Source of the DNA: Promethearchaeota archaeon
GTDB taxonomy: Archaea > Asgardarchaeota > Heimdallarchaeia > Hodarchaeales > Hodarchaeaceae
DNA length: 64,000 nt
Assembly (NCBI GenBank): GCA_048938105.1
Contig: JBHLMN010000014.1
Span: 32,001-96,000, forward strand
Reading direction: 5' to 3'
This document shows positions 1 through 64,000 of the stretch, one piece after another. The position numbers were made by a program, and so were the translations under genes. Each line of letters begins with the position of its first letter. The first letter of the stretch is position 1. The notes under the pieces are model-generated. The model made no database searches, was not told where the DNA came from, and saw only the letters and a list, made by a program, of their open reading frames with translations.

Positions 1-68
1 CTGCATATTTAATTTCACACTGCTTACCTATCAATCGAATTTTTAGAATATTTTTCTTTGTTAATGAA

Positions 69-293
69 TTATTGTGCATTTTCGGCATCTTTTTCTTCCT
101 TGTCGATTGTAAGGATTCGTGCCACTGTTCGTCTTAGCTCACGGACACGGCCTGCGGATTCCACAGATCCTGTTCTTGCTTTACCTCGTAATGTTAGTAA
201 TTCGGTTTTTAATTCCACTAACTTCTTTTCACGTTCAAGAGAAGTCATCTTCCGAATTTCTGCTTTGCGTAATATGGCCGTTTTTATCACCAA
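69..293 (-). CDS. rpl29: 50S ribosomal protein uL29
   Basis: ILRKAEIRKM...ELKTELL...GRVRELRRTVARILT motif; follows uS3. Confidence 0.95.
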   Translation of the reverse strand: MVIKTAILRKAEIRKMTSLEREKKLVELKTELLTLRGKARTGSVESAGRVRELRRTVARILTIDKEEKDAENAQ

Positions 294-295
294 AT

Positions 296-1135
296 TTAAT
301 CAAAATCTTCAGCTTTCAATAATTTTTCTTTATCATTTGTTTTTTCGTCTTCTGGATCGGTTTCAGTAACAATTTCCTTTTTCAGTTCCACCTCTGGCTC
401 GCTCTCAGGAATGGGTTCCTCCTCTATTTCAATTACTTCTGAATCGGACTTAGCAACACTTTCCTCTTCTGGTTCGATTTCAGCAATAATTTCTTCTACT
501 AGCTCTTCTTCATCTTTAGGTTCGCCAAAAACATTAGGAATGAGTAAAGCGTCATCAGGTAGTACTGCATCAGGTTGCATAATTTTCACATGAACTCCGA
601 TTACTCCCTGTTTAAGTGTTACTTCCATTACTGCTTCTTCTACATATTTTTTTGAGGGTTCTCCACATTTTGCTACAAATCCTTCCCTGAATACTTCCGA
701 TCGTGCTCGTTGGGAGGTTAATTTTCCTTTAATAGTTATTTCACACCCTCTTGCTTCTGCGGCCATAATCCGTCGTACTAACGCGTATCCTGCTCTACGA
801 AAATGAAATCCTTTTTGGATTTGGGAGATCAATCTTCCTGCCATTACTCGAGAGTTTAACCTGGGATTCTCAAGATCTTTAATTTCTAGTTGAGGAGTTT
901 CTAGTCCATAAACATGTTCTAATATCTCGGTGATTTTCCTGACATTTCGGCCTCGTCTCCCTATCACCATCCCTAAGCGAACTGCATGAATAACTACTCG
1001 ATGCCCCATTGGTGTTTTATGAATCTCAATTTTCCCTTGTCCTGCTAGCTTAAGTTCATCATTCAGGTATTCACTTACTTGAACATATTGTAAGTTCCTA
1101 TTCAATAATTCTTTTCGCGCAGCCACTAAACTCAC
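296..1135 (-). CDS. rps3: 30S ribosomal protein uS3 with long acidic C-terminal tail
   Basis: KH motif GMVIGRRG, GCEITIKGKL, QGVIGVHVKIM. Confidence 0.97.
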   Translation of the reverse strand: MSLVAARKELLNRNLQYVQVSEYLNDELKLAGQGKIEIHKTPMGHRVVIHAVRLGMVIGRRGRNVRKITEILEHVYGLETPQLEIKDLENPRLNSRVMAGRLISQIQKGFHFRRAGYALVRRIMAAEARGCEITIKGKLTSQRARSEVFREGFVAKCGEPSKKYVEEAVMEVTLKQGVIGVHVKIMQPDAVLPDDALLIPNVFGEPKDEEELVEEIIAEIEPEEESVAKSDSEVIEIEEEPIPESEPEVELKKEIVTETDPEDEKTNDKEKLLKAEDFD

Positions 1136-1608
1136 TCCTCCGTCAACACTACTTCGACATGTGTTAGCGTTTTATGGCTTGGTGATGAACGTCCTTGAGC
1201 TCGAGGTGTAAATCCTCGAATTTTCCGTCCCCTTTGTGCTGCCATATGGGTTATTCGTAATCGACTTACTTCTAATCCTTTAAAGGAGGAATTTTGTTCC
1301 GCATTTTCGAGAACCCTGAGAATTTCTTTGGCTGCTTTCCGGGGGTATCGTCCTGCTGGCCATTTTCTCAAATCACGTCGGTGTGGAATTTTTTTTCGGT
1401 ACCGTCGGAATGGAACGCTTTTTTCTTCATTTATCACTTGTTCAAGAAATTCTTGTGCAGTTTCTAAGTATTTACCTTTGAGTTCTCGACAGATTTCTCG
1501 AGCATGTTTCGGTGAAATGCGCATATTCCGTCCAGTAGCGACTGCAGTGCGGTCAGCATCTAACCCAAAGACTGAGATTTTGTAATTTGGCAATTCAAAT
1601 TCAACCAT
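1132..1608 (-). CDS. rpl22: 50S ribosomal protein uL22
   Basis: RISPKHAREIC, GRYPRKAA, PRAQGR, THVEVVL. Confidence 0.97.
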   Translation of the reverse strand: MVEFELPNYKISVFGLDADRTAVATGRNMRISPKHAREICRELKGKYLETAQEFLEQVINEEKSVPFRRYRKKIPHRRDLRKWPAGRYPRKAAKEILRVLENAEQNSSFKGLEVSRLRITHMAAQRGRKIRGFTPRAQGRSSPSHKTLTHVEVVLTEE

Positions 1609-1998
1609 TTTAGATGATAAGGAATAATTTTGAAATCTTTAGTATTCTTTTTTCTCTTGACATTTCCAAAGGATATTGGCTTATTTTAAACGTTTAAGGT
1701 TACCATTTTTTCGTTATAAAAAATCATCTCCCTCTATTGATTCGCATATCCTTTACTAATACATAATACGATTTAATATTTCTACTATCTTTTCATGTTA
1801 TTAGCTATTTTACCACGCTCAGCACATTATATTTTGTAATCTTATTCTTTTTAACTTTTATATATCCAGTTTTAGAATCATTAATTCTCCTCTATTTTCT
1901 TTCAGCTTCATTGCCCCCTTTTTACTCAGTACCCTCGAACCTTCATTTTTTTAACCTGATTCATTTTTCCCTTAACCTGAAATAACTGGTGATATCTT

Positions 1999-2394
1999 TT
2001 GTCCTCTCGTCGTGGTTTTCGTTATCGCGGATTTACATTAGATGAACTTCGTCAGAAATCCATGGATGAATTTATTTCCCTTCTTCCCGCCCGTCAACGA
2101 CGTTCATTAACTCGAGGTATGAGTACTCAACATATTAAGCTTATGGAGCGCATTCTCGCTTCTAAAGAGTCAAAACGGCCTGTTCGAACACATTGCCGTG
2201 ATTTCATTATCCTCCCTGAACTCATTGGTGCAGTGGTTCAAGTCTATAATGGCAGAGAATTTCTTCGGGTTAATCTCGAGCCTGAAATGCTTGGGCATTA
2301 TCTAGGGGAGTATGCACCCACCTGTAAACAGGTGAAACACTCTGCTCCTGGTATTGGTGCAACAAGAGGATCACAATTTGTTCCCTTAAAATAA
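1999..2394 (+). CDS. rps19: 30S ribosomal protein uS19 (TTG start), inverted relative to uL22
   Basis: FRYRG, RTHCRDFIILPE, VYNG, GHYLGEY, GIGATRGSQFVPLK. Confidence 0.97.
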   Translation: MSSRRGFRYRGFTLDELRQKSMDEFISLLPARQRRSLTRGMSTQHIKLMERILASKESKRPVRTHCRDFIILPELIGAVVQVYNGREFLRVNLEPEMLGHYLGEYAPTCKQVKHSAPGIGATRGSQFVPLK

Positions 2395-2397
2395 GCC

Positions 2398-3135
2398 TTA
2401 GGTTTGAAAAAGTTGTGTTAATCTTAGATATAAATCATAAGCAGCACTTTTTTGAGCTTCTTTTTTGGTTTTACCATATCCTCTTCCTATTAGGATCTGA
2501 TTTTGATAAGTTCCTTGGCATGAGTACCAATATATAGGACTATGATCAACTCCTGCTTTCTTTTGAAATCGATAGGTGGGATTAGGTAGATTACGTTGTT
2601 GAAAAAACTCTTGGACTAGATTTTTCGGATTTTTCTCATTCTGACCCCATACTTTTAATTCCTCTTTTTCTTTGAGTAGAATTTTCTGTAAGTAGCCCTC
2701 AAAAAGTTGTAAGAGGAGTGTTTGACATGATTTTAGTCCATTAGCAATATATACCGCTCCAAAAATGGCTTCAACTGTATCAGCTAGGTCTTTTTTCTGA
2801 ATTTGGTAAGCTGGTGCGCAACGTAACATTGATTCAACCTGTAATTGTATTCCTACTTCTATTAACGTTTTATTTTGCACAATTTCAGCTCGTTTTATGG
2901 TTAAAATCCCTTCACTTTCAACTTCATGCTTATATAGCCAGTCGACTACTAGGAGATCTATGACTGAATCTCCTAACGTTTCGAGTCGTTGATTTGTATT
3001 AACGGTCGGATCCACTGATTTATAAGAAGGATGTGTAAGAGCTTCGAGAAGTAAAGGAACAGGTAGCTTTAAATTCCATTGAAGATTAAATTTTTGATAA
3101 TACGCCTTGTCCTTATCCAAAAACATCAGAACCAA
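2398..3135 (-). CDS. rnc: Ribonuclease III (RIIID + dsRBD); start possibly the ATG at 3126
   Basis: EALTHPSY, NQRLETLGDSV signature, ADTVEAIFGA, C-terminal dsRBD (NPKNLVQE...GYGKTKKEAQKSAA). Confidence 0.9.
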   Translation of the reverse strand: MVLMFLDKDKAYYQKFNLQWNLKLPVPLLLEALTHPSYKSVDPTVNTNQRLETLGDSVIDLLVVDWLYKHEVESEGILTIKRAEIVQNKTLIEVGIQLQVESMLRCAPAYQIQKKDLADTVEAIFGAVYIANGLKSCQTLLLQLFEGYLQKILLKEKEELKVWGQNEKNPKNLVQEFFQQRNLPNPTYRFQKKAGVDHSPIYWYSCQGTYQNQILIGRGYGKTKKEAQKSAAYDLYLRLTQLFQT

Positions 3136-3342
3136 ATACTATCTAGATTCTTACTTTGTAAATAATTTAATAAATGGCTTTCATGAGCCTGTTGATAAAT
3201 TTTGGGTTTCTTTAGAAAAGATACAGGTGACAGAAGATGTTTCTTTGTGAATGTGTTTTTTTTTATATCATGAAGAATGATTTAAAAGAAGCTTAATCTA
3301 ATATCAGTTTAAACAAAATAAGATCGAGAAACTGTTCAGTAT

Positions 3343-4491
3343 ATGAAGGAAAAACTTATGACACCGAAAACGCTGAAGGAGTATGGTTTAGAGTTTATTA
3401 ATGAAATGGCTAAGGATCGAGAGGTAGCGCAACAGGAAATTGGTGTAGGTATATCTGGTGCGAGAAGTTCACTCATGACTCGAGGGGTTCAGCATTTTAG
3501 TTACAAAGAGATGGAAGAATTCATTAAAACCATTAAGAAATCAACAGCACGTATTGTAGATGGTGAACTGACACGTATTACACTTAAGTCTTTGGGTCGT
3601 ATTCGGGAGATTATTCAAAGTGATGTGAAATTTCTTGAAGAAGTAACCAAACCCGAGATCGAAGATCAAATCCAAGGATTAGAAACCGAAATTCGGAAAC
3701 TAAAAGATCAAATCAAAGAGAAAAATGCACAGCTTTCTCAACTTGAGCATGAACGTGAGGAAAACCGCCTTATTTTTGAGAAAAGCAAGGATAAGGTGAA
3801 TGAACAAGAGATCGAGATAAAACGATTACAAAATCAGGTTCAAAATCTTCAAGAGCAGGAAAAATTGACCCAGAGAAGAGTTGAAGAAATTAGATCGGAA
3901 CTTGCTGCAAGAGCGGCATTGATTGAGAAATTAAAAGAGAATGAAAAGATTCATGAAAAAGATATCGAAGAGGCTTTGGCATCTGTTGCTGAAACCTATC
4001 AAATACAAGAAGACTATTATGCTCGGATGCTAGAAGAAGCGATTCAGCAGCGATTGAAGCAGGTACGTCAGGATTATGACTTAGAAATCGAAGAGATGCA
4101 AACACGATTAAAAAATGAAATCCAACGGCACGAGGAGGATACTAAACAACATAAAATCACCGTAACTCGTCTTGAAGAAGCCCTTGCTATGGTGGAAGAA
4201 GAACAACAAGTGCTTCAAGAAAAACTTTCGAAGGTATATGATGAACGCACTCAACGTAACCTGATCTTGGAATATACCCAGCGATTACTTTCCACTCATC
4301 CTCTTTACGCCTCAATTCTTATATTGTTAAATCTTGGTGGTTCTCTAGATCTTCCTACTTTAGCTATGTCTGTTGGTGCCCATCCGATAAAGCTCAAACA
4401 GATGTTAGAAGAGTTGGTATCTAGAAATCTGATTAGTATTTCCTCTGATGATCCTCCAATCGTTAATGCAATCATGGAAACCATTCAGTAA
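3343..4491 (+). CDS. Long coiled-coil protein with C-terminal winged-helix-like domain
   Basis: Heptad E/K/Q/L-rich middle; C-terminal LDLPTLAMSVG...LEELVSRNLISI resembles a wHTH. Confidence 0.75.
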   Translation: MKEKLMTPKTLKEYGLEFINEMAKDREVAQQEIGVGISGARSSLMTRGVQHFSYKEMEEFIKTIKKSTARIVDGELTRITLKSLGRIREIIQSDVKFLEEVTKPEIEDQIQGLETEIRKLKDQIKEKNAQLSQLEHEREENRLIFEKSKDKVNEQEIEIKRLQNQVQNLQEQEKLTQRRVEEIRSELAARAALIEKLKENEKIHEKDIEEALASVAETYQIQEDYYARMLEEAIQQRLKQVRQDYDLEIEEMQTRLKNEIQRHEEDTKQHKITVTRLEEALAMVEEEQQVLQEKLSKVYDERTQRNLILEYTQRLLSTHPLYASILILLNLGGSLDLPTLAMSVGAHPIKLKQMLEELVSRNLISISSDDPPIVNAIMETIQ

Positions 4492-4767
4492 TAATATGGG
4501 AAATTTGTTCTAGATTTCCACATAATAATCTGTAAAAATCATTGTTCAAAATCTAGATCTGTTGTGAAGAAGCCCCTATTTTGGAATTGAATGGATATTA
4601 GAATCTCCATTGTTCCTACACTGTCTATTATAACCAATTTATCTGTTCCTTATTGCATGAATTTCATTGATAGGATCTCTAGGAATACTTTATTTCCCTA
4701 TTTTCTTCATTACACCTTATTTAAGTTGTATTTAACAAAGTAACTTGTGAAAAAAGGATTTTAGAAG

Positions 4768-4907
4768 GGCCGGTGCCGGGAATCGAACCCGGACAGGGTG
4801 GGCCACAACCACCGATTATAGTGAATGAGGCAATTGTAAAAAGACCCCAATCAAGACTACCAGTGAATTATGAGTAAAAAACGACTCATATTTATCCTAC
4901 ACCGGCC
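4768..4907 (-). tRNA. tRNA-His(GUG) with encoded G-1 and two D-arm introns (about 15/16 at 4863-4891; about 25/26 at ~4815-4853)
   Basis: Minus strand: G-GCCGGTG...GGTGG-TTGTGGC-CCACC...CCGGG-TTCGATT-CCCGG-CACCGGC-C; BHB central helices GGAT/ATTC and TAGT/ACTA with paired inner hairpins. Confidence 0.9.
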
Positions 4908-4937
4908 AGATCGTCAAAATGCATTCAATTTCATGTG

Positions 4938-4945
4938 ATATAAAT
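4938..4945 (-). promoter_or_regulatory. Probable TATA box for tRNA-His
   Basis: TTTATATC on the minus strand about 30 nt upstream of G-1. Confidence 0.5.
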
Positions 4946-5040
4946 TACTACCTTTAATGTATCATTATAATATCATGACAATGATTCAATTGATTCATTG
5001 TTTTCCTTTCTTGAATATTGAATCCAAGTGTGGGGAAGAA

Positions 5041-6846
5041 TCAAAAGAATTTTGAATAATTTCTAAGGAATTCAAGGAATCTTTCTTTAAGATAAGTCGT
5101 TTCTCCTACATCTGTATTTCCAATGATCTTTTTAATAAAAATTTCAGAATTAAAGTCCATTTTCCTCCCCTTAAGGGCTTCCTCTCCATGTTTTAAAGAT
5201 TCTTTAACCTTTTGTATTAATGAACTATCTTCAAGTAATTTATTCCGATATTTCCTTAATATCACAGCTGCGATAATATCCCCCCAGCGTTGCATTTCTT
5301 GTTTACTCTTTCCCCAATAGCTTATGATAAGAACATTATTTTTCCTGGATATGTTGGTCAAACCACCAATCGAATAACCTTTTCTTATATATTCCAACTG
5401 TAGTTTTAATATACCTGTACCCCTTTTAACATCAAAATGTCCTATCGTTTTTAAAAAATCTAAGAGATAATCTCGTGCTGAAATACATCCTTTATGACTT
5501 CCAATTTCTCTTATTAACTTATTTTGGATGACCTCTCTTGCCTCCTGTTTTTCCCCAATTCTTCCGATTTCATAAGTTATTATATCAGCTTTTCCTATAA
5601 GATGACTTGATCCTGAAGAGATTCTCCCCCACCTATCTTCTGATATGACTTGTGTGGACAGATTTAATGAATTAACATCATTAAATTCATTAGTCTTTCT
5701 AGTTATTGAGTCTCTAATATTTTTATCTTGAATTAATGCAGCATTAAATCTGTTGAAACTATTGTTTCTGCTTTCATTGTAGAATATGGTTAAATTATCA
5801 CTAATATCTTTAAATTGCGTTTTCTTAGCATTTATCAAGTTATAAGTGATATTAATAGGTTTAGAATAGTTTATTTTAAGTTCTTGTATCTTTCTACAAA
5901 TCATCGTTGCAGGAATTTTCTTCACTTCTTCCCACCAATCAGATCTCGGATTTATCTCCTTTATTAACCATGACCAAAATTTAAACATTAATACTGATTT
6001 ATCACAAACATAGATTTCTGTTTCAAAAGAATTATCAGGTTCAGGGTCTCTTTCAGCATATAATTTTAATACAGACCGATTGCTGTCATATATCTCGAAT
6101 ATCTTCTGTTTTTGTGGAGAATCCTTAGCATGATTTCTGAAACCTGCATCACCCCCTAAATCTTCAACATGCTTCCAAAAAATACCCTCTAATATCTCAT
6201 CCGTTAATTCTTTTGTGATTTTAAGTTTAAATACTGTTTGAAACCAAGTTCTGTATTGTTCTTTTATTTTTAAGGGATAATGATACCCTTTTTTTTCTAA
6301 TTCCTTAATGATTAATATTTTAAGGTGAGGTATGTTATCAATCGAAATTTCTTTAGTAATAATTCTTATGAAAGTAAATTTCTGATTATTTTGTTTAATA
6401 TATTTTCTAAATCGTTCTAATCCATTCTTATTCCAGCTGGAATTTACGTTTAGAATTAAAAATTGCTCTAAGCTCCCATGATATGGATTGAGTATTGTTA
6501 TAGGTATGAAAGGGGTTATTCCTTCTAATTTACCTCTGAAAGTGAGCCAATCTTCATAACAATTGGTTGGAAATTGTTTTTTCGTCATAAATCCTTTCAT
6601 TTTTTCATAAATATCCTCATAGAAACGAAAATAAAATTGGTTGTTCGGTTTATTTATAAGAAAAAGTTGATTTTGGAATCTCTTTTTCAGGCTATCAAAT
6701 CTGATCCATATCTCATCTAAAGAAACTCTATTATTGTCAATTTTAGTATTCCAATATTTAATTATCTGTCTTAAAGTTGCTATGGAGGTTTTATCCTCTA
6801 GTGTTTCATTATAAGGTAATGGATACTGGATACGAATGCGAATCAT
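5041..6846 (-). CDS. Orphan 601-aa basic protein, paralog of 36969-39116, immediately upstream of tRNA-His
   Basis: Long intact ORF; collinear shared motifs (YEDW, SSWNKNG, ALIQD, ISEDRWG, EVIQNKLIREIG, IISYWG). Confidence 0.85.
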   Translation of the reverse strand: MIRIRIQYPLPYNETLEDKTSIATLRQIIKYWNTKIDNNRVSLDEIWIRFDSLKKRFQNQLFLINKPNNQFYFRFYEDIYEKMKGFMTKKQFPTNCYEDWLTFRGKLEGITPFIPITILNPYHGSLEQFLILNVNSSWNKNGLERFRKYIKQNNQKFTFIRIITKEISIDNIPHLKILIIKELEKKGYHYPLKIKEQYRTWFQTVFKLKITKELTDEILEGIFWKHVEDLGGDAGFRNHAKDSPQKQKIFEIYDSNRSVLKLYAERDPEPDNSFETEIYVCDKSVLMFKFWSWLIKEINPRSDWWEEVKKIPATMICRKIQELKINYSKPINITYNLINAKKTQFKDISDNLTIFYNESRNNSFNRFNAALIQDKNIRDSITRKTNEFNDVNSLNLSTQVISEDRWGRISSGSSHLIGKADIITYEIGRIGEKQEAREVIQNKLIREIGSHKGCISARDYLLDFLKTIGHFDVKRGTGILKLQLEYIRKGYSIGGLTNISRKNNVLIISYWGKSKQEMQRWGDIIAAVILRKYRNKLLEDSSLIQKVKESLKHGEEALKGRKMDFNSEIFIKKIIGNTDVGETTYLKERFLEFLRNYSKFF

Positions 6847-7273
6847 GGTTCAACTATGAATTCTTTGCTTTAAATGCCTTTGACACTATATAATCAAAGA
6901 AATTCTTTCCTAAAACTGACCAATTACACTAGATATACTCACACTGAGTGTCATATTGTTTTTCACATTTTGTGATATATAATGTGCTGTTAAAAATTAC
7001 TTATTTTTGTTAAAGAACCTGAAAATATCTTCTGTTTCCACTTTCACCATTTTATTATCATCCCATTATAATATAGGAAAAAATCTGCTTAAATTTTTCC
7101 TACACTAGCCAATATAATTGATAAATTGTTATAGTGGAATTTTTTAGTAGAACTACCATTTGAAACATTTAACAAATTGTGTTAAAATAATGTTGTCAAT
7201 CAAGTATACAAATATTATATTCTAATCTACTTGATAATATAGAGAACGATCTTACAATATTAATAAGGTATCT

Positions 7274-7843
7274 GTGAGTCAATTTAGGGTGGATAAAATG
7301 ACTGATAAAAGTCCTGATACATCACAACTCGGTTTAGTTCACGTGATTTCTGGAGATGGCAAAGGAAAAACAACCTCTGCTTTAGGGTTGGCATTTCGTG
7401 CCGCAGGACATGGATTTCGGACTTTAATTATCCAATTTATGAAAAAAGGGTGGATTTATGGCGAATTACAAGCTATTAAGGATATTCCTGAGATTGAAAT
7501 CATCCAATTTGGGACTCCTGAATTTGTCGATAAAGCAAAACCGAGGAAAATAGACTTTGATGAAGCTAGGGCTGCTTTAGATCGTACTCGTGTAGCCATT
7601 ACTGACGAAAAGTGGGATCTTTTAATTTTAGATGAAATTAATGTCGCTTTAGACTTTAAACTGATATCTGAGAATGATGTCATTGATTTAATTAAGCAAA
7701 AACCTAAAAACCTAGAGTTGATTTTAACAGGCAGAGACGCGTCGAACAGTATCATTGAGCTAGCAGATTACTATACAGAAATCTGTGAACGTAAACATCC
7801 GTATCAAAGGAAGATATTAGCCCGAAAAGGTGTTGAGTATTGA
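7274..7843 (+). CDS. cobA: Cob(I)alamin adenosyltransferase, CobA/BtuR/CobO family (start possibly the ATG at 7298)
   Basis: GDGKGKTTSALG, IQFMK, LILDEIN, ELILTGR, KHPY, RKGVEY. Confidence 0.93.
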   Translation: MSQFRVDKMTDKSPDTSQLGLVHVISGDGKGKTTSALGLAFRAAGHGFRTLIIQFMKKGWIYGELQAIKDIPEIEIIQFGTPEFVDKAKPRKIDFDEARAALDRTRVAITDEKWDLLILDEINVALDFKLISENDVIDLIKQKPKNLELILTGRDASNSIIELADYYTEICERKHPYQRKILARKGVEY

Positions 7844-9555
7844 CTTCAGAAACAAATAGTAGTGAAAAGCTTCCAATAAATGAAAAGAATAGCAATCTAG
7901 TTGAAATTAAAAGAAATCGTAAAGAATGGGAAAGTGTGTATGAAGAATCTGTAAAAAAACATCCAGAACGACTGTTGAAGTTCATGACAACTTCCAGTAA
8001 ACCTATCAATAGGATATACGATCCAACAGATCTTCCTACAAATTGGAACTATATAGAAGCCTTAGGATACCCAAGTATGTTCCCATTCACTCGTGGTGTT
8101 CAACCAACCATGTATCGTGGGCGGTTATGGACGATGCGTCAATTTGCTGGATTTGGAAGCGCTGAAGATACAAATAAGAGATTTAAATTTCTCTTAGCAA
8201 ATGGTATGACGGGATTAAGTGTTGCTTTCCACCTTCCTACAATATACGGTCGTGAATCAGATCATCCTATGTCACTTGGAGAAGTGGGTAAACTTGGAGT
8301 TGCTATTGATACATTAAAGGACATGGAAATCTTGTTTGATGGGATTCCCCTAGATCAAGTTACTACCTCTATGACCATCAATGCTCCAGCTTCAATATTA
8401 CTTGCTATGTACATTGCAGTAGCAGAGAAACAAGGAGTTTCTCCTGCTAAAATTGGTGGAACTATTCAGAATGACATTCTTAAGGAATTTATCGCTCAGA
8501 AGTCCTATATTTTTCCACCTAAACCATCAATGCGTATCATTGTGGATATTATTAAGTACTGTTCTGAGCATGTTCCTCGTTGGAATACAATCTCAATTTC
8601 TGGATATCATATCCGCGAAGCGGGGTCAACTGCTGCCCAAGAGCTAGCTTTTACTTTAGTAGATGGATTAGAATATGTAAAATGGGCTGTAAATGCGGGA
8701 ATGGACATCGATGATTTTGCTCCTAGATTGTCTTTCTTTTTTAATTCTCATAATGATCTGTTTGAAGAAATAGCTAAATATCGTGCTGCTCGACGAATTT
8801 GGGCCAAGCACATTAAGAAATACTCTCCTAAGAATCCTCGTTCTATGTGGTTACGATTTCATACTCAAACTGCTGGATGTTCCTTAACAGCTCAACAACC
8901 ATACAATAATGTTGTTAGAACCACGATTCAAGCCTTAGCAGCTATATTAGGTGGAACTCAGTCTCTTCACACAAACTCGTTAGATGAGGCGTTAGCTTTA
9001 CCTAGTGAAGAAGCAGTTGAGGTTGCATTGCGTACTCAACAAATTCTTGCTCATGAAAGCGGTGTCACAAATACAATTGATCCATTGGCTGGAAGTTATT
9101 ACATTGAAACATTGACAAATGAAATGGAAGAACAAGCTGAGGAATATTTTCATAAAATTCAGCAGCTAGGGGGCGTTATTCCTGCGATTGAAAAAGGATT
9201 TTTTCAACAAGAAATCTCTAATGCAGCATATCAGTACCAGAAAGAAATCGAGAAAAATCAAAGAGTGATTGTTGGAGTTAATGAATTCTGTACAGGGGAA
9301 AAAATCAAGGTGCCACTTCTTCTGATCGGAGAAAACGTAGCTAAACGTCAAATAGCACGATTACATCACACTAAAAAAGATCGTGACAACGAAGCAGTAA
9401 GAAGAGCTTTAGCTGAAGTGCGTGAAGCGGCTGAAGGCACCAAGAATTTAATGCCTCCAATTTTAAAGGCTGTGAAGGCGTATGCGTCCGTTGGTGAAAT
9501 ATGTGATGTTCTACGAGAGGTATTTGGGGAATGGAAAGGAGACCAATTGATCTAA
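7840..9555 (+). CDS. icmA: Acyl-CoA mutase large subunit, with isobutyryl-CoA mutase-type active-site residues
   Basis: FTRGVQPTMYRGRLWTMRQFAGFG, TIQNDILKEFIAQ, ISISGYHIREAG, QSLHTNSLDEA; family certain, substrate inferred. Confidence 0.85.
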   Translation: MTSETNSSEKLPINEKNSNLVEIKRNRKEWESVYEESVKKHPERLLKFMTTSSKPINRIYDPTDLPTNWNYIEALGYPSMFPFTRGVQPTMYRGRLWTMRQFAGFGSAEDTNKRFKFLLANGMTGLSVAFHLPTIYGRESDHPMSLGEVGKLGVAIDTLKDMEILFDGIPLDQVTTSMTINAPASILLAMYIAVAEKQGVSPAKIGGTIQNDILKEFIAQKSYIFPPKPSMRIIVDIIKYCSEHVPRWNTISISGYHIREAGSTAAQELAFTLVDGLEYVKWAVNAGMDIDDFAPRLSFFFNSHNDLFEEIAKYRAARRIWAKHIKKYSPKNPRSMWLRFHTQTAGCSLTAQQPYNNVVRTTIQALAAILGGTQSLHTNSLDEALALPSEEAVEVALRTQQILAHESGVTNTIDPLAGSYYIETLTNEMEEQAEEYFHKIQQLGGVIPAIEKGFFQQEISNAAYQYQKEIEKNQRVIVGVNEFCTGEKIKVPLLLIGENVAKRQIARLHHTKKDRDNEAVRRALAEVREAAEGTKNLMPPILKAVKAYASVGEICDVLREVFGEWKGDQLI

Positions 9556-9570
9556 ATGAGATTATCATAG

Positions 9571-9984
9571 GTGAGAAAGGTGACGCGGAAGATAAGAGTT
9601 TTATTAGCAAAACCTGGATTAGATGGTCATGATCGTGGGGTAAAAGTTGTCGCAAGAGCATTGAGAGACGCTGGAATGGAGGTGATTTATACTGGACTCC
9701 ATAAAAGTCCAGAACAGATAGTAGAAGCAGCATTACAAGAAGATGTAGATGTCATCGGATTATCAAGTTTAAGTGGGTCACATATGGCACTATTTCCACA
9801 GATTATAGAATTACTTAAACAAAATGATATGATAAACGATACTCTTGTAATTGCTGGGGGTATCATTCCTGATGTAGACCTCCCGACGTTGAATGAAATC
9901 GGAATAAAAGGAATTTTTGGCCCTGGAACTGATACTACTGACATAGTAAATTTTATCAGGGCAAATCTTAAGAGATCTTTGTAA
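9571..9984 (+). CDS. B12-binding small subunit of the acyl-CoA mutase
   Basis: [10 protein letters not shown] (DxHxxG), GLSSLSG, GGIIP, FGPGT. Confidence 0.95.
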
Positions 9985-10027
9985 GAGAATCCACTATAAG
10001 ATTGCCTAAGGATTGAAGGCTGAAAAG

Positions 10028-10174
10028 ATGACGACCTATCTATGTCAAAAATGCCATCAGGAAATTGATCCTGCGGAGTTAGAAACTTTACCTGGGATTC
10101 GGTGTATTATTTGCGGTCACCGAATATTATTGAAAAAACGTCCCCCAATTATCAAACGGTTGAAGACAGATTGA
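10028..10174 (+). CDS. rpoP: RNA polymerase subunit Rpo12/RpoP, 48 aa, below the ORF-track cutoff
   Basis: Translated by hand: MTTYLCQKCHQEIDPAELETLPGIRCIICGHRILLKKRPPIIKRLKTD (CxxC...CxxC, RILLKKRP). Confidence 0.93.
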   Translation: MTTYLCQKCHQEIDPAELETLPGIRCIICGHRILLKKRPPIIKRLKTD

Positions 10175-10339
10175 ATCAAGTAAAAAGAGAATTTCTATAT
10201 CCTATTGATGCCAGCTAACAGGCAAAAGGGTGAGATTTAAAGTCTTTAATTTTCGATAGGTTTATATTCTCTTAGGAATAAAAAAAAGGCAGCTGATAAA
10301 ATATTCAGCTAACAAAAAATTTGAGGTTAATATGTCAAA

Positions 10340-10651
10340 ATGGGTAGTATATGCAAGACCTGCGGTCTGCCAATAGAGTTATGCGCTTGTTCTGATATCG
10401 CAAAAGAGGAACAAACCTCAATTCGGGTTTTCATTGAGAAACGAAAATGGGGACGTGAGGTAACAGTCATTGATGGGCTATCTAAGGATATTAATCTAAA
10501 AAGCCTATCTAAACGCCTAAAAAAGAGTTTAGCTACAGGTGGGACTACTAAAGACGGCCGAATTGAGCTACAGGGAAATTTTCTCCGCTTAATAGCCCCC
10601 ATCCTTATCAATGAGGGATTTCCTGAAACTTCTATTGAGCTACGCGAGTAA
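10340..10651 (+). CDS. sui1: Translation initiation factor aIF-1/SUI1
   Basis: CxxCGLP...C N-terminus, KRKWGREVTVIDG, LATGGT, IELQG. Confidence 0.93.
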   Translation: MGSICKTCGLPIELCACSDIAKEEQTSIRVFIEKRKWGREVTVIDGLSKDINLKSLSKRLKKSLATGGTTKDGRIELQGNFLRLIAPILINEGFPETSIELRE

Positions 10652-10781
10652 TTCTCGCAATTAAACCGACAGAATAATACTTTTCCCTAAAATGGAAGGG
10701 TTAGAATATAGTAAGAATAGACGCTGTACTTCTTGCTTTCGATAACAACTCGGAACTGATAGAATAGGTTTGTAATATTAT

Positions 10782-11102
10782 TTAATCTTGTGGTGTCTCT
10801 ATAGCTTCCACAAAGCGTTTTCCTGAAATCACTTGATCAATAGAATGAATAGAACCATGTAATTCCTTGATTGTTTTAGAAATGAGGTCGAAATCCATAT
10901 TAGAACCCTCAATCACAACTTTTAAGTTCTCGGTTTTTGCATCTACTTCAACTAGTGTACAGTTCACTGCAGCTACTCCATCTACTTGTTCTAAAGCTGT
11001 TGCAAAAGAAACTATAGACGGATCATGAAGTTTTAACACATCCAACACAAGCCGACGAACACCGCTCTTTTGTGAGTCTTTTCCTTTTTCTGAATCAGTC
11101 AT
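10782..11102 (-). CDS. DUF211 family protein
   Basis: VRRLVLDVLK, GSIHSIDQV. Confidence 0.85.
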   Translation of the reverse strand: MTDSEKGKDSQKSGVRRLVLDVLKLHDPSIVSFATALEQVDGVAAVNCTLVEVDAKTENLKVVIEGSNMDFDLISKTIKELHGSIHSIDQVISGKRFVEAIETPQD

Positions 11103-11214
11103 TTATATTAGGATCTCCAAGTGTATCCAATTTTGAAGAGAAAATGCTGATGAGAGCTTTCTCACAAAAAAGATTTAAACCTTTACAGAAGAATTACACT
11201 GGTGTGACATTTAA

Positions 11215-11538
11215 ATGTCTGATTTATCGAAGTTTCTTCCTAAAAAAAGAAATGAAAAACCATCGACATCATTAAAAAACCAAAAAACTAAACCTAGAAT
11301 TATAGATCGAAAAAGATCTCCCTTTTCATTAGAACAATTAAGTAAGGAGCAGCTGATTAATCTACTAGAACCTGTAATGGCTGCGATCCCAGGTTTTGCA
11401 GCCAATTTAGCTTGGACACGTCAAAAAATTCTCCCACAAAATCCTACAATTCATCCTGAAGAGTTAGCGCAACAATTAGCAATTCCTTTGCTTGAAGCTT
11501 ATGTAATTTTAGCGCAGCTCCAATCAGGCCAAGACTAG
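11215..11538 (+). CDS. Hypothetical protein, possible C-terminal HTH
   Basis: GGTGA-like RBS upstream; IHPEELAQQLAIPLLEAY. Confidence 0.6.
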   Translation: MSDLSKFLPKKRNEKPSTSLKNQKTKPRIIDRKRSPFSLEQLSKEQLINLLEPVMAAIPGFAANLAWTRQKILPQNPTIHPEELAQQLAIPLLEAYVILAQLQSGQD

Positions 11539-12842
11539 CTAGTATCGGAATGGAACATGAGCCCAGCTATCTCTTGATACGAAGTTAATTTATTTAAAGC
11601 ATCAATACAGCTTTTTATCAGAGGTGCGTTTTGTAATTCTTCCGCTTTTGTTTTTGCTGACTCAAGTTCTTGCTGAGCTTCTTTGAAATGCTCTATCGCT
11701 TCTGGAATCATCTCATCATACTCTGTTACCGCTTGGCAAAACAGTTGCATAGCTTTGAAGTAGCTGATTTGTGGCTCGAAATTATCCCTTAAGGACTCAC
11801 TAGGTATTTTTTGAAGAACTTTTTCCAATGTTTGGCTTGCATAAGAAAATTGAAGAGCAGCCTGCTCATTGTTATCTTGTATCATAAGATTTTTAGCCGT
11901 TGCTTCGTAATATGAAGAATATTGGATTTGTTCTTGAAGTTCGTACTCTATACTTTGGCGAATATTGTTTAAAGAATGGTAGAGTTGAGCTGATTTCTGA
12001 TAGCTGTCTTTTGCAGGATTAAATTGTTCTGCTTCTGACCTTTCTAGGCCTTGAGTAAAGAGTGTCTCTGCTTGATGTTCTAGTTTTTCTAAAGTCAGTA
12101 AAACAATATCATCATGTATTTTTTCTACAAACGATTGGAGTTTGGGTCGGCCAAGAAATGAAGCTTTTTTAAAATTTTTAAGGGCCTCATACAGATCATT
12201 AGAGTTATTGGAATTCTTTCCTCGCAACCGATAAAGGTGACCTGTTGAATAAAAGATATTACTCAAAGAATCAAAATAATGATCATAGTCATTATTACTC
12301 TGTTCAGTCATCAATTCATTATTATACCTATTTATTGTTTCAACATATAAGACATCAGCTTGTACAATGTCATTTTCGGCTTCTGCTACCTGTGCTCGGG
12401 TTTCCTGTATTCGAGCATCAATCCGTAACACAAGACGATCAATATCATATTGGAGTTGAGCATATAAATCAGGAAATTGGGTTTGAGTCTCTAATATGGC
12501 AGACTGTATTTTTTGATAAGAATTAAGGGCTTTTTTTGCCCGATTGCTGAAAAATATGAATTCAGAGTTATTGAATTGACGTAGATGTTGGAGAATGCGT
12601 ATGTAGAATTCTTTTTCAGGAAAATCCATTGATACTAAAGTTTCACCAAGGTTATCACATTGGTTTACCGTTTCAACCGTTTCATCTGCTGAAAGGCGAT
12701 ATTTTTGCTTTAGAATCTTTTTAACTTCCACTAATATGCTCTCATCGGACAAGCGATAGCCCTCTGTATTATTTAGATATCTTGATCTTTTATTGCATCT
12801 TCTCATTAAGTCGTAGTTCTCTATAAATAGGGTTCGAATCAA
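11535..12842 (-). CDS. TPR-like alpha-solenoid protein (true start may be downstream)
   Basis: Repeated A..Y..A helix pairs (AKDSYQKSAQLY, AALQFSYA, AIEHFKEA). Confidence 0.75.
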   Translation of the reverse strand: MIRTLFIENYDLMRRCNKRSRYLNNTEGYRLSDESILVEVKKILKQKYRLSADETVETVNQCDNLGETLVSMDFPEKEFYIRILQHLRQFNNSEFIFFSNRAKKALNSYQKIQSAILETQTQFPDLYAQLQYDIDRLVLRIDARIQETRAQVAEAENDIVQADVLYVETINRYNNELMTEQSNNDYDHYFDSLSNIFYSTGHLYRLRGKNSNNSNDLYEALKNFKKASFLGRPKLQSFVEKIHDDIVLLTLEKLEHQAETLFTQGLERSEAEQFNPAKDSYQKSAQLYHSLNNIRQSIEYELQEQIQYSSYYEATAKNLMIQDNNEQAALQFSYASQTLEKVLQKIPSESLRDNFEPQISYFKAMQLFCQAVTEYDEMIPEAIEHFKEAQQELESAKTKAEELQNAPLIKSCIDALNKLTSYQEIAGLMFHSDTS

Positions 12843-12906
12843 CGTCTATATATTTGTTTATGTAAAAACTCTTTTGACGATGAACCAGACATTGGACTGA
12901 AAATAG

Positions 12907-13935
12907 GTGAATATCGTGAGTGATTGGACATCTGAAGAAGGAATAACGGAAGAAGAGAAGATTTACTACTATCGAAAGGCTGGCCAGATTGGATATGAAG
13001 TTCTGAACAGCGTGAAAGATATGATTAAACCTGACATACCTATTATTCAGATTTGTGAAACTGCGGAGGAGATGATACTCAAGAAAGGGGCTGATGGGTT
13101 TGGTTTTCCAACCAATGTGTCTATTAACCATATTGCAGCTCACTATTCCAGTCCTTATGGTGATGAAAGTGTGATACCTGATGAAGGAAGTATCAAACTA
13201 GATATTGGTATTCACTGTAATGGATATATTGCTGATACTGCAACAACAGTTATTCTTTCTCCTGAGTTAAAAGAATTGAAAACAGCCGCTGAAGAAGGAT
13301 TTAATGCAGCGATGGAAATTATTCAGGCTGGAACTTTACCATCAGTTGTGGGAAAACGAATTGAAGAGACAATCACAAGCTATGGATATCGTCCAATCAG
13401 AGAACTAACAGGTCATAAACTTGGAAGATATGAATTGCATGGAGATAAACGATTACCGAATATTAGTTCCCCCTATGACCCTGTAGAAAGCGCTTTAGAT
13501 GTTGGTGAGGCTTACGCGTTAGAAACTTTTGCCTCATCAGGAACAGGTAGTATTCATGAGGTAGTTGGTACAAAAACTATTTACATGCTTCTCCCAAGAC
13601 GTGTACCTTTACGTAATCCTGTTTCACGAAAGATCTACTCAACCGCCTATAAGAACTATAAAACCTTACCTTTTGCAGAGCGATGGTTAACAACATATGA
13701 TGATTTCAATCGTGCAAGGGTTCGTTTTGCATTACGTGAACTTCTGAATGGAGGGGGTGTTATTGCTTATCCACCTTTAGCTGATGAGAAAGGGAGTTAT
13801 ATTGCCCAACATGAACATACATTCATTATTACCAAGGATGAGGGTGTAATTATTACAACACAACCCCCATTTGATTATGAAATGCCAGATAGCCTGCATG
13901 AAAAACCAGATACTGTCGTTGAGGAAGAGAAATGA
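12907..13935 (+). CDS. map: Methionine aminopeptidase type II
   Basis: FPTNVSINHIAAHY, KLDIGIH..GYIADTA, LTGH, ALETFAS, AQHEHT. Confidence 0.96.
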   Translation: MNIVSDWTSEEGITEEEKIYYYRKAGQIGYEVLNSVKDMIKPDIPIIQICETAEEMILKKGADGFGFPTNVSINHIAAHYSSPYGDESVIPDEGSIKLDIGIHCNGYIADTATTVILSPELKELKTAAEEGFNAAMEIIQAGTLPSVVGKRIEETITSYGYRPIRELTGHKLGRYELHGDKRLPNISSPYDPVESALDVGEAYALETFASSGTGSIHEVVGTKTIYMLLPRRVPLRNPVSRKIYSTAYKNYKTLPFAERWLTTYDDFNRARVRFALRELLNGGGVIAYPPLADEKGSYIAQHEHTFIITKDEGVIITTQPPFDYEMPDSLHEKPDTVVEEEK

Positions 13936-14178
13936 ATTCAAAAGGCTATTAAAGCATTTTAATCTCTCAAACTGTGATTTTAACGTTAAATCTCCTTTTT
14001 CATAATTAAAAAGGAAGTATTTTATCTTAAATCACTGACTTATTCCTTAAGGTTTTTACATAAAACTTGTGTTCATAAAATCCTTCCTATGAGGAAGAAT
14101 AACACTACTGATTATAATAAAAATCATGAATGGTATGATGTAGTTAAATAGCTGTTTGGTACACTGGAATAATCTATC

Positions 14179-16170
14179 GTGGTTGAATTGAGCTCTTCAT
14201 CCGATTTAAAGAGAATCCTCTATACTCTTCGCAAGAAAGGAGTCATCGATGAGAATCAGTTCGTCCAAGCTCTTGATAAACTAAAAAAGCCTTCTAAATC
14301 TGTTCAAAATCAATTAGTACCCTTATTGGATATGTTTGGACTATATAACATTGATGTAGAGTTACAGAAACTTGATCGTTATCTTATAAATATCGAAAAG
14401 TCAATTAGGGAAACAATTCAGACTTGGGAGACAGGAGAATTATCGAAAGATGAGACAAAAGCTGTTCTGACAAAACTAGTCTCGCAGAAAAATGCACTAA
14501 TTCATAACCGTGAAAAACTTCAACATCGCATTCAAACAACGGTATCACGATTAAAAACTTTGAAAAAAACATCTAATTTTGATTTAGAAGGTTTTACTTC
14601 GTCCCTTCTTCAGAGTGCTGATGTAGAAAAAATGACCAATCTTATTATAGAGTTCACAGATATTTGGTCAAAATATTCCCCAGAAGGATCCGAATATGAA
14701 CTTAAACAAGTGCCTGAAGAGCTAGATGAAGTCGAGCTCGAGATTTTACAATCCTTAATGGTTCCAATAACTGAAAAAGAAAGAATCGTATTCAATTTAG
14801 ATGATATTATTCAACCTGTAGATCAAAATAGGAATTCTTCATTATCCTTGCTTGGAGATAAGAACCAAAAGGAGGTATTCTCAGACGACGTTCATATTGA
14901 TCGTGAAAGTTATGTTCAAAAACAAGAAAGGCTATCTTCATGGGAATTGGTCGGATTGGTTGCATTTAATCCCAATAAGAGCCCCATAGGGTATTTTCGT
15001 TCGCCAATTGTAGTAAATGAGACCATTTTTCTACCTGTTGTTAATGAAGAAACATTATCTACGCACGTACTAAAAGAAAAATATGAGGATTTTTTCAAAC
15101 AAGCTAAGCTTGATTTAACCGTAACAACGACTCAGCAGATTAGAGCAACTATAGCTAAGACTTTGAAGATTCCAGAAGGATTGACATTACAACCTTCTTT
15201 TTTTAATCAATGGATAAGCGATCTAGGTTTTGAAGCAACACCTGCCAAACCACAATTGAATAAAGTACGGTTTGTTGAGCTTGATACAATTGACTGTTCT
15301 TCTTCAGATATGCCGATCGTTAAAAACGAAGAATTAAAAACAATCAGCATTCCTGCGTGGATTCCTGCTCGTGGAGGAAATGTTTCAAAACCAGTGCACA
15401 TTGAACAAAAAATCATTGGGATGGCAGGGTCAAACTTTGGAGTAATTGTCGGAATTATGAATGACACCCCTTTTGGCCAAGCATTGGTCATTAAACGGGA
15501 GATCCCTCCCTCTTATCTGTTAGATTTGTATTTAAAAGGACTTGGGAAAGAAAATCTCGCTGAACTTCGATTTACCTTTGCAAAAGAGCTGAATATAGGA
15601 GAAGGAGAGGCTTTTCGCGAAGATAGTTTGTGGATGGTAAATAATCAAGAACGTCTGCTAATATCCCCTCATGAGATTACAGTATCATATTATTCAGTCC
15701 TTCCAGCTGAAGCATTCACGTTTTCAGAAATAATTCGTGCCAAAATCGGAGTATATTTCCATTCGGTTCCAGAAACCTTCCGCTATCTGATTGGCAAACC
15801 ATTAACTGGAACAGACACAAAATTGGGTTTGATTTATGGTTTTTCAGTTCATCAAGGGGAATTGTACATCCTTTGGTCCTCTAAAACTGCTGTTAATATA
15901 ATAAAAGAGATAGGGAGGAAGTCTTCAGATCAATATGTTAATCGTTTACAGCGTCGGATTTCTCTTGCATTAGATATTCCTCTTGAAGAAAGTTTATGGC
16001 CAAGTAATCTAGCACGATATTTCATGAACTTCATATGGATGGAAGAACAGCTAACATTGAAAAAGGCACTTGTTACTATCGAAGAACAATTCTCTTTACA
16101 AAAGATATCATTCTCGGAAATTACCGAAATAACCAAAGATGGTCTGAAATGCAAAGGAAATCATGGTTAA
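14179..16170 (+). CDS. Hypothetical protein: N-terminal coiled coil plus three PRC-barrel-like repeats
   Basis: Three internal repeats (LVGLVAFN..IGY; IEQKIIG..FGVI; LIGKPL..LGLI), each followed by a related helical insert. Confidence 0.7.
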   Translation: MVELSSSSDLKRILYTLRKKGVIDENQFVQALDKLKKPSKSVQNQLVPLLDMFGLYNIDVELQKLDRYLINIEKSIRETIQTWETGELSKDETKAVLTKLVSQKNALIHNREKLQHRIQTTVSRLKTLKKTSNFDLEGFTSSLLQSADVEKMTNLIIEFTDIWSKYSPEGSEYELKQVPEELDEVELEILQSLMVPITEKERIVFNLDDIIQPVDQNRNSSLSLLGDKNQKEVFSDDVHIDRESYVQKQERLSSWELVGLVAFNPNKSPIGYFRSPIVVNETIFLPVVNEETLSTHVLKEKYEDFFKQAKLDLTVTTTQQIRATIAKTLKIPEGLTLQPSFFNQWISDLGFEATPAKPQLNKVRFVELDTIDCSSSDMPIVKNEELKTISIPAWIPARGGNVSKPVHIEQKIIGMAGSNFGVIVGIMNDTPFGQALVIKREIPPSYLLDLYLKGLGKENLAELRFTFAKELNIGEGEAFREDSLWMVNNQERLLISPHEITVSYYSVLPAEAFTFSEIIRAKIGVYFHSVPETFRYLIGKPLTGTDTKLGLIYGFSVHQGELYILWSSKTAVNIIKEIGRKSSDQYVNRLQRRISLALDIPLEESLWPSNLARYFMNFIWMEEQLTLKKALVTIEEQFSLQKISFSEITEITKDGLKCKGNHG

Positions 16171-16445
16171 AATCCGATGACAAAGACACACTAGTAATAG
16201 TTAATGTGAAAACTCTTCAAAAAGAAGATCAGTTTATTGTCAATGAAGAAAGCCTTGTAGTAACAGTTAAGGCTCCTCCTACCAAGGGAAAGGCAAATAG
16301 AAAGCTTTTGAGAATGTTTCGGAAAAAATTCCACACAGATGTCATATTGGAGTCAGGGCAGACTAGCTCAACAAAGGTCTTTCGACTTAGGAGCTTATCA
16401 CCACAACAAGTAATAGAATTCTTAGGAGAGGAAGAGATGAAGTAA
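16149..16445 (+). CDS. DUF167/YggU family protein (start revised to the ATG at 16149)
   Basis: VTVKAPPTKGKANRKL, LESGQTSSTKVF. Confidence 0.85.
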   Translation: MQRKSWLKSDDKDTLVIVNVKTLQKEDQFIVNEESLVVTVKAPPTKGKANRKLLRMFRKKFHTDVILESGQTSSTKVFRLRSLSPQQVIEFLGEEEMK

Positions 16446-16544
16446 CAAGATAATCTCCGCAGCAGATTCTAATGAATCCTAGCAAACAAATAAAAAAAAT
16501 AATCTAAGAAAAATGAAAAGAAAGATGGAGTGAGATCACTCATC

Positions 16545-18578
16545 TTAAAATTTAATCTCACCCATCATTTTCCGTCTTGCAATGAGCTCTTCAACGACTT
16601 CTGGATTGGATAACGTCATCACATTACCAATATCTTTGTTTTCTGCAACAGCCTTAAGAATTCGTCTCATTATTTTCCCTGATCGGGTTTTTGGTACGGC
16701 ATCTGCAAACATGATAACCTCAGGATAAACTGCAGGACCAGCTACCGATCGAACGTGAGCTTGAATATTTTTCTTCAATTCTTCAGTCTGTTCCACATCG
16801 CTCATGAGCGTAATGTAAGCAAAAATAGTCGAGCCTTTGATAGGATGGGGGTAGGGAATAACTGCGCTTTCAGCAACCCTGGGGTGGGAGTTAATGGCAG
16901 CTTCAACTTCAGCTGACCCAAGTCGGTGACCTGAGACTTTAATCACGTCATCAGATCGGCCAAGGATGAAATAATAACCTTCCTCGTCAATCATTGCATA
17001 GTCACCTGTGAAATAGTGTTTTGGGAATTGAGTTAGATAAGTATTAACAAAGCGCTCATGATCGCCCCAAACAGTCCTCATGAGGCCTGGCCACGGTTTA
17101 TCGTATGCAAAATAAGCTTGTGTATTAGCAGCAGTGATTCTTTCACCAGAATCGTCTAATAAGACGGGATTGACTCCGTAGAATGGAAAGGTGCATGAAC
17201 CAGCTTTCATTGGAGTAATAGCACCAAAATTAACCATCATGTAAGAACCTGTTTCTGTTTGCCAGTAGCTGTCCACAATGGGCCGACCTTTTGGTTTATC
17301 CCCACTAGAACCCTGTCCAACGACATCCCAGTACCATTTCCATTCTGGCCAATTACAAACTTCTCCTACTGTTCCCAACATTTTAAGTTTGCTAAGATTC
17401 CATTTAGTGACATGTTCGTCACCAAATTTCATTAATGCACGAATGGCAGTTGGTGCGGTGTAAAAATGAGTCACTCCAAATTTTTCACAAATTTCCCAGA
17501 ATCTACCCCGATGTGGATATGTGGGTACACCTTCATACATAATAGAAATTGCCCCAAGAGTTAAGGGGGCATAAATGATTTGTGTATGTCCTGTAATCCA
17601 TCCGATATCTGCGGTACAATACCATACATCTCGTGCTGCTGGTGGGGCACCTTTTAAATCAAGTAAGCAGGAATAATCCCATACATAGAAGTTAGTGGAA
17701 ACACCATAAATCAAATAACCAGCTGTAGTATGCACAACACCTTTCGGTTTTCCAGTAGTACCACTTGTATATAGAATGAACAGGGGATCTTCAGCATCCA
17801 TCACTTCGCTCTCGCATTCTGTTGATTGTTTCCGCATTAAAGCTAAGAAATCGACATCTTTCTGGTATTCATAGACATCTCCACCAGTAAGTTTGATGAC
17901 CGCAACGACTTCAATTGAGGGACAAGTTTCAATAATACCTCGAAGGTTGTTTTTCATTGGTCTATTTTTTCCAGCTCTTCGAACTTCATCCGCAACAATC
18001 AAGACTTTACATTCAGAATCATCAATCCGATCTTTAACTGACTCTGCAGAAAAACCACCAAATACAATCGAATGGATAGCACCAATACGAGCACATGCTA
18101 ACATAACGATAGCGAGGGAATCGATCATGGGTAACCAAATACAGACACGATCGCCTTTCTTAATTCCTAAAGATTTTAAAGCATTAGCAGCTTGATTAAC
18201 TTCGTCCATCAGTGATTTGTAGCTATATTTTTTGACACTGTCGTCTTCTCCCATCCAGATTAATGCAGTTTCATCGCCATATCCTTTCTCTACCCAACGA
18301 TCAAGACAATTGTATGTAACATTAAGCTTACCTCCCACAAACCATTTTCCAACGAATTCATCTTTATTTCCTGTTGGGGGAACCCAAACTTTCTCGTATG
18401 GAGAAAACCAATCGATTTTTTTCGCTTCCTCTGCCCAAAATTCCTCGATATTTTCGACGGAATACTTCCATTTTTTGAAATACTCCACCATATTTGGAGT
18501 TCTAGCATTCTTAGCCAGTTCAGGCTGAGGATAATACTTTTTCGCTTTTTCTTTCTCTGTTTCTGTTAGCTCTGACAT
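16545..18578 (-). CDS. acs: AMP-forming acetyl-CoA synthetase
   Basis: LYTSGTTGKPKG, WQTETG, GRSDDV, PKTRSGKIMRR. Confidence 0.96.
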   Translation of the reverse strand: MSELTETEKEKAKKYYPQPELAKNARTPNMVEYFKKWKYSVENIEEFWAEEAKKIDWFSPYEKVWVPPTGNKDEFVGKWFVGGKLNVTYNCLDRWVEKGYGDETALIWMGEDDSVKKYSYKSLMDEVNQAANALKSLGIKKGDRVCIWLPMIDSLAIVMLACARIGAIHSIVFGGFSAESVKDRIDDSECKVLIVADEVRRAGKNRPMKNNLRGIIETCPSIEVVAVIKLTGGDVYEYQKDVDFLALMRKQSTECESEVMDAEDPLFILYTSGTTGKPKGVVHTTAGYLIYGVSTNFYVWDYSCLLDLKGAPPAARDVWYCTADIGWITGHTQIIYAPLTLGAISIMYEGVPTYPHRGRFWEICEKFGVTHFYTAPTAIRALMKFGDEHVTKWNLSKLKMLGTVGEVCNWPEWKWYWDVVGQGSSGDKPKGRPIVDSYWQTETGSYMMVNFGAITPMKAGSCTFPFYGVNPVLLDDSGERITAANTQAYFAYDKPWPGLMRTVWGDHERFVNTYLTQFPKHYFTGDYAMIDEEGYYFILGRSDDVIKVSGHRLGSAEVEAAINSHPRVAESAVIPYPHPIKGSTIFAYITLMSDVEQTEELKKNIQAHVRSVAGPAVYPEVIMFADAVPKTRSGKIMRRILKAVAENKDIGNVMTLSNPEVVEELIARRKMMGEIKF

Positions 18579-18843
18579 AATATCGCCTAAATAATTATTC
18601 GTTTCACTATAGTGTGAAATTAGGTAACATTAAAGAGGAAAATGAGCCTCGATAATCTGATTCTGAGCGACTCAAGAACTTTTTAAGAAGTTTCTTTCAT
18701 CTAAAAATAACTAATTTATAATCTATTAGCGAGATTTTTTCTTTTATGCAAAAAAAATGCGATAAGAACAATTACACAGATGTCTGGTAATTTTCAAAAA
18801 TAAAAAGATGTAAAGCGTCTTTTTTAATGACGCTTATATATTT

Positions 18844-20118
18844 TTAAGCCATCTTGTGACGTGCTAACAATTCAGTTACTATTGCTAGTCCTAGAGCTAG
18901 AAAAGCAAGTAAACCAAGAAGTGGGAATGCATCTTTATAATCAAGTATTCCAGCTATGAAGGGACCCAGAGCTCCTGCAACACCATACGCAGTAAAGACT
19001 AAACCATAATTTCTTCCAAGATTTTTTGTTCCAAAATAGTCGTCTGTCGCGGAAGGAAATAGAGCAAAATTCCCACCAAAACAAAAACCAATGACACAGG
19101 CTCCAATGATTAAAAATAAAAATTCCGTCTGGATTCCAAAGAAAAACATTGCTATTCCCAATGTACCAAACATTACAATCATTGTAATGATTCTTCCAAG
19201 TTTATCAGAAATTGCACCCCAAACAATCCTTCCTGCTGAATTGAATACAGACAAGAAAGATCCTGTTGTTACTGCTAATATACTAGCTTCTTCTGCTGTA
19301 ATTCCTCCTGATATAAGCTGGGCTTCTGTGAATGTTGTTACATTTCCAATGGTCATCAATCCAGCAGCAGCAGCTAAAATAAACATCCCCCAAAGAAGCC
19401 AGAACTGGGGAGTCTGAACCATTTCATTTGGCTCAAAATCTTTTTTATCTTCTATTGTTTTGATTTGACTTGGTCGTGGGGTATATCCTGATGGTACCCA
19501 ACCGTTAGGAGGATTCTGAAGCATTTGAGCTGAGCCTACCACTAGAACAAGGAAAAGTATTCCAAGAAACCAGAAAGCTAAACCAATTTTACCAGCTCCT
19601 ATGTCCTTAATCAACAATTCCTCAATATACAAAAGGAAAAAAGCTCCAAGACCGAACCCTGCAACTGCAATCCCAGTGATAAGTCCTTTAAGGTCAGGGA
19701 ACCATTTAACTAATGCAGCTATCGGGCAGACATATGCAAACCCTATACCAGCGCCACCTACTAATCCATAAGTTAGTACAATCCAAACGAATCCTAATAA
19801 TTCATTTCCATTAGCAATGACATCAACGAATCCTGCTAGGATCCAACCAACACCCAAAAGTAACCCCCCAATCGTAGCTACTTTTTTGGGGCCCACCTGA
19901 TCTTGCCATCTACCTGCAAAGATCATAAAACCTGCAAATGAAGCCAAGCCAACAGTAAATGGTAGTTGAGTTAATAGCTTGTTCCAGACATAAGCTCCAG
20001 TATCACTAAAAAGAGCTGTTTGGAATTTCGACCATGCATAGATTGAGCCTAAGCAAAGTTGGATTATTATTGCGGGTATTATCAAGATATAGCGATTAAT
20101 CACTTCTTCTTCACTCAA
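18844..20118 (-). CDS. MFS transporter, oxalate/formate antiporter (monocarboxylate) family
   Basis: CLGSIYAWS, VKWFPD.KG, GRIVWG.ISDKLGR, FGTKNLGRNYG; about 12 hydrophobic segments. Confidence 0.9.
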   Translation of the reverse strand: MSEEEVINRYILIIPAIIIQLCLGSIYAWSKFQTALFSDTGAYVWNKLLTQLPFTVGLASFAGFMIFAGRWQDQVGPKKVATIGGLLLGVGWILAGFVDVIANGNELLGFVWIVLTYGLVGGAGIGFAYVCPIAALVKWFPDLKGLITGIAVAGFGLGAFFLLYIEELLIKDIGAGKIGLAFWFLGILFLVLVVGSAQMLQNPPNGWVPSGYTPRPSQIKTIEDKKDFEPNEMVQTPQFWLLWGMFILAAAAGLMTIGNVTTFTEAQLISGGITAEEASILAVTTGSFLSVFNSAGRIVWGAISDKLGRIITMIVMFGTLGIAMFFFGIQTEFLFLIIGACVIGFCFGGNFALFPSATDDYFGTKNLGRNYGLVFTAYGVAGALGPFIAGILDYKDAFPLLGLLAFLALGLAIVTELLARHKMA

Positions 20119-20358
20119 ACTGAAGTCTCCTATATTTTCTGAATCTGGTTTGTAAAAATACGAATGCTTATTATTTCAAAGGCTTGATAGAAGGAAAAAA
20201 TATGAGCTATAAATATTTAAAGATAGTTTTTCTCATAATGTGGCTACAAGATGGTGTTTTGGAGTTTTAGTTGTAGAAACAAGGTTTATCATATCAAGCT
20301 TTTTTGTAAATACTACTCTTTAAATGCTAAATCTTTTCTAGGGTCTATTCGTTGAAAT

Positions 20359-20892
20359 TCATACTAGTCCCAGTTTCTGAAAGTCAGATATTAATTTCCT
20401 TCGTTCTTCCCACGCGTCTCTAATAGCTGATAAATCATCCAAAATTTCATTTGTTAAACGGCTACTATCTGACAGCATACCACTTTCAATAGCGTCATCA
20501 AAACGAGAAATTTTATCATCCAAGCGGCCAATAATATCGAGAATTGTTTTTTCTAATGTATAAAGATAGCTCAAATCGAATTCCTTGATCACTTCGGAGT
20601 CAAAAAAAGTACTAATACCATATTCTGTCATTCGAATTAAATATCTAAGGTCTGAAAAGCTAGAGATTAATCTGTCAAGATCAGACCATGTCGTAATCAT
20701 CTGACTCATTAAAGCTGCTTCTTGAATCTTTTTGATGTCATCGGAGCATGTTGAGAGGCGTGATTCCAGATATTGTCGTACAGCTTCCTCGGTTGATTTT
20801 CGATCTGTCAGTTTTTCATATTTACCATAATCAGGAATCTCTTTAGCTATTGATTTACGTGCTTCGCTGCTTTCAGGATCCAATTTAGGCAT
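20359..20892 (-). CDS. Conserved-looking helical hypothetical protein
   Basis: Intact ORF at the end of the MoxR cluster; IPDYGKY, YGISTFFD motifs. Confidence 0.7.
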   Translation of the reverse strand: MPKLDPESSEARKSIAKEIPDYGKYEKLTDRKSTEEAVRQYLESRLSTCSDDIKKIQEAALMSQMITTWSDLDRLISSFSDLRYLIRMTEYGISTFFDSEVIKEFDLSYLYTLEKTILDIIGRLDDKISRFDDAIESGMLSDSSRLTNEILDDLSAIRDAWEERRKLISDFQKLGLV

Positions 20893-20915
20893 TAAAAATT
20901 CCTCGAGTAATAAGA

Positions 20916-22268
20916 TTAGGAAATCTCTTCCTCTTCATCTGAAGGTTGTTCTTCTTCTTCTTCTTCTTCTTCAGCTGCTTCAGTAGTGGTTATAGTAGGT
21001 TGAGAGCTCCTATCGAAATCCACTAATGTATCAATTTGTTGAACAACTCTTTCAAAGATCTTACCTGTTCTTCCACTGGTTAAATAGTGTAAAATTACGC
21101 CAAGTAAAATGAAAAGCAGGACAACATTAAGAATGGCAATTGTCTGAAATTCTGGTTGAGTTAATTCAAGACTCTGAAGAAGAGCTGGAAAAGAACTTCC
21201 CATTAAAGGAGTAAGGATAGTTTGTGGTGCTAAGATAATATAGGTAAGAATTGTGACAGCAAAGATCCGAAAAATCATCGCTGGGATGAAATGTTTGAGT
21301 AATGCGGAAACATCAGGTTGTGCAGTTTTTGCAGCTAATTTTAAATCGGTTTCAGGATCACTCTGGTTTAAACTTGCGAGATATGATTGCAACCGCATCA
21401 TTGATTTAGCATCACGCATAACTTCTCCTTTTTTAAAGACTCGTCTTTCAACCATTTCCCTTAAATAGCTAGCTGCAAGTAGTCCAAACTTTTTTGATTG
21501 TACACTTTGGATAGACTGTTCTTTTCCTTTTTCTTCTTCAGAAATGGGTACAAATGTTCGGATTCTCTTTAGATGCCCTTGAATCCGTTTTTCTCGTTCA
21601 GTCATTGGTTCAATTATGTTTAGAGTATACGAGGTTTGGAATGCAATCTCTAGTAGAAGATATAGTAGGAATCCAAGTGTGAAAATAGGACTTAAAATCA
21701 TCGCTAATAAGTGTGAAGAATCGATTGTTAATGGGATTGTGATTTTTTGAGTAAAAATTGCTATTATTAATATGAGTTGAAATCCTAGAAACGAATAGAT
21801 AGCTAGTTTAGTATCCCCTTCTCGGAGGAAACCAAGTCCTGAGAGAAAAGCTATGGGAAGAAGAATTAAAATTGTTGTAGCTCCAAAGAAATTTCCAAAA
21901 TCCTCTATAAAAGATTCCAATGTTGTAGTTGTACTAGCATGAGGGAAAAAGCCATTTTCAGGATTAGTTATAGCTTCAATTACAGATACCATTCCTGAAG
22001 TATTGGCACCAGTACTCCCAATTATAGGCCCTATTATGGGAATATTCCATTTTAATGAAGCTATTACAGAAACTATGCTGAGAGCTACAGTTGCTAAGCC
22101 TGGAATCAATTCTTGTACAAATAACATTATGTACTCTAAAATATTAAAGATTTGTGTGAAATCAAACATAGAAGGATCAATACTTGCGAGAACTAAAAGG
22201 CTCGAAAACACAAATAAGATAATATATAGGATACGAAAGAAATGAGCTGTAGCTTGTCCTGCTGGCAT
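20916..22268 (-). CDS. Polytopic membrane protein with acidic C-terminal tail
   Basis: Several hydrophobic segments; operonic with the DUF58 gene. Confidence 0.8.
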   Translation of the reverse strand: MPAGQATAHFFRILYIILFVFSSLLVLASIDPSMFDFTQIFNILEYIMLFVQELIPGLATVALSIVSVIASLKWNIPIIGPIIGSTGANTSGMVSVIEAITNPENGFFPHASTTTTLESFIEDFGNFFGATTILILLPIAFLSGLGFLREGDTKLAIYSFLGFQLILIIAIFTQKITIPLTIDSSHLLAMILSPIFTLGFLLYLLLEIAFQTSYTLNIIEPMTEREKRIQGHLKRIRTFVPISEEEKGKEQSIQSVQSKKFGLLAASYLREMVERRVFKKGEVMRDAKSMMRLQSYLASLNQSDPETDLKLAAKTAQPDVSALLKHFIPAMIFRIFAVTILTYIILAPQTILTPLMGSSFPALLQSLELTQPEFQTIAILNVVLLFILLGVILHYLTSGRTGKIFERVVQQIDTLVDFDRSSQPTITTTEAAEEEEEEEEQPSDEEEEIS

Positions 22269-22271
22269 TTT

Positions 22272-23771
22272 TTACACCGATCCTTTTCCTGCTTGTTTGC
22301 CTTCCATATAAGTCTTGATAACATTGGGAAGCATGTCATCAGGCCCGACATTAATAATTTCAACACCTAATCCCCTTAATCTATCCTCTACTTGCTTCCT
22401 ATAGCCAAGATACTCTTCAAAAATAGCCTCTGCTATAGCTCGTTCTGTTGCTGTCAGATCACCAAGCTTTGTTTCAAATAGTGGACCAAAAGGAGAAATT
22501 ACAGTGATATTATTTTTTGTAGCTCTTGCCCGTTTCGCAGCTTCGGTGAAAATTTCTGAATCAGAGGATTCAAGATCTGTTAGGAAGATATAGAATGAAG
22601 CTCTAGGTACCCTCTGCATCGCGAAGTCTACAGCAGCTAGGGGATCAGATCGGCCTTGTGGTTCGACTAACGCTAATATCTCTAATAATTGGAAAAACAT
22701 TGCTCTTCCTCCCCCTGGAGGCAGAAAAGAGGTCGGTCGATCAGCAAATGTTACCAATCCGAATAGATCTTGACGTTCTTCAGCCATCTTCATGACAAGC
22801 ATTACAGAGCGAATGGCAAAGTCAAGCTTGGTGTTGAAAGGAATACCAGCCCCCATACTGCCACTATGGTCAAGAAATACAATCATTCGAATATTTTTCT
22901 CTGATTCAAATTCTCTAACCATAAGTTCTCCCGTACGGCTGAATGCTTTCCAATCTAAGGATTTAAAGGGAGCTCCTGGATAATATTTAGCTAACGCATG
23001 AAAATCATCTCCCATACCTTTTTGTTTAGTTTTATGAGCTCCAAACATCTTTCCTTGTTGGCGGCGTTTACTTAAAGCTTCCATTCTACGAATATCTTCA
23101 TATGAGGGGTAACAGAGAATTTCAGTATAAAAGTGCCTCACATCTTCTTCAAAGTAAAATCCTAATCTATCGTGAATAATGACTTTGACAGGACCAAGGC
23201 GATATACTCCACGAGTACTCACTTGAACTATATAAGAAAATTCTTTCGTTTCTCTCCCCGCTAGTTGGGTAATAATAAAATTCTCCCCTAATGCTATTTC
23301 AAACATATCAGGGATGGCATCATAGACCTCAAGGAAATCCATTCGCCTTCGTCCAGTGTTTTCAACCTTGACTGTGACATGGACATATTCTCCTGCGAAA
23401 GCTTTTTCTCGATCAACAGAACGTGTGACTCGTATGAGAGAAGCGTTGGCTGACACACGGAAAAATGGGAGACCAATGACACTAGCCAGAAGTAATAATG
23501 TGCCTAAAAACATCGCATAGTCAACAATTGGAGAACTATTCAAGATATTAAACGGTTCAAGAATCTCCATTCCTGTTGGAATACCTAAAGATTGGTTTCC
23601 ATTTGTTTGAGATCCATTAGTCTGATTTTCACCCGAAACTTGAGTTAAACCTTCTCCCTCGAACAGAATAGGAATCATTGTAGTAACGGTACCTATTCCC
23701 TTAGCACTTAGTCCTACTGATATTAATAATATGCCTCCAATTGCAATGAAGGCTCCACGAGATGAAAGCAT
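22272..23771 (-). CDS. DUF58 / vWA-domain membrane-anchored protein
   Basis: GDDFHAL..Y.PG, LDWKAFSR, LMVREFE, MIDAS DHSGSM. Confidence 0.9.
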   Translation of the reverse strand: MLSSRGAFIAIGGILLISVGLSAKGIGTVTTMIPILFEGEGLTQVSGENQTNGSQTNGNQSLGIPTGMEILEPFNILNSSPIVDYAMFLGTLLLLASVIGLPFFRVSANASLIRVTRSVDREKAFAGEYVHVTVKVENTGRRRMDFLEVYDAIPDMFEIALGENFIITQLAGRETKEFSYIVQVSTRGVYRLGPVKVIIHDRLGFYFEEDVRHFYTEILCYPSYEDIRRMEALSKRRQQGKMFGAHKTKQKGMGDDFHALAKYYPGAPFKSLDWKAFSRTGELMVREFESEKNIRMIVFLDHSGSMGAGIPFNTKLDFAIRSVMLVMKMAEERQDLFGLVTFADRPTSFLPPGGGRAMFFQLLEILALVEPQGRSDPLAAVDFAMQRVPRASFYIFLTDLESSDSEIFTEAAKRARATKNNITVISPFGPLFETKLGDLTATERAIAEAIFEEYLGYRKQVEDRLRGLGVEIINVGPDDMLPNVIKTYMEGKQAGKGSV

Positions 23772-23835
23772 TCAAATATACACCTATGTGATTCTCAATT
23801 CTTAAAGAGATGAGTTGAATGGGATTGATCCTTAC

Positions 23836-24936
23836 TTATTCTTCATATTCTTCTTCATAGTACTCTTCGTAAACAGCTTCTTCTTCTAGTGGGTCCACTG
23901 GTATGGTTAATCCATCTCGAATATCCTCTGCGATTCGTATTTGGGTAATCCCCTCTAATTCGGCTTCAGGTTTTAGAATAAGACGATGGTGGACAATGTG
24001 GGGAATCATCAGAAGGATATCATCTGGAATGACGAATTCACGACCATGTATGGCAGCACGTGCTTTTCCTGCTAATAATAGGCTTTCACTTCCACGAGGA
24101 GAACATCCCAAAACTAATCGGGGGTCAGTTCGTGTTGACACAGTAATATCACGGATCATTTCCAGAAGTTCAGGACAAACAAATACTCTCTTGACCACAT
24201 CCATCATAGCAATAATAGTTTGAGGAGAAACAACCTGTGTAACTGTAGCTGGAATTGGTTCGTGTTTTAACTTTATAATACGAAGTTCATCGTCGGGAGA
24301 AGAATGATGGACAATAACCTTAAGCATAAAACGGTCTAATTGAGCCTCAGGCAATGGATATGTTCCTTCTTGCTCAACAGGATTTGCTGTTGCCATAACA
24401 ACAAAAGGTTTTTCGAGTTTGTGAGTCTCTCCCTCAATTGATACCTGACGTTCCGCCATAGCTTCAAGCATAGCAGATTGAGTTTTAGGAGGAGCTCGAT
24501 TAACTTCATCTGCAAGGATCACATTACCAAAAATTGGCCCTTTCTTGAGACGGAAGGTACCTGTTTTAGGATTAAAGATATTAGTTCCTACAATATCAGC
24601 GGGAAGCATGTCAGGAGTGAATTGGATGCGTTTATACACTGTCCCAAGAACTTTAGAGAATGTTTCTGCCATATAAGTTTTTCCGATACCAGGAACCCCC
24701 TCAAGATAGACGTGTTTGCCAGTTAACATAGCAATCCAAAGCATTTCAAAGATTTCAGTCCTTCCAATGTAAACTTTGCGAACTTGCGCCATAATTTGTT
24801 GATAGGCACGAGCAACATCGGCAACATCAAGCATTTCATAAGTTATTTCATCACTAGTGAAATCTTTACCTTTCAAATCAGTTTTGCTCATTTCTTTCAC
24901 TTCTAATCTGGTTTTTTGGTTCTTTTTTTTGATCAT
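23836..24936 (-). CDS. moxR: MoxR family AAA+ ATPase
   Basis: GVPGIGKT, RIQFTPDMLPADI, ADEVNRAPPKTQSA, GTYPLPEAQLDRF. Confidence 0.96.
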   Translation of the reverse strand: MIKKKNQKTRLEVKEMSKTDLKGKDFTSDEITYEMLDVADVARAYQQIMAQVRKVYIGRTEIFEMLWIAMLTGKHVYLEGVPGIGKTYMAETFSKVLGTVYKRIQFTPDMLPADIVGTNIFNPKTGTFRLKKGPIFGNVILADEVNRAPPKTQSAMLEAMAERQVSIEGETHKLEKPFVVMATANPVEQEGTYPLPEAQLDRFMLKVIVHHSSPDDELRIIKLKHEPIPATVTQVVSPQTIIAMMDVVKRVFVCPELLEMIRDITVSTRTDPRLVLGCSPRGSESLLLAGKARAAIHGREFVIPDDILLMIPHIVHHRLILKPEAELEGITQIRIAEDIRDGLTIPVDPLEEEAVYEEYYEEEYEE

Positions 24937-24943
24937 GACGAGG

Positions 24944-26704
24944 TTATGTTATCTCCATCCCAATATTTTTCAGAAAGAGATAATGATCTAAGAATTCTTG
25001 TTCTGAAATCACAGCTCGAGTTTCTATAATTCTTTCAATTATACTCAAACCTTCAGTAATAGTTCTGTGAGTGAATCGATCAGGAAATTCATTTACCAAG
25101 TAAGTGGCGGCGATTTCAGGTGTGAGTTCTACATCTGGATTATATCGCCTATTTAAATTACGTTTAAGTCGTCTATAAATAAGTTCTAGTCCACGAGAAT
25201 ATTGTTGATATTCAAGAAACCATCGCATTTTTACCGCAAAGAAGCTCCGCCCATAGTATCGTTCAACACGGGTTAATAAAAGAGGTTTAGCTTGTGTTCT
25301 CTTAGGCATAAAACGTCGTGATAGAATGATTGCAGCGATTGGCAAAACCCACGCAAATAGTGGAAACATAGTTATCATGTCAAGAAATTTCAGATAGAGA
25401 CTTAATGGAAGAGTAGGGGATAGAGGATGATTTGCAAGATGGCCTTCGTCAAATATAACAGTCTGGCCCGTACGATTTCTCATAATTTTGTCTACTACAT
25501 TCAAAGCAAATCGGTAATTATCATATCTATCATCATAGTCGGTTCTTGAAGTGTCAATATACTTATTTATGAAAATAGATGGATCAGAACAAATAATTAT
25601 ATCACCTCCCAGAGGAAACGGAAAATATACAAAAACTGGGAATCCAACGTTTGGATGAGCCCATTCATAAGGATCAGAACTATTGGGCCCAATTGCGTTT
25701 ACATCTCTTTTGGCTAGTTCAATATCTGACTCTAACCACGCCTGAGAACTACTGTATAATACTGCTATCTGCAGGCTGAATGAAAGATCAGGTATTTCAA
25801 ATCCAGCGGTTTCTAATTCTGAAAAAGCACTCGCTGCAGAAGCTGGAAACTCTCCCATAGGTACCCACTTAGTTACAAAAGTTACTTCACATGTCTTATT
25901 TCCCCCTCCCACGTCGACCTCAGTGACATTAACAGGGTAACGAACCTTCATGCTTATTATTGAAGCAAAGTTCCCAATAACTCCATCACCAGATAAACCA
26001 GTGGTGAAATCGGTGACCCAGGGTGCTGGCATTCGATAACTCCCAGTTTGGTTCCTTGATACAGGAGAATGGAATATAGGGGTAAGGGGAGTATCATTGT
26101 AGCTGCCTTGATCTGCAAGAAGGCTACCATTAATAGCAATTCCAGCAATTGGGAAATTAGCTCCTAGATTACATTCATCGTCACCGTTAGAAGTAGCGTT
26201 ATCAGCAGTCGTAGTATCCAAGCCAAAGACATTTGTTCCACCAAGCTGTTCTTCCATACCAAGATCACCTAGATCCACCTGTGACATGAACCCTAGGAAG
26301 ATAGAAAGAACACCAAGAATATCATTAGCCGTTCCGAAGTCATCTGCAATCAGAACTCTTCCTCCGTTGATTGCGTACATGAGAATAGCTAAAGCTTCTG
26401 TGAAATCATAATGAACTGCTGGCCCGAGAATTATGAGCGCACCTTGGCTATTATTCATCTCAGATTTATTCAAGCGGTTAAGAATATTGCTACTACCAAC
26501 AATAGTAGAGATTTGTCCTTTTTTTGCATGATTCTTAAACATATCTTTGAATGCACTAGTTCCATTCCATCCTGTGTTGTAAATTGAAAAATTTGTGGTG
26601 TTTGTGGTAAATAAAAAGCCCAATAAGGATGCTGATACAAAGGGATAGCTAACGAAGATGGCTAGGATGATCAGTGCAGCAGTTGTACGATTAATCTCTA
26701 CCAT
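24944..26704 (-). CDS. DUF4350-like membrane protein
   Basis: FSIYNTGWNGTS, GGRVLIADDFG, SDPSIFIN, VIFDEGH; N- and C-terminal TM segments. Confidence 0.8.
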   Translation of the reverse strand: MVEINRTTAALIILAIFVSYPFVSASLLGFLFTTNTTNFSIYNTGWNGTSAFKDMFKNHAKKGQISTIVGSSNILNRLNKSEMNNSQGALIILGPAVHYDFTEALAILMYAINGGRVLIADDFGTANDILGVLSIFLGFMSQVDLGDLGMEEQLGGTNVFGLDTTTADNATSNGDDECNLGANFPIAGIAINGSLLADQGSYNDTPLTPIFHSPVSRNQTGSYRMPAPWVTDFTTGLSGDGVIGNFASIISMKVRYPVNVTEVDVGGGNKTCEVTFVTKWVPMGEFPASAASAFSELETAGFEIPDLSFSLQIAVLYSSSQAWLESDIELAKRDVNAIGPNSSDPYEWAHPNVGFPVFVYFPFPLGGDIIICSDPSIFINKYIDTSRTDYDDRYDNYRFALNVVDKIMRNRTGQTVIFDEGHLANHPLSPTLPLSLYLKFLDMITMFPLFAWVLPIAAIILSRRFMPKRTQAKPLLLTRVERYYGRSFFAVKMRWFLEYQQYSRGLELIYRRLKRNLNRRYNPDVELTPEIAATYLVNEFPDRFTHRTITEGLSIIERIIETRAVISEQEFLDHYLFLKNIGMEIT

Positions 26705-26753
26705 GAGATCTCACTTAATTCTTGTCATGAAATGACGATTTCTTCAATAGTAA

Positions 26754-27278
26754 TCAATATTCCTCGGTGGCTTCAGGAATCCCACCAGCCGATGTCGCAG
26801 TTTGGAGGAATTGGTGAAGTCCCGATAAACCATCTTTAAATTCCTGAGTTGTGAGAGGAGTTTGACCATATCGAGCTTTCTCAAATGCCATTACAATAGC
26901 ATTGATAGCGCTGGGATCTAAGTCCCCACGATTCATAAGTTTCACACCTAATTGTCGTGCTGACTCGTTAGGTGCACGGCCAACACCAAGAAACCCCTCA
27001 GAGGCAAGTGTCATAGTTTGCCACATAAGGATAGATGCTTCCCGAAACATCTGTTGACGGGCTAATTGCCGAATTTGAACTAAACGTTGCTCTATCTCTT
27101 GTTCGAGAATTGTCTTTTTTACTCCTCCTACTCCAATGGCTTCAATGATTTGTTGCCGAAAATAAAACAGTAAGAATCCAGCAACAATTAAAGCGCCTAA
27201 AATTAAAATAGGGAAGAGTATTTCGAATATAGTTTGGGCAAAGAAACTGATTCCATTCATTCTCATCACAATTTTCAT
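26754..27278 (-). CDS. DUF4129-like membrane-anchored protein
   Basis: N-terminal TM, R..NESARQ, FEKARYG. Confidence 0.75.
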   Translation of the reverse strand: MKIVMRMNGISFFAQTIFEILFPILILGALIVAGFLLFYFRQQIIEAIGVGGVKKTILEQEIEQRLVQIRQLARQQMFREASILMWQTMTLASEGFLGVGRAPNESARQLGVKLMNRGDLDPSAINAIVMAFEKARYGQTPLTTQEFKDGLSGLHQFLQTATSAGGIPEATEEY

Positions 27279-27439
27279 AATGGTTAATTATTTAATTTAT
27301 CCTGATCTAATCCAACCTAGATTATTAGAGATTTCATCTATTTTTTAATCTTTATTTCATTTCATATTTATATTATTTCTTTAAAGACAATGATCCTAAT
27401 CATATAATGTCGTATTTTTTTGTGTTTTTGGTAAAAGTT

Positions 27440-30400
27440 TCAAGCACCTCGTATTCCTTTAAATCGTTCATACAACGCAGCTAATCCAATTCCCCCACCG
27501 AAAGCAAGTATTGGAGACAAAACAATCAGAAATAGTGTACCTAATGGATTTTGGGCCCCAGGGCGACTGATGGAGAAGGGTTCAGAAGTAACTGTCTTCT
27601 TATTGCCAGTTCTATCGAAAATTGTTATTTTAATGGAATATTTGCCTTCATCTAAATCTGAGATATCAAGAACTATTGTTGCTTCAGTATTAGTTTCCTT
27701 TGTTATATTGGCATCTTCATATTTAATAGTATCCAGAGTGGCACCAGTCGAATTAAGAAGCTCAAGTGTCAGTTTATCTAAGAAGATCCCAGTTTCTTGA
27801 TCACTAAATGTAATATTAATGACTAGGTTCTCATCTACCACATCAGGTAACTCATCAACTATATCTAATTTAGGAGGAGTATAATCAAGTTTAACTTCTC
27901 TATCAGTATAGTTATCATTACCCGCTAGATCGCTATAAGTTAATCGTATCTTCCAATTCTGTGCGTTAGCGAACGAGTCATTTCGAAGAAGATTATCTTT
28001 ATCAATAAGGATTTCCCATTCATATTCAAAGTTATTATCACTAATAGACATACTAGTATTAATTTTAATGTCATTTAAAACAGGATTAATTATAAAAAGA
28101 CGAACAGATGAACTATTTACCCCAGTATTCCAGCCTGTCTCAGATTGATTATCCTTTATCGTACCTGAAATAGATACATATCCAGTATCTAAATCGACAA
28201 TGATATATCCATCGTTATTTTCTGGAACTTCAATGGTGACCATCGGTTCAACAATGTCGATTATGATCTTGATTTCCGATTTATTCCAATTGTTTGCTAA
28301 GTCAAAAGCTGAAACTGTTATATTGTATGTAATATCTTCGATATCTTTTGAAGTGTCCCAATCATAAGTGAATATGTATCCGTTGATTGGATCTTGATCC
28401 ATAGCATCGCTAATTCCATTAATCCAGATTGTAACGGATAAATTATCCAATCCACCCGATACAAAACCAGAAGTAGGACCAGGATCTATGATACTCGCTG
28501 TAATTTGAGTAACATCATTTTGGGGGAGGAGTGCAATGCCATTGGAGGTTATTGGACTTGTTATATCAATAATGGGTTTAGTTTCATCATATACTTTCCA
28601 TTGGAGGGTGATCTCATAGTATTTCGATAATATAGTCCCATTATCCAGGAAGTGATAGAGTTGCCAAACCCAAGTGTCATTTTCCCATCCAGTAAATGAA
28701 TAATCAAGCGAGAAGTCTCCTGCAGGGTCCACGGATTGTAGATCACTACTACCATCCCACATGGGATTTATCCATTTTCCATTAAGGCTACGTTCAGTTG
28801 AACTTTGGAGAGTTCCCCTTATCGTTATATCTCGATTGTTAATCCCCGTAACCACATAATTGCCCCCACTTGTCAGGTTTGTTGTTGTGAAATTAAACGG
28901 GAAATAAATTTGAAAATACCCAATTTGAAAATCCCAATAGACATAGATTAACTCTTCAGTATGATTTACACGATAATGAACGAGGCCTGGACTGGTAATA
29001 TTCAATCTAATGTAGAGCCTATCCACATTGTAATCATGTGGAATTATATAATATAACGAATAAGTTCCATCAACATTTGGACTCGCGTTTAGATTCATTC
29101 CAATTTCATGGGTTCCGTTCCAACCAACAACGCGTATTCGGTCATTTAATTCAGAGTACGAGTCTGAAAATATTGGTGAAGAACTATCAATTGGGAGACC
29201 AAGGTTGTCTGTTAATGTTCCACTGACAGTTACGTTACTCCCCACAAACACCGAGCTTCCATTGAAGTTGCTAAGAGTATAATCATTAAGGTTAATAGTA
29301 GTTACTACTCGAATGAGATCATATCCTTGTCGTCCTTCTCGTGGGGTAGGGGGAGTTGGATCCTCGCCATAAATCATAATATTATCCTTCAGAGGTGTAT
29401 TAGGGGGTAAATTGACAACGACAGAAAAAGAGCCTAGAGCATCTGTAACAGCGTTAGTTAGGAACACTCTCTCACCATTACTAGTATAGTTTACACGAAT
29501 TTCTATTGTTTCATACTGGACTGGATCTTGAGTACTGTCTTTGTACGTTCCCTCAACAGTGATATTTGTCGTACCACGATAAACTTCAAATACTCCTGTA
29601 TCGCTGTTGAATCCTACATCAGTATGATAAGGATCCGTAACACCATCAGTAGGAATTGTAACCTCAATTTTGTCAATATTTTTGACCTCAAAAGTATGAG
29701 ATGTAGTCGAATAGGTATCAGCTATGGAACCATTAACCCAAATCCCCGACAAGTGACCTGAGGGAACCGTATCATGTGTAAAGTTGTATATTAAGCCTTG
29801 TGCGTCTCCAAACTCCGCTCTTGCCTCGATAGTATAATCACCCTCAGGTGTGAGCCCTGTAGCATTCGTAAGGATGTAAAATGTAACACTACTATTATCT
29901 GAATATTGACTCCGTGCGGGAGTAACCTCCATGTTCAAATCAGCAGGGTATTGGCCATTTATTAAAATAGAAATATTAACACCATCAATTAATATCGCAG
30001 GAGGAGTGATCCAATCACCGTCAGGATATTCTCTGAGTTGTAATCGGAATTCTATCTCAAGTGTTTCATTTTGTTGTACAAGGTTATCGGGAAGATTGTC
30101 TTTAGGGACATAGATATACCCAATAAAATATTGAGGATCTACTCTGATGGTACGTGTTGATACAGAATAAGAGCTATTGGAGCGGAAATCTGACCTGATA
30201 CCTTTTGAACCAACATACCATTTATTGTGAGAGTCATTCTCAAAATCTGCTGTAGCTCTGAGTTTGATATCTGTTAATTTAGGAATAGTACTATCTGTAC
30301 TCAAAATAAATTTGATTTCCCCAGAACTACTTGTATTATAATATAATCTCAGTGGATCCTTATCCGCTGCATGATCAGGATGGATAGCAAGGGAAACTCC

Positions 30401-32557
30401 TGGCCGTGGATTATCAATAGAGGCATTTACATAAACATTAGCAAGAGCTACTCCATCTTCATCTCGAACTTTATATGTAATAATAAGGTCATCCCCCCGG
30501 CGAATAGTGGTATCTCCAGATTCATTCGTGGTTGAGAGAGTGATTGAACAGATATTAAACTTGGGATCAATGGATAAATATTCAGACAGCTCTGAGAGCC
30601 AAGTTTTATCGAAATCTTCGAATGAACCATAACCTTTGTGTTGGTCTCCAATCCATCTCACATTTGAATCATTTTCAAAGTCAACAGTCAAATTTAGTTT
30701 AACTGTTTGCACAATTTCTGGAGTCAGTAGGTAAGTCGTCTTCACTATTAGTTTAATCATCCCTTCACTATCTGTATAATAATAACCATTACCCACGGGA
30801 TTATTTAATGTCATAAGATCTAAGGAGACACCAGGAATAGGCTCATCTAATGTGATATTGACTGGAACACCTGCAAAAGTGTTTGTTCCAGGTGAATCAC
30901 CGTCTTTCCTGACTTCATAATGCAGTTCTGCAGTTTCCCCTGGTCGAACACTTGTAGTATTACTCCACTGACAATCAATTGTACCTATCCAGAAATCAGG
31001 ATCAATTGTGATCATTTGAGATTTTTTAAAGATTTTTCCACCAGTATCGTTTTCTAAAAATCGATGAGGTTCACTAGGAGGATAAGTGGGAGGTGCATTA
31101 CTTTGAAGATCTGCCTGTACAATAATATTTGGGGTCTTACTTTGATAGGGGATTGGAAATCCAGCAGTGATATTAAATTTGACTTCTCCGTTTGAATCTG
31201 TAAGGTACCAACCAGGTGTACCATTAGTAATAGCACCAAATCCAGATGTTAAGTTGACCCATACTTCCTGAATATCTAAGGCAGCATTGATTGGGAGGTT
31301 TGAAAGAGGATATATACTCCATATACCCCCGTATGCAAATTGAGCTTGTATTTTTACAGTTACAATTGTTTTATTTGCATTTGGAGGATTTATTTCAGCA
31401 GGTTCAGCTGAAATTTCAACTAAGCTTTCTATAACACGGTCAGGAGTGTTTTCAACTGTAAAATTGGCTCTAATACTAACAATTTTTTCATAACCAGCGG
31501 CATAGAAATTTGTCTCCGTAAAATCTGCTGTTATATTAAACGAGTACTCCCCCTCTGGAGTAGTTAAATAAGTGGTATCTACAAATAATCTAATTTCACC
31601 ATTAGTATCAGTCTTGTTATCGGGAGCTAGTAGATCAGCGTGTATATCATAAGTAGCAGGGTTTATTTCTACTTCAGGAATATGACTTTTATTGTAGAGA
31701 TTATTAATCGTGACTGTAACATTATCTATAAGATAGGTTCCTGATTGTGCTCTGAGTATAGCAGTGGCGTTTTCTCCAGAGCGGAAAATATATTCACTAC
31801 TTGCATCATTTATAAATCCGTCAGATGTGAAGTCAGCAACCGCGCTTAGTTTGAAGGTGTCAATATAATAAAGGAACGTTCCAATCCTCGAGGTTGCGTT
31901 TTTCGCAGGGTAACACTGGAAGATATCGACATCATCGCCGGAAGAAATCCCCATAGCTTCTAAACTGGTCATATTTGGAATTATAAATGTTGTATCGATC
32001 CATCCATGGCTTGGATCCGTCGAATAAGACGCTGTTCCAGCAGGGGTTCCATTTGTAGTTGCCTGATGGACATAATATGAGGAAGATGTTGGGTTTGGGT
32101 CAGAGTTATTACCTTCATTAATCATTGTTTGAACTTCAACACTAGCTTCGAACAATAAAATGTAAATCACTTGTTGGACAATAGCTAGCTCTGTTGCAGG
32201 GATCGTGAAACGATTTCTTATTCTGATACTGCTTTCAGGGAAATATTGATCTGGTCCATCAACTATTTCGTTTATACTACCTCGTGGAGCTTCTGATGGG
32301 GGAATTATGCCAGTACGTGGAATATCTGTTGATGAAGGTATGTTCTTACGTAATGGTTTAACACCCTCTATACTTGTGGAAGAATATTGAGTATTCAGAC
32401 TATAAAATTGGATAAAGTAAGCCAATCCATGTACAGAAAAGGCAAATATTAAAACTACTAAAAGAAGGAGTGTTGTACCATTCCGAATTTCTTTCACTTT
32501 AATTCCACCAAAAGGATTGTCCTCTGTTATTTTGAGAACGACAACATTCCCATTCAT
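27440..32557 (-). CDS. Very large (1705 aa) cell-surface protein with tandem Ig-like repeats, signal anchor and C-terminal TM
   Basis: Repeated TDxxGxxxF and ADFENDS units, D..KP/P/EP Ig-like starts, many N-x-S/T sequons. Confidence 0.85.
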   Translation of the reverse strand: MNGNVVVLKITEDNPFGGIKVKEIRNGTTLLLLVVLIFAFSVHGLAYFIQFYSLNTQYSSTSIEGVKPLRKNIPSSTDIPRTGIIPPSEAPRGSINEIVDGPDQYFPESSIRIRNRFTIPATELAIVQQVIYILLFEASVEVQTMINEGNNSDPNPTSSSYYVHQATTNGTPAGTASYSTDPSHGWIDTTFIIPNMTSLEAMGISSGDDVDIFQCYPAKNATSRIGTFLYYIDTFKLSAVADFTSDGFINDASSEYIFRSGENATAILRAQSGTYLIDNVTVTINNLYNKSHIPEVEINPATYDIHADLLAPDNKTDTNGEIRLFVDTTYLTTPEGEYSFNITADFTETNFYAAGYEKIVSIRANFTVENTPDRVIESLVEISAEPAEINPPNANKTIVTVKIQAQFAYGGIWSIYPLSNLPINAALDIQEVWVNLTSGFGAITNGTPGWYLTDSNGEVKFNITAGFPIPYQSKTPNIIVQADLQSNAPPTYPPSEPHRFLENDTGGKIFKKSQMITIDPDFWIGTIDCQWSNTTSVRPGETAELHYEVRKDGDSPGTNTFAGVPVNITLDEPIPGVSLDLMTLNNPVGNGYYYTDSEGMIKLIVKTTYLLTPEIVQTVKLNLTVDFENDSNVRWIGDQHKGYGSFEDFDKTWLSELSEYLSIDPKFNICSITLSTTNESGDTTIRRGDDLIITYKVRDEDGVALANVYVNASIDNPRPGVSLAIHPDHAADKDPLRLYYNTSSSGEIKFILSTDSTIPKLTDIKLRATADFENDSHNKWYVGSKGIRSDFRSNSSYSVSTRTIRVDPQYFIGYIYVPKDNLPDNLVQQNETLEIEFRLQLREYPDGDWITPPAILIDGVNISILINGQYPADLNMEVTPARSQYSDNSSVTFYILTNATGLTPEGDYTIEARAEFGDAQGLIYNFTHDTVPSGHLSGIWVNGSIADTYSTTSHTFEVKNIDKIEVTIPTDGVTDPYHTDVGFNSDTGVFEVYRGTTNITVEGTYKDSTQDPVQYETIEIRVNYTSNGERVFLTNAVTDALGSFSVVVNLPPNTPLKDNIMIYGEDPTPPTPREGRQGYDLIRVVTTINLNDYTLSNFNGSSVFVGSNVTVSGTLTDNLGLPIDSSSPIFSDSYSELNDRIRVVGWNGTHEIGMNLNASPNVDGTYSLYYIIPHDYNVDRLYIRLNITSPGLVHYRVNHTEELIYVYWDFQIGYFQIYFPFNFTTTNLTSGGNYVVTGINNRDITIRGTLQSSTERSLNGKWINPMWDGSSDLQSVDPAGDFSLDYSFTGWENDTWVWQLYHFLDNGTILSKYYEITLQWKVYDETKPIIDITSPITSNGIALLPQNDVTQITASIIDPGPTSGFVSGGLDNLSVTIWINGISDAMDQDPINGYIFTYDWDTSKDIEDITYNITVSAFDLANNWNKSEIKIIIDIVEPMVTIEVPENNDGYIIVDLDTGYVSISGTIKDNQSETGWNTGVNSSSVRLFIINPVLNDIKINTSMSISDNNFEYEWEILIDKDNLLRNDSFANAQNWKIRLTYSDLAGNDNYTDREVKLDYTPPKLDIVDELPDVVDENLVINITFSDQETGIFLDKLTLELLNSTGATLDTIKYEDANITKETNTEATIVLDISDLDEGKYSIKITIFDRTGNKKTVTSEPFSISRPGAQNPLGTLFLIVLSPILAFGGGIGLAALYERFKGIRGA

Positions 32558-32695
32558 TTCAAAATTTGAATGGCTTTAAGGGAAAGTATTCCGTAGGTTC
32601 ATTAATATTTGACTTTCTTTATTTATGTATCCGTTTAGAATATGTAGAAAAGAATATTTTTTTCAGGAAGAAAATTAATTATTTCTCGTGGGAAA

Positions 32696-33887
32696 TCAAT
32701 CGGACATCTCTCTTGGTTTTTCTATCATAATCAAGGATCCTCGGGCACTAATTCTACCAAGTTGGATAAATTTTGGAAGCGGTTTGAATTGGAGCGTCTG
32801 TCCATCAATGTTCATCAGAATTGCATACCCAGTAGACATACGACCCTTAATAAAATATTCGTTACCTTTGTATTTAACCTTATCAAACTTTCGGAAGCCA
32901 CAAATCTTACTGGTAGTAAGACATTGTTGACTACGAATCCCTTTGGTCTGTTGGTAATCCCCCGCTGCAACACATTTCTTTAAGAGAACTACTTCAGTTT
33001 TGAATTCAACAGTCTTGCCAAACTGATTTGCAATAGCAACTGCATCATAATAATGTTCTTTTGATAATTTCAAGTACTGTCGATAAGCTTTTGTAATATA
33101 TCCGAAAGTTTCAGTTACATTTACCCGTTTTAACAATTGACTTTGGATGTTATTCATTTGGGTTGCATGATTCAACTGTTTTTTACGTTTTCCATGTAAT
33201 TTATTTCTGACTTTATCTTGGATAACTTTAGGGCTATTATGAAGAGTTTTATGACAGGTTTGGCACATAGTAATTAGATTTTCTGGTTCATTACTGCCAT
33301 CATCCTTTCTATAAATGATGTGGTGACAACAGAGACGTCTATCTTTCGATTTTCCCTTACATTGCCAGCAAGTGTACTTATCACGATGGAGGACATATGC
33401 TTTAATATTTTCAAACTCATAATTAATTCCCTTTTGATAGAGCCATTTATTCTTTAGTACTACAGGATTTTTCAAGGCGTGAGGATCGAAGGTTGCAGTT
33501 TCAACAATAATATTACTAATTGGAACGCGGTTTTCTATAACGGGTTTTTCTAGTTCGGCGGTTTCGGCGGTATTTTGCCCTTCGATTCATTTTTCTCGTG
33601 ATGTCATCTCTCAATTCAACTTGACTCATATAGAAGACATTTCTATGTTCAATATCTACTACTGCTGAACCGAGTTTACGGCTTCCAGGGTCAATTCCTA
33701 GAACTAACGGTTGAATATATTCTGTTCTCGTCTTGTAAAGTAATTTAATTGTAAATGGTGTTTGATGTTTAACCTGTGCTTTCTCTTGTTTTAAGAGCAA
33801 GTGTGCGATAACGGGGCTACATGGCATTAATTGTCTACCATTCACATTAATAACATAAACTACCAATGTTTTTAACCTTTTATTCAA
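32696..33887 (-). pseudogene. iscB: IscB (OMEGA) RNA-guided nuclease, split by an internal deletion and frameshift near 33520
   Basis: QLMPC (PLMP domain), RuvC-I LGIDPGS, R-rich bridge helix, then in another frame PISNIIVETATFDPH, HNH (CCHH..N..NL..C..CH), RuvC-III HYYDAVAI. Confidence 0.92.
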
Positions 33888-34195
33888 CCATCTGAAAATT
33901 CAGATAGATCCTCCGTCAATAGTAAATGACGGGTAATGCGTATTCCTAGACTTTGACCATCTAGGAAATCCGACTTCACCTCGACAATGATAACCAGGCT
34001 TTTTACAGCTAAACCACCAGGCCATACCCTTAGACACTTTTTAAGTATAGCCGATAGAGCATCGATCTGGTGCGGCAATCGAAGGTATCCTGACCTGGTT
34101 ATCGGAGTCAGCATTTCTACTCACTAAGTCTGGTGAACTTGAACTTCCTTTTTTTGTGATATAGAAGTTCCATCTAGAAGGATGGGGTAGTTCAC
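33888..34195 (-). ncRNA. omegaRNA (HEARO-like) scaffold of IscB; guide would be the flank at ~34196-34215
   Basis: Begins GTGAACTACCCC...GTTCACCAGAC, contains CATTGTCGAG and several hairpins directly upstream of iscB. Confidence 0.85.
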
Positions 34196-34870
34196 TTATG
34201 TTTGCTTATTATTTCTCTGTTTCTTTATTGCTCGTATGATATCACAAATGATCACATGCTAATTGGGTTAATATTACTTGGTTTCTTACAATTATTTATT
34301 TACTCATGAAATATTAAATATTGATATTTTTCTTTATTTTTCCAATTTATTACTCTCTATTATTGTTATTTATAGTAATGATTCTAATTAAAAGCCTGGG
34401 GCTCTAAATTCTTAACTATCTAATATTTTTCTTATTGCTCCTTAATATAATACAGAGATTCCCCTTATATACTACTAAAATTTTACTGGGAAATCGAATA
34501 ATAGGACGTTGAATTAATTTTTAGTTCATTACTTATTATTAGGATACGTTTGCTTATTTTCTGAGACTCCTGTAAAATTCCCAAAAAGATTATTAAAGAG
34601 AATTTTTCTTAAACATGATATATATTTGTAAAAAATCAAGTAAATGTATAAATATAGATCAGTTTGAACTATTTGGGGTTAAAAAAAATATAATTATATT
34701 CATTTTCTAATGGAAGAGTTCTTCCTAAGAGACTACTTATGAAATGAAGTGACTTTCACCCGATCAGTTTTTATAGAAAGTATTTTTGAGTATAATCAAA
34801 TTCAATATTGTTGTAATACAAATTTATTTAATGAGTCTCTGATGGTCAGAAATCATAGAATTATGCTATT

Positions 34871-35635
34871 ATGGAGTTGGCCTTCATGCCATTATTCAAG
34901 GGAAGTAAAACAAAGAAAGCTCAAGAGGAATTCGATGAAGGAATGGTTTTTTATGAGTCCCAGCGGTATGAAGAGGCCTTGGAGAAGTTTAAAGCTTCAG
35001 CCAAGCTCTTTATAGGGGGAGATCAAAAAAAATTGAGTCAAAGAGCCGAAGCGTACCAATCTTGCGCCTTAGGCTATATAAATGTACTGAATATGAATTT
35101 TCTTGAGGCAATTAGGTGTTTTGGTAAGGCAAATGTGATTTTCTCAACTGAAGGATTTTTAGAGGAAGCAAAACAAGCTAGAACCATTCAAGCCCAAACA
35201 CAAGGTGAATTGGCCAAGACTAAAGCTAGAGACGGGGAGTTTATAGAATCAGCCCGATTATATGAATCTGCAGGTGCTCTTTACCAGACAACGGGGTTAG
35301 AGATGGAAGCAGCACGAGCACGCGCCCGATCGTTTGTACAGAGAGCAGCTGCAATGGAATCGAATTCTGATAAAGCTTATTATTTGGAAAAGGCAGTAGA
35401 AGAGTTCAAGAAAGGGCGGGAAGATCCAACACGATATGAAGCACATGCATTATATCAACGAGCAAGGGCCTTAATCAGTGCACGAGAAAACGTTAAAGAA
35501 GTAATTGACCTTCTAGCCAAAGCTCATGAGAAATACCATAAGGTGGGAAATGATTCACAAACGGAAAAGGTTAAACAATTACTGAAAGATTTAACAGAAC
35601 AGGTGAAAACTCGCCCAGCCGAGTTCGGGATATAA
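34871..35635 (+). CDS. TPR/SNAP-like alpha-solenoid protein (start possibly 34886)
   Basis: Repeated EA...F/Y..A...F/Y helix pairs. Confidence 0.8.
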   Translation: MELAFMPLFKGSKTKKAQEEFDEGMVFYESQRYEEALEKFKASAKLFIGGDQKKLSQRAEAYQSCALGYINVLNMNFLEAIRCFGKANVIFSTEGFLEEAKQARTIQAQTQGELAKTKARDGEFIESARLYESAGALYQTTGLEMEAARARARSFVQRAAAMESNSDKAYYLEKAVEEFKKGREDPTRYEAHALYQRARALISARENVKEVIDLLAKAHEKYHKVGNDSQTEKVKQLLKDLTEQVKTRPAEFGI

Positions 35636-35670
35636 TTATTAAATAAGCATCCTAAATTTATCTCAAGCCC

Positions 35671-35734
35671 AGCCAATGATGACAGCTTAGGGAACAGACT
35701 TCTTTCAATGATGAACGATGAGCGGTCTGAGGCT
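35671..35734 (+). ncRNA. Box C/D guide sRNA; D guide predicted to direct Cm at SSU rRNA C1402 (E. coli numbering)
   Basis: AGCC/GGCT terminal stem; C ATGATGA 35676, D' CAGA 35695, C' ATGATGA 35708, D CTGA 35727; two 12-nt guides. Confidence 0.9.
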
Positions 35735-35762
35735 TCTAAACTCTTTTTAGGATTTAATTACA

Positions 35763-36506
35763 ATGATGGTTACAGTTTTTCCTCTTCGGGATTTTCCTCT
35801 CATTAATCCAGGAGATGATCTTGAAAAGATTTTGATAACTGAATTACGAAAAATAGACTTGATTGATGACGATATTCTTGTCATTGCTCATACTATTGTA
35901 TCGAAAGCGGAAAATAATGTTTATAATCTTCATGAAGTGACTCCAAGCGCCTTTGCTCAACAAATCGCTGAATTACAAGATAAAGATCCAAGAAAAATTG
36001 AGGTTATCCTTCGTGAAAGCCGTGAAATCATTAGAATGAATGAACGAGTGTTGATAACTGCAACAAAACATGGCTTTGTCTGTGCTAATAGCGGAGTAGA
36101 TAAATCCAACATGCCTGGAGAAGCAGTCATATCCCTTCCTAATGACCCAGACCTATCAGCTCGGAGGATAAAAAAGCGTATTCTTTCAGAGTTGGGAAAG
36201 AATGTTGCTGTGATTATTTCTGACACGTTCGGCCGTCCTCTCCGAGTAGGAACTGTCAATGTTGCTATTGGTATCGCTGGAATTGATCCCATTGATGATT
36301 TAAGGGGACGAAAGGATCTTTTTGGCTATGAAATGCAATCCACATTTGTAGCTAGAGCAGATGAAGTTGCTGCCGCAGCAGGTTTAGTTATGGGCCAAAC
36401 AGATGAGGGAACACCTGCGATTATTGTCCGCGGGGTGGAATATACGCAAGCTGATGCTTATGCAACTAGTTTGAATAGAGATCCACAAACAGATGTGTTC
36501 CGTTAA
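35763..36506 (+). CDS. cofE: Coenzyme F420-0:L-glutamate ligase
   Basis: IVSKAE, CANSGVDKSN, ISDTFGRPLR.G, DLFG, DEVAAAA..VMGQ. Confidence 0.93.
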   Translation: MMVTVFPLRDFPLINPGDDLEKILITELRKIDLIDDDILVIAHTIVSKAENNVYNLHEVTPSAFAQQIAELQDKDPRKIEVILRESREIIRMNERVLITATKHGFVCANSGVDKSNMPGEAVISLPNDPDLSARRIKKRILSELGKNVAVIISDTFGRPLRVGTVNVAIGIAGIDPIDDLRGRKDLFGYEMQSTFVARADEVAAAAGLVMGQTDEGTPAIIVRGVEYTQADAYATSLNRDPQTDVFR

Positions 36507-36670
36507 GCGAGTAACCCAGATTTTTCTAATGGCTATTTTTCCTACATTTCCTTGTTATAATAGGAAGTAAGTAGATTGAATATTTATTCTAATCCAGCAC
36601 ATAAGAATAATTTTCTTGAGGAATTTAATTTAAATTAGCAATAAAAATCGATGAATCAAACCAGATCTGT

Positions 36671-36708
36671 GCGCTGATAGTCTAGTCTGGTAGGACTCCA
36701 GCTTCATT
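36671..36708 (+). tRNA. 5' half (nt 1-37) of a split / giant-intron tRNA with a Gly-type body
   Basis: GCGCTGA-TA-GTCT-AGTCTGGTA-GGAC-T-CCAGC-TTCATT; CCAGC is complementary to GCTGG at 39400, not to the adjacent tRNA. Confidence 0.8.
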
Positions 36709-36827
36709 AAAACTTACATAAAAAATTATTGAATGAGTCTCAATAATATGATTTGGACATGATGAGATAAAAAATACTATTAAATTGAAAAATCAAACAA
36801 AATAACACATACTTAATGAGCTTTAAT

Positions 36828-36901
36828 GCGCTGATAATCTAGTTTGGTTAGGATACTTGCCTCCCAAGCAAGCGACCCGGGTTCAAATCCCGGTCGGCGC
36901 A
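36828..36901 (+). tRNA. tRNA-Gly(CCC), intronless, nested between the two halves
   Basis: GCGCTGA/TCGGCGC-A acceptor, CTTGC-CTCCCAA-GCAAG, CCGGG-TTCAAAT-CCCGG. Confidence 0.96.
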
Positions 36902-36902
36902 C

Positions 36903-36907
36903 TTTTT
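36903..36907 (+). terminator. Oligo-T terminator after tRNA-Gly(CCC)
   Basis: TTTTT 2 nt after the discriminator base. Confidence 0.5.
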
Positions 36908-36968
36908 AAATAGTAGTAACATTTTAAGCTTAGAATTATTTATAACTAACCTTTTTGGAACTATATTT

Positions 36969-39116
36969 CTAGTAATATCCTCTCTTAGAGTGCTTCCATA
37001 GAGTATATAGATAAATATCTCGAAATAACGTTTCTTCGCCTGCATTAAAGTTTAAAATACTTATAAGTTCATTGATTTTCGTTCTTGTATTATTATCCAA
37101 TTCTCTCTTAAAACCAATAGCCTCTTCTCCATATTTATTTAGGATTTCGGTTACATGGGTCACTAAGATGTCAGAATTTTTGATATTTCGTTTGAATAAG
37201 CCATGACGAATCGCAGATGTAACTTCCATTAAACGGCCAAGCTTATAATCACTCTCTCCCCAATAACTGAGAATTAGGATGTTAAAATCCTTTTGTTCAT
37301 TAATAAAACAATTTGAAACACTTCCTTTTGGTATAAATTCAACTTGTAAATTCTTTACTTTACCTGATGTCAAGTCATAATTACCTAATGTTTTTAATTC
37401 ATCAAATAAGAAAGTAGAATCTCGAAGTTTTCCCTTCTTATTCCCTAATTCACGTATAAATTTCGTTTGAACGATTTCACAAGCTTTTTGATTAGCTCTA
37501 GTAATATTGTCAGGGAAAGTAATCAAATTCTTATGTGTTTTTATATATCCCCATTTTATTTCGGAAACTACTTTTAATGGGAGATCTAAGTTCCCTAACT
37601 GATTTCTTTCCTGTGTAAATAGTGTAATTCTAAGACGAATCTTTGGATCTTGAATGACAGCACCCACAAATGCTGGTAATCCTTTCGGATTATTTTCATC
37701 TAAAAATTCCTTGAGATTTCTATTAATTGGGCCAATATTCGGGAATTTCTCTGCCTGGTCAATGCTATAAATTATTCCAGAATAATGCAGATGCTTACTT
37801 TGTTTTCTTATTTTCTGAATTGCTCTTGCTAGATGCATTGGAGTTATTTTTGTTCTAACTTTGTTCCACCATTTATTAAAATCGGTTCTATCACTAGGAA
37901 ATTTATTCTGATTATTTATTTCTTTAGTGATAGCATCAATAAGTTTTGATCTATCCTGTAAATAAATTTTAGTGGAATTACAAATGTTCGGATAATAGAG
38001 TTCATCTGTAATAAAGATCACTCTTCTACCTTTATCTTCAAAAGATTTTACTATTTTTTGAACATTCTTATATCTAGATAGCCAATTTGGTTTTAAATCA
38101 TCAATATATTCCCAAAATTTAATTTCTAAGTAGTCATCAAGGAGTAACTCATCAAATTTAGGTCGATACACTTTTTTGAAGCCATTTCGAGCTTGCCATG
38201 ATTCTTCGGGATATCCAATGTCCATTGCTTTTAATTCAGCAATTATTTCGTCCATTAATGTGATTCTGATACTGCTTAGTTTTGGTTTATATGGATTGAT
38301 CGTTTCCATCAGGTAATCCATTATTTTTCTTCTTGCACCTGTTTTTTTAGCAAATAGAAAAGGCTTAATGCCATTCTTATTCCATGTAGATTTAGCATTA
38401 CGAATGTAATATGTTTCCCTTAACCCTGTAGATGGATTGACGATGTTAAGATCAATTAGACATTTTTTTCCAACAATTTTATTTCTAAGAATAAACCATT
38501 CTTCATAAAAGCCAGGAGTGAAACATGAGGTTCCAAGATCAATTTCAAAATCTTGAAACACTTTAAGACGTTCAAATTCGTCACTATTATAGCGAAATCT
38601 CCTTAGGGGAGCTCCATATATTTGTTGGATCTCGTTGTAAAGATACCACATATGAGATGTCGGAGCTATCTTTTCTTTCACAATCTCATTCCATTTCTGT
38701 GAAAACAGAAGGAAGTCTTTAAAATTCCCATGTTTTCGCCCCTGCTCTCCGTATTTCAGAGTTTCTATTAAATGTTTTTGATGAAACATATATTGAGTAT
38801 ATCTATGCTTGAATATTCTCATATTTACAAAGCTATTATCAATTTTTGAGGAGATCACATCATTATAATCATTAGCTTCCCCTTTTCGAATGAATTCTCT
38901 TATGATAGCGTATGACGAAGTAAATTCAGTACTAACAATTTCTTTGATAAGTGTTGGGTTATTCACCCACTTTCGCCATTTTCCACTTAAGTACATAGTA
39001 TGAGGAAGGATCAAATAGTCCAAAAGTTCAATAGTTTTCGTTTCTTCAGGGAATGGATCGTCAAAATACCCTGGTTGAGTTTTTTTTCTATCGTTAGTCA
39101 GCAATTGATCGTTCAC
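36969..39116 (-). CDS. Orphan 715-aa basic protein inside the split tRNA, paralog of 5041-6846
   Basis: Long intact ORF; motifs YEEW, STWNKNG, AVIQD, VSEIKWG, EIVQTKFIRELG, ILSYWG. Confidence 0.85.
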   Translation of the reverse strand: MNDQLLTNDRKKTQPGYFDDPFPEETKTIELLDYLILPHTMYLSGKWRKWVNNPTLIKEIVSTEFTSSYAIIREFIRKGEANDYNDVISSKIDNSFVNMRIFKHRYTQYMFHQKHLIETLKYGEQGRKHGNFKDFLLFSQKWNEIVKEKIAPTSHMWYLYNEIQQIYGAPLRRFRYNSDEFERLKVFQDFEIDLGTSCFTPGFYEEWFILRNKIVGKKCLIDLNIVNPSTGLRETYYIRNAKSTWNKNGIKPFLFAKKTGARRKIMDYLMETINPYKPKLSSIRITLMDEIIAELKAMDIGYPEESWQARNGFKKVYRPKFDELLLDDYLEIKFWEYIDDLKPNWLSRYKNVQKIVKSFEDKGRRVIFITDELYYPNICNSTKIYLQDRSKLIDAITKEINNQNKFPSDRTDFNKWWNKVRTKITPMHLARAIQKIRKQSKHLHYSGIIYSIDQAEKFPNIGPINRNLKEFLDENNPKGLPAFVGAVIQDPKIRLRITLFTQERNQLGNLDLPLKVVSEIKWGYIKTHKNLITFPDNITRANQKACEIVQTKFIRELGNKKGKLRDSTFLFDELKTLGNYDLTSGKVKNLQVEFIPKGSVSNCFINEQKDFNILILSYWGESDYKLGRLMEVTSAIRHGLFKRNIKNSDILVTHVTEILNKYGEEAIGFKRELDNNTRTKINELISILNFNAGEETLFRDIYLYTLWKHSKRGYY

Positions 39117-39398
39117 AATAAAGAATTCTCTTCCATCTTTTTTAAAACTATTATTCCCCTAATTACAAGTTATAAAATCTTTAATTCCTCTGTATTCGCC
39201 ATAATCTTAATGTTTTTTGATAATATTCCCTAGAGTGATGAGATATGGATTTTTTCAGAGCTTTATCATTTCACTTCATACTTTTGTCTTACTTTTATCT
39301 TCTTTTATTTCACTTAATTCTCTACTCTTAATTCTAGGACAAAAGGAGTTGTTATATTCATATCAAGATATATAAAACGATTCTAAGAACTTTGAAAT

Positions 39399-39462
39399 TG
39401 CTGGTGACCCGGGTTCAAAAACCATCCACTTTAGAGGATTGCTGGAAATCCCGGTCGGCGCA
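39399..39462 (+). tRNA. 3' half (nt 38-73) of the split tRNA, with a 29-nt intron at 59/60 (39420-39448)
   Basis: T-GCTGG-TGAC-CCGGG-TTCAAA[intron]T-CCCGG-TCGGCGC-A; BHB central helix TTCA/TGGA. Confidence 0.82.
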
Positions 39463-39490
39463 TCCTCCTAGTTAATAAACTGATGCTACA

Positions 39491-39781
39491 ATGATAATCC
39501 GCTTAAAGTTTCTTGGATCATTACAATATGATTTAAAACAGCAGAATTTACCTTACCAGATTTCTTCGGAAAAATCTGTACAAGAAATTGTTTCAGAGCT
39601 TACACAGAATCCCCAATTCAAGGAACTGAAGAGTTTCTTTACTGAGTCTTTGGAGATAAAGCGATCCCTCTTGATTTTTATCAATGAACAAGAAATATCT
39701 GTACTGGATGGTATGAAATCTAAGGTAAAAGCGGAGGATATAATAGCCTTTATACCAGTCATTCATGGAGGAATATTCTGA
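39491..39781 (+). CDS. Urm1/SAMP/MoaD-like ubiquitin-fold protein ending HGG-IF
   Basis: LIFINEQEI..LDG, FIPVIHGG. Confidence 0.88.
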   Translation: MIIRLKFLGSLQYDLKQQNLPYQISSEKSVQEIVSELTQNPQFKELKSFFTESLEIKRSLLIFINEQEISVLDGMKSKVKAEDIIAFIPVIHGGIF

Positions 39782-39812
39782 TCAAACATTTAATAGATAG
39801 AAGTGATGATTA

Positions 39813-40739
39813 ATGACGATAAATATGAAAGGACGTTCTTTATTAACGCTTAAGGATCTTTCGCCAGAGGAGATTCGCTTTCTGATTGATGAGGCAACGG
39901 AATTCAAAACTCACAGGTCACAATTTATACAGAGTCAACCGTTAAACGGAAAAACTTTAGGTATGATTTTTCAAAAACGCTCAACACGAACTCGTGTCTC
40001 GACAGAAACAGCTATGGTTGAATTAGGGGGACATGCCCTATTCTTAGGAAAGGATGACATTCAATTAGGTGTTAATGAATCTATACAAGATACAGCAAAA
40101 GTTTTGGGCCGAATGGTTTCTGGGATTCTAGCTCGTGTTTTTGATCATGCTGATGTAGAAATTCTTGCAAAATATTCTGGAGTTCCAGTAATTAATGCAC
40201 TTTCAGATCTATTCCATCCGCTTCAGGGATTAGCAGACCTAATGACAATCGAAGAGCATCTAGGGAAACTGAAAGGAGTAAATATTGCGTGGATAGGAGA
40301 TGGGAATAATGTATGCCATTCATTAATGATTGCTTCTATAAAGATGGGGATGAACATATGTATTGCAACACCTGAAGAATATGAACCAGATTCTACAGTC
40401 CTAGAATACTGTATGAATAATACATCGTCATCTGAACAGATAAAGGTGATCCATGATCCTATCATGGCCGCTAAAGACGCAAACGTAGTTGTAACGGATA
40501 CATTCATCTCCATGGGACAAGAATCAGAGAAGGAAGAGAAATTACGTAAATTTGAGGGTTATCAAGTTAATTCGCAGCTAGTTCATCACTCAGCCAAAGA
40601 TTTCATTTTCATGCATTGCCTTCCCCGTCATAAAGAGGAAGTTACTGATGAAATAATATATGGTAAGCACTCAGTTGTTTTCGATGAAGCTGAGAATCGT
40701 TTACATACGGTGGCAGCAGTATTGAAGAACGTCTTATGA
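39813..40739 (+). CDS. argF: Ornithine carbamoyltransferase
   Basis: STRTR, HPLQ, DTFISMG, HCLP, AENR. Confidence 0.96.
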   Translation: MTINMKGRSLLTLKDLSPEEIRFLIDEATEFKTHRSQFIQSQPLNGKTLGMIFQKRSTRTRVSTETAMVELGGHALFLGKDDIQLGVNESIQDTAKVLGRMVSGILARVFDHADVEILAKYSGVPVINALSDLFHPLQGLADLMTIEEHLGKLKGVNIAWIGDGNNVCHSLMIASIKMGMNICIATPEEYEPDSTVLEYCMNNTSSSEQIKVIHDPIMAAKDANVVVTDTFISMGQESEKEEKLRKFEGYQVNSQLVHHSAKDFIFMHCLPRHKEEVTDEIIYGKHSVVFDEAENRLHTVAAVLKNVL

Positions 40740-40853
40740 GCTTCCATAAATGAAATATGTCTATGCAGAGAGAAAATCCATAGAGAAGATTTATATGAGT
40801 GTAATTTGGAAGATGGTTAATAAAAAGATGATAGAAATAAAGAGGCTAAATTC

Positions 40854-41360
40854 TTGGTTATAACCCCTATTTGCAACTTCTGCGCAAAAACTGGAGTTTT
40901 ATGCAAGAAATGTAAACAGAAACTTAGAAAGGGGAAATTCACTCAACTGGATGTCGACGTTTCCAAAGCTTTTGCTAAAGCTGAACAGCGATTTCCTAAA
41001 CAACTTCAAAATGTGACCTTAGACCGCGCACATCGTCTTAACGGATCCATTGTTCTATTAACACGGAATGGTAATAACATTCTGGAAAATGAAGATTTAA
41101 AACATTTTATTGAAGATGAAATTCGAAAACCTATTGAGATTGTAGAAAGAAAATCTGATACACGAAAAACTTTTGCAGATTTCTTCGCTCCTCTCGATAT
41201 TCTTGAAATTGACCAGATTTTTGCCCCTCCTGAGGGTGATATCGAATTAAAGATCACCTTACGAGGTGACCCAAATTTACTTCGATTCCCTTTAGATCAA
41301 TTGAAACAGATTGCTGAGCTAATTTCAAAGAATTCTGTGCGGCTGGAAATCCAAAGCTAG
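40854..41360 (+). CDS. Archaeal Zn-finger/KH-like (NusA-related) protein
   Basis: PICNFCAKTGVLCKKC, LDVDVSK, IEIVE. Confidence 0.7.
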   Translation: MVITPICNFCAKTGVLCKKCKQKLRKGKFTQLDVDVSKAFAKAEQRFPKQLQNVTLDRAHRLNGSIVLLTRNGNNILENEDLKHFIEDEIRKPIEIVERKSDTRKTFADFFAPLDILEIDQIFAPPEGDIELKITLRGDPNLLRFPLDQLKQIAELISKNSVRLEIQS

Positions 41361-41375
41361 AAATTTCTATATTTA

Positions 41376-42002
41376 TCAAGGTAGAAATATTGATATTATT
41401 CCCCCAATCGACAAACCTAAGATTTGTAATATACCTTGTAGTATACAGAGGATTCCAACGATTATAGATATTAGGGGTGATGATAGAACTTCTGCAACAA
41501 GAAGATAGAGATCCTCAAACATTTTTATTGATAGATAAATGACTAAAAAGAGGACAAAAAATACAACTGATAATAATTGTACTGATTCAGCTCCAAGGAA
41601 GACTAGTAGCCCTGCTCCAAGCAATCCAATTGCTAAAGAGATGAAAGCTCCAAATCTGAATTCTTTTATTGGTCGTAGTATCAATACGAGACCAAGGATA
41701 CACAAAAATACGATAGTAACCAGATCAAACGTTGGATATTCTTCAATGAATGTAGGACCTGGTTCACCCATAATTGACCAAAGGTATAATCCAGCTCCAA
41801 TTGTGATTAAGGCAATAACACCTATAGGGAACCCTATTAATGATAATTTGTCAACGATATTAGATAGATCATCTGAACTTACTCCAGCAAGTCGTACCAA
41901 TAGCCATGAAGCTGCTAATAAGCCACCAAGAATTAGAATAACGAAATTCCAAGAAACAAGAGTTTCGGATGAGAGTTGCACAAGATCAAGAGCCATACAC
42001 AT
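41376..42002 (-). CDS. Hypothetical polytopic membrane protein
   Basis: About six hydrophobic segments. Confidence 0.75.
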   Translation of the reverse strand: MCMALDLVQLSSETLVSWNFVILILGGLLAASWLLVRLAGVSSDDLSNIVDKLSLIGFPIGVIALITIGAGLYLWSIMGEPGPTFIEEYPTFDLVTIVFLCILGLVLILRPIKEFRFGAFISLAIGLLGAGLLVFLGAESVQLLSVVFFVLFLVIYLSIKMFEDLYLLVAEVLSSPLISIIVGILCILQGILQILGLSIGGIISIFLP

Positions 42003-42191
42003 CCTTTCCTTATATTCTCCTTCTTTAGAAGTAATTATGCTTGATTGGATTAATTAATGCTTCCTATATATTATGTATTTTGTATTGGTACATGAAATAA
42101 GTTTGAATCCTTTTATTACTAAAACCAGCCGTTTTTCTCATACTTTGATAACAAATGAAATTTTATTCATTAAATAAACCCCCCAAAAAGA

Positions 42192-43397
42192 CTAAATTTG
42201 GGGCCAACCCATGAAAAAAAGAGTAAGGAGTAAATTGATTCCCAGTACTCCTAATGTAAAGTATCTAATCCAAGGTAGATATTTTTCAAATTTTGGCCCC
42301 AAAAATGCGGTTAAAAGCTTATCTCCATCTAAAAAAGGAATGGGTAACAGATTCATGATTGCCAACATAAGATTAATCATAAAAACATAGATAAGTGTGT
42401 TGAGTGTCCAATAAGGGATTAAATTTACTAAAGGTGAAGGGCTAAAAAAGTGTGGTTTAAAGTATTCCCACGTACGAATCCCTATGAATCCTTTTGTATG
42501 GTCATCGCTACGTTGTACCGTTTTAAGGGTGATAGGATCTCTTCCACTGGCGAAATGAAAAGTTAAGGTTTGGTTAGGAAAGACGGATGAATTAACAAAT
42601 TCTCGAAAATCACTAGCAGATAATATTTTATTATAACCATTGGATGTACTTATCCCAATAATTGCATAACCTGCTTTCATGCCTGCTTGATAAGCTGGAT
42701 TTTCTGGGATTGTTTCTATTATTAAAGCTCCATTCGACTCAGGTTGATAAAGAGGAGCGATCAACAAGGGAAAACCTATTGGAATAATCAAGATTATTAT
42801 GATAAGTCCTGCCACCACCATATTAGCCAACGCGCCAGCTGCCATAATTCGTGCTTTGGATCGACGGGATTTTTGAGCTAATATTTCGTCATCAGGTTCA
42901 ACAAAAGCTCCAAAAAGCACTAGAAAAATGAAGATTCCAGTACTTTTCAGGTCAACTTCTTCCACACGTGCAGATATTCCATGAGCAAATTCATGAGCAA
43001 TCGCTCCAATCATTATAGCAACGATGAAATATGGAAGTGTTTGAAACGAGACGGTTATCCCTGGAATTACAGGAGTCACACCAATAGCACTAGTCGTTCC
43101 TTCTGCAGTTGGTTGGAAAAATAAAGGAATATTAATAGTAAAAATGGTTAAACCAACAATGAGGATCCCCAATCCAGAAATTACTCCAATATCCCAAATA
43201 AATTTCCATATGATCCGTCCTCTTCTCGCGAGTCTATCAATAAAGTTATTTAGTTTTTTTGTACGATACATAGCATATCCTAAGCCGATTTCGGGATTTT
43301 TCACCTCAAACCAATGGATTCGAGCAATTGCATTCAAAGAAATCCAGCTAAACCCTACAATTATTAAAAAAATAATCGGATCCATTTCATCTTCCAT
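42192..43397 (-). CDS. Site-2 protease (M50) with PDZ-like domain
   Basis: HEFAH, GAFVEPD, AAGALAN, NLLPIPFLDG. Confidence 0.93.
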   Translation of the reverse strand: MEDEMDPIIFLIIVGFSWISLNAIARIHWFEVKNPEIGLGYAMYRTKKLNNFIDRLARRGRIIWKFIWDIGVISGLGILIVGLTIFTINIPLFFQPTAEGTTSAIGVTPVIPGITVSFQTLPYFIVAIMIGAIAHEFAHGISARVEEVDLKSTGIFIFLVLFGAFVEPDDEILAQKSRRSKARIMAAGALANMVVAGLIIIILIIPIGFPLLIAPLYQPESNGALIIETIPENPAYQAGMKAGYAIIGISTSNGYNKILSASDFREFVNSSVFPNQTLTFHFASGRDPITLKTVQRSDDHTKGFIGIRTWEYFKPHFFSPSPLVNLIPYWTLNTLIYVFMINLMLAIMNLLPIPFLDGDKLLTAFLGPKFEKYLPWIRYFTLGVLGINLLLTLFFMGWPQI

Positions 43398-43636
43398 CTT
43401 ATTTGGTAATGGTTAAAACAAAATATTTCAAAACTAGTAATTTCAAGATTTTAACGCACTTAGGCGTCCTATAAAAGACATTTTCATGAATAAGACTGAA
43501 TCCTTTCTGTTTATATTCTACTAAAGGATTTTTTGTTGAATAAATAGAAAAGTATTTTTTGGGGTTTTCATCCTTTTACAATATTACTAGGAATTTTAAC
43601 TTAATTTAATTGTAAATCGAGGAGACTTGAATAGAT

Positions 43637-44449
43637 TTGAAAATCGCTCTCATTCAGCAACATACAACACAGAATAAGAATGAAAATGTAAAACGGGGAA
43701 TAAAAAGCTTAGAAGAAGCAGCCTCTCAAGGAGTAAAATTAGTTGCATTTCATAAACTTGCTTTTGAGTACTTTTGGCCTCAAAAACCAGCAACCAATGC
43801 TTTTCGTGATTTAGCTGAACCTGTACCAGGGCCTACAACAGAAAAATTCATGGAAAAAGCAGAAGAATTTGGTTTAGTAGTTGTTCTTAATCTATTTGAG
43901 CGAGAAAATGAAAAGACTTACGATTGTTCTCCTATTATAGATAGTAATGGGAAATTACTAGGAAAGACTAGAATGATTCATATCTTAGAAGCGCCCTTCT
44001 TTCACGAAAAAGGGTATTATACACCTGGTAATTTAGGGATAGAAGTCTTTAATACTACAATTGGTTGCATTGGGGTTGCTATCTGTTATGATCGGCACTT
44101 TCCTGAATATATGAGAATGTTGGCTCTAAAAGGGGCAGAATTAGTGGTTGTTCCTCAAGCTGGTGCTGTTGATGAATGGCCTCCTGGCATTTTTGAAGCT
44201 GAATTGCAAATCGCTGCGTTTCAAAACGGTTATTTTACTGCTTTAGTCAATCGAGTTGGTAAAGAAGACAGTGTGACTTTTGCTGGTGAATCATTTATGA
44301 CTGATCCAGAAGGCCGAGTCATTGTTCGAGCACCGAAACTAAAAGACTTTATCCTCTATCATGATATAGATCTTAAAGAACTCAAGAATTGTCAAGCTAG
44401 AAAGCATTTTCTTAAGGATCGTCGTCCAGAAATTTATCATTTAGATTAA
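43637..44449 (+). CDS. Carbon-nitrogen hydrolase (nitrilase superfamily) with altered catalytic triad
   Basis: IALIQ, EKGYYTPG, ICYDRHFPE, NRVG, FAGES, DRRPEIY. Confidence 0.88.
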   Translation: MKIALIQQHTTQNKNENVKRGIKSLEEAASQGVKLVAFHKLAFEYFWPQKPATNAFRDLAEPVPGPTTEKFMEKAEEFGLVVVLNLFERENEKTYDCSPIIDSNGKLLGKTRMIHILEAPFFHEKGYYTPGNLGIEVFNTTIGCIGVAICYDRHFPEYMRMLALKGAELVVVPQAGAVDEWPPGIFEAELQIAAFQNGYFTALVNRVGKEDSVTFAGESFMTDPEGRVIVRAPKLKDFILYHDIDLKELKNCQARKHFLKDRRPEIYHLD

Positions 44450-44545
44450 AACAAAAAATAAACCTTTTTATTCCTAAGATGAGGCTAGATATATATCGAA
44501 AAATAAGAGAGCGAAAACCTCAAAAAGATTGAGATAACTTCATTA

Positions 44546-44653
44546 TATTGGAAGGATCCAATGACGGCTCTAGCCCTCCCGATAAGGCATAAAATACATC
44601 TATTTGAGTCTTAGATGATGAAGATCTTGAGTTCAGAGGTGTCCTTCCCAATA
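44546..44653 (+). ncRNA. Box C/D guide sRNA; D guide predicted to direct Cm34 of tRNA-Leu(CAA)
   Basis: GGAAGGA/TCCTTCC terminal stem; degenerate C ATGACGG 44561, D' CCGA 44579, C' ATGATGA 44615, guide AGATCTTGAGTT, D CAGA 44634. Confidence 0.75.
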
Positions 44654-44654
44654 A

Positions 44655-45131
44655 TCATAAAGTTGAGTTTGTGCTTCTTTCTTTTTCTTCCATTCTCAGT
44701 TTAGTACTACTTTCTACAGTACCATCTGTACGAATAACACGAGGGATTACAATAATGGTGAGTTTTGACTTCCCGTGTTTTATACGGAAACGGTTAATTG
44801 CATTTGCTCCCGAAAATGTCTCTTGAGATACAACCAAAGCAGATAAATCCGCTTCACTTGCTAATTTCTGATCCATTCCAAGGTCGTTTATAGTTGAGAT
44901 AAGAATATGGGTATTACGGCTTAAAAGATGATTTTCAACCTTTTTTTTACGAAATTGGAAACTTTGAATCATTTTAAAGTGTTTTTTCTTGTTCTTTTTC
45001 AAATAACTTGAGTTAATCAAACCAACATGGACACATTGACCGTAATAAGCAGCAATATCGAGGAATAATTTGTGTCCCCTGTGTAGGCGATCAAACGTCC
45101 CACCTAAACCGACGTTTTTATATTGTTTCAC
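44655..45131 (-). CDS. coaD: Phosphopantetheine adenylyltransferase, archaeal/eukaryotic type
   Basis: GGTFDRLHRGH, LVVSQET, SSTKLR. Confidence 0.9.
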   Translation of the reverse strand: MKQYKNVGLGGTFDRLHRGHKLFLDIAAYYGQCVHVGLINSSYLKKNKKKHFKMIQSFQFRKKKVENHLLSRNTHILISTINDLGMDQKLASEADLSALVVSQETFSGANAINRFRIKHGKSKLTIIVIPRVIRTDGTVESSTKLRMEEKERSTNSTL

Positions 45132-45279
45132 AATCTAAACTCCATGAATGAGTTTGGGAGGTTTAATCTAAAATTTCATTGTGCTGTAAAAATGAAATTG
45201 AAATGTTCAATACCTAGCTGGGTAAAACGTTTTAAAAACATACTAATTATAGAAAGGTTTTTTTATTCATTCCACAAAA

Positions 45280-45286
45280 ATTTAAA
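45280..45286 (+). promoter_or_regulatory. Probable TATA box for the H/ACA RNA
   Basis: TTTAAAT preceded by an A-rich BRE-like run, about 20-25 nt before hairpin 1. Confidence 0.5.
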
Positions 45287-45302
45287 TGCGATGAAGGAAT
45301 AG

Positions 45303-45562
45303 ATTCTGCTTTTCGAGGACCTGAGGATTTTAATGAATCATGGTGCAAATAAGCAGAGAAATCCGGAGCTCTTCAATCCGATAAGATTAGGAGACGGGCT
45401 CTCGCATGAGATTGGGTGAGTCACCCATCAATGAGCGGTAGGGTCAACCCTTCTAACCAACAGGAAACATTAGGATCGTTACTGCCCTTCACCAGAGAAC
45501 TCGACTGAGTTGGGAAAACCCTGTATGTGATGTCGCTAGAGTTAGTGTTAAGGGCTACAGAT
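45303..45562 (+). ncRNA. Three-hairpin box H/ACA pseudouridylation guide RNA
   Basis: Hairpins 45304-45358, 45387-45456 and 45484-45555, each with an internal pocket and K-turn/K-loop-like GA pairs, followed by AAA/ACA/ACA about 14 nt from the pocket; TTTT follows. Confidence 0.8.
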
Positions 45563-45689
45563 CCTTTTAATTAATAAAGATAAAATTTAAGAGAAAGTTT
45601 TTATCAAATAGAAGAAAATAAAAGCACTAAGTTTTCTAATGGAAAAAAAGCAGGTGTCCTGCTGATCCTGCTGAAAAAAATGAGGGAAA

Positions 45690-46976
45690 TTATTCGGAGA
45701 ATGTGTAGATATCAATGTCTAAGGGTTTCTTTGTAACATCGTGTTGTTTAGCACCAACGATATTCTTTATTCCACGTTCTAGTGCAATATCAAGAAGCCT
45801 TTGGGTAATAATTCCGTCAAAAATTACAGTCTCTACATTTTTTGTCTCGAGAATGACATCTCGAAGTTCACTGATTGGTATATGTTCTTTTAAGACCTTT
45901 AATTTTTTTCCGAGTAGAATTGCTTCCTGTTCTGAGAGATTTTCGACAAATTGGCCGAAATTACGTGGTATTTTCGATGTTACAGAAGCATTTTTTTGTG
46001 ACTGAACAATAATGGGAATCTCTTTTGGTTCTATTTCTGATTGAGATTTATCTTGACTTTCTTCAGAAGTCTCTATACCTTCAGGAAGAATGTTCATCTC
46101 TTTCATTATTTGCTCAATTGGAATTTTAGTTCGTAGAGCTTTTAGAAGTTCTTTACTAGACAATTCTTCTACTTCACGATTTGGTGGGGCTTTAGCAACG
46201 TAGTCTAAATCAGTAAGGTGAATGAGTTCTCTAAGGATAAGATCCCCACCGTGGTCTCCATCTAAAAAGGCAGTTGTTACTTTTTTTCGAGTGAGTTCTA
46301 TTACATCTAATGGAACATTGGTTCCTTGGACAGCAATTACATTCCGAAAACCATGTTTTAAGAGATTGACAACATCAGCCCGCCCTTCCACAATGATTAA
46401 ATTATCACTCTCTTGAATGCCAGGGCCAGCAGGTAATTCTTCTTTTCCATATTTTTGAATAATACTGATTCGAGCTTCTTTGAGAACCTCCTCTAGAACA
46501 GAGATTGAATCAGGGGCGATCTCGTGATCCCATGTTTTCAGAATTTGAGATGCGCGTGTGATAATTTGCCTTCTTTTACTTTCACGAACGTCCTCAATTT
46601 TAAGCAGAGCAATTTTCCCAACACAGGGTCCAACACGATCTACAGTTTCTAAAGCAGCAGCAAGCAAAGCTGTCTCGACCCTGTCTAAAGAAGAAGGTAC
46701 TATAATAGTTCCAGTAGTTTTTCTTTGCTTCTTTTGGTATTGTAGTTTAACAGCAATTCTTCCTATTCTTGATGTTTTTTGTAATTCTCTTAAATCTAGG
46801 CCCTCACCAATTAATCCCTCAGTTTGGCCGAATAATGCTCCAATAATATCTGATCGTTCAGCCACTCCGCTAATACTAAATTTCTCGTGGATAAGGTACT
46901 TTACAGTTGAAGTATCGATATCCTCTTCGTTAACCATGGTTGTTTCACCTCCAAAGGTTACTAGGTGAAACCACAT
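45690..46976 (-). CDS. dnaG: Archaeal DnaG (Toprim); start probably 46937
   Basis: IIGALFGQTEGL, LETVDRVGP, IIVEGRADV, DGDHGG, FDGIITQRL. Confidence 0.96.
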   Translation of the reverse strand: MWFHLVTFGGETTMVNEEDIDTSTVKYLIHEKFSISGVAERSDIIGALFGQTEGLIGEGLDLRELQKTSRIGRIAVKLQYQKKQRKTTGTIIVPSSLDRVETALLAAALETVDRVGPCVGKIALLKIEDVRESKRRQIITRASQILKTWDHEIAPDSISVLEEVLKEARISIIQKYGKEELPAGPGIQESDNLIIVEGRADVVNLLKHGFRNVIAVQGTNVPLDVIELTRKKVTTAFLDGDHGGDLILRELIHLTDLDYVAKAPPNREVEELSSKELLKALRTKIPIEQIMKEMNILPEGIETSEESQDKSQSEIEPKEIPIIVQSQKNASVTSKIPRNFGQFVENLSEQEAILLGKKLKVLKEHIPISELRDVILETKNVETVIFDGIITQRLLDIALERGIKNIVGAKQHDVTKKPLDIDIYTFSE

Positions 46977-47372
46977 ATTTCATTATGATTGAAGAGATCC
47001 TCTTTGGTTTTAATGGTTTTGTTTAGTTATTATGAACATGATGAAAATAGTTAATGGAAAGTTAATGAGGTGATAATGATGATATGCAGTTCCACTTGCA
47101 TAATTGTCTTTATTTCTTTTTTTAGTAAGTTTACATTCTAAATTGATTTATTTGCCATTACTCTTTGAATTAATATCAGCTGAAAGTGATATCTTTAATA
47201 CATATATTTTAATATCCAGTCGGATTCATTCTAAATTCGTGATATCTTTTTAGTGCAAATATGTTTGTGAATAAACCTGCAGGACAAAAGTTTATTCATT
47301 TTGCTTGCTATAACAACTCACGAATTGAGAGAATTTTAAATTATGGGTAGATAGATTGATTGATTTAAATTC

Positions 47373-47645
47373 TTATTTAGTAAATTTCTGCTTCCGTAAG
47401 GCTAACATAATATCTTTATCTTCCACTGTTTTTTTACCAGCATAAGATGCTATCTCCCAGGCTAATCTAGCAATTTTAACGCCATATTCCTCCAATTCCT
47501 TTTGTAAAGCCGTTATCGCAGATTTTGAAACCCTCTCTGCCCCTCCTTTTCGAATAATTCGATCTATCGAAGAAACTGGAATCTCTACCACCTTAATTTC
47601 CTCTAATGCTTTCTTAACCAAGTATAATTCTTCATAATTTTTCAA
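47373..47645 (-). CDS. Archaeal histone, HMf-like; true start probably the GTG at ~47591
   Basis: IP...IDRIIRK.GAERVS..A, A.YAGKKTV...DI.LA. Confidence 0.92.
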   Translation of the reverse strand: MKNYEELYLVKKALEEIKVVEIPVSSIDRIIRKGGAERVSKSAITALQKELEEYGVKIARLAWEIASYAGKKTVEDKDIMLALRKQKFTK

Positions 47646-47824
47646 TATTATTAGATTCTGCCATCAGTCATTATTTTTCTGAACTCCTTTGTTGATAAAA
47701 CAGCTAAATAAATTTAAAATGCTGATTAGGATAAAGCCAGATTCAGAGGTTTTCGGACTCTTTCATCGAATACTTCATTGAATTCTGTTGAAAGACCAGG
47801 AATGGACAATTGAGTTGAAATTAT

Positions 47825-48343
47825 ATGGGAAAAAGGCCTGCATACTGTTATTCTCGTGTAGACAGACCTCCTTACACGCGGAAAAAATTCATTAAAGGTG
47901 GTCCCGAGCCTAAAATTCGTGCTTTTGATTTTGGATCACCAGAAAAAGAATTCCCTTTGGAAATATCGTTGATCACTGATGAAAGATGCCAAATTTCTCA
48001 CAATGCCCTCGAAGCTGCTCGGATTCATGTTAATCGATTTTTAACACGGAAAATTGGGCGAGATAACTACCATTATCGTGTTTGTGTTTATCCCCATCAT
48101 AGAATACGTGAGAATAAAATGATGACTGGCGCTGGAGCGGATCGTTTGCAAGATGGTATGCGTAAAGCCTTTGGGAAAATTATAAGTGTTGCAGCTCGTG
48201 TTTTTGAAGGAGATCGAATTTTATTTATCAGAACTTATCCAGAGAATTTAGCTTTAGCCAAAGATGCACTCCGTCGCGGAAAAGCTAAATTTCCTACCCC
48301 CTGTCGTATTAAGATCACGAAAGGACAAGAATTAGTGATGTAA
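47825..48343 (+). CDS. rpl10e: 50S ribosomal protein uL16 (L10e)
   Basis: RPAYCY, ALEAARI, RENKMMTGAGADRLQDGMR.AFGK. Confidence 0.97.
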   Translation: MGKRPAYCYSRVDRPPYTRKKFIKGGPEPKIRAFDFGSPEKEFPLEISLITDERCQISHNALEAARIHVNRFLTRKIGRDNYHYRVCVYPHHRIRENKMMTGAGADRLQDGMRKAFGKIISVAARVFEGDRILFIRTYPENLALAKDALRRGKAKFPTPCRIKITKGQELVM

Positions 48344-48610
48344 TTTTTAATCCCTCAATTTTACTTCAAACTTTCATGAACCAGAAGAAGCAGATGAGGT
48401 TCTTTTTGGGCTAAGGGCTTTCACCTCTGAAAATACTATTCAAGAAGGGTAGGAATAAAAACATCTTTCTTAAGTTATGCCAAGAAAGTTAAATTTATTG
48501 ATAATCATACCTTTAAGTATCTAACAATAAAATACTACACTAAAGTTCATCAACGATACTGCATAACAATCGCTAGGTCTGTAGATCAGAAGCTAATCTA
48601 GATTCCTTTA

Positions 48611-48703
48611 GACAACATGATGAAACTGACCTAAACTGAGACGGGTTCATGCTTGGACACCTATTGAATCCGTTAATGATGTCCATGTACCTCACTGATC
48701 GTT
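48611..48703 (+). ncRNA. Box C/D guide sRNA with a long D'-C' hairpin
   Basis: C ATGATGA 48617, 12-nt guide, D' CTGA 48636, ACGGGTTCA/TGAATCCGT stem, C' ATGATGT 48676, 12-nt guide, D CTGA 48695. Confidence 0.85.
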
Positions 48704-48774
48704 AATTTCCGATGATTAACTTTAATATCAATAATTCTGGATTTCCTTCAATCTCATCAAAGTACAATTCATAA

Positions 48775-49143
48775 ATGTGGGTTCTATTGCTTGAATTGAA
48801 GCAAGTAATAATTCTTCGAAAAGATTTACGGATGTCCAAAGGAAAAGCTGCAGCTCAAGCATCTCATGCTGCTGTTGCAGCGGCCATTAAATCAAAATAT
48901 GATAAACCAAACGAATTCAATTTATGGTGGAACACTGGACAGAAAAAGGTTGTATTAGGAGTAAATTCTGAGGCTGAATTAGTGGAACTTGAAAACAAAC
49001 TTAAGCCTACTGGAGTTGTTGTTGTAAGAATCGATGATGCAGGGAGAACTCAACTCCCTCCAGGCACAACAACAGCGTTAGGGGTAGGACCTCATGCCCA
49101 AAAAGCTGTTGAAGAAATCACCTCAACATTAAAGCTGTTTTAA
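48775..49143 (+). CDS. pth2: Peptidyl-tRNA hydrolase Pth2
   Basis: KQVIILRKDLRMSKGK.AAQASHA, GQKKVVL, DAGRTQ. Confidence 0.96.
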   Translation: MWVLLLELKQVIILRKDLRMSKGKAAAQASHAAVAAAIKSKYDKPNEFNLWWNTGQKKVVLGVNSEAELVELENKLKPTGVVVVRIDDAGRTQLPPGTTTALGVGPHAQKAVEEITSTLKLF

Positions 49144-49180
49144 AGCCTAATTGCCCTTTATAGAGTACAAGTGAGACTTA

Positions 49181-50281
49181 ATGCGTATTCTAAAGCTTGA
49201 TTTGAAGAATCAACGTGTTGTTTTACGACCTGAAAACCCTACAGATCTTTATGTCCTCTCAAATATTATTAGTATTGGAGACCATGTTATTTCTAAAACC
49301 ACTCGTAGAGTCAGACGGTCTGGTAGTGAAGGAAGATCGGGTGATGAAAGTCAAAGGATTAGCATGGTAATTGGGGTGGTAGTTGAGGACTTTGCCTTCC
49401 AGGACAGTTCTGTTAGCAATCGTTTACGGGTTAAAGGTACAATTTTCCAAGGCCCTGAGCAACATGTGTCTCTTGGCTCCTACCATACCCTTAACCTAGA
49501 GTTAACAAAAGCAATAACCATTATTAAGCCAGAATGGTCAAAATATTTTCTTGAATTATTGAAAAAAGCTGAAGAAGCAAGTAAAAAACCAAAAATTTGT
49601 CTAATTGCTATTGATAAGGCTGAAGTTTGTTTAGGTATTCTTGATAACTTCAATCTCAATGTAATTGCTCATGAGAAGTCACATATTTCTCGAAAGTTAA
49701 CAAAAGAAAAGGTTCGCTCAAAACAGACGCAATCTTTCTTTGATCGGATTGCAATGATTATTAACAGACAAGTATTGCCTGAAACAAATAATATCGTATT
49801 AGGGGGACCAGGTTTCATTAAAGAACAGTTAGCTTCCTTTTTAAAAAGAAAGTTTGTGAAACAAAACCTCAATGTTATCGTCTCCGGTTCATTAAGCGGT
49901 GGGAATCGTGTTGGGTTATCTGAGCTCCTAAAAATGGATGCGGTGGATAAACTCGCAGCAGATTTCCAAATATTCGAAGAAAATAGTTTAATTGATGAGT
50001 TTTTTAAAAGAATAAACCAAGGAGCTGCAGATGTAACATATGGATTTGCAGAGATAAAAAAAATCGCTAGTACAGGAGCTATAGAGACATTAATTTTATT
50101 GGATTCTCTGTTACGAGGAGTGGATGGATCAAATCAAGATGAAGTACAACACTTACTTCGTGAGATAGAAAAAACCCGTGGAAAAATATTTATCGTCTCA
50201 TCCCAAAGTGAAAACGCAAACCGAATGAAAACTTTTGGGGGTATTATTGCTCTTTTAAGGTATGCTCTTCATTGGGATTAA
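49181..50281 (+). CDS. pelA: mRNA surveillance protein Pelota/Dom34
   Basis: DLYVL, RLRVKG, GSYHTL, GPGFIK, FGGIIALLRY. Confidence 0.95.
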   Translation: MRILKLDLKNQRVVLRPENPTDLYVLSNIISIGDHVISKTTRRVRRSGSEGRSGDESQRISMVIGVVVEDFAFQDSSVSNRLRVKGTIFQGPEQHVSLGSYHTLNLELTKAITIIKPEWSKYFLELLKKAEEASKKPKICLIAIDKAEVCLGILDNFNLNVIAHEKSHISRKLTKEKVRSKQTQSFFDRIAMIINRQVLPETNNIVLGGPGFIKEQLASFLKRKFVKQNLNVIVSGSLSGGNRVGLSELLKMDAVDKLAADFQIFEENSLIDEFFKRINQGAADVTYGFAEIKKIASTGAIETLILLDSLLRGVDGSNQDEVQHLLREIEKTRGKIFIVSSQSENANRMKTFGGIIALLRYALHWD

Positions 50282-50444
50282 GATTATTCATTCCATTTTT
50301 TTTCAGTCTTTTCATATTTAAAATAGGGATTCTAACAAGAAATAAAGATTCCTTCATTTGTCAGAGTCTACAGTTCAATGAAGTCCGATTTTGAATGACA
50401 AAGTAAATTTTTTGCTATATTCCCTAGAGAAGAGAATATAGAAC

Positions 50445-51500
50445 CTAAAGTTGCCAATAATCACCTAATAAACCCTTGGATCGATTAACTGTAGCAATAG
50501 TCTGATCGCTAGGCTCTAATAAATGAGAAGTTTCTACTCGATCCTGAATAAAAGGGGTAATGTATGATGAAACCAAAGTTGGCAGAGATTGGATATTGTA
50601 CCCTCCTTCTAGGAAATGCGCAAATGGGATTTCTAATTCGGAGGCGATTCGGTTGATGTACTTTCCTATAACAGAAAAACCATCAACTGTAACTCCTAAG
50701 ATTCCAATAGGATCTCTTTCATAAGCATCGAAACCTGCTGAAATAGCTAAGAATTGTGGTTTAAATTGAAAAATAATAGGTTGGATGAGCTCTTCAAAAA
50801 CAAATTGAAGATCAGCTTCAGAGGCACGATAGCCAAGAGGTACAGGAACATTATAACCTCGTCCATCTCCTTTTCCAATTTCTTCTACAAATCCACAACC
50901 AGGATAAGAGATTCTGGGGTCAGCATGAGTGCTAAAATACAAAATATTTGGATTCTTCTCATGAATATAAGCGGTTCCATTGCCAAAATGCTGATCAAAA
51001 TCGATAATCGCTATACGTTGAAACTTTTTTTGTACTATTGCTAATTCTGTTGCAATCGCAATATTATTAAAGATACAAAATCCCCCAGGTGATGTTCGAG
51101 TTGCATGATGGCCTGGAGGTCGCACTAAAGCAAAGATTGAGGTGTTACGGTCACTCTCCCATATAGCTTTTTTGCCAACAGCCACAGCTTGACGTGACGC
51201 TTCAAAAGTATAATTATTTGCAGCTGTATCTCCATCAAAATAAAAATGACCAGTTTGACCTTGACTTCTTTCAATAAGACTATAATGGTCTAATGAATGA
51301 GTCACGAGAATTTCATCTTTGGATGCAGGTTGATCCAGTATATCATAACTTATTTGATCATTTTTCTGGGAATGAAGCCATTCTTCAATGATCTCTATCC
51401 TTTGTGCTGATTCAGGATGAAACATTCCGCAAGAGTGTTTTTTCGATAATAAATTTGAAATAAAATTAATTTTTGCCACTTTATTTCTACCTGACTTCAT
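50445..51500 (-). CDS. Zn-dependent histone deacetylase family protein
   Basis: HPES..R, RPPGHHA, GFCIFNN, DFDQHFGNGT, SAGFD, LEGGY. Confidence 0.95.
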   Translation of the reverse strand: MKSGRNKVAKINFISNLLSKKHSCGMFHPESAQRIEIIEEWLHSQKNDQISYDILDQPASKDEILVTHSLDHYSLIERSQGQTGHFYFDGDTAANNYTFEASRQAVAVGKKAIWESDRNTSIFALVRPPGHHATRTSPGGFCIFNNIAIATELAIVQKKFQRIAIIDFDQHFGNGTAYIHEKNPNILYFSTHADPRISYPGCGFVEEIGKGDGRGYNVPVPLGYRASEADLQFVFEELIQPIIFQFKPQFLAISAGFDAYERDPIGILGVTVDGFSVIGKYINRIASELEIPFAHFLEGGYNIQSLPTLVSSYITPFIQDRVETSHLLEPSDQTIATVNRSKGLLGDYWQL

Positions 51501-51771
51501 ATAACCTATACTATGTCAAATTTCAAATCTGTGATTGAGTTATTAAAAGGAGATCTTTTTTATTAATATAAGAATAGTTATTAATTACTCTGGAATAAAT
51601 GAATCCTCAGATAAAAATTATAACTTATTGTGAGTTTATCGCAAAAATCTAGATAATTATAGCCAATTCCATAGATAATAGAATAGATATGTTACTTCAG
51701 AAACAGTAAGCTTCTAGAGTGACCGTGATAGATCTTCTTAAACCAAATTCGGATTATTCTAAAATCTATTC

Positions 51772-52287
51772 TTGAATAAAGGTCTTAATGAGGAAAATCC
51801 TGTGTCATCAAAGAGAATCATTGTCCAAAAAATATCTTGTATTAGAAGCACAGGTAAAGCTAATGAAACTCCCGGCTTTCAAGTATCTGGTCTTAAAGAC
51901 TTGGATCGAGATGAAACAACAGCGAAAATTGGATTTATCATTTCAGGGGTAAAAATTGTAGCTTTTCAGCAAACAATTGGCATGGGAATTCGTACAAGAA
52001 TAAAATGGATACCATCTGGGTTTGAGATCCGAGAAGAGATCCATCCTCTCGATGGGGTAGTAGTTGACTTGCAGCGGCGGAATAATGTAATCTTTGTAGA
52101 CGGAGATGACAATTCTGCCGTAGTTATGCAGGGAGAACCAACAATCCAAAATAAAGGGTTTACTGGTCAAATACTTCAAGTAAATTGGTTAGATAAAGAA
52201 ATTTTCATTACTCCTCTGCATAAACAATCAAGTTTTCATTGTGTTTTGAACCCTAGAAATAATCGAATAGACTGTTTAGTTAGGTGA
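51772..52287 (+). CDS. Hypothetical beta-rich protein
   Basis: ORF only; start uncertain. Confidence 0.55.
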   Translation: MNKGLNEENPVSSKRIIVQKISCIRSTGKANETPGFQVSGLKDLDRDETTAKIGFIISGVKIVAFQQTIGMGIRTRIKWIPSGFEIREEIHPLDGVVVDLQRRNNVIFVDGDDNSAVVMQGEPTIQNKGFTGQILQVNWLDKEIFITPLHKQSSFHCVLNPRNNRIDCLVR

Positions 52288-52383
52288 ATTCTGAAAGCGT
52301 TAAAGTTTCCTTCTTCGAGAATTAGAATTGCTTTGAAACAAAGAAACTACTAAATTTTATATCATTTAATTAAAAAAAGGGAG

Positions 52384-52752
52384 TTAAACGACAATAGAAT
52401 CGATAACGGTCTCTGTTCCAGAAATAATATTTGTAGAATAACTTTTGCATTTAGGACATTGAAAAATTGGAGCTAGTTCGTTATGCTCTTGAGGAAAGTT
52501 TTTTATCATCCCTTTAAAATCACAATTTTCACACTGAAGTTCTCCAGGGATCCAAATAATCTCTAGTTCGGAATTAGCGGTTAAATCTGACTCAGTTTTA
52601 ATTAAATCAAAACAAAAACGGAATTGATCTTCTTGAACTAGCGCAAATATTCCAAATTTCAGAACTATTTTTTGAATTCTTTTCACATTATGTTCTCGGG
52701 CTACAGTCAACGTATTTTCAATCACTGATTGCACTAACGAGAATTCGTGCAT
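52384..52752 (-). CDS. hypA: Hydrogenase nickel metallochaperone HypA
   Basis: MHEFSL, CxxC...CPxC. Confidence 0.95.
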   Translation of the reverse strand: MHEFSLVQSVIENTLTVAREHNVKRIQKIVLKFGIFALVQEDQFRFCFDLIKTESDLTANSELEIIWIPGELQCENCDFKGMIKNFPQEHNELAPIFQCPKCKSYSTNIISGTETVIDSIVV

Positions 52753-52822
52753 TTTAATTCTGAATTAGTCTCTCAGAAGAGATTAAAAAAATCTTTACTG
52801 TGATGTTTGTGAGGATTAAAAT

Positions 52823-53479
52823 TTGCCTGATGTTCGAATAATAAGTATAGATCAAAAGATTCAAGAAGCAAATGACCTTATTGCCAATAGAATTCGAAAA
52901 AAAAGAAAAAAATTCAACATTCCAATGATTGACATCATGGGGAGTGTGGGTTCAGGGAAAACTTCCATTCTCGAGTTTTTTGCTAAAAAATACCGTTCTA
53001 CTCACAATTTATTAGTCATCAATGGAGATTTAGCAACAGATATTGATGCTCAACGAATTGGACGATTTGGAAGTACATGTCTTCAGATTAATACTGGCAG
53101 AGGGTGTCATTTAATGGCTTTTCAGATTGAAAAAGCATTTGAAGAAATTGAGTTCAAAAATTATGATTTTATATTTGTAGAAAATGTAGGAAATTTAATC
53201 TGTCCATCTTCAACAGATGTGGGAGCAGATATGAAAATCACGATCACCAGTGTTACAGAAGGCCCTTATGTTTTTCAAAAACATCCTGTTACCTTTAAGA
53301 TAAGTAAATTAGCAATATTAAATAAAATTGATCTTGCTCCTGCAATGGAAATTGATGTAAAAGCAGTTATTTCTAAAGCTAATGATATATATCCATTGCT
53401 TGAAGTAATTCCAACAAGTGCCAAAACAGGAGTAGGAATGGATTTATTAGCAACCAAAATCGGGTTAGAATCAATATAA
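52823..53479 (+). CDS. hypB: Hydrogenase nickel incorporation GTPase HypB
   Basis: GSGKT, NTGRGCHL, ENVGNLICP, NKIDL, SAKTG. Confidence 0.95.
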   Translation: MPDVRIISIDQKIQEANDLIANRIRKKRKKFNIPMIDIMGSVGSGKTSILEFFAKKYRSTHNLLVINGDLATDIDAQRIGRFGSTCLQINTGRGCHLMAFQIEKAFEEIEFKNYDFIFVENVGNLICPSSTDVGADMKITITSVTEGPYVFQKHPVTFKISKLAILNKIDLAPAMEIDVKAVISKANDIYPLLEVIPTSAKTGVGMDLLATKIGLESI

Positions 53480-53535
53480 GAAAATACTTGATTTTAATTT
53501 AAAAAGAAAGAAGGAAGGAAGAAACCTTAAAGATA

Positions 53536-54840
53536 TTAAAATAATCCTAAGAATTTCTTTCTATTCTTTTTAGGTTCAATGGAATTAGTTTCATCTTCAA
53601 TTGTAAACCGTGCCGAGGGAAACCCCTTCTTACCTTCCATTTTTTGAGCAGATATAACAGAGAAAGGAGAATCGAGATCCGATAATAATGACTCTAAATC
53701 ACTTTTTGAATAATATAAACCATCACTTTCCGTTAAGGGGGAGTGGACATCGCTTAAAACCACAATAATGCGTATTTTATTTCCCAAGTCAGGATCTATT
53801 GTTGCACCCCAGATTATCTCCGCAGAGGTGTCGATTTCTGTTGCGATTTTCATTACCGCTTCTTCAGCATCCTTCAAAGCTAAACCTTCACCTCCTGAAA
53901 CACAAATTAATCCTTTTTTCGCACTACTAATATCTAAATCATCTAATAACGGATTCTTAAGTGATTCAAAAACAGCTTCATCAACTTTCATATGTTGATG
54001 GTCTGATTCTCCAAGACCAATCATAGCCATTCCTCCCTCTGTTAAAATTTTACGCACATCAGCAAAATCAAGGTTAATTAATTGAGGTTTTGTGATAAGC
54101 TCTGTAATTGCCATAACTGCTCGGAGGAGAACTTCATCAGCAATCCGAAACGCTGCCATCATAGTAATATCATCGGAAATTTGAAGGAGCTTCTCATTAG
54201 GTACAACTATGACAGTATCTGAAGCATCATATAGCTTTTTTAATCCAATTCGTGCATTTTCATATCGTTTCACTCCTTCCATTTGAAAAGGGAGGGTACA
54301 AATCGATACAGTGAGGGCTCCTTTTTCTTTTGCCTGTTTTGCGATAACATGTGCAGCCCCAGTTCCTGTACCACCACCAAGTCCACAGGTGACAAAAACC
54401 ATATTTGCCTGGTCTATCATAGTTTTAATGTCGTCCAGTGATTCTCGAGCAGCAGTCTCACCAATTTCGGGATTATTTCCAGCACCAAATCCACGAGATG
54501 TATCTTTACCTATTAATAATTTTTTATGAGCACGAGTCGATAATAAATGTTGAGCATCTGTGTTTACAGCTATACATTCGGCATCTACACCAGCACTCAT
54601 TAAACGATAAACAGCATTATTACCTGCTCCCCCTACTCCAATAACTTGAACCCGAGGTAATCGTTCTGTCAGTATATCAGCTATTTCACTTTCTACTTTT
54701 TGAGGGGTTGAGTAGAGAGAAACAGGTTCGTTTTTAGGCGCGCCTAGATTTTTGAACGATCCTGATCCGTTCAAAGCATCTTTTAAAATCGATTCCATAA
54801 GATGGGCCTTCCTTCTTAATCTCAATAATTTATCCGACAA
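53536..54840 (-). CDS. ftsZ: Cell division protein FtsZ
   Basis: [30 protein letters not shown]. Confidence 0.96.
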
Positions 54841-55067
54841 AAAAGATAAAGGAAATTATATCATTCTCATGTTATGGTAGATAACAAAGAGAACATCCAT
54901 TTTTCAGCTAGATACCTGAATTTTCAGTGAGATTAGTAAAAGTAAATTCATTGAAACACTCCTAATCCGCGATTTAGTTGCTTCTTGAAGCTTTGGAATC
55001 ATATAAATACTTGAGACGACAATTACTTTTCCCTCCATACTCATCAGCTAGAAAAGAAAGAGTAAGA

Positions 55068-55141
55068 TGGGTTCGGAGGGATTTGAACCCCCGATCTTGC
55101 GCGCCCCAGGCGCAGATCCTACCAAACTAGACCACGAACCC
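55068..55141 (-). tRNA. tRNA-Pro(GGG), intronless
   Basis: GGGTTCG/CGAACCC-A acceptor; TGCGC-CTGGGGC-GCGCA. Confidence 0.95.
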
Positions 55142-55404
55142 TTCTTAGTGGTTAATTAAATTTCATGTATGATTAAACTTCAAATGTGATAATAAATGGG
55201 ACACTTTTAAGCAAATTTTGCGAAATTAGATTTTTATGTTCGTGTGTAATTTTATATGGGGCAGAAAATTGAAGGAAGTCTAGAAATAAAAAGTTAATCC
55301 CGCAATAAAGAGTTTATTTTGATTGAGTAGGAATTTGAAAAAGGATTTGAAGTGAATAATAGAGCTAAGAATCAAACATTATTAATCGGAGACGATCAAA
55401 ACCA

Positions 55405-56553
55405 TTGGAAAGTGAGTCTAAAATAAAATTGAAACAACGGAAAAATAGCGAACAAAGTTTTTTTTTCCTCCTCTCTGGAGAAAATCCAGAATTAGCAACT
55501 TATGAATTTGAAAGTATTGTTTCAAGCTTGGATATCCCAGTAAAATCAGATATCAGTCCTGATAAAAGAATCATCACATTTCAACTTGAATCAAACAAAC
55601 GAAAGATCTCCTCTTCTGAGGTTATTTCACTTCTTATGAAACGAGTCACTTTGACTCACTTTGGCTGCAAACAACTCTTTCAGGTAGACTTCAAACAGCT
55701 TCCTCCCCAATCATTACAGGAAATGGTTTTAAACTTTGATTCATCTACAGTTCAAAATTTAACACCAAATACTTCCTTTTCTGTATTCACAAAAAGAATC
55801 GGGGAACCAATTGAGGTACACAAACCCCGAACGCTAACCCAAGAACTTTCTAGTTACTTAGGTACTCTAATTATCCAAGAAAATCCTACTAAGCGAGTGA
55901 ATTTAGATAATCCCCAAGAACAATTCATTACGATCATAAGTAAACACGGTATATGGTTTGGCCAACTTATTGCTTATTCTCTTCGGAAAAATGTTCAAAA
56001 AAGAGCTGCTCATAAACGTCCATTTTTTCACCCAAGCTCAATGAATCCTCTGTTACAACGCACAATGGTGAATCTAGCAGCATTAAAAACTGGTGAATGG
56101 TTATTAGACCCGTTTTGCGGGGCAGGGGGAGCCCTAGTAGAGGCTGCTAGATTGGGAATTCAAAGTGTTGGAGTTGAAATCGATCGTAAAATTATCTGGG
56201 GGGCTTATCAGAACATAAAAGCTGATAGAATTGCGAATGATTCAACTCACCTCATTTTTGGAGATGCTACCCAACTTTCATTCAAGAAAGGATCTATTTC
56301 AGCCATAGTTACAGATCCCCCCTATGGTACGGCATCCTCCACTCATGGTTTTGATCTTCAAGACCTATTACTTAATTTTTTTCGTGAACTTCGTCCAATA
56401 TTGAGTCCTAAAGCTCGAGTTGTCATTGCTATTCCATCTAAAATAGAAATTGAAGAACAGATTGCTCAAATCTTGAACTCATCTTACAGAAAATTTCTTC
56501 AGTATGTTCATAGGTCTCTTACACGAAAGATCTTAGTCTTTTTTAATTCCTAA
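55405..56553 (+). CDS. trm11: tRNA m2G10 methyltransferase Trm11 (THUMP + MTase)
   Basis: LSGENPELA, VNLDNP, RPFFHPSSM, LDPFCG.G, TDPPYG. Confidence 0.9.
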   Translation: MESESKIKLKQRKNSEQSFFFLLSGENPELATYEFESIVSSLDIPVKSDISPDKRIITFQLESNKRKISSSEVISLLMKRVTLTHFGCKQLFQVDFKQLPPQSLQEMVLNFDSSTVQNLTPNTSFSVFTKRIGEPIEVHKPRTLTQELSSYLGTLIIQENPTKRVNLDNPQEQFITIISKHGIWFGQLIAYSLRKNVQKRAAHKRPFFHPSSMNPLLQRTMVNLAALKTGEWLLDPFCGAGGALVEAARLGIQSVGVEIDRKIIWGAYQNIKADRIANDSTHLIFGDATQLSFKKGSISAIVTDPPYGTASSTHGFDLQDLLLNFFRELRPILSPKARVVIAIPSKIEIEEQIAQILNSSYRKFLQYVHRSLTRKILVFFNS

Positions 56554-56910
56554 CAACCAAACAAGATTTATTAATCCCTTTGTTCAGAAAACAGGAGAAT
56601 GGAATAATTCTGTTCTTCTCCCACCAAAATGAAGGAGACTTCTAGTAAGAAAAGCTCAAATAATAAAGCGAAAAATAAGAATTAAATCCTAACTAAAAAG
56701 ATACCTATCACTAGCCAAAGTTAAATAAGAGAGTTTATTCATAAAACCTAGTCATTTAAAAGTCAGTAATAAGCTAGGTTATTTGGAACTAAACAAAAGA
56801 ATATAGAAAAACAATAACTTTTTTCTAATTTAAACGTATTAAATGCTCGTACAGTAGGCTCACTATGAACTGGTCTTTAGTCCATCTTTCAAAAATGTTG
56901 GAATGATCAA

Positions 56911-58827
56911 ATGGAAAACATAAAGGCAGAATTGATTGAAGTGGATATGGATTTCGAAACAACCCAAGAAATCCCCATTCCTTCAAGATTGGTTGACCAG
57001 GTCATTGGCCAAGATCAACCAGTAGAAATTATCAAGAAAGCTGCTATCCAGCGACGAAACGTACTCTTAATAGGGGATCCAGGCACAGGAAAATCGATGT
57101 TGGGGCAAGCATTAGCTGAATTATTACCGAGAGAGGAATTAGAAGATATTTTATGCCTTCCCAACCAAAATGATTCCCATACTCCTCGTATAATGACTGT
57201 CCCTGCCGCTGAAGGGCGAAAAATTGTTGATCATTATAAACAATTAGCCCGGAAGGCTGATCAACAACGGAGTATGTTACTATTAGGAATTCCAGCAATA
57301 ATCATAATTATAGCAATATTCATGAGTGGGGGTGATGTCAACGCGATACTTATGGGTATTTTCGTTGCTTTAGTAGCATTTTTTGTTATTGGTCAATTTA
57401 GAAGTCGTCGTGAGAATTTGGTTCCCAAGTTATTGGTTGACAACTCGGAAAGTACAAGTGCACCATTTAGTGATGCAACTGGTGCTCATGCAGGAGCCCT
57501 TTTAGGAGACGTTCGTCACGACCCATTCCAATCAGGTGGTTTAGGAACTCCTGCACACGATCGAGTTGAGGCTGGTTTGATTCACAAATCACATAAGGGA
57601 GTTCTTTACATAGATGAAGTAGCTACACTTAATCAAAAGACTCAACAACAGCTTTTAACTGCAATGCAAGACAAACAGCTGGCAATCACAGGACAATCAG
57701 AACTCTCAAGCGGAGCTATGGTACGAACTGAATCAGTCCCTTGTGATTTTGTATTAGTAGCATCGGGAAATATAGATACTGTAAAACGGATGCATCCTGC
57801 TTTAAGGTCCCGTATTCGTGGATATGGTTATGAAATTGCTGTCAATCATTCCATGCCTGATACAATGGAGAATCGTCGAAAATTAGTACGATTTACAGCT
57901 CAAGAAGTGACTAAAGACGGGAAAATTCCTCATTTTTCCCGAAGCGCGGTGTTGGCTGTTATTTTAGAGGCTAAGAAGCGAGCTGATCGGAAAAACAGAT
58001 TATCGCTAAGATTAAGAGATTTAGGTGGATTGATAAGAGCTGCTGGTGATATTGCCCGCGAAGAGGGAGTTGCATTTACAGAGGTTCGTCATGTTTTAAG
58101 CGCTAGAGATCTCGCCCGCTCTCTGGAAAATCAAATAGCTGATAGGCAAATAGAGCATAAAAAAGAATATCAAGTTATTCAAACCACTGGCGGTAGAGTT
58201 GGGCGTGTTAATGGTTTAGCAGTTATTGCTGACCAAACAGGAGGCGCTCGTGGGGGTCATATAACGCCGATAGAAGCACAGGTGGTTCCTGCTCAAGGTG
58301 CGGGTGGAAAAACAATAGCTACAGGGAGTCTTCGCGTAATAGCTAGAGAATCAGTTCAAAATGTATCTGCTCTCATCAAAAAATACACTGGAAAAGATAT
58401 TTCAAAGATGGATGTCCATATCCAATTCCTGGGAGTTCATGGTATTGATGGAGATAGTGCAAGCGTTACTATTGCAACAGCTATTATGAGTGATTTATTA
58501 AATCTTCCAGTTCGCCAGGATTTAGCGATGACAGGTTCTCTCTCAGTACGCGGTGAGGTTCTTCCTGTGGGAGGAACATCTGCAAAAATTGAAGGAGCCG
58601 CTTCAGTTGGGATCAATCAGATAATTATTCCTGCTAAGAACTTTGAAGATGTTGTTCTTGACGAAAAAATCCGTAAATCTGTCCAAGTAACTCCAGTTGA
58701 AAATATCGATGAGGTTTTATCCATTGCACTAATTGGATGGGACAAAAAGAAACATGTCTCAACAATAATTACATCTCAACCTGAAAGGGTTTCTCCAACT
58801 ACAAAAACCGTCGGATACCCAACTTAA
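56911..58827 (+). CDS. lonB: Membrane-anchored ATP-dependent protease LonB
   Basis: GDPGTGKS, two TM segments inserted, HDPFQSGG, DGDSAS, GG..AK. Confidence 0.97.
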   Translation: MENIKAELIEVDMDFETTQEIPIPSRLVDQVIGQDQPVEIIKKAAIQRRNVLLIGDPGTGKSMLGQALAELLPREELEDILCLPNQNDSHTPRIMTVPAAEGRKIVDHYKQLARKADQQRSMLLLGIPAIIIIIAIFMSGGDVNAILMGIFVALVAFFVIGQFRSRRENLVPKLLVDNSESTSAPFSDATGAHAGALLGDVRHDPFQSGGLGTPAHDRVEAGLIHKSHKGVLYIDEVATLNQKTQQQLLTAMQDKQLAITGQSELSSGAMVRTESVPCDFVLVASGNIDTVKRMHPALRSRIRGYGYEIAVNHSMPDTMENRRKLVRFTAQEVTKDGKIPHFSRSAVLAVILEAKKRADRKNRLSLRLRDLGGLIRAAGDIAREEGVAFTEVRHVLSARDLARSLENQIADRQIEHKKEYQVIQTTGGRVGRVNGLAVIADQTGGARGGHITPIEAQVVPAQGAGGKTIATGSLRVIARESVQNVSALIKKYTGKDISKMDVHIQFLGVHGIDGDSASVTIATAIMSDLLNLPVRQDLAMTGSLSVRGEVLPVGGTSAKIEGAASVGINQIIIPAKNFEDVVLDEKIRKSVQVTPVENIDEVLSIALIGWDKKKHVSTIITSQPERVSPTTKTVGYPT

Positions 58828-59088
58828 TTTCCCTTTTTTATTGTTAGGTAATTATTTTTACATTGGTTCTATGGAGGGAAGCTATATGTCTCCCGTTGTC
58901 TCAAAGCTTACAGTTAATAACCCCTGAATGAAATCAGTGACTTCTTAGTAAGTCATTCTATGAACATTGTCATTTAAATTAATAAATATATTTTATAATA
59001 CTGATCATATTCTCTGGCTATCACTTTTTAAACTTCTAAAGAGAAAAATACACATAAGTATGTAGAAAACACAACCCCAAGAAGTCAT

Positions 59089-59166
59089 GGATCCGTGGCT
59101 TAGCCAGGATAGAGCGGCGGCCTTCTAAGTCGCAGGTCGGGGGTTCAAATCCCCTCGGATCCGCCA
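59089..59166 (+). tRNA. tRNA-Arg(UCU), intronless, CCA encoded
   Basis: GGATCCG/CGGATCC-G-CCA; GCGGC-CTTCTAA-GTCGC. Confidence 0.96.
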
Positions 59167-59185
59167 TATCTGCTTTATTGGAAAT

Positions 59186-59289
59186 GGACTCGTGGCTTAG
59201 CTTGGATAGAGCATCTGCCTCCTATTTCTAAATCTATATAAGTTGAAAGAGATAGCAGAGGGTCGGGGGTTCAAATCCCCCCGAGTCCG
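59186..59289 (+). tRNA. tRNA-Arg(CCU) with canonical 37/38 intron (59225-59253)
   Basis: TCTGC-CTCCTA[29 nt]A-GCAGA; relaxed BHB CTCC/AGAG. Confidence 0.92.
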
Positions 59290-59305
59290 TTTGGAATCGT
59301 TTCAT

Positions 59306-59408
59306 GGGCCCTTGGCTTAGCTTGGATAGAGCGCTTGCCTCCGGAGTAAAAGATTGGTTTCCCAAATATTCTCTACAGAGGTCGTGAGTTCGAATCTCAC
59401 AGGGCCCG
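59306..59408 (+). tRNA. tRNA-Arg(CCG) with non-canonical intron at 41/42 (59349-59376)
   Basis: CTTGC-CTCCGGA-GTA[28 nt]AG; BHB central helix GGAG/CTCT with two 3-nt bulges. Confidence 0.9.
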
Positions 59409-59575
59409 TAAATTCGTTAAAAGGGGAAAAATAGCCTTTCTGAAAACAAGTTTTTTTTCCATGTTTCTCTTTCTAGCAAAAGTAGAGAGCGTAGATATGA
59501 AACCATAAATAAAAAGCTAGGATTGTGAACCATAGTATGGACTAAAGCAAATTCAGTTCGCGTATATAGCATATC

Positions 59576-59806
59576 TTATTTCTTAGAACCTAAATACCAA
59601 TCGAGGTATTCTCTATTCCTTTTACGTTTCTTATCTGTGTTTTCACTTTGTTCTACTTGAGCTTCCCATAAAGCTTCTTTTTGTTTGTCAATCATACGTT
59701 CATATTCTTGGCGTCGGAGAGCCAGTCCACAGACACTGCAAACATAGAATGGGGGGTTCCACTTCGATATGCCACCACATTCAGGACATGTTGCCAGTGT
59801 ATTCAC
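59576..59806 (-). CDS. Small Zn-ribbon protein
   Basis: CPECG...CSVCG followed by a charged helix. Confidence 0.75.
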   Translation of the reverse strand: MNTLATCPECGGISKWNPPFYVCSVCGLALRRQEYERMIDKQKEALWEAQVEQSENTDKKRKRNREYLDWYLGSKK

Positions 59807-60409
59807 CTCAGCGATAACAAACTGGGCATTACTTTCTATTAAAGGTTAATTAATTCATGATTGAAGATTGTTTCCATTCGAGAATAAAGCTCTATTTTTC
59901 CCCTATGTTCTTGGAATTATTAAAAATCCTTTATATTGGTTCATAACAGATCTAGAGGTATATACTTGAAATATATTCCATCAAATGAGGTTAAAATATT
60001 GCATAATGAAAAATTTAGAGAAGAAAAACTTAGTCTTTTAAAATAATTCCACTATTAGTCTAAAAATGAAATCTTAAGGTTGGAAAAATGTTTCTTTTTC
60101 TGCAAATGCCGTTTGAATCAATATAGCAAGATCTTGTACTTTCAGAATGATTAGTACGATATAAAGCGATATTTAAAGGAGAAAAAAATACGAAATATTT
60201 GATCGCAAAAAAAATACCTATGATAGATTAACTTAGGCAGAAAATGATCTAGTTAGCGCGCCAATATGCTGATAAACTTGGTATTGCTTGGAAAAAAGTT
60301 ACTTAGTTCTATCCTCAAAGCGTCCTCTCAGTTATGGAATTTTCTATTATTAACTAAATCGTTTGAATACGAACTCATATAAACCGTAAAAGGTGTTTCT
60401 TCGGAGTTC

Positions 60410-61537
60410 TTAAAGAAATTCCTTATATGTCTGTAGATTATCATAGGTTGGGTATTCTTCCACAATCCCCAAAGTTACATCTGGAAAAATTGCTTTAATT
60501 TCATGTTTTAATTCGTTTAATAAAGCTGCATTTGTTAAAAGACGATTTTTTTCCTGATCAATGTGAATTAAATCTTCTTGAATCTCCAATGTTTCAATCA
60601 ATGTCCAACGAAGGCGTGTTAAATCTATAGATGGCGATTCAATCACACCCCGCAGTAACAATCCTTTATCTGGCCCATTAGGAATGATTACATCCGAGAG
60701 TAGTTTCACATTTTTAGCTATACGGTATATACGGTTCGGTAGCTGGACTGCATCCTTAGTAGATAAGGAACAAAAATGAATAGGGATTGAAATGGATCGT
60801 GAAGCCCATTTGACGACTTTTTTTCCTAATTCAGCACTTCCTTCGACCGCTGATGGATTGTCTTGATCACAATTCAATCCATGAGCCAGGAGATTCCGAT
60901 AATTTGTCTCACTAATTTCAAGCTCATTAAGATTAACAAAGTAGAATTGGTCTTTATCAGGTAAGATAGCTGTAAAATGGTTAATAAGATCACGATAGAA
61001 ATCAAAGCCCTTCGTAGGTATTATAGGTACTTCTATTCCGATATCCAGATCGAATTGCGTGGCTAACTCAACTTGAGCAATATCCTTCTGAATATTAATG
61101 ACATGAAACCTGATTTCATCAATGTAAGGGTTAATTTCGGAGAGGGTTTCTGAGGTGATCTCCTTCCCACGAGTGTATAGATGAATGTGAAAGGACTCTG
61201 AGTATGTTTGTTTCAGAATCTTACAAAATCCCAGAGTTTGTGAGAAAGAATGATGTTCAAGTGGGTCTCCCCCTGTCATACTTGCACCTTTTGCATCCAT
61301 AATAGACGCTTCTAAAGTAAGGTCATCAATGTGCTTGATTGGCCTCTCATTCGCAAATGAATAAGGGGAGATTTTTCGTTCTACGCTTAAAGGACAATAA
61401 AAGCATTTACTAGAACATTCTGTAGTAACTAAAACAACAAGCTTTTCTCCAGTTATACATTGTTGGCACCCTCGCGAGAGTGAACCCGTATAACTGCTTC
61501 CCCAAGGAGTTTTTTTTATCATAATTATCACATTCAT
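60410..61537 (-). CDS. Archaeal radical SAM protein
   Basis: GCQQC..GEK, CSSKCFYC, TGGDPL, HIHLYT, DEIRFH, NLNELE. Confidence 0.92.
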   Translation of the reverse strand: MNVIIMIKKTPWGSSYTGSLSRGCQQCITGEKLVVLVTTECSSKCFYCPLSVERKISPYSFANERPIKHIDDLTLEASIMDAKGASMTGGDPLEHHSFSQTLGFCKILKQTYSESFHIHLYTRGKEITSETLSEINPYIDEIRFHVINIQKDIAQVELATQFDLDIGIEVPIIPTKGFDFYRDLINHFTAILPDKDQFYFVNLNELEISETNYRNLLAHGLNCDQDNPSAVEGSAELGKKVVKWASRSISIPIHFCSLSTKDAVQLPNRIYRIAKNVKLLSDVIIPNGPDKGLLLRGVIESPSIDLTRLRWTLIETLEIQEDLIHIDQEKNRLLTNAALLNELKHEIKAIFPDVTLGIVEEYPTYDNLQTYKEFL

Positions 61538-61592
61538 CCCTTTTCAGGGGGACAAAATCAGAAATCGGAAATTATAGACTGTATCATGGGTT

Positions 61593-61856
61593 TTACTCTG
61601 GAAATTTCCAGAAAAACACTTCAAAATGGTCTCCCTGCGAAATGACTTTGAACTGGCCAGGTAATTCTGCTTGCCCTAATACCTTTTTTGTATAAAATTT
61701 CAGCTTTCGAGATGACAATCCCTTTAGTTCTATTGTTTTACCCTCTTTTTTCGCTTTAATATCCTCTTTTTCTCGAATTAGAGCTATAATATCATCAATC
61801 AACTCTGATTTTGGAATATTTGAGAGATCGACTTTCATTTCGTACACCATTCGCAT
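61593..61856 (-). CDS. rpl22e: Ribosomal protein eL22-like
   Basis: SSRKLKFYTKKVL...L...FKVIS....FEVFF resembles eukaryotic eL22 SKRYLKYLTKKYL...L...LRVVA....YELRY. Confidence 0.75.
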   Translation of the reverse strand: MRMVYEMKVDLSNIPKSELIDDIIALIREKEDIKAKKEGKTIELKGLSSRKLKFYTKKVLGQAELPGQFKVISQGDHFEVFFWKFPE

Positions 61857-61899
61857 TTTACTTAATATTGCAGCAAGGATCTTATGCTATCCAATTTAC

Positions 61900-62445
61900 T
61901 TAATTGATATCAGAGTATGTCGAATCAGTAAGGGTGGAATCGAGGTAAGTGAGAAGGAGTTCTAAGTTATAATTATTTCTTTCTTCAATTAGATTTGATT
62001 CAAAAGCAACAAATTTTGAACATTCTTGGTTTTGTTTTGATGGTGATAATCGCTTATACGAGCATGCGCGGCTGATATCAAGAATGACTGACTCAAGGGG
62101 GCGAGATAATAGATCCTGTCGCACTTGAGACTCTGAGAAAAGTCCATTAGCCAAACCTGATGATATAATGGGTTCTGCCTTCATTATATATCGTAGTAAA
62201 CAGTCAACATGCGCGACATATCCTTCCTCATTTCCAACTACAATTTTCTGTTCAAAAAGTTCATCAACAGTGAACCTTTTCCCACAATGAGAACAGATCA
62301 ACCCACCTCCGTTTATGATGAGGTCGTAAACGACAAATAGGTCAGCTTCGTTTTCATCGATGTCCTTGATGTCCAATTGGATATTTACTCCTATTACAAG
62401 CCTGTTGGAGTTTTTTAAAATCAGGATGAACCGGTTCAAGTTCAT
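61900..62445 (-). CDS. Hypothetical protein with possible Zn finger
   Basis: CSHC...HVDC. Confidence 0.55.
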   Translation of the reverse strand: MNLNRFILILKNSNRLVIGVNIQLDIKDIDENEADLFVVYDLIINGGGLICSHCGKRFTVDELFEQKIVVGNEEGYVAHVDCLLRYIMKAEPIISSGLANGLFSESQVRQDLLSRPLESVILDISRACSYKRLSPSKQNQECSKFVAFESNLIEERNNYNLELLLTYLDSTLTDSTYSDIN

Positions 62446-62846
62446 TATTTATAGTATTTTCTATGTTTTAAGGATTTTCTAGTTTCTTGGAATTTTGTAA
62501 GTAGACCCCTTTGGTGTCACCGTATCAATTCCTTCTGCTCACAATTAGATAACAACGACAATCTATCTCGTTATGTCTAATAATCTACCAATCGGTGTTG
62601 TTGGAAATCTTGTACGATTAAATATGAAATAACCAAAAAAATAGTCTCGTAAAGATGCGTGTCCCTGTTTTAATGATTTGTTTAGACCCCTAGTTATATG
62701 CTTTTATAAGTGAAACCATTCAATTTCTATATGTTGGCATAACCCTCCTTTATTTCCTATAGTAGTTGTATAAAGTCTATTTTTGTTGTTGAACTAAAGT
62801 ATGGATGAAAAAAGGGGCCATGAGGGAACAAATAAATTTCCTGTTC

Positions 62847-63311
62847 TTAACCAAAGAAGTTTGGTTTTAAATGGATTATTTTTTGTAAATGTATTTCATA
62901 ACCTTTCTTAGCATTCTGCCTTTGTTCCTCAACCCATTTCTCAAATCCTATTTCCTTAAATCTCTTATATCTATCCATCGTGTCAGGATCGGCAACATTT
63001 TTAATTTTGGAACATGGAAACTCTTCACACTCAAAACAAATACGTAATTCTTTTTTAAGATTGCATTTCTTTACTTCACACCAAGTAGGTCCTCCACCTT
63101 GTTGACATCCAGGACACTTCGCATTCTCGATGAACCACTCTAGTCCCTTTATAAATTGCTTGAAATCAAACAGTCCTCTGGATCGAAACTCGAATCCATA
63201 GAGATCTGTGAATTCCTTCATTTGTACAGCTGTTTCTCTAATTAATCCATTATACTGCCCACAACTACCACAATAATCACTACATGGTGCAACTAATTTA
63301 TAATTTCCCAT
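62847..63311 (-). CDS. DUF3795 family Cys-rich protein
   Basis: APCSDYCGSC, CPGC, CEVKKC, CFECEEFPC. Confidence 0.85.
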   Translation of the reverse strand: MGNYKLVAPCSDYCGSCGQYNGLIRETAVQMKEFTDLYGFEFRSRGLFDFKQFIKGLEWFIENAKCPGCQQGGGPTWCEVKKCNLKKELRICFECEEFPCSKIKNVADPDTMDRYKRFKEIGFEKWVEEQRQNAKKGYEIHLQKIIHLKPNFFG

Positions 63312-63549
63312 TTTTTCAACCCATATTTTTGATCTCTTATTACAATAAATTTACGACTTTTTCTATCAGGAAATCTCCTTTTCTCTCTCTGGTTTCGAAC
63401 TTCTATTTGGAAAGCTTTTCTTGGGTTAATATTCATAATAATTCCACTATTTCTCCCATTTTTTCATCAATAGCTCAGAATTCAGTTGGGATTAGCTCTT
63501 CCGCGGAGAATACTCCTAACATTATTCAGGATGTCTAGTAATGTTCAAG

Positions 63550-64000
63550 TCAACTCCATTGTTGTAAGATCTTTTTAATCAGATTTTCGAAGACCGTGGA
63601 AAGTGTATCCCCCCTGTTGGGCCTAATTTCATTGTATCCCATCTCTAATTCCTCAGCCAGATCTTTTAGCTCCTTTGTTGTATTTTTAGCTTGTATTACC
63701 ACCAAATTTATAGGAACATTGGAATCTGGCACAACAGACCGAAATTCTGTATGCCATGCCTTCACTTGATTACGCCTCGATTTTTCCTCATGATTAATAA
63801 AAATAAGGGCTCCATTTGCACCGTGATAATAGCTTGATCGTAACTTTCTAAAAAATTCCTGTTCTGCAGTGTCCATGATTATGATTTTTATGATTAAGCC
63901 ATAAAGATTCAGAATTTTGGTGGTGATGTCTACACCAATAGTAGAAAGATAATTTGTCGAAAATTTACCCTCAGCATACGCTCGTACCAGTTCTGTTTTT
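63550..64000 (-). CDS. Rab-like small GTPase domain, 5'-truncated by the window edge, degenerate G3/G4
   Basis: Frame extended by hand: KTELVRAYAEGKFSTNYLSTIGVDITTK...IMDTAEQEFFRKLRSSYYHGA. Confidence 0.88.
   Translation of the reverse strand, partial: KTELVRAYAEGKFSTNYLSTIGVDITTKILNLYGLIIKIIIMDTAEQEFFRKLRSSYYHGANGALIFINHEEKSRRNQVKAWHTEFRSVVPDSNVPINLVVIQAKNTTKELKDLAEELEMGYNEIRPNRGDTLSTVFENLIKKILQQWS

What the first reader, a model, noticed from the sequence alone, without database searches (positions are those of the whole stretch)
4768..6846. Second family member sits directly upstream of the two-intron tRNA-His
Seen: the 601-aa gene ends about 134 nt upstream of tRNA-His on the same strand, with an ACAATGA/TCATTGT hairpin (~4979-5001) between them. 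I found no tRNA half or att duplication on its far side (6847-7273). The geometry therefore differs from the Gly locus (upstream and sense, versus internal and antisense). This does not fit ordinary tyrosine-integrase integration at tRNA 3' ends.
Basis: partly seen in the sequence, partly recalled or inferred. Interest (0 to 1): 0.7.

Follow-up and report, generated by a model that had tools for sequence, protein, structure and literature searches.

The report
Selfish cassette inside the tRNA-His gene
The 601-residue orphan gene is the only gene of a 2.3-kb foreign insert that landed inside this Asgard archaeon's sole histidine-tRNA gene and rebuilt it with its own promoter, front part and an extra intron. 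It probably encodes a new site-specific DNA-cutting enzyme, which would give a concrete route for archaeal tRNA introns to spread.

Summary
The gene (5041-6846, minus) does end 133 nt upstream of a two-intron tRNA-His (4768-4907). A decayed copy of the tRNA's 5' exon plus D-loop intron lies on the far side (7063-7111), next to the native promoter.

Relatives give clean empty sites, and a mangrove metagenome contig joins 4815 directly to 7098. So about 2.25 kb (4816 to about 7062) is an insertion inside the tRNA gene at position 24/25. It brings a promoter, a new 5' part and a 39-nt bulge-helix-bulge intron that sits exactly at the junction.

That intron occurs in 5 of 82 class genomes. All five carry the gene, a relic of it or a scar. 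Paralogous cassettes split tRNA-Gly(CCC) and tRNA-Ser(CGA), and the proteins cluster by target.

The protein matches no known family. Its high-confidence model has a PD..QxK motif on an alpha-beta-beta-beta-alpha-beta core, and only weak fold hits, many to PD-(D/E)XK nucleases.

Best reading (0.6): a free-standing homing-type nuclease working with an intron that protects its own allele.

This scan had already described the family from the Gly paralog. It had also noted nuclease-plus-spare-tRNA cassettes on other DNA (bacteria, phages). I found no paper on it.

The parts
4768..4815 (-). 3' exon of tRNA-His (anticodon arm, variable loop, T arm, acceptor 3' strand, C73). This is the native part of the gene, followed by the native 3' flank.
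   Evidence: Homologous to the empty-site genomes up to 4815 and into the downstream flank (G008: 4676-4815, 79%; alignment). Every empty allele in the metagenome runs breaks at 4815/4816 or 4810.
4816..4854 (-). Intron 2 (39 nt) at tRNA position 24/25. It is a strict bulge-helix-bulge intron and lies exactly at the cassette/native junction.
   Evidence: Central helix GTAG/CTAT, bulges TCT and AAT, inner helix TGA.TGGGG/CCTCA.TCA, outer helix CACTG/CGGTG. Absent from all empty sites. Found in only 5 of 82 class genomes, with conserved ends and a middle stem that stays paired with different bases.
4855..4862 (-). 8-nt middle exon (TGGTAGTC), brought by the cassette.
   Evidence: alignment to intron-less genes.
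4863..4891 (-). Intron 1 (29 nt, D-loop 15/16), the cassette's own version.
   Evidence: Bulge-helix-bulge with helix GGAT/ATTC and inner helix TATGAGT/ACTCATA. Its sequence differs from the native-type intron kept in the far-side remnant.
4892..4907 (-). 5' exon with G-1, brought by the cassette.
4908..5040 (-). Spacer carrying the cassette's own tRNA promoter (conserved AATTTATATCA...AAATTGAATGCATTTTGA block, about 4912-4952) and the 4978-5001 palindrome.
   Evidence: No homology to the native upstream region of the empty sites. The block is conserved in L079 and G012. The palindrome is not conserved.
5041..6846 (-). FAM601, the only ORF of the cassette. An orphan protein with a C-terminal domain that may have a PD-(D/E)XK-type nuclease fold (residues about 345-601).
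   Evidence: No Pfam, PHROG or NCBIfam hit. AlphaFold2 pLDDT 87 for the whole protein and 92.8 for the C-terminal domain. Invariant E358, R378, D421, Q441, K443, W511 and R520. dN/dS 0.23 against L079. GC 29-30% against 36-39% around it.
6847..7062 (-). Cassette DNA upstream of FAM601 (its 5' UTR and promoter region). It ends at the remnant.
   Evidence: No counterpart in the empty sites. Skipped by the empty-allele contig of run X3.
7063..7111 (-). Decayed native 5' exon plus native-type intron 1 of the original tRNA-His, displaced by the insertion.
   Evidence: A better preserved copy is in L079. No significant similarity to the tRNA beyond the D-loop.
7112..7273 (-). Native tRNA-His promoter and the intergenic region shared with the divergent cobO gene. 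It now points into the cassette, in the same direction as FAM601.
   Evidence: 78.7% identical to the region upstream of G008's tRNA-His.
36672..39463 (+). Paralogous cassette at the Gly locus. Layout: native tRNA-Gly(CCC) 5' part (36672-36706); spare promoter; complete intron-less spare tRNA-Gly(CCC) (36828-36902); FAM715 antisense (36969-39116); native 3' part with T-loop intron (39401-39463).
   Evidence: Empty sites in G007, G009, G011, G012, G014 and G020; the same insertion in G003.

Best explanation
FAM601 is the single gene of a roughly 2.25-kb mobile cassette that inserted into the chromosomal tRNA-His gene between the D arm and the anticodon arm (position 24/25).

Shown:
- The insertion displaced the native promoter and 5' part, which now decay on the far side.
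- It supplied a new promoter, a new 5' part (with its own D-loop intron) and a 39-nt bulge-helix-bulge intron that bridges to the native 3' part.
- The cell's only tRNA-His therefore stays functional after two splicing events.
- Sister cassettes of the same protein family do the same to tRNA-Gly(CCC) and tRNA-Ser(CGA), each bringing a whole or partial replacement tRNA.

Inferred:
- FAM601 is a site-specific DNA endonuclease with a PD-(D/E)XK-like C-terminal domain.
- It cuts the uninterrupted tRNA-His gene near position 24/25 in cells or incoming DNA that lack the cassette.
- Repair from a cassette-bearing copy then carries the gene and its tRNA allele into the cut site.
- Intron 2 interrupts the recognition site, so the cassette's own allele is not cut.
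- This is the logic of a free-standing homing endonuclease working together with an intron ('collaborative homing'), but with an archaeal protein-spliced intron in place of a group I intron.
- The present one-remnant layout could arise if a cassette carrying a full spare tRNA inserted, and the two 3' parts, lying as direct repeats, then recombined.
For: Insertion and its limits:
- Empty sites in G008 (no introns) and in G009, G011 and G014 (intron 1 only).
- A contig of an independent mangrove run joins 4815 to 7098 with TAATGGTAGTC between them.
- The far-side remnant is present in G000 and in L079.

The tRNA still works:
- It is the sole tRNA-His gene.
- Both bulge-helix-bulge motifs are clean and the mature sequence folds into a cloverleaf.

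Link between intron 2 and the cassette (only 5 of 82 class genomes carry intron 2):
- G000 has an intact FAM gene.
- G002 has FAM with one stop codon and an IS element.
- G012 has a 59-aa FAM relic.
- G017 has a remnant, with FAM deleted.
- G013 has the intron-2 allele truncated by a different cassette.

The family behaves the same way elsewhere:
- Gly cassette.
- Ser(CGA) cassettes in G010, G011, G002 and G019, with G000 as the empty site.
- The proteins form His, Gly and Ser clades, each with 100% support.

Patchy and restricted distribution:
- 50 representatives among 1.84 billion proteins.
- Matches in 11 of the 20 other genomes of one genus and in none of the 39 genomes searched outside it.
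- On a CobO+MCM tree, cassette lineages are separated by scar-free empty lineages.

The gene is functional and looks foreign:
- dN/dS 0.23 over 601 codons.
- GC 29-30%.

Hints of a nuclease:
- Invariant D421, Q441-x-K443, E358 and R378.
- In the AlphaFold2 model, D421 lies at the start of a strand and Q441/K443 on the next strand of an alpha-beta-beta-beta-alpha-beta core.
- No Foldseek hit is significant. The weak lists from two libraries hold many PD-(D/E)XK folds: EcoRV, MspI, HincII and Cas4 in the PDB, together with tRNA-splicing endonuclease subunits; 'PD-(D/E)XK nuclease', herpesvirus UL24, a resolvase and a restriction enzyme in BFVD.

Precedent:
- F-CphI with the psbA intron (PMC6083498).
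- SegB, which cuts inside tRNA genes (PMC2330249).
Against: - No statistically significant sequence or fold match to any nuclease. Best Foldseek E-value is 0.017, and Pfam and PDB profile searches were empty.
- The motif has Q where D or E is usual.
- Classic homing by gene conversion does not by itself produce a duplicated 5' part, so an extra step is needed (insertion of a full spare, then collapse of the direct repeats).
- For the Ser cassettes I see no consistent sequence difference at the junction that would protect the spare.
- The clades by target could also reflect simple vertical descent after three old insertions.
- No activity, expression or excision data: no RNA run holds the stretch.
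Confidence: 0.6

Rival explanations
1. FAM601 is a new kind of site-specific recombinase or integrase. The cassette is a minimal integrative element whose attP contains the 5' part of tRNA-His. Integration by a single crossover duplicates that part and rebuilds the gene, as classical integrases do at tRNA 3' ends.
For: - The 5' part of the tRNA is duplicated at the His locus and at the Ser loci. This is what attL and attR would look like.
- The cassette has only one ORF, so that ORF should be its mobility enzyme.
Against: - No tyrosine-, serine- or DDE-recombinase signal in Pfam, NCBIfam or PHROGs, and no fold hits to recombinases.
- The Gly cassette has no repeated core at its ends. It splits the anticodon loop and carries a complete spare tRNA.
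- Intron 2 lies between the repeated part and the native 3' part, which a simple crossover would not create.
- No terminal inverted or direct repeats beyond the tRNA pieces.
- No circular junction seen in the contigs laid.
Confidence: 0.17
2. The cassette is mobile or laterally exchanged, but FAM601 is cargo and not the mobility enzyme. It could be a defence or toxin gene, or an RNA-level nuclease that attacks the native tRNA while the altered tRNA serves as a resistant antidote. Insertion would then be done in trans by other machinery or by ordinary homologous recombination between relatives.
For: - Purifying selection shows a function but not which one.
- The fold hits include RNA-cutting tRNA-splicing endonuclease subunits.
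- The N-terminal domain also occurs in larger, different proteins.
Against: - The native genes are broken at the DNA level, at defined positions inside three different tRNAs.
- Each target goes with its own protein clade.
- No other gene travels with the cassettes. The IS in G002 is a secondary insertion.
Confidence: 0.13
3. FAM601 is an old, vertically inherited host gene of the genus that has been lost repeatedly. Its position next to tRNA genes is incidental or regulatory.
For: - The gene is at the same locus in G000, L079, G012 (relic) and G002.
- The clades follow the loci.
Against: - Empty sites keep the native promoter joined to an uninterrupted 5' part, with no scar and no intron 2. 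Documented losses do leave scars (G012, G017).
- A displaced, decaying native 5' part lies beside the gene.
- GC is 7-9 points lower than in the neighbours.
- The same design occurs at three tRNA genes.
- Vertical descent needs at least 7 precise losses, against 2-3 gains, on the locus tree.
Confidence: 0.05

Closest known systems
Collaborative homing: free-standing endonuclease F-CphI next to the intron-containing psbA gene of cyanophage S-PM2 (Zeng, Bonocora & Shub 2009, as summarised in PMC6083498)
   Same: - A free-standing nuclease gene lies beside a gene whose intron has no ORF.
- The intron sits at the site the enzyme would cut, so the enzyme's own allele is spared.
- Intron and enzyme occur together across genomes.
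   Different: - Here the intron is an archaeal bulge-helix-bulge intron removed by the host splicing endonuclease, not a self-splicing group I intron.
- The host gene is a tRNA of a cellular archaeon, not a phage protein gene.
- The protein belongs to no described endonuclease family.
- The insertion duplicated part of the target and brought its own promoter.
- Cleavage is untested.
Phage T4 SegB, a free-standing GIY-YIG homing endonuclease in the tRNA gene cluster (PMC2330249)
   Same: - A free-standing nuclease gene among tRNA genes.
- It recognises a conserved tRNA-gene sequence and drags the neighbouring tRNA genes into genomes that lack it.
   Different: - SegB is GIY-YIG and sits between intact tRNA genes.
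- It does not split a tRNA gene, leaves no tRNA remnant and involves no intron.
I-Ssp6803I, the PD-(D/E)xK homing endonuclease. The family is listed in PMC3943268. That it lies in a group I intron of a cyanobacterial tRNA-fMet gene is from my own knowledge.
   Same: - A PD-(D/E)xK-type enzyme associated with an interrupted tRNA gene.
- Its target is the uninterrupted tRNA gene.
   Different: - I-Ssp6803I is small and encoded inside the intron.
- FAM601 has 601 aa, is encoded outside the intron and shows no detectable sequence similarity.
- Its PD-(D/E)xK assignment is tentative.
Integrase-driven integrative elements and proviruses at archaeal tRNA genes, for example HeimV1 at tRNA-Gly(CCC) in Heimdallarchaeum (PMC8813620)
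   Same: Foreign DNA at a tRNA gene, with part of the tRNA duplicated and the gene rebuilt by element DNA.
   Different: - No integrase.
- Only one orphan ORF in 2.3 kb.
- The junction is in the D-arm/anticodon-arm region and the 5' part is duplicated, not the 3' end.
- At Gly, a whole spare tRNA is carried inside a split gene.
Nuclease-plus-spare-tRNA cassettes noted earlier in this scan (GIY-YIG in Patescibacteria, HNH in giant phages). These are AI notes, not publications.
   Same: The same 'cut and replace' design: one nuclease gene plus a replacement tRNA sits inside a broken tRNA gene.
   Different: - Those carry recognisable GIY-YIG or HNH nucleases and are in bacteria or phages.
- This is an archaeal version with an unrecognised protein.
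- At His, a protein-spliced intron forms part of the rebuilt gene.

Membership tests
PD-(D/E)XK nuclease superfamily | Significant sequence match to a curated family model | tested here: not met
   Pfam, NCBIfam and PHROGs gave no hit for FAM601 or FAM715. No Pfam family was shared by the 37 aligned members. Profile searches against PDB sequences were empty.
PD-(D/E)XK nuclease superfamily | Alpha-beta-beta-beta-alpha-beta core fold | tested here: inconclusive
PD-(D/E)XK nuclease superfamily | Catalytic D ... (D/E)-x-K on strands 2 and 3, often with an E on helix 1 | tested here: inconclusive
   D421 (consensus 'PD') is invariant at the start of strand 422-427. Q441-x-K443 is invariant on strand 433-444. 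E438 is nearly invariant and E358 invariant. Q replaces the usual acidic residue. I had no coordinates to check side-chain geometry.
Homing endonuclease gene (functional class) | Presence/absence polymorphism at one fixed site in a conserved gene among close relatives | tested here: met
   His locus. Gly locus. Ser locus.
Homing endonuclease gene (functional class) | The enzyme cleaves the empty allele at or near the insertion site, and the occupied allele is resistant | not testable with these tools
   Only indirect evidence. Intron 2 sits exactly at the junction and occurs only in lineages with a cassette history. The spare tRNA-Gly differs in 3 of 5 anticodon-stem pairs next to the split.
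Tyrosine/serine-recombinase integrative element | An integrase gene with the family's catalytic domain | tested here: not met
   No such domain in the only ORF, and no recombinase among the fold hits.
Tyrosine/serine-recombinase integrative element | Direct repeats (att core) at both ends, derived from the target tRNA | tested here: inconclusive
   At His and Ser the 5' part of the tRNA is present twice. Intron 2 lies between the repeat and the native part. The Gly cassette has no repeated core.
Archaeal bulge-helix-bulge (protein-spliced) tRNA intron | A 4-bp central helix flanked by two 3-nt bulges on opposite strands, with cleavage that yields the exact mature sequence | tested here: met
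   Intron 2: GTAG/CTAT with bulges TCT and AAT. Intron 1: GGAT/ATTC with bulges AAA and ACT. The product equals the intron-less genes of G008, G020 and G006 and folds into a cloverleaf.
Archaeal bulge-helix-bulge (protein-spliced) tRNA intron | Maintained under selection (essential gene, structure kept through sequence change) | tested here: met
   It is the sole tRNA-His. Intron 2 in G000, G012, G002 and G017 keeps its ends, and its inner stem stays paired with different bases. Splicing itself has not been observed.

The most novel reading that the evidence does not exclude
FAM601 and its relatives are a seventh, archaeal family of homing-type endonucleases that spread together with protein-spliced (bulge-helix-bulge) introns and replacement tRNA alleles. 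If so, at least some non-canonical tRNA introns of Asgard archaea are gained by allele replacement driven by a selfish nuclease. The position of such an intron would then mark the nuclease's cut site.
Probability: 0.4. Interest if true: 0.85.

Novelty: new variant of a known kind. Interest (0 to 1): 0.7.

Why it matters
- How archaeal tRNA introns arrive is an open question. An October 2026 preprint on Asgard tRNA introns tested copying between tRNA genes, known mobile elements and reverse transcription, and concluded that 'how they arrive remains open' (10.64898/2026.10.13.758758). Its mobile-element test relied on hallmark proteins, which would miss an orphan gene like this one.
- Here one intron gain (tRNA-His 24/25) is tied to a defined insertion with empty-site controls. 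That makes a mechanism directly testable.
- If the protein is a nuclease, it is a new family of long-target, tRNA-gene-specific enzymes from the archaeal lineage nearest to eukaryotes.
- The tRNA-His locus of this genus also shows serial take-over by unrelated cassettes (G013). This looks like an arms race over an essential single-copy gene.

Tried and rejected
- The Atlas could not read the window's protein. For the homologue P0004 it gave only sub-threshold look-alikes on a poor model.

Searches that found nothing useful:
- Pfam, PHROGs and NCBIfam on both paralogs, on six long fused relatives and on all aligned members.
- PDB sequence-profile searches.
- Whole-protein and C-terminal-domain Foldseek searches against PDB and BFVD: no hit at E <= 0.001.
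- Rfam on three loci with long family members found no RNA gene, so their targets are unknown.
- The metagenome scan gave only two loci. One alignment was too diverse to be searched with.

Ideas tested and dropped:
- Does the far-side remnant continue into the anticodon and T arms? The local alignment score was no better than shuffles or other window segments, so I claim only the 5' exon and intron 1.
- Terminal inverted or direct repeats shared by the His and Gly cassettes: none convincing.
- The ACAATGA/TCATTGT hairpin as a signal: not unusual and not conserved.
- The lower dS of FAM601 (0.28 against 0.38-0.63) as a sign of recent transfer: too weak, given the AT-rich codons.
- ARAGORN's 'tRNA-Gly with a 2136-nt intron' on contig C52 is a false call inside ordinary genes.
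- The 864-aa ORF of G013 and the 416-aa ORF of G002 are not family members by hhalign.

Expression:
- No RNA holder was listed for the stretch, so nothing can be said about expression.
Full report
WHAT IS THERE

The window is G000:C9:32001-96000 of a 5.85-Mb, 99%-complete assembly. Source names given to homologues place it among Hodarchaeota / Heimdall-group Asgard archaea. The flagged ORF (5041-6846, minus strand, 601 aa) lies 133 nt upstream of a tRNA-His on the same strand (4768-4907). ARAGORN does not see this tRNA. Rfam reports it at 29.2 bits only when the region is searched alone.

Splitting the 140 nt gives:
- a 16-nt 5' exon;
- a 29-nt intron;
- an 8-nt exon;
- a 39-nt intron;
- a 48-nt 3' exon.

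The result is a 72-nt molecule with G-1, C73 and anticodon GUG that folds into a perfect cloverleaf. Both introns form strict bulge-helix-bulge motifs whose cleavage gives exactly the sequence of the intron-less genes of relatives. No other tRNA-His exists in the assembly, so this gene has to work.

THE KEY CORRECTION

There is one. In relatives the order is RNase III, a 382-aa coiled-coil gene, tRNA-His, cobO, then methylmalonyl-CoA mutase, with only 340-490 nt between the coiled-coil gene and cobO.

- G008 has an intron-less tRNA-His. Its 3' half and downstream flank match window 4676-4815. Its 5' exon and upstream region match window 7095-7244 (78.7%, E 3e-32).
- G009, G011 and G014 have the same layout plus the D-loop intron. 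G009's intron matches window 7063-7111.
- Read on the minus strand, 7111->7063 is GGCTAGTGTAGGAAAA followed by a native-type intron and TGG. This is a decaying copy of the first third of the gene, sitting behind the native promoter.
- A metagenome contig 87.7% identical over 7 kb (L079) has the same cassette, and its remnant still has a perfect 16-nt 5' exon.
- A contig from an unrelated mangrove run joins 4815 to 7098 with TAATGGTAGTC between, which is an empty allele. Other contigs of independent runs cover both junctions of the occupied form.
- I could not show that the remnant extends beyond the D-loop.

So 4816 to about 7062 is inserted DNA. It contains intron 2, the 8-nt exon, its own version of intron 1, the 5' exon, a conserved promoter block, FAM601 and 216 nt upstream of it. 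Its GC content is 29-30%, against 36-39% around it.

INTRON 2 TRAVELS WITH THE CASSETTE

Intron 2 lies exactly where cassette DNA meets native DNA. A pattern search over 82 genomes of the class finds it in five:
- G000;
- G002, where FAM is in the opposite orientation, has one stop codon, and has an IS4-type transposase inserted beside it;
- G012, where only the last 59 codons of FAM remain, followed by the same spacer, promoter and both introns;
- G017, which has intron 2 and a short 5' remnant but has lost FAM;
- G013.

G013 is the near-twin of G002. Its intron-2 allele has lost its first 8 nt to a different cassette: an 864-aa orphan ORF with its own inverted tRNA-His.

None of the scar-free empty sites has intron 2. 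Its ends are conserved (TTGA...CACTATAA, with TTACTATAA in G017), and its inner stem stays paired with different bases.

THE FAMILY

FAM601 and the 715-aa gene at 36969-39116 are 30% identical over 560 residues. An exhaustive profile search of 1.84 billion representative proteins finds only 50 relatives. Among 59 related genomes, matches occur in 11 of the 20 others of the same genus and in none of the 39 outside it. They are often fragments or carry stop codons.

At the Gly locus, relatives have cofE, a tRNA-Gly(CCC) with a T-loop intron, then OTC. In G000 and G003 that tRNA is split in the anticodon loop. Between the halves lie a promoter, a complete intron-less spare tRNA-Gly(CCC) and the antisense family gene.

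Four further members (G010, G011, G002:C80, G019) at first looked associated with tRNA-Leu(CAG). In fact they split the neighbouring tRNA-Ser(CGA). A 16-26-nt 5' remnant abuts the gene's 3' end, and a complete tRNA-Ser with a new upstream region follows. G000 contig C18 is the empty site.

The remnants in G002 and G019 end at about position 25/26, close to the 24/25 junction at His. On a protein tree the His, Gly and Ser members form three clades, each with 100% support. Three long members (785-1174 aa) have no RNA gene nearby. The N-terminal domain alone also occurs in larger proteins.

GAIN OR LOSS?

On a CobO+MCM tree the cassette or its scars occur in three places:
- G000+L079;
- G012;
- the G002/G013/G017 group.

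Scar-free empty lineages lie between them. Documented losses leave intron 2 and the foreign promoter behind (G012, G017). The empties instead have the native promoter joined to an uninterrupted 5' part. I therefore infer two or three independent arrivals at the same nucleotide position, and not seven or more perfect losses. The opposite orientation of the gene in G002 agrees with separate events, although the IS there could have caused an inversion. The tree has moderate support, and this step is inference.

WHAT THE PROTEIN IS

No Pfam, PHROG or NCBIfam model matches. AlphaFold2 with the family alignment gives confident models: pLDDT 87 for the whole protein and 92.8 for residues 345-601.

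The invariant residues are E358, R378, D421, Q441, K443, W511 and R520. The consensus reads 'PD' at 420-421 and 'ExxQxK' at 438-443. D421 opens one strand, and Q441/K443 lie on the next strand of an alpha-beta-beta-beta-alpha-beta unit. This is the layout of PD-(D/E)XK nucleases, with Q in place of the acidic residue.

Foldseek finds nothing significant. Still, both weak-hit lists hold many members of that superfamily:
- PDB: EcoRV, MspI, HincII and Cas4. The same list also has tRNA-splicing endonuclease subunits.
- BFVD: several 'PD-(D/E)XK nuclease' entries, herpesvirus UL24, a resolvase and a restriction enzyme.

I treat the nuclease assignment as probable, not shown. The gene is under purifying selection (dN/dS 0.23 against L079; neighbours 0.09-0.13).

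HOW IT MOST LIKELY WORKS

Shown: a one-gene cassette sits inside an essential single-copy tRNA gene and keeps that gene working by supplying a promoter, a 5' part and a spliceable linker.

Inferred: the protein cuts the uninterrupted gene near 24/25, repair from an occupied copy transfers the cassette, and intron 2 protects the occupied allele by splitting the site. This is the logic of 'collaborative homing' described for F-CphI and the psbA intron (PMC6083498), and of SegB, which recognises a tRNA-gene sequence and spreads neighbouring tRNA genes (PMC2330249).

The duplicated 5' part needs one more step. I propose insertion of a cassette carrying a full spare (as at Gly), followed by recombination between the two 3' parts. 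In G000 the displaced native tRNA promoter points into FAM601, so it may now drive the gene. That is speculation.

RIVALS

- A novel integrase with its att site in the tRNA 5' part fits the duplication. It does not fit the Gly layout, the position of intron 2 or the lack of any recombinase signal.
- A cargo or RNA-toxin reading is not excluded.
- Plain vertical inheritance is contradicted by the empty sites and the remnants.

RELATION TO EARLIER WORK

Before I looked at this scan's notes I had reached the cassette reading. The notes then showed that a follow-up on the Gly paralog (e1-5540233) came to the same view. They also showed that nuclease-plus-spare-tRNA cassettes with GIY-YIG or HNH genes were noted on bacterial and phage DNA. 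These are unchecked AI notes. I found no paper describing this family or an archaeal case.

What this report adds:
- the far-side remnant;
- the exact limits of the cassette;
- the tie between intron 2 and the cassette;
- the third target, tRNA-Ser(CGA);
- the selection test;
- the empty allele in reads;
- the serial replacement in G013.

VERDICT

The feature is real and unusual: an orphan-gene cassette that splits and rebuilds tRNA genes, with a protein-spliced intron as part of the repair. The enzyme mechanism remains to be tested.

Noticed in passing
L060 (G013:C10) 4612-7568: A different orphan ORF (864 aa, no Pfam hit) with its own inverted, intron-1-only tRNA-His has cut off the first 8 nt of the intron-2 tRNA-His allele. 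So a second, unrelated cassette has taken over the same gene. Its C-terminal part resembles that of P0032 and P0036, which carry the FAM N-terminal domain (E about 1e-9).
   Followed up: partly
G000:C18:2-255, and L072-L075: tRNA-Leu(CAG) is followed after about 15 nt by a two-intron tRNA-Ser(CGA), with an anticodon-loop intron and a T-loop intron. The latter is the real target of the 'Leu-adjacent' family members.
   Followed up: partly
window 32696-34195 (minus): A HEARO (IscB guide) RNA at 33969-34195 (108.8 bits). Downstream of it are two ORFs of 123 and 259 aa, the second with HNH-like CxxC motifs. This looks like an IscB-type element split or frameshifted, in an Asgard genome.
   Followed up: no
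window 2398-3135 (minus): A bacterial/eukaryotic-type RNase III with a dsRNA-binding domain (Pfam E 6e-23 and 7e-11). It is conserved in the same position in the relatives G005, G009, G010, G011 and G014.
   Followed up: no
window 59089-59409 (plus): Three tRNA-Arg genes in tandem (TCT, CCT, CCG). The last two each have a 29-nt intron at the same position.
   Followed up: no
L053 (G002:C50) 6781-8031: An IS4-type DDE transposase (PF01609, E 5e-12) is inserted inside the His cassette of G002, beside a FAM copy that carries one TAA stop.
   Followed up: partly
G000:C46:48225-49013, G002:C91, G017:C158 and G017:C33: The N-terminal roughly 230 residues of the family also occur inside much longer ORFs (916-1521 aa) that lack the C-terminal domain, so the family is modular.
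   Followed up: no
G000 genome (ARAGORN list): ARAGORN calls a tRNA with anticodon CUA ('tRNA-Pyl') in this genome. G003's Gly-type family gene has one in-frame TAG. I did not check whether TAG is recoded here.
   Followed up: no
window 36645-36666 and 36782-36803: The region upstream of the spare tRNA-Gly resembles the native tRNA-Gly promoter region (77% over 22 nt). The spare's anticodon stem matches the G012-type native gene. So the spare was probably captured from a relative's chromosome.
   Followed up: partly

Follow-up and report, generated by a model that had tools for sequence, protein, structure and literature searches.

A tRNA-Gly(CCC) gene of a Heimdall-group Asgard archaeon, very probably broken by an inserted cassette that carries a tRNA-Gly(CCC) of its own

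Phage T4 SegB is a free-standing homing endonuclease that acts on a tRNA gene region, and I-Ssp6803I is a PD-(D/E)xK homing endonuclease of a tRNA-fMet intron. To our knowledge, no homing element carries a replacement copy of the gene that it disrupts, and we know of no recently split archaeal tRNA gene in which the agent is still at the break. Archaeal split tRNAs were described by Chan, Cozen & Lowe 2011 (PMC3218864), for example those of Nanoarchaeum equitans, the tri-split tRNA-Gly of Caldivirga and the proximal split tRNA-Asp(GUC); their halves are joined by the pairing of a complementary region, and the tRNAs in question are needed by the cell. For the tRNA-Asp of Aeropyrum and Thermosphaera, the same position was split independently in non-sister species, which was attributed to a virus or mobile element that has since gone (PMC3218864). 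Genes for tRNAs are also the attachment sites of integrative elements (Williams 2002; She et al. 2002). The virus HeimV1 of Heimdallarchaeum adjoins a tRNA-Gly(CCC) gene, and aloposons lie at tRNA sites (Wu et al. 2022, PMC8813620); these heimdallarchaeal viruses and aloposons use integrases or giant proteins, and their target is not destroyed (PMC8813620).

Here we describe a locus in a stretch of 64,000 nucleotides (the window) from a Hodarchaeaceae genome (G000; a 5.85-Mb assembly with 35% G+C in 65 contigs), where a tRNA-Gly(CCC) gene lies in two pieces between CofE (the F420 ligase gene) and Urm1 (Table 1). The two halves are very probably the remnants of an ordinary tRNA-Gly(CCC) gene broken by a cassette, and not a new tRNA; the break appears to be due to a cassette of a kind not described before, which targets tRNA genes and brings a replacement tRNA. 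Between the remnants the cassette holds one intact tRNA-Gly(CCC) and one minus-strand ORF of 715 aa. The 5' remnant spans tRNA positions 1-31, with the acceptor strand GCGCTGA, the D arm and the anticodon-stem strand CCAGC (36698-36702), and the DNA downstream of it reads TTCATTAAAAC. The 3' remnant, preceded by CTTTGAAATT, consists of GCTGG (39400-39404), the variable region, a T arm with a 59/60 intron (39420-39448, 29 nt) and the acceptor strand TCGGCGC plus A. Of the described split tRNAs, the tRNA-Asp of Aeropyrum and Thermosphaera comes closest to this locus. Like archaeal split tRNAs in general, the locus has two co-oriented pieces a few kb apart that make up a full cloverleaf, with the break at the anticodon loop and a late split of a continuous gene. 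Unlike them, it has lost its anticodon, it shows no extended pairing between leader and trailer, its pieces are not conserved as a pair, an intact tRNA of the same species stands next door, and the splitting agent is still in place.

Table 1. Features of the tRNA-Gly(CCC) locus and of a paralogue of its ORF, in window coordinates.
Feature	Position	Strand	Remarks
5' remnant of resident tRNA-Gly(CCC)	36671..36702	+	32/32 identical to the uninterrupted G007 gene
Left junction TTCATTA	36703..36709	+	read directly; gives the apparent '32-37' loop bases and the 5' bulge
Inserted cassette, 2697 nt	36703..39399		occupies the place of the 7-nt anticodon loop CTCCCAA
A/T-rich block AGATAAAAAATACTA	36765..36779	+	candidate TATA-type promoter of the cassette tRNA
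Cassette tRNA-Gly(CCC), intact, intron-less	36828..36902	+	ARAGORN; Rfam tRNA model 65.6 bits
Cassette orphan ORF P0001, 715 aa	36969..39116	-	candidate PD-(D/E)xK-type nuclease domain at about residues 470-640
A/T-rich block ATATCAAGATATATAAAAC, cassette right end	39360..39378	+	candidate TATA-type promoter of the 3' remnant and Urm1
Right junction TGAA + ATT	39393..39399	+	read directly; partner of TTCA, and 3' bulge
3' remnant of resident gene	39400..39462	+	exon bases identical to G007; same downstream flank into Urm1
601-aa paralogue	5041-6846		adjoins a multi-intron tRNA at 4768-4906 (Rfam 29.2 bits)

At the break, the sequence has the layout of a bulge-helix-bulge (BHB), with CCAGC, TTCA (36703-36706) and a TTA bulge on one side and TGAA (39393-39396), an ATT bulge and GCTGG on the other. 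Cutting by the standard BHB rule, that is two bases into each 3-nt bulge, gives an exon 1 of 36671-36708 and an exon 2 that starts at T39399, and the predicted ligated junction reads CCAGCUUCAUU joined to UGCUGG, with the loop UU-CAU-UU (UUCAUUU) and thus U37 and U38. Once the T-loop intron is removed as well, the joined exons form a complete cloverleaf of 76 nt, as in split tRNAs, which ARAGORN calls tRNA-Met(cat); the Gly body with a CAU anticodon and U37 on which the preliminary description had centred is therefore in the sequence as described. The two identities that it pointed out were likewise found, since the 5' remnant and the neighbouring tRNA-Gly(CCC) have the same acceptor strand, GCGCTGA, and the partner strand TGAA pairs with TTCA. 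Its view that the odd loop is matched by its partner holds for the 4-bp central helix, which is in the exact register, and is weaker beyond it: the outer helix consists of two A-U pairs only, and the bases of the central helix are not kept in the other cassette carriers (G003 and G008). For random pairs in the window, a 4-bp Watson-Crick match in one fixed register has a chance of 0.55%, or of 2.3% when G-U is allowed, and the cofold of the junction by itself (-10.6 kcal/mol) owes most of its energy to the anticodon stem. We regard the exact BHB geometry (4 bp, two 3-nt bulges and the right register, with a chance of about 0.5-2%) as a mild coincidence that is not fully explained and that is not backed by conservation.

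This geometry could be read as that of a functional split or giant-intron tRNA, whose halves would be transcribed, paired by way of their acceptor and anticodon stems together with the 4-bp helix, cut, and ligated into a Gly body with CAU, with editing as an option. The exact BHB register and the complete cloverleaf speak for such a tRNA, as do the intact bulges and central helix of the T-loop BHB and a TATA-like block 22-32 nt 5' of the 3' half, but several observations make it very unlikely. A usable anticodon loop has U33 and a purine at 37, and the predicted product has U37, followed by U38; the ancestral anticodon CCC is missing. The halves of described split tRNAs join via an extended complementary region (PMC3218864), and between trailer and leader of the remnant pair we found no such region, the outer helix having 2 bp only. 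Furthermore, neither the pairing nor the junctions are conserved in relatives: the left junction reads ATTTCTGG in G003 in place of TTCATTA, the right junction reads TGGAACTGTCCA in G008 and its region is absent from G003, and the remnants of both genomes are altered. As for a nested processing step through a fold-back of the 5' trailer, which the preliminary description had also suggested, the fold (36703-36766) has z = -0.22, 77 of 200 shuffles fold equally well, and it is absent from G003. A possible C/D box in the trailer, ATGATGA at 36758-36764, was rejected; the motif is not conserved in G003 and the hairpin is no better than that of shuffles.

The origin of the two pieces became clear from the relatives. 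An uninterrupted tRNA-Gly(CCC) gene with the loop CTCCCAA and a 59/60 T-loop intron lies at this locus, between CofE and Urm1 and directly 5' of the latter, in eight genomes of the same Heimdall/Hod-type genus (G007, G009, G011, G014, G012, G020, G018 and G006). For G007, CCAGC, CTCCCAA and GCTGG are continuous, the same T-loop insert is present and Urm1 follows 29 nt downstream; the flank upstream of the 5' remnant is the ancestral one, common to G007. In a BLAST comparison with this genome the window is collinear up to 36705 and again from 39400, and the breakpoints lie at 36702/36703 and 39399/39400, so that 2697 nt were swapped for exactly seven loop bases. The cassette is present in G000, G003 and G008-type contigs and missing from eight other genomes of the genus. 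Because relatives have an uninterrupted ancestral CCC gene at the locus, the Gly body is inherited and the 'CAU' is inserted DNA: the apparent loop TT-CAT-TT is made of the first six bases of the insert and its last base, and it differs from CTCCCAA at five of seven positions. All that is expected of a pseudogene was found here, namely an intact orthologue at the locus, loss of an essential part together with decay in carriers, and a function covered by another gene. Among the four options of the preliminary description (editing or replacement of the loop, a third RNA piece, a non-ribosomal Gly-donor tRNA and a pseudo-tRNA), the pseudo-tRNA is the only one backed by evidence. These comparisons indicate that the locus does not give rise to a functional CAU tRNA.

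The remnants have fared differently in the three carriers. G003 has lost the whole 3' remnant by deletion, and its 5' remnant has the change A14C, at a base that is universal in tRNAs, and an altered last stem base. G008 and a same-type ENA contig retain a 3' remnant in which CATGG has taken the place of GCTGG, which leaves the stem mismatched, and TCGGG that of CCGGG. In G000 itself, the hairpin of the T-loop intron has decayed, with four uncompensated changes on one strand and -11.7 vs -17.0 kcal/mol, although the bulges and the central helix of that BHB are intact; in all eight uninterrupted genes the 59/60 intron is present and its hairpin varies in sequence with the pairing kept. By contrast, all 73 exon bases of the G000 remnants equal those of the functional G007 gene despite the long G000 branch, which speaks for a split tRNA. 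For the 5' remnant, there are 0 lineage-specific changes in 32 positions, compared with 0.26 per site in the adjacent intergenic region, and the G000 lineage changed 12-18% of its third codon positions. Such pristine remnants leave two explanations, selection that maintains them or an insertion of recent date. With an old insertion, selection on the G000 remnants would be needed; a recent entry of the cassette into the G000 locus, which we infer from the tree conflict presented below (with a support of 90/89 on the ORF side), would account for them. Co-conversion of the flanks from a G008-like donor was considered and set aside, as the G000 remnants and the downstream spacer match G007 and not G008.

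Glycine decoding does not depend on the broken gene. The preliminary description had proposed editing of the anticodon, or a missing isoacceptor, and an inventory of the Gly isoacceptors as a check, counting their presence elsewhere as the first half of a case against its reading. They are all present and intact in the genome: GCC at C46:11565-11637, UCC at C46:21512-21604 and CCC in the cassette, which argues against editing and against a split tRNA alike. The tRNA-Gly(UCC) gene has a 37/38 intron and a 5' half that is almost identical to the 5' remnant. A third RNA piece was no better supported: in a search of the genome for CCAGC, a loop and GCTGG, or for that stem with an NCC anticodon, the UCC gene was the only tRNA-like context, and outside it no piece had the same anticodon stem with a Gly anticodon. 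ARAGORN also called a 'tRNA-Gly(ccc) with a 2136-nt intron' on C52, which is coding-like sequence and not a tRNA. ARAGORN and Rfam together recover only about 35 of the expected tRNAs of this intron-rich genome, so the inventory of CAU tRNAs (Met/Ile2) is incomplete; a stem-loop regular expression for CAU tRNAs gave no match, because introns interrupt such genes.

The tRNA-Gly(CCC) of the cassette is conserved well beyond its surroundings. It is identical at 74 of 74 positions between G000 and G003, where the surrounding spacer has about 50-60% identity, and the G008-type copy has one change, U5 to C. As far as sequence comparison can tell, it is under selection, has assumed CCC-type decoding and is the working CCC isoacceptor of the genome. 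Its D arm is not that of the resident type, and its anticodon stem is CTTGC/GCAAG vs CCAGC/GCTGG. The two A/T-rich blocks of the cassette are kept as well: AGATAAAAAATACTA is found in all three copies (G000, G003, whose spacer is otherwise poorly conserved, and the G008-type contig L155), and ATATCAAGATATATAAAAC is kept in G003 and G008 and lies directly 5' of Urm1 in G003, the 3' remnant being deleted there. The latter block may be a promoter for Urm1, which would have lost the upstream promoter of the tRNA.

An artefact of assembly or consensus, in the form of a chimeric contig or a wrong anticodon, would remove the need for any biological reading, and the division of the assembly into 65 contigs with an estimated contamination of 7% gives it some footing. 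The same architecture, with diverged sequence, is however present in the independent assemblies G003 and G008 and in an ENA metagenome contig, and we consider an artefact extremely unlikely.

Whether the cassette moved is best judged from trees. A tree of the Urm1 and OTCase flanks unites G000, G003 and G007 with a support of 100/99, so that the insert-free G007 falls within the clade and the carrier G008 falls outside it; the split among G000, G003 and G007 is near a trichotomy (inner node 63/26). Holding the carriers G000, G003 and G008 monophyletic was rejected (AU p = 0.00026). The ORF tree, rooted with paralogues, has the form (G003,(G000,G008-type)) with a support of 90/89 and is at odds with the host tree. 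Presence/absence polymorphism at one site and a conflict between element and host trees, as would be expected of a homing cassette, were thus both found. Recent and repeated entry at the same site would explain the pristine G000 remnants, the carriers that do not form a clade and the tree conflict, with no function for the halves. Compared with the G003 copy, the ORF has a dN/dS of 0.23, which indicates purifying selection, and a dS of 1.07, against 0.44-0.71 in the flanks. We do not rely on this high dS as proof of independent acquisition, since the non-coding divergence has no such excess: non-coding identity is about 70% in the cassette and about 62% in host intergenic DNA, a similar divergence. 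It is the trees, and not the levels of divergence, that speak for independent acquisition. Mobility of the cassette is, on these grounds, reasonably supported.

The main alternative to repeated entry is a single old insertion with an allele replacement in G007. In its full form, a single ancient and non-mobile rearrangement would have been inherited vertically, the intact G007 allele would have been restored by later homologous recombination, and the ORF would be an ordinary lineage-specific gene. We regard this history as unlikely, even though the non-coding DNA of the insert has diverged about as much as host intergenic DNA, the inner node of G000, G003 and G007 has a support of only 63/26, and neither a recombinase family nor terminal repeats were found. 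Against it stand the exclusion of G008 from the 100/99 clade, of which the insert-free G007 is a member, and the grouping of G000 with the G008-type copy in the ORF tree. Moreover, it demands a strong and unexplained conservation of the G000 remnants: the probability of 0 changes in 32 positions is about 0.02 at the lowest third-codon rate (0.12 per site) and below 1e-4 at the intergenic rate of 0.26. A further difficulty is that insertions of ORF paralogues are polymorphic at two more tRNA genes, and that the 5' end of the tRNA is duplicated at both.

At the first of these sites, four genomes (G002, G010, G011 and G019) have a paralogue between the genes for tRNA-Leu(CAG) and tRNA-Ser(CGA), with a duplicate of 16-27 nt of the tRNA-Ser 5' end on its far side; the site is empty in G000, where the two tRNA genes are adjacent. 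The second is in the window, where a 15/18 copy of the first 18 bases of the tRNA at 4768-4906 is found near 7085-7102, with the 601-aa paralogue in between. The ORF family as a whole is narrowly distributed: 10 of the 19 genomes in the genus have members, a sample of 280 other Asgard genomes has none, and 1.8 billion representative proteins include only 33 relatives. With regard to a possible link to the giant proteins of aloposons, one homologue of 3124 aa has an N-terminal part like the cassette ORF, and its contig shows no tRNA.

For the function of the 715-aa ORF, searches of Pfam, NCBIfam and PADLOC gave no match, and neither did a Pfam search with nine longer homologues. Alignments of 19-26 homologues show the conserved residues FWxE (E474), P535-D536 and E..Q550-x-K552, and in the models P535-D536 and E..Q550-x-K552 lie on adjacent strands of a beta-hairpin. 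This motif layout is that of PD-(D/E)xK nucleases, which we take as a hint from the models and not as an assignment. A model of the domain at residues 365-650 has a pLDDT of 83.6, and its weak matches are nearly all proteins of the restriction-endonuclease fold. The best structural match is Hjc (Z 4.2, 92 aligned residues, rmsd 4.2, which is below the confidence range of the tool), followed by tRNA splicing endonucleases (Z 3.3-3.8) and I-Ssp6803I (2ost, Z 3.3), all of them weak; NgoMIV, TnsA, Vsr, McrC, EcoRV and Cas4 are further weak fold matches. Foldseek gave no match at E <= 0.001 and VIA none above Z 4.2; a model of the whole ORF gave nothing decisive with Foldseek and VIA, and ESM Atlas no usable match.

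No recombinase, integrase or transposase was seen among the Pfam and NCBIfam matches of the ORF or among its fold matches, which bears on whether the cassette could be a classical integrase-type integrative element, or the remnant of a provirus, with the tRNA gene as its attachment site; a very divergent enzyme may nevertheless have escaped these comparisons. In archaea and bacteria, tRNA genes are where such elements usually attach (Williams 2002, cited in PMC8813620; PMC3218864), and heimdallarchaeal viruses and aloposons integrate at tRNA genes that include tRNA-Gly(CCC) (PMC8813620). The cassette resembles them in its tRNA target, in belonging to the same archaeal group, in its tRNA-fragment footprints and in its patchy presence among close relatives, and at two sites, that of tRNA-Ser and window 4768-7102, the paralogues are bordered by direct repeats of tRNA 5' ends (16-18 nt). 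It is unlike them in that it has no detected integrase, is only 2.7 kb long with one ORF, shows no att duplication at the site, and destroys its target and compensates for this with a complete cargo tRNA. An att-type direct repeat is absent from the junctions at the tRNA-Gly site, where seven target bases were lost, and a whole second tRNA is carried where an integrated element would have rebuilt the gene from a partial copy. Since the only ORF also lacks an integrase or transposase match in family or fold, a classical integrative element is highly improbable. We found no terminal repeats and no element ends shared across the three kinds of site, and the junctions of the cassette differ among its carriers.

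As a possible mechanism, which we put forward tentatively, the locus may hold a homing-type cassette for tRNA gene replacement, whose undescribed nuclease would cut the resident gene at the anticodon stem-loop, which would then spread into the break and whose variant, intron-less tRNA-Gly(CCC) would compensate for the damage, with relatives that would act likewise at tRNA-Ser(CGA) and at one other tRNA. In this proposal, a selfish and site-specific cassette would have entered the same tRNA gene in several species. The product of the 715-aa ORF, a candidate DNA nuclease and the probable driver of the spread, would cut genes of the resident type; the variant tRNA of the cassette would escape cutting and render the disruption harmless. 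A cassette tRNA that deviates in D arm and anticodon stem would be consistent with immunity to a nuclease directed at the resident gene. What the sequences show is the disruption, the replacement tRNA, the decay in other carriers, the patchy presence of the cassette and the disagreement of its tree with that of the hosts; nuclease activity, homing and the promoter roles of the A/T-rich blocks we infer.

By analogy, free-standing homing endonucleases near tRNA genes, such as T4 SegB, may be the closest mechanistic counterpart of the cassette. The likeness lies in a single nuclease-like ORF at a tRNA gene, in a site whose presence and absence varies, in a phylogeny in conflict with that of the host, and in a carrier allele without an intact target. 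Unlike I-Ssp6803I, with which the structural match is Z 3.3 only, the cassette ORF is antisense to the tRNA and does not lie inside a self-splicing intron.

Had the locus encoded a Gly-bodied tRNA with a Met-type anticodon, this would have pointed to recoding, to editing or to a further class of split tRNA, a reading that we set aside. The case is also a warning for annotation, as BHB-compatible 'split tRNAs' require comparative support. If the proposed homing cassette is true, it would be a live example of the mobile agent that has long been proposed to generate split tRNA genes, and its presence at the break offers a testable model of tRNA gene disruption. It suggests that tRNA introns and sequence variants may be protective, and it gives a first candidate function to a protein family that is confined to one genus of Heimdall-group Asgard archaea.

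For the ORF family to which the 715-aa orphan ORF of the cassette (P0001) belongs, we found further members beside tRNA genes, both in the window and in related genomes (see table). Within the window, a second, 601-aa copy adjoins a multi-intron tRNA gene, and near 7085-7102 lies a degenerate copy matching the first 18 bases of this tRNA at 15 positions. The stretch 4768-7102 has the appearance of a further insertion by an element of the cassette's kind. Furthermore, a paralogue is inserted between tRNA-Leu(CAG) and tRNA-Ser(CGA) at four loci in genomes of the same genus, where the 5' end of tRNA-Ser is duplicated over 16-27 nt next to the stop codon of the paralogue. The corresponding site in the genome of the window, G000, is empty (G000:C18:3-245), the two tRNA genes lying 19 nt apart without an insert.

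Features in the window and occupied tRNA-Leu(CAG)/tRNA-Ser(CGA) sites in relatives
Feature	Location	Strand	Remark
ORF-family second copy	window 5041-6846	minus	601 aa
Multi-intron tRNA gene	window 4768-4906	minus	Rfam 29.2 bits; not detected by ARAGORN
Full-length HEARO RNA	window 33969-34195	minus	108.8 bits
Second tRNA gene of cluster	window 59186-59289		introns of roughly 30 nt
Third tRNA gene of cluster	window 59306-59408		introns of roughly 30 nt
Occupied tRNA-Leu/tRNA-Ser site	L018 (G010:C12)		
Occupied tRNA-Leu/tRNA-Ser site	L019 (G011:C3)		
Occupied tRNA-Leu/tRNA-Ser site	L020 (G019:C122)		
Occupied tRNA-Leu/tRNA-Ser site	L141 (G002:C80)		

A giant homologue, P0013 (3124 aa), is encoded on an ENA metagenome contig (L154), its residues 65-762 forming the P0001-like region. 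Upstream of it lies another long ORF, cut by the contig end, and the pair recalls the giant genes found in tandem in aloposons, Heimdallarchaeal elements that integrate at tRNA sites. No tRNA was detected on this contig. HEARO RNAs are guide RNAs associated with IS200/IS605-type HNH/IscB genes; one lies in the window, about 2.5 kb upstream of the tRNA-Gly(CCC) gene broken by the cassette, and no link between this RNA and the cassette was found.

In G000, a genome with an estimated completeness of 99%, ARAGORN detects only about 35 tRNAs, as does the Rfam tRNA model, and many of the genes are interrupted by one to three introns, located in the D loop and at positions 37/38 and 59/60. Three tRNA genes are also clustered at window 59089-59408; of these, ARAGORN detects only the first. 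Several matches in G000 are partial (e.g. C11:90950-91004, C11:81858-81919 and C18:99845-99890), and further broken or split tRNA genes may be present in this genome.

Six changes in the T-loop intron of the broken gene (39420-39448) are specific to G000; five lie in the 5' arm, four of them consecutively, and this clustering looks like one multi-base event rather than independent substitutions. A resemblance is also seen between the cassette's right end, where TTTGAAATT precedes GCTGG, and T-loop introns, whose 3' end reads CTGAAAAT ahead of CCCGG. Moreover, the G018 orthologue of this tRNA-Gly(CCC) gene upstream of Urm1 (L034, G018:C53) is interrupted three times, by introns in the D loop and at positions 37/38 and 59/60, so within the genus this single gene both gains and loses introns.
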